A DNA stretch of 7,741 bases from a virus. Lineage: Duplodnaviria > Heunggongvirae > Uroviricota > Caudoviricetes. The stretch is from positions 1-7,741 of IMG/VR virus record IMGVR_UViG_2534681836_000018; one strand, given 5' to 3'. Under the pieces are notes generated by a model, which was not told the DNA's origin, did not search any database, and saw nothing but the letters and a program-made list of their open reading frames with translations. Positions 1-7,741 of this stretch are shown one piece after another. A program made the position numbers and the translations under genes. Position 1 is the first letter of the stretch; the number at the start of each line of letters is the position of its first letter.

Positions 1-627
<627 letters not shown>

Positions 628-634
628 GGACGAT

Positions 635-1387
635 ATGCCAACACCAAATCCTCTGGCACCGGTAAAAGGTGCCGGTACCACCCTGTGGGTTTATAACGGT
701 CAGGGTGATGCCTATGCAAACCCGTTGTCAGACGATAACTGGCAGCGACTGGCACAGGTAAAGGATCTGACGCCGGGCGAGATGACGGCAGAACCCTACG
801 ATGATAACTACCTGGATGATGAAGACGCGGACTGGACTGCGACCGGGCAGGGGCAGAAGTCTGCAGGAGATACCAGTTTTACGCTGGCCTGGAAACCGGG
901 AGAAGAAGGTCAGAAAGGGCTTATAGGCTGGTTTGAAAGCGGGGATGTGCGGGCCTATAAAATCCGTTTCCCGAACGGCACGGTGGATGTGTTCCGTGGC
1001 TGGGTCAGCAGTATCGGTAAGGCCGTAACGGCGAAGGAAGTGATCACCCGTACGGTGAAAGTGACCAACGTGGGTAAACCTTCTGTGGCGGAAGAACGCA
1101 GCGAAATTACGCCGGTCACTGCGATTAAGGTGACGCCGACATCTGGTACGGTGGCAAAAGGGAAAACAACAACCCTGACGGTTTCTTTTGAGCCGGAAAG
1201 TGCAACCGACAAAACGTTCAGAGCGGTTTCCGCCGATCCGTCAACGGGAACCATTGCTGTGAAAGATATGGCGATCACTGTGACGGGGGTTAAGGCTGGA
1301 AAAGTGAGTATCCCCGTGATTTCCGGTAATGGTCAGTTTGCCACGGTAGCTGAAGTCACCGTTACTGAAGCGGGCGCTGCAGGGTAA
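635..1387 (+). CDS. V: Major tail tube protein gpV (with C-terminal Ig-like domain)
   Basis: 250 aa, collinear with lambda gpV along its length ([20 protein letters not shown]..., [39 protein letters not shown]). RBS GAGGA at 626-630. Confidence 0.95.
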
Positions 1388-1400
1388 ACGGAGGTAATAC

Positions 1401-1832
1401 ATGTTTCTGAAAACCGAACAATTTGAATATAACGGTGTGTCCGTCACGCTTTCCGAGCTGTCTGCGCTGCAGCGTATCGAGCATCTTGCCCTGCTGAAAC
1501 GACGGGCAGAACAGGCTGAAGCCAGCGGTAACCTGCAGGTGAGCGTGGAAGACCTTGTCAGAACCGGCGCGTTTCTGGTGGCGATGTCCCTGTGGCATAA
1601 CCATCCACAGAAAACGGAGTCACCATCAATGAATGAGGCTGTGATGCAGATCGAACAGGAGGTGCTCACCACCTGGCCTGCTGATGCCATTGCCCGGGCG
1701 GAAGACGTGGTGTTGCGTCTGTCCGGGATGAGCGGGGCTGTTCATGTGGATACGGATATCACCGAAGTGGCGAAAAATAACGCGCTTACTGATGATGATT
1801 TTTCTGCGGGAAAGTCTTCGACGGCGAGCTGA
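1401..1832 (+). CDS. G: Tail assembly chaperone gpG
   Basis: 143 aa matching lambda gpG (MFLKTEQFEYNGVSVTLSELSALQRIEHLALLKRRAEQAE...). RBS GGAGG at 1391-1395. Confidence 0.93.
   Translation: MFLKTEQFEYNGVSVTLSELSALQRIEHLALLKRRAEQAEASGNLQVSVEDLVRTGAFLVAMSLWHNHPQKTESPSMNEAVMQIEQEVLTTWPADAIARAEDVVLRLSGMSGAVHVDTDITEVAKNNALTDDDFSAGKSSTAS
1808..1814 (+). other. Programmed -1 ribosomal frameshift site G-GGA-AAG (G to G-T)
   Basis: Heptamer GGGAAAG sits in the G frame as G GGA AAG, 6 codons before the G stop. The -1 frame opens from here to the stop at 2270-2272. Confidence 0.85.
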
Positions 1833-2272
1833 ATTTTGCCCTCAGACTGGCGCGAGAGATGGGGAGGCCTGACTGGCGCGCCATGCTTGCCGGGATGACA
1901 TCCACCGAATATGCCGACTGGCGACATTTTTACCGCACGCATTATTTTCAGGATACCCAACTGGATATGCATTTTTCCGGGCTGATGTACGCTGTACTCA
2001 GCCTGTTTTTTTGCGATCCGGATATGCATCCCTCTGATTTCAGTCTGCTTGTCCCCCGGCATGAGGAAGAGCAGGTGGAGAGGCTGGATGAGGACAAAAT
2101 GCTGATGCAGAAAGCGGCAGGACTTGCCGGAGGCGTCCGGTTCGGTGGGGACGGAGGGCGCGATATTTTATCGTCTGCGGATGTGGCGGATGTCAGCGAG
2201 GATGATGTCGCATTAATGATGGCTTCAGCGGGGATTTCCGGAGGTGTGAGATATGTCCCAGCCGGTTGGTGA
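1808..2272 (+). CDS. T: T portion of the gpG-T fusion chaperone, expressed by -1 frameshift from G (fusion spans 1401..2272)
   Basis: The -1 frame from 1808 translates GKVFDGELNFALRLAREMGRPDWRAMLAGMTSTEYADWRHFYRTHYFQD...GGVRYVPAGW-stop, matching the lambda gpT region. Track ORF 1859..2272 is the ATG-initiated tail of this frame, not an independent gene. Confidence 0.85.
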   Translation, partial: GKVFDGELNFALRLAREMGRPDWRAMLAGMTSTEYADWRHFYRTHYFQDTQLDMHFSGLMYAVLSLFFCDPDMHPSDFSLLVPRHEEEQVERLDEDKMLMQKAAGLAGGVRFGGDGGRDILSSADVADVSEDDVALMMASAGISGGVRYVPAGW

Positions 2273-4826
2273 TCTTGTTATTGACCTGAGTCTGGATGCG
2301 GTCCGTTTCGATGAGCAGATGAGCCGGGTAAGGCGTCATTTTTCAGGACTGGATACTGACGCCAGAAAAACCGCCACTGCTGTTGAACAGGGCCTGAGCC
2401 GTCAGGCGCTGGCTGCGCAAAAAGCCGGGATTTCCGTCGGACAGTATAAAGCGGCCATGCGCACCCTGCCCGCACAGTTTACGGATATCGCCACGCAGCT
2501 TGCCGGTGGTCAGAATCCCTGGCTGATCCTGCTGCAACAGGGCGGTCAGGTGAAGGACTCCTTCGGCGGGATGATCCCCATGCTCAGGGGGCTTGCCGGT
2601 GCGATCACCCTGCCGATGGTCGGGGTCACCTCGCTGGCGGTGGCGACAGGTGCGCTGGTGTACGCCTGGTACCAGGGAGATTCCACGCTTTCAGCGTTTA
2701 ATAAAACCCTGGTTCTTTCCGGTAATCAGTCCGGACTGACTGCCGATCGCATGCTGACGCTCTCAAGAGCCGGGCAGGCAGCAGGGCTGACGTTTAACCA
2801 GGCGAGAGAGTCACTGGCAGCCCTGGTGAATGCCGGTGTGCGTGGTGGTGAACAGTTTGATGCCATCAACCAGAGTGTCGCGCGTTTTGCGTCTGCATCC
2901 GGTGTGGAGGTGGATAAAGTCGCTGAAGCCTTCGGGAAGCTGACCACTGACCCGACGTCGGGACTGATGGCGATGGCGCGCCAGTTCCGTAACGTGACGG
3001 CAGAGCAGATTGCGTATGTTGCACAGCTGCAGCGTTCCGGAGACGAGGCCGGGGCATTGCAGGCGGCGAACGATATCGCCACGAAAGGCTTTGATGAGCA
3101 GACCCGTCGCCTGAAAGAAAACATGGGAACACTGGAGACCTGGGCGGATAAAACAGGGAAGGCATTCAAATCGATGTGGGATGCCATTCTGGATATCGGT
3201 CGTCCTGAGTCCTCAGCGGATATGCTCGCCAGTGCACAGAAGGCATTTGATGAGGCGGATAAAAAATGGCAGTGGTACCAGAGCCGGAGCCAGCGCCGGG
3301 GAAAAACCGCCTCTTTTCGTGCCAACCTTCAGGGCGCATGGGATGACCGGGAAAATGCCCGTCTGGGTCTGGCAGCGGCAACGCTGCAGTCGGATATGGA
3401 AAAAGCCGGTGAACTGGCGGCAAGGGACAGGGCTGAGCGTGAGTCGTCACAGCTGAAGTATACCGGAGAGGCGCAGAAGGCGTATGAGCGTCTGCTGACG
3501 CCACTGGAGAAATATACCGCCCGGCAGGAAGAGCTGAATAAGGCCCTGAAAGACGGGAAAATCCTGCAGGCGGATTACAACACGCTGATGGCGTCGGCAA
3601 AAAAGGATTATGAATCGACGCTGAAAAAGCCGTCAGGTGTGAAGGTGTCTGCCGGTGAGCGCCAGGAAGACCGGGCGCATGCAGCTATGCTGGCGCTTCA
3701 GGCTGAACTCCGGACGCTGGAGAAGCATGCCGGAGCAAATGAGAAAATCAGCCAGCAGCGCCGGGATTTGTGGAAGGCGGAGAGTCAGTTCGCGGTACTG
3801 GAGGAGGCGGCGCAACGTCGCCAGCTGTCTGCACAGGAGAAATCCCTGCTGGCGCATAAAGATGAGACGCTGGAGTACAAACGCCAGCTGGCTGCACTTG
3901 GCGACAAGGTTACGTATCAGGAGCGCCTGAACGCGCTGGCGCAGCAGGCGGATAAATTCGCACAGCAGCAACGGGCAAAACGGGCCGCCATTGATGCGAA
4001 AAGCCGGGGGCTGACTGACCGGCAGGCAGAACGGGAAGCCACGGAACAGCGCCTGAAGGAACAGTATGGCGATAATCCGCTGGCGCTGAATAACGTCATG
4101 TCAGAGCAGAAAAAGACCTGGGCGGCTGAAGACCAGCTTCGCGGGAGCTGGATGGCAGGCCTGAAGTCCGGCTGGAGTGAGTGGGAAGAGAGCGCCACGG
4201 ACAGTATGTCGCAGGTTAAAAGTGCAGCCACGCAGACCTTTGATGGTATTGCACAGAATATGGCGGCGATGCTGACCGGCAGTGAACAGAACTGGCGCAG
4301 CTTCACCCGTTCCGTGCTGTCCATGATGACAGAAATTCTGCTTAAGCAGGCAATGGTGGGGATTGTCGGGAGTATCGGCAGCGCCATTGGCGGTGCTTTC
4401 GGTGGTGGTGCGTCTGCCTCCACGGGGACGGCCATTCAGGCTGCGGCGGCGAACTTCCATTTCGCGACCGGGGGATTTACGGGGACGGGGGGTAAATATG
4501 AACCTGCGGGAATTGTTCATCGCGGGGAGTTTGTCTTCACGAAGGAAGCAACCAGCCGGATTGGCGTCGGCAACCTGTACAGCCTGATGCGGGGCTATGC
4601 GGAAGGTGGTTATGTGGGCGGTGCCGGAAGTTCGGCGCAGATGCGGCGGACGGAAGGCATTAATTTTAATCAGAACAATCACGTGGTGATTCAGAACGAC
4701 GGCTCCAACGGACAGGCGGGGCCGCAGCTGATGAAGGCGGTGTATGACATGGCCCGCAAGGGGGCGCAGGATGAGATTCAGGCGCAGATGCGTGATGGCG
4801 GCGTCTTTTCCGGAGGCAGGCGATGA
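2253..4826 (+). CDS. H: Tail tape measure protein gpH
   Basis: 857 aa, collinear with lambda gpH (853 aa) from MSQPVGDLVIDLSLDAVRFDEQM to ...QMRDGGVFSGGRR. RBS GGAGGTG at 2239-2245. Start overlaps the end of the T frame. Confidence 0.95.
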   Translation: MSQPVGDLVIDLSLDAVRFDEQMSRVRRHFSGLDTDARKTATAVEQGLSRQALAAQKAGISVGQYKAAMRTLPAQFTDIATQLAGGQNPWLILLQQGGQVKDSFGGMIPMLRGLAGAITLPMVGVTSLAVATGALVYAWYQGDSTLSAFNKTLVLSGNQSGLTADRMLTLSRAGQAAGLTFNQARESLAALVNAGVRGGEQFDAINQSVARFASASGVEVDKVAEAFGKLTTDPTSGLMAMARQFRNVTAEQIAYVAQLQRSGDEAGALQAANDIATKGFDEQTRRLKENMGTLETWADKTGKAFKSMWDAILDIGRPESSADMLASAQKAFDEADKKWQWYQSRSQRRGKTASFRANLQGAWDDRENARLGLAAATLQSDMEKAGELAARDRAERESSQLKYTGEAQKAYERLLTPLEKYTARQEELNKALKDGKILQADYNTLMASAKKDYESTLKKPSGVKVSAGERQEDRAHAAMLALQAELRTLEKHAGANEKISQQRRDLWKAESQFAVLEEAAQRRQLSAQEKSLLAHKDETLEYKRQLAALGDKVTYQERLNALAQQADKFAQQQRAKRAAIDAKSRGLTDRQAEREATEQRLKEQYGDNPLALNNVMSEQKKTWAAEDQLRGSWMAGLKSGWSEWEESATDSMSQVKSAATQTFDGIAQNMAAMLTGSEQNWRSFTRSVLSMMTEILLKQAMVGIVGSIGSAIGGAFGGGASASTGTAIQAAAANFHFATGGFTGTGGKYEPAGIVHRGEFVFTKEATSRIGVGNLYSLMRGYAEGGYVGGAGSSAQMRRTEGINFNQNNHVVIQNDGSNGQAGPQLMKAVYDMARKGAQDEIQAQMRDGGVFSGGRR

Positions 4827-5152
4827 AAACATTTCGCTGGAAAGTGAAGCCGGATATGGAGGTGAACTCGCAGCCATCGGTGCGTGAAGTGCGTTTTGGT
4901 GACGGGTATTCGCAGCGTATGGCGGCGGGGCTGAATGCTGACCTGAAAACATACCGTGTGACGCTTTCCGTGACCCGGGAGGAGGCCCGACATCTGGAGG
5001 CATTCCTGGCAGAGCACGGTGGCTGGAAGGCGTTTCTGTGGACACCGCCTTATGCCTGGCGGCAGATAAAGGTGACCTGTGCCGCCTGGTCATCACGGGT
5101 TCGCATGCTGCGGGTTGAATTCAGCGCGGAGTTTAAGCAGGTGGTGAACTGA
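4823..5152 (+). CDS. M: Tail tip assembly protein gpM
   Basis: 109 aa matching lambda gpM. ATGA overlap with the H stop; RBS GGAGG at 4811-4815. Confidence 0.95.
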   Translation: MKTFRWKVKPDMEVNSQPSVREVRFGDGYSQRMAAGLNADLKTYRVTLSVTREEARHLEAFLAEHGGWKAFLWTPPYAWRQIKVTCAAWSSRVRMLRVEFSAEFKQVVN

Positions 5153-5850
5153 TGCAGGATATTCACGAAGAAAGTCTGAACGAGTCGGTTAAATCAGAGC
5201 AGTCACCGCGGGTGGTGCTCTGGGAAATTGACCTGACGGTGCAGGGCGGTGAGCGGTATTTTTTCTGTAATGAGCTGAATGAAAAAGGGGAGGCGGTCAC
5301 CTGGCAGGGGCGGCAATATCAGGTATACCCGATTGACGGCAGCGGTTTTGAGATGAACGGGAAGGGCAGCAGTGCCAGACCGTCGCTGACGGTGTCCAAT
5401 CTGTTTGGTCTGGTCACCGGGATGGCGGAGGACCTGCAGAGCCTGGTGGGGGCCACGGTGGTCCGCCGCCGGGTGTATGCCCGTTTTCTGGATGCGGTGA
5501 ATTTTGTGGCGGGCAATCCGGAAGCGGACCCGGAGCAGGAGCTGAGCGACCGCTGGGTGGTGGAGCAGATGTCAGAGCTGACGGCCATGACAGCCTCGTT
5601 TGTGCTGGCTACACCGACCGAGACGGATGGAGCGCTGTTTCCCGGTCGCATCATGCTGGCGAATACCTGTATGTGGACCTACCGCTCTGATGAGTGTGGT
5701 TACACGGGCGGGGCTGTGGCGGATGAGTTCGATAAACCCACCACCGATATCCGTAAGGACAGATGCAGCAAGTGCATGCGCGGGTGTGAGATGCGCGGCA
5801 TGGTGGCTAATTTTGGCGGTTTCCTTTCCATTAACAAACTTTCGCAGTAA
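5152..5850 (+). CDS. L: Tail tip protein gpL
   Basis: 232 aa, same length and sequence pattern as lambda gpL, including the C-terminal Cys cluster (CMWTYRSDECGYTGG...CSKCMRGCEMRG). TGATG overlap with the M stop. Confidence 0.95.
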   Translation: MQDIHEESLNESVKSEQSPRVVLWEIDLTVQGGERYFFCNELNEKGEAVTWQGRQYQVYPIDGSGFEMNGKGSSARPSLTVSNLFGLVTGMAEDLQSLVGATVVRRRVYARFLDAVNFVAGNPEADPEQELSDRWVVEQMSELTAMTASFVLATPTETDGALFPGRIMLANTCMWTYRSDECGYTGGAVADEFDKPTTDIRKDRCSKCMRGCEMRGMVANFGGFLSINKLSQ

Positions 5851-5855
5851 ATCCA

Positions 5856-6599
5856 ATGACACAGACTGAATCAGCGATTCTGGCGCATGCCCGGCGGTGT
5901 GCGCCTGCGGAGTCGTGCGGCTTCGTGGTGAGAACGCCGGAGGGGGAGCGGTATATCCCTTGTGTGAATATCTCTGCAGAGCCGGAGGCGTATTTTCGTA
6001 TTGCACCGGAAGACTGGCTGTGGGCAGAGATGCAGGGGGAGATTGTGGCACTGGTCCACAGTCATCCCGGTGGTCTGCCCTGGCTGAGCGAGGCCGACCG
6101 GCGGCTGCAGATAAAAAGTGCACTGTCCTGGTGGCTGGTCTGCCGGGGGGAAATTCATAAATTCCGCTGTGTACCACATCTGACAGGACGGCGCTTTGAG
6201 CACGGGGTGACGGACTGTTACACGCTGTTCCGGGATGCCTGCCATCTGGCGGGAATTGATATGCCGGATTTTGAGCGTGAGGATGACTGGTGGCGCAACG
6301 GTCAGAACCTTTACCTGGACAATATGGCGGTCACCGGCTTTTACCGGGTGCCCCTGTCCTCTGCACAGGCGGGCGATATCCTGCTGTGCTGCTTTGGCGC
6401 ATCGGTGGCCAATCATGCCGCCATTTACTGCGGCAACGGTGAACTGCTTCACCATCTGCCTGAACAACTGAGTAAACGGGAGAGGTATTCTGAAAAATGG
6501 CAACGACGAACGCATTCTGTCTGGCGTCACCGCCACTGGTCCGCATCTGCCTTCACGGGGATTTACAACGATTTGGCCGCCGCCTCAGCCTGTATGTGA
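5856..6599 (+). CDS. K: Tail tip assembly protein gpK (JAMM/MPN-like N-terminal domain plus NlpC/P60-like C-terminal domain)
   Basis: 247 aa matching lambda gpK. JAMM motif HxHx7Sx2D is present as HSHPGGLPWLSEAD at 6057-6098; C-terminal half has the Cys (DCYTLF) and His (NHAAIY) expected of an NlpC/P60-type fold. Start taken at the first ATG after the L stop. Confidence 0.9.
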   Translation: MTQTESAILAHARRCAPAESCGFVVRTPEGERYIPCVNISAEPEAYFRIAPEDWLWAEMQGEIVALVHSHPGGLPWLSEADRRLQIKSALSWWLVCRGEIHKFRCVPHLTGRRFEHGVTDCYTLFRDACHLAGIDMPDFEREDDWWRNGQNLYLDNMAVTGFYRVPLSSAQAGDILLCCFGASVANHAAIYCGNGELLHHLPEQLSKRERYSEKWQRRTHSVWRHRHWSASAFTGIYNDLAAASACM

Positions 6600-7177
6600 A
6601 CACGGCAGCGGAAGCCATCCGTGCCCTGTCGATGCAGATGCCGGGATTCCGCCGTCAGATGAACGAAGGCTGGTACCAGATACGTATTCGCGGTGAGGAC
6701 ACGGCACCGGAGGCGGTGTACGCCCGTCTTCACGAACAGCTGGGTGAGGGAACGGTCATCCACATTGTGCCGCGACTGGCCGGGGCCGGAAAGGGTGGAC
6801 TGCAGATTGTGCTGGGGGCGGCAGCCATCGTGGGCTCGTTCTTCACTGCCGGGGCATCAATGGCGTTATGGGGTTCAGCCCTGGCAGCCGGTGGTTTTTC
6901 TGCCACCACGATGCTGTTTTCACTGGGGGCCAGCATGATTCTGGGTGGTGTGGCCCAGATGCTGGCCCCGAAGGCAAAAACACCGGATTACCGCGCAACG
7001 GATAACGGCAGACAGAACACGTACTTTTCCTCGCTGGATAACATGATTGCCCAGGGGAACCCGATGCCGGTGCCTTATGGTGAAATGCTGGTTGGCTCCC
7101 GGCGAATCTCCCAGGACATCAGTACCCGTGATGAAGGCGGTGACGGGAAGGTGGTGGTTATCGGGCGGCAGGCATAA
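6497..7177 (+). CDS. I: Tail tip assembly protein gpI
   Basis: 226 aa matching lambda gpI (MATTNAFCLASPPLVRICLHGDLQRFGRR...). Overlaps the 3' end of K out of frame by 103 nt, as in lambda. Confidence 0.92.
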   Translation: MATTNAFCLASPPLVRICLHGDLQRFGRRLSLYVNTAAEAIRALSMQMPGFRRQMNEGWYQIRIRGEDTAPEAVYARLHEQLGEGTVIHIVPRLAGAGKGGLQIVLGAAAIVGSFFTAGASMALWGSALAAGGFSATTMLFSLGASMILGGVAQMLAPKAKTPDYRATDNGRQNTYFSSLDNMIAQGNPMPVPYGEMLVGSRRISQDISTRDEGGDGKVVVIGRQA

Positions 7178-7220
7178 AACATAAAAAATCCCGCAGTGCT
7201 CACGGACAGGAACTGCGGGA
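7176..7220 (-). terminator. Candidate rho-independent terminator oriented for the - strand
   Basis: Perfect 9-bp stem (7189-7197 TCCCGCAGT / 7212-7220 ACTGCGGGA) with a 14-nt loop. On the - strand it is followed by TTTTTTATGTTTT (+ coordinates 7188-7176, overlapping the I stop). There is no T-run on the + strand side. Confidence 0.5.
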
Positions 7221-7279
7221 GAGTTACGAAGATTAACTATAGAGAGTTATTCTTATGTCACGACAAAAAACATTAATGC
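7176..7279 (-). ncRNA. Candidate ~100-nt small RNA (promoter-to-terminator unit with no ORF), hypothetical
   Basis: Bounded by the candidate - strand promoter (7286-7313) and the - strand terminator (7189-7220 plus U-tract). The longest ORF on either strand in this interval is 12 codons. Purely sequence-based prediction. Confidence 0.25.
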
Positions 7280-7285
7280 AGAGAA

Positions 7286-7313
7286 ATTATTAGCACCACA
7301 GTCAGTTTGTGAA
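7286..7313 (-). promoter_or_regulatory. Candidate sigma70 promoter on the - strand (-35 TTCACA, 16-nt spacer, -10 AATAAT)
   Basis: Reverse complement of 7308-7313 is TTCACA (5/6 to TTGACA) and of 7286-7291 is AATAAT (5/6 to TATAAT), spaced 16 nt apart. A second TGTGAA copy lies at 7316-7321. Predicted start near 7279, reading toward the terminator at 7220-7189. Confidence 0.25.
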
Positions 7314-7351
7314 AATGTGAAGATATTCAGAAGTTTTATTCAGTCATGATA

Positions 7352-7384
7352 CAGGCATCCTCCGGGATGCCTGTTGTTTTTGTG
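7352..7384 (+). terminator. Candidate rho-independent terminator oriented for the + strand, just upstream of J
   Basis: Perfect 9-bp GC-rich stem (7352-7360 CAGGCATCC / 7365-7373 GGATGCCTG), extendable to 10 bp, with 4-nt loop TCCG, immediately followed by TTGTTTTTGTG (7374-7384). Confidence 0.55.
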
Positions 7385-7415
7385 CGTAACAGTTATCACA
7401 GTAAAGGGGGAGACA

Positions 7416-7741
7416 ATGGGCAAAGGTGGCGGCAAGGCGCACACGCCGGTAGAGGCAAAGGACAATCTTAAGTCCACGCAGATGATGAGCGTGATTGATG
7501 CCATTGGTGAAGGGCCGATTGAAGGTCCGGTGAAGGGGCTGCAGAGTATCCTGGTGAACAAAACCCCGCTGACGGACACGGACGGTAATCCTGTGATACA
7601 TGGTGTGACAGCGGTCTGGCGCGCCGGGGAGCAGGAGCAGACACCACCTGAAGGCTTTGAGTCCTCCGGGGCGGAAACCGCACTGGGCGTGGAAGTGACG
7701 AAGGCAAAGCCGGTGACGCGCACCATTACGTCCGCGAACAT
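7416..7741 (+). CDS. J: Host specificity / central tail fibre protein gpJ, N-terminal ~108 codons (3' partial, runs off window end)
   Basis: ATG at 7416 preceded by RBS AAAGGGGGAG (7403-7412). Translation MGKGGGKAHTPVEAKDNLKSTQMMSVIDAIGEGPIEGPVKGLQSILVNKTPLTDTDGNPVIHGVTAVWRAGEQEQTPPEGFESSGAETALGVEVTKAKPVTRTITSAN matches the lambda gpJ N-terminus. Missing from the ORF track only because it has no stop inside the window. Confidence 0.93.
   Translation, partial: MGKGGGKAHTPVEAKDNLKSTQMMSVIDAIGEGPIEGPVKGLQSILVNKTPLTDTDGNPVIHGVTAVWRAGEQEQTPPEGFESSGAETALGVEVTKAKPVTRTITSAN

Follow-up and report, generated by a model that had tools for sequence, protein, structure and literature searches.

An antisense small RNA of the PasB/EcOnc22–24 family predicted between tail genes I and J of a lambda-like prophage

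Why should a tail operon with otherwise tight junctions leave 238 nt between genes I and J, and does this spacer encode a product of its own? We addressed this question for the window, the whole 7,741-nt stretch of phage DNA under analysis, in which V, G, T, H, M, L, K, I and the start of J form a lambda-like tail operon on the plus strand. According to the ORF list, the genes V, G, T, H, M, L, K and I all overlap or are separated by at most about 26 nt, in contrast to the I–J spacer at 7178–7415, which extends from the TAA of I (7175–7177) to the ATG of J (7416–7418). The layout described in the first-pass annotation was thereby confirmed, and the lambda gap, put there at about 60 nt, indeed measures 60 nt (lambda 15445–15504).

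The upstream flank is tail assembly gene I (6497–7177, plus strand), assigned by Pfam Lambda_tail_I and the ORF list, and the downstream flank is the 5′ part of the host-specificity or tail-tip gene J (7416–7741, plus strand), assigned by the RefSeq annotation of an identical copy. RefSeq gives gene I 193 residues with a start at the end of K (locus L001, 8419–9000). The Pfam domain begins at residue 16 of the 226-residue ORF that opens at 6497, and this ORF overlaps K by 103 nt (6497–6599), as in lambda, so the true start probably lies upstream of the one given by RefSeq.

An antisense unit predicted in the I–J spacer

The core of the spacer is AT-rich, as had been estimated by hand, with a GC content of 30.5% at 7221–7351, whereas I has 60.2% and the J fragment 59.5%. 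Its description as a moron-like insert likewise proved apt. Both lambda and a close Escherichia coli prophage (DEC9B) lack the insert and have a 60-nt gap, so the element is sporadic, as expected of a moron; its presence or absence falls between the same two genes, it has its own predicted promoter and terminator, and its GC content is 30.5% versus about 60% in the flanks. By BLAST the spacer is frequent in Stx-converting phages and E. coli prophages, and among the matches listed the only annotation was the start of J, overlapped by the query by one base.

A consensus scan recovered the minus-strand σ70 promoter that had been proposed for this spacer (7286–7313), with a −35 element TTCACA at 7313–7308, a 16-nt spacer and a −10 element AATAAT at 7291–7286. 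The latter is sub-consensus relative to TATAAT and aligns with TATAAT in strain E2348/69 and with AATAAT in strain Sakai, whose allele, which has this same −10, is expressed (Tree et al. 2014, PMC4104026). The scan yielded two promoter-like sites versus 0.5 expected from shuffled sequences, and four terminator-like sites versus 0.8 expected. The hairpin and U-tract noted about 100 nt from the promoter, with a 3′ end near 7180, correspond in our analysis to a predicted RNA of about 97 nt running on the minus strand from 7279 to 7183. Its 5′ end was placed at the G found 7 nt beyond the −10 element and its 3′ end at the end of the U6 tract, and its assignment to the PasB/EcOnc22 family is based on homology and fold. 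The predicted fold has a free energy of −22.4 kcal/mol (z = −2.5).

The intrinsic terminator identified by scan and fold (7189–7220, minus strand) comprises the stem TCCCGCAGT / ACTGCGGGA, with 9 base pairs between 7189–7197 and 7212–7220, followed by A and U6 (7188–7183), and ends 6 nt from the stop codon of I. Its core, CCCGCAG/CTGCGGG, was unchanged in 199 occurrences carrying 16 different loops. Just 5′ of it lies the candidate seed UUAAUCUUC (7228–7236, minus strand), the most conserved single-stranded stretch of the RNA body, with an AUCUU core that is invariant in 45 RNA alleles; for PasB, a seed has been proposed in the single-stranded region just 5′ of the terminator (Zhu et al. 2026 preprint). 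In the window allele this segment is predicted to pair weakly with a stretch of AAN repeats and is partly paired in the fold. These A-rich repeats, AAGAAUAAC or (A-A-N)3 at 7246–7254 (minus strand), keep their position across alleles and may constitute a motif for the distal face of Hfq, for which an ARN rule has been described (Tree et al. 2014, PMC4104026).

The promoter is immediately preceded, at about 7314–7349, by a block of approximately 35 nt, TCATGACkGAATAAAAnTTCTGAAnnTCTTCACATTT, which is nearly invariant across the alleles of the gpI-anchored sample described below. It contains a CRP-like palindrome, TCTGA-N6-TCACA (7316–7331), that agrees with the CRP core at 9 of 10 positions. Matches to the CRP core numbered two in the window versus 0.19 expected, and the site at 7316–7331 additionally has a matching TTT flank. 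The other, a one-mismatch match to TGTGA-N6-TCACA (TGTGAGATATGTCCCA, 2245–2260, plus strand), lies near the T/H junction and is probably due to chance. The non-activating and activating conditions used for PasB were presumably LB and glucose-containing DMEM, respectively, and a higher level in the former would fit CRP control. The level of PasB was indeed higher in the non-activating than in the activating condition (Pearl Mizrahi et al. 2021, PMC8550237). We put forward CRP–cAMP control of the sRNA promoter through the invariant block as a hypothesis only, because the centre of the CRP-like site lies near −44.5, compared with the canonical −41.5 or −61.5, and this position is counted from a start that is predicted and unmapped.

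The sRNA cassette sits between the stop codon of I and a second, terminator-like hairpin on the plus strand, found by scan and fold just upstream of the ribosome-binding site of J (7351–7384; hairpin ACAGGCATCC/GGATGCCTGT at 7351–7374, then TTGTTTTTGT), which folds with −19.9 kcal/mol (z = −3.9 against shuffled controls). We read this hairpin as belonging to the operon junction and not to the minus-strand sRNA unit. In the 60-nt lambda gap, AACCGCC-TGCG-GGCGGTT is followed by TTGTCATTT, and the DEC9B prophage with the lambda-type junction has the same arrangement. This lambda hairpin and its T-run are also on the plus strand and just before the ribosome-binding site of J (L295, 746–805, equal to lambda 15445–15504; L296, 21157–21216), so that it is analogous to window 7351–7384 in position but not in sequence. 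We know of no described function for the lambda I–J hairpin. Judging from lambda biology, the J-proximal hairpin could act as a terminator or stabiliser that is read through by Q-modified polymerase.

A check for covariation had been proposed in the first-pass annotation. In the J-proximal hairpin, a compensated exchange of a C–G for a T–A pair distinguishes the main variants, of which there are two (58 and 31 loci). RNAalifold on 12 alleles identified the sRNA terminator as the only common structure and found no covarying pair in it. The terminator stem never varies, which is why covariation is absent, and the structure thus gains no independent statistical support from the alignment. An attempt to assign a strand to the J-proximal hairpin from the asymmetry of G–U versus C–A pairs was abandoned, since its minor variants are reciprocal recombinants, each with one arm from either main type, and wobble pairs therefore allow no assignment.

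Relationship to PasB and EcOnc22/23/24

A search of the whole window against Rfam, the check suggested for the spacer, returned no match in the spacer at gathering score and none in 6900–7741 at E ≤ 1, so the element has no Rfam-named family. The Rfam-curated sRNA families covered by this negative result include AgvB (RF02702), AsxR (RF02703), Esr41 and IsrK, none of which gave a covariance-model match in the spacer. An identity with AgvB or AsxR, suspected from CA-rich runs, was accordingly dropped, as those RNAs also lie at the PR′ moron site, and HnrS was set aside because it corresponds to EcOnc10–12, another locus. These three RNAs of EHEC prophages resemble the window element in being prophage-borne, Hfq-binding, short non-coding morons, a likeness that for the window allele depends on predicted Hfq binding, and AgvB and AsxR carry ARN motifs in their bodies. 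They differ in location, with AgvB and AsxR at the PR′ moron site and HnrS at another position within the late genes, and at 51–66 nt they are shorter than the window RNA. Protein-coding lambdoid morons including sodC (Juhala et al. 2000) are likewise autonomous, with their own promoter and terminator, a deviant composition and presence or absence between conserved neighbours; unlike them, the window unit is non-coding.

The proposal of an independent small RNA opposite the late operon finds support in homology to PasB and EcOnc22/23/24, which occupy the same spacer on the same strand. PasB (E2348CN_0006), classed as a pathogenicity-associated sRNA, is an 83-nt RNA of prophage PP6 in EPEC E2348/69, located on the minus strand at NC_011601 1466343–1466261 (Table S6, Pearl Mizrahi et al. 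2021, PMC8550237), an interval that in the RefSeq record lies between tail assembly gene I and gpJ, antisense to both. Its length derives from read coverage and the RNA was validated by Northern blot with the probe AATCCCGCAGTGATCGCGGAGCT; in Δhfq its log2 change is about −6.8, and it takes part in 37 RIL-seq interactions, where it nearly always occupies the second position of the chimeras (Pearl Mizrahi et al. 2021, PMC8550237).

Compared with PasB, the window element has the same I–J slot, the same antisense strand and the same AUCUU core just 5′ of the terminator. In the alignment the promoter is 91% identical, and no difference is seen in the terminator stem (CCCGCAG/CTGCGGG) or the U-tract. 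The RNA body, in contrast, is only about 70% identical with a longest common run of 16 nt, the terminator loop is different, and the −10 element is AATAAT instead of TATAAT. The 5′ end of PasB mapped by read coverage lies about 15 nt downstream of the start predicted for the window; the window RNA may therefore be about 83 nt long and not about 97 nt.

The second set of homologues comes from EHEC O157:H7 Sakai, where EcOnc22 (Sp15, Stx1 phage), EcOnc23 (Sp14) and EcOnc24 (Sp11) were reported as homologous Hfq-CRAC peaks (Table S2, Tree et al. 2014, PMC4104026). EcOnc22 runs at about 85 nt on Northern blots and is destabilised in Δhfq (Tree et al. 2014, PMC4104026); its targets were entered as unknown in a 2021 review. 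In the current Sakai record all three peaks are in or adjoining the I–J spacer at the same offset, antisense to the operon. The current RefSeq coordinates are shifted by about +142 nt relative to those in Tree et al. 2014, which leaves the EcOnc22 coordinates ambiguous by themselves, and identity was settled by the probe sequence: the first 23 nt of the EcOnc22/23/24 probe (GGGAGAGAACGATGAAGATTAAC...) are perfectly complementary to the segment of the Sakai antisense RNA that immediately precedes its terminator. The window shares with EcOnc22–24 the slot, the strand, the AATAAT −10 element, the invariant upstream block and the terminator stem, and differs in a body that is about 71% identical and in the allele of the −35-to-−10 spacer. 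EcOnc22–24 are about 85–91 nt long and Hfq-dependent, compared with the roughly 97 nt predicted for the window RNA.

Judged by sequence and position, PasB and EcOnc22–24 are alleles of one locus. We did not find this link in the literature searched, and neither the 2021 PasB entry nor the 2026 Pas preprint mentions EcOnc22–24. That an Hfq-dependent sRNA exists at the I–J position is known from CRAC in 2014 (PMC4104026) and RIL-seq in 2021 (PMC8550237). By its homology the window element is a diverged, unannotated member of this known sRNA family, and the element itself is not a discovery; what is added here is the link between PasB and EcOnc22–24, the size of the allele family, the cassette arrays, the slot shared with sodC and the invariant CRP-like block. 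Homology, position and strand, promoter and terminator signals and the conservation pattern were established on the window itself, whereas expression, Hfq dependence and trans interactions are taken from the literature on the E2348/69 and Sakai alleles only.

Alleles, cassettes and prevalence

Variation at this junction was surveyed in 80 IMG/VR loci selected for a gpI with at least 97% identity to that of the window, together with reference loci. The I–J spacers in this sample fell into length classes of 235–261, 343–344 and 849–853 nt. The short class is a mosaic in which the sRNA terminator, the J-proximal hairpin with its T-run and the ~35-nt upstream block are invariant, and the −35-to-−10 spacer and the RNA body come in several interchanged alleles. 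Searching for the pattern of the invariant block enlarged the sample to 172 units, 53 of them unique, with 45 unique RNAs of 90–101 nt. The window RNA, PasB and EcOnc22–24 fall into this one alignable family. All 45 RNAs share GCGUUA at the 5′ end, a U-run, AAN repeats and the terminator with the AUCUU core just before it; the rest of the body varies.

Some spacers hold more than one unit, with two in tandem at a 179-nt period in L178, L233 and L253 and three in L219; the period is close to the difference between the 238 nt of the window and the 60 nt of lambda. Each unit of these arrays has its own copy of the invariant block, and some differ in body and terminator stem (for example CTCCCG...CGGGAG). 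The same slot also accommodates other elements. In the 849–853-nt class, represented by L012, L016, L020 and some 20 further IMG/VR loci, the sRNA promoter and the J-proximal hairpin have given way to sodC, which encodes a Cu,Zn superoxide dismutase (Pfam Sod_Cu, E = 4e-32) on the minus strand. A PasB-like body and terminator, still intact from about +1, follow the hairpin of sodC itself; this RNA may be a 3′-UTR-type sRNA. The 343–344-nt class (L046, L056 and others) keeps the sRNA unit and has the J-proximal hairpin swapped for about 100 nt, a segment that ends in a bidirectional-looking terminator, AAACCCCGGTATC-AGCA-GATACCGGGGTTTTCTTT. At about 5762 (minus strand) in L224, an IS3-family element (OrfA start MTKNTRFSPEVRQRAV...) lies between the invariant block and the −10 element of the sRNA, and this insertion is a natural knock-out of the unit. 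In the literature searched we found no description of the ~179-nt cassette with its tandem arrays, of the 45 alleles, of the CRP-like block or of sodC in the same slot.

The clade of window-type RNAs, delimited at 80% identity or more, occurs at 1,744 places distributed over 1,247 of the 5,426 complete E. coli genomes, compared with 956 complete E. coli genomes for canonical PasB; the exact window allele (at least 99% identity) was found in nine records. No listed genome match of either the window-type clade or canonical PasB carries an annotation, and as the family has no Rfam model, genome annotation misses all copies. A published census of Pas sRNAs used BLAST with a word size of 28 and a coverage filter of >75% (Zhu, Shabalina and Storz 2026 preprint). 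With a maximum common run of 16 nt between the window RNA and PasB, we infer that this census could not have counted the window clade. Scanning one genome per species with the invariant block gave 88 matches versus about 70 calculated for chance, and only that in Escherichia albertii was clearly real among the 80 matches listed; being so close to chance, the scan says little beyond a narrow host range.

On its sequence, the source prophage of the window is a mosaic. Window 547–7741 matches the strains F2_407_2_2, DEC9B and 7_33_46A at 98%, and window 1–700 matches a different prophage in the same three; in DEC9B, the only one examined in this respect, the prophage matching 1–700 has the short lambda-type I–J gap. 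The whole window is contiguous in none of the complete E. coli genomes searched. Positions 1–546 are IS DNA inserted in tail gene gpU, so that this prophage has a tail operon interrupted upstream of V. The IS DNA includes an IS3-family OrfA fragment (Pfam HTH_Tnp_1, minus strand, 100–510), which IS30 adjoins in relatives. It also holds the only Rfam match above gathering score in the whole window, a full-length isrC match at 356–478 (minus strand, 150 bits), which was rejected as a phage sRNA, since it sits on the 5′ region of the IS3-family transposase gene and marks IS sequence.

Possible roles of the antisense RNA

We consider it probable, with good confidence, that the spacer encodes an Hfq-dependent trans-acting sRNA of about 97 nt, an allele of PasB/EcOnc22–24 that would be made in the lysogen. 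According to this model, a non-coding moron cassette of about 179 nt would constitute an sRNA gene antisense to the tail operon, with the σ70 promoter at 7313–7286 directing initiation near 7279 and the intrinsic terminator ending transcription at about 7183. The predicted product has a long, mostly unstructured A/U-rich body followed by the terminator hairpin with its U-tail. By homology, the RNA would be produced in the lysogen, bound and stabilised by Hfq, and would base-pair in trans with host and prophage mRNAs, with UUAAUCUUC just 5′ of the terminator as its likely seed and the (AAN)3 stretch and U-tail as likely Hfq contacts. For the window allele, we infer the exact ends, the seed, Hfq binding and CRP–cAMP control from these features and relatives. 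As its body is only about 70% identical to either characterised homologue, its targets may differ from theirs.

A rather unlikely alternative is that the RNA acts mainly in cis, tuning the expression of J or the processing of the late mRNA by RNase III cleavage or transcriptional interference, instead of or besides regulating the host. Such a role would suit an RNA that is perfectly complementary to the I–J intercistronic late mRNA, lies wholly within the intercistronic spacer antisense to the operon, is driven by a promoter firing head-on into the late operon and keeps its position between I and J in all sampled loci. However, it overlaps neither the coding sequence of I (3′ end at about 7183, stop codon at 7177) nor the ribosome-binding site of J, the 37 interactions of PasB on Hfq are in trans, and the RNA is kept in an IS-broken tail operon, in which regulation of J would be pointless. 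That the body varies freely among phages with near-identical I and J ends could be held against cis action too, but this is non-discriminating, as it is expected of any antisense RNA.

The IS disruption of gpU also means that the locus could be decaying, and the window copy might then be a remnant that encodes no functional RNA and whose hairpins merely insulate or stabilise operon transcripts. Besides the damage by IS elements, the sub-consensus −10, the rarity of the exact allele in its nine records and the phages in which the promoter is replaced by sodC or split by an IS would be in line with decay. We nevertheless judge this very improbable, given that the promoter, the invariant block, the seed core and the terminator are intact and match those of expressed homologues, that the expressed Sakai allele likewise has AATAAT, and that the clade is maintained in 1,247 genomes. 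Least credible of all, to the point of being nearly negligible, is that the spacer codes for a small protein. The earlier statement that it contains no ORF longer than 12 codons holds for ATG starts but not for a GTG-initiated frame of 26 codons on the plus strand (7196–7276), the sole ORF of at least 20 codons entirely within the spacer; a 6-codon AUG ORF lies near the RNA 5′ end. Read by eye from the sequence, neither has a Shine–Dalgarno element, and between alleles the indels, including those across the GTG frame, are not multiples of three and the U-run varies in length, so that the reading frames are not conserved.

Beyond the trans-acting sRNA that we favour for the window, we tentatively raise the possibility that the I–J junction is a dedicated slot for antisense cassettes, in which a fixed block and terminator drive sRNA bodies that recombination exchanges for one another and that are sometimes arrayed in twos or threes. 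If this were true, a single control circuit, possibly responsive to catabolites, would be shared by prophages that bring different target specificities to it, and the unnamed clade of the window, commoner than canonical PasB, would have a regulon of its own. The family is far more diverse than a high-stringency BLAST census can reveal. Its invariant upstream block provides a testable hypothesis of regulation, and its variable bodies lead to the testable hypothesis that targets diverge in EHEC and EPEC strains with several alleles.
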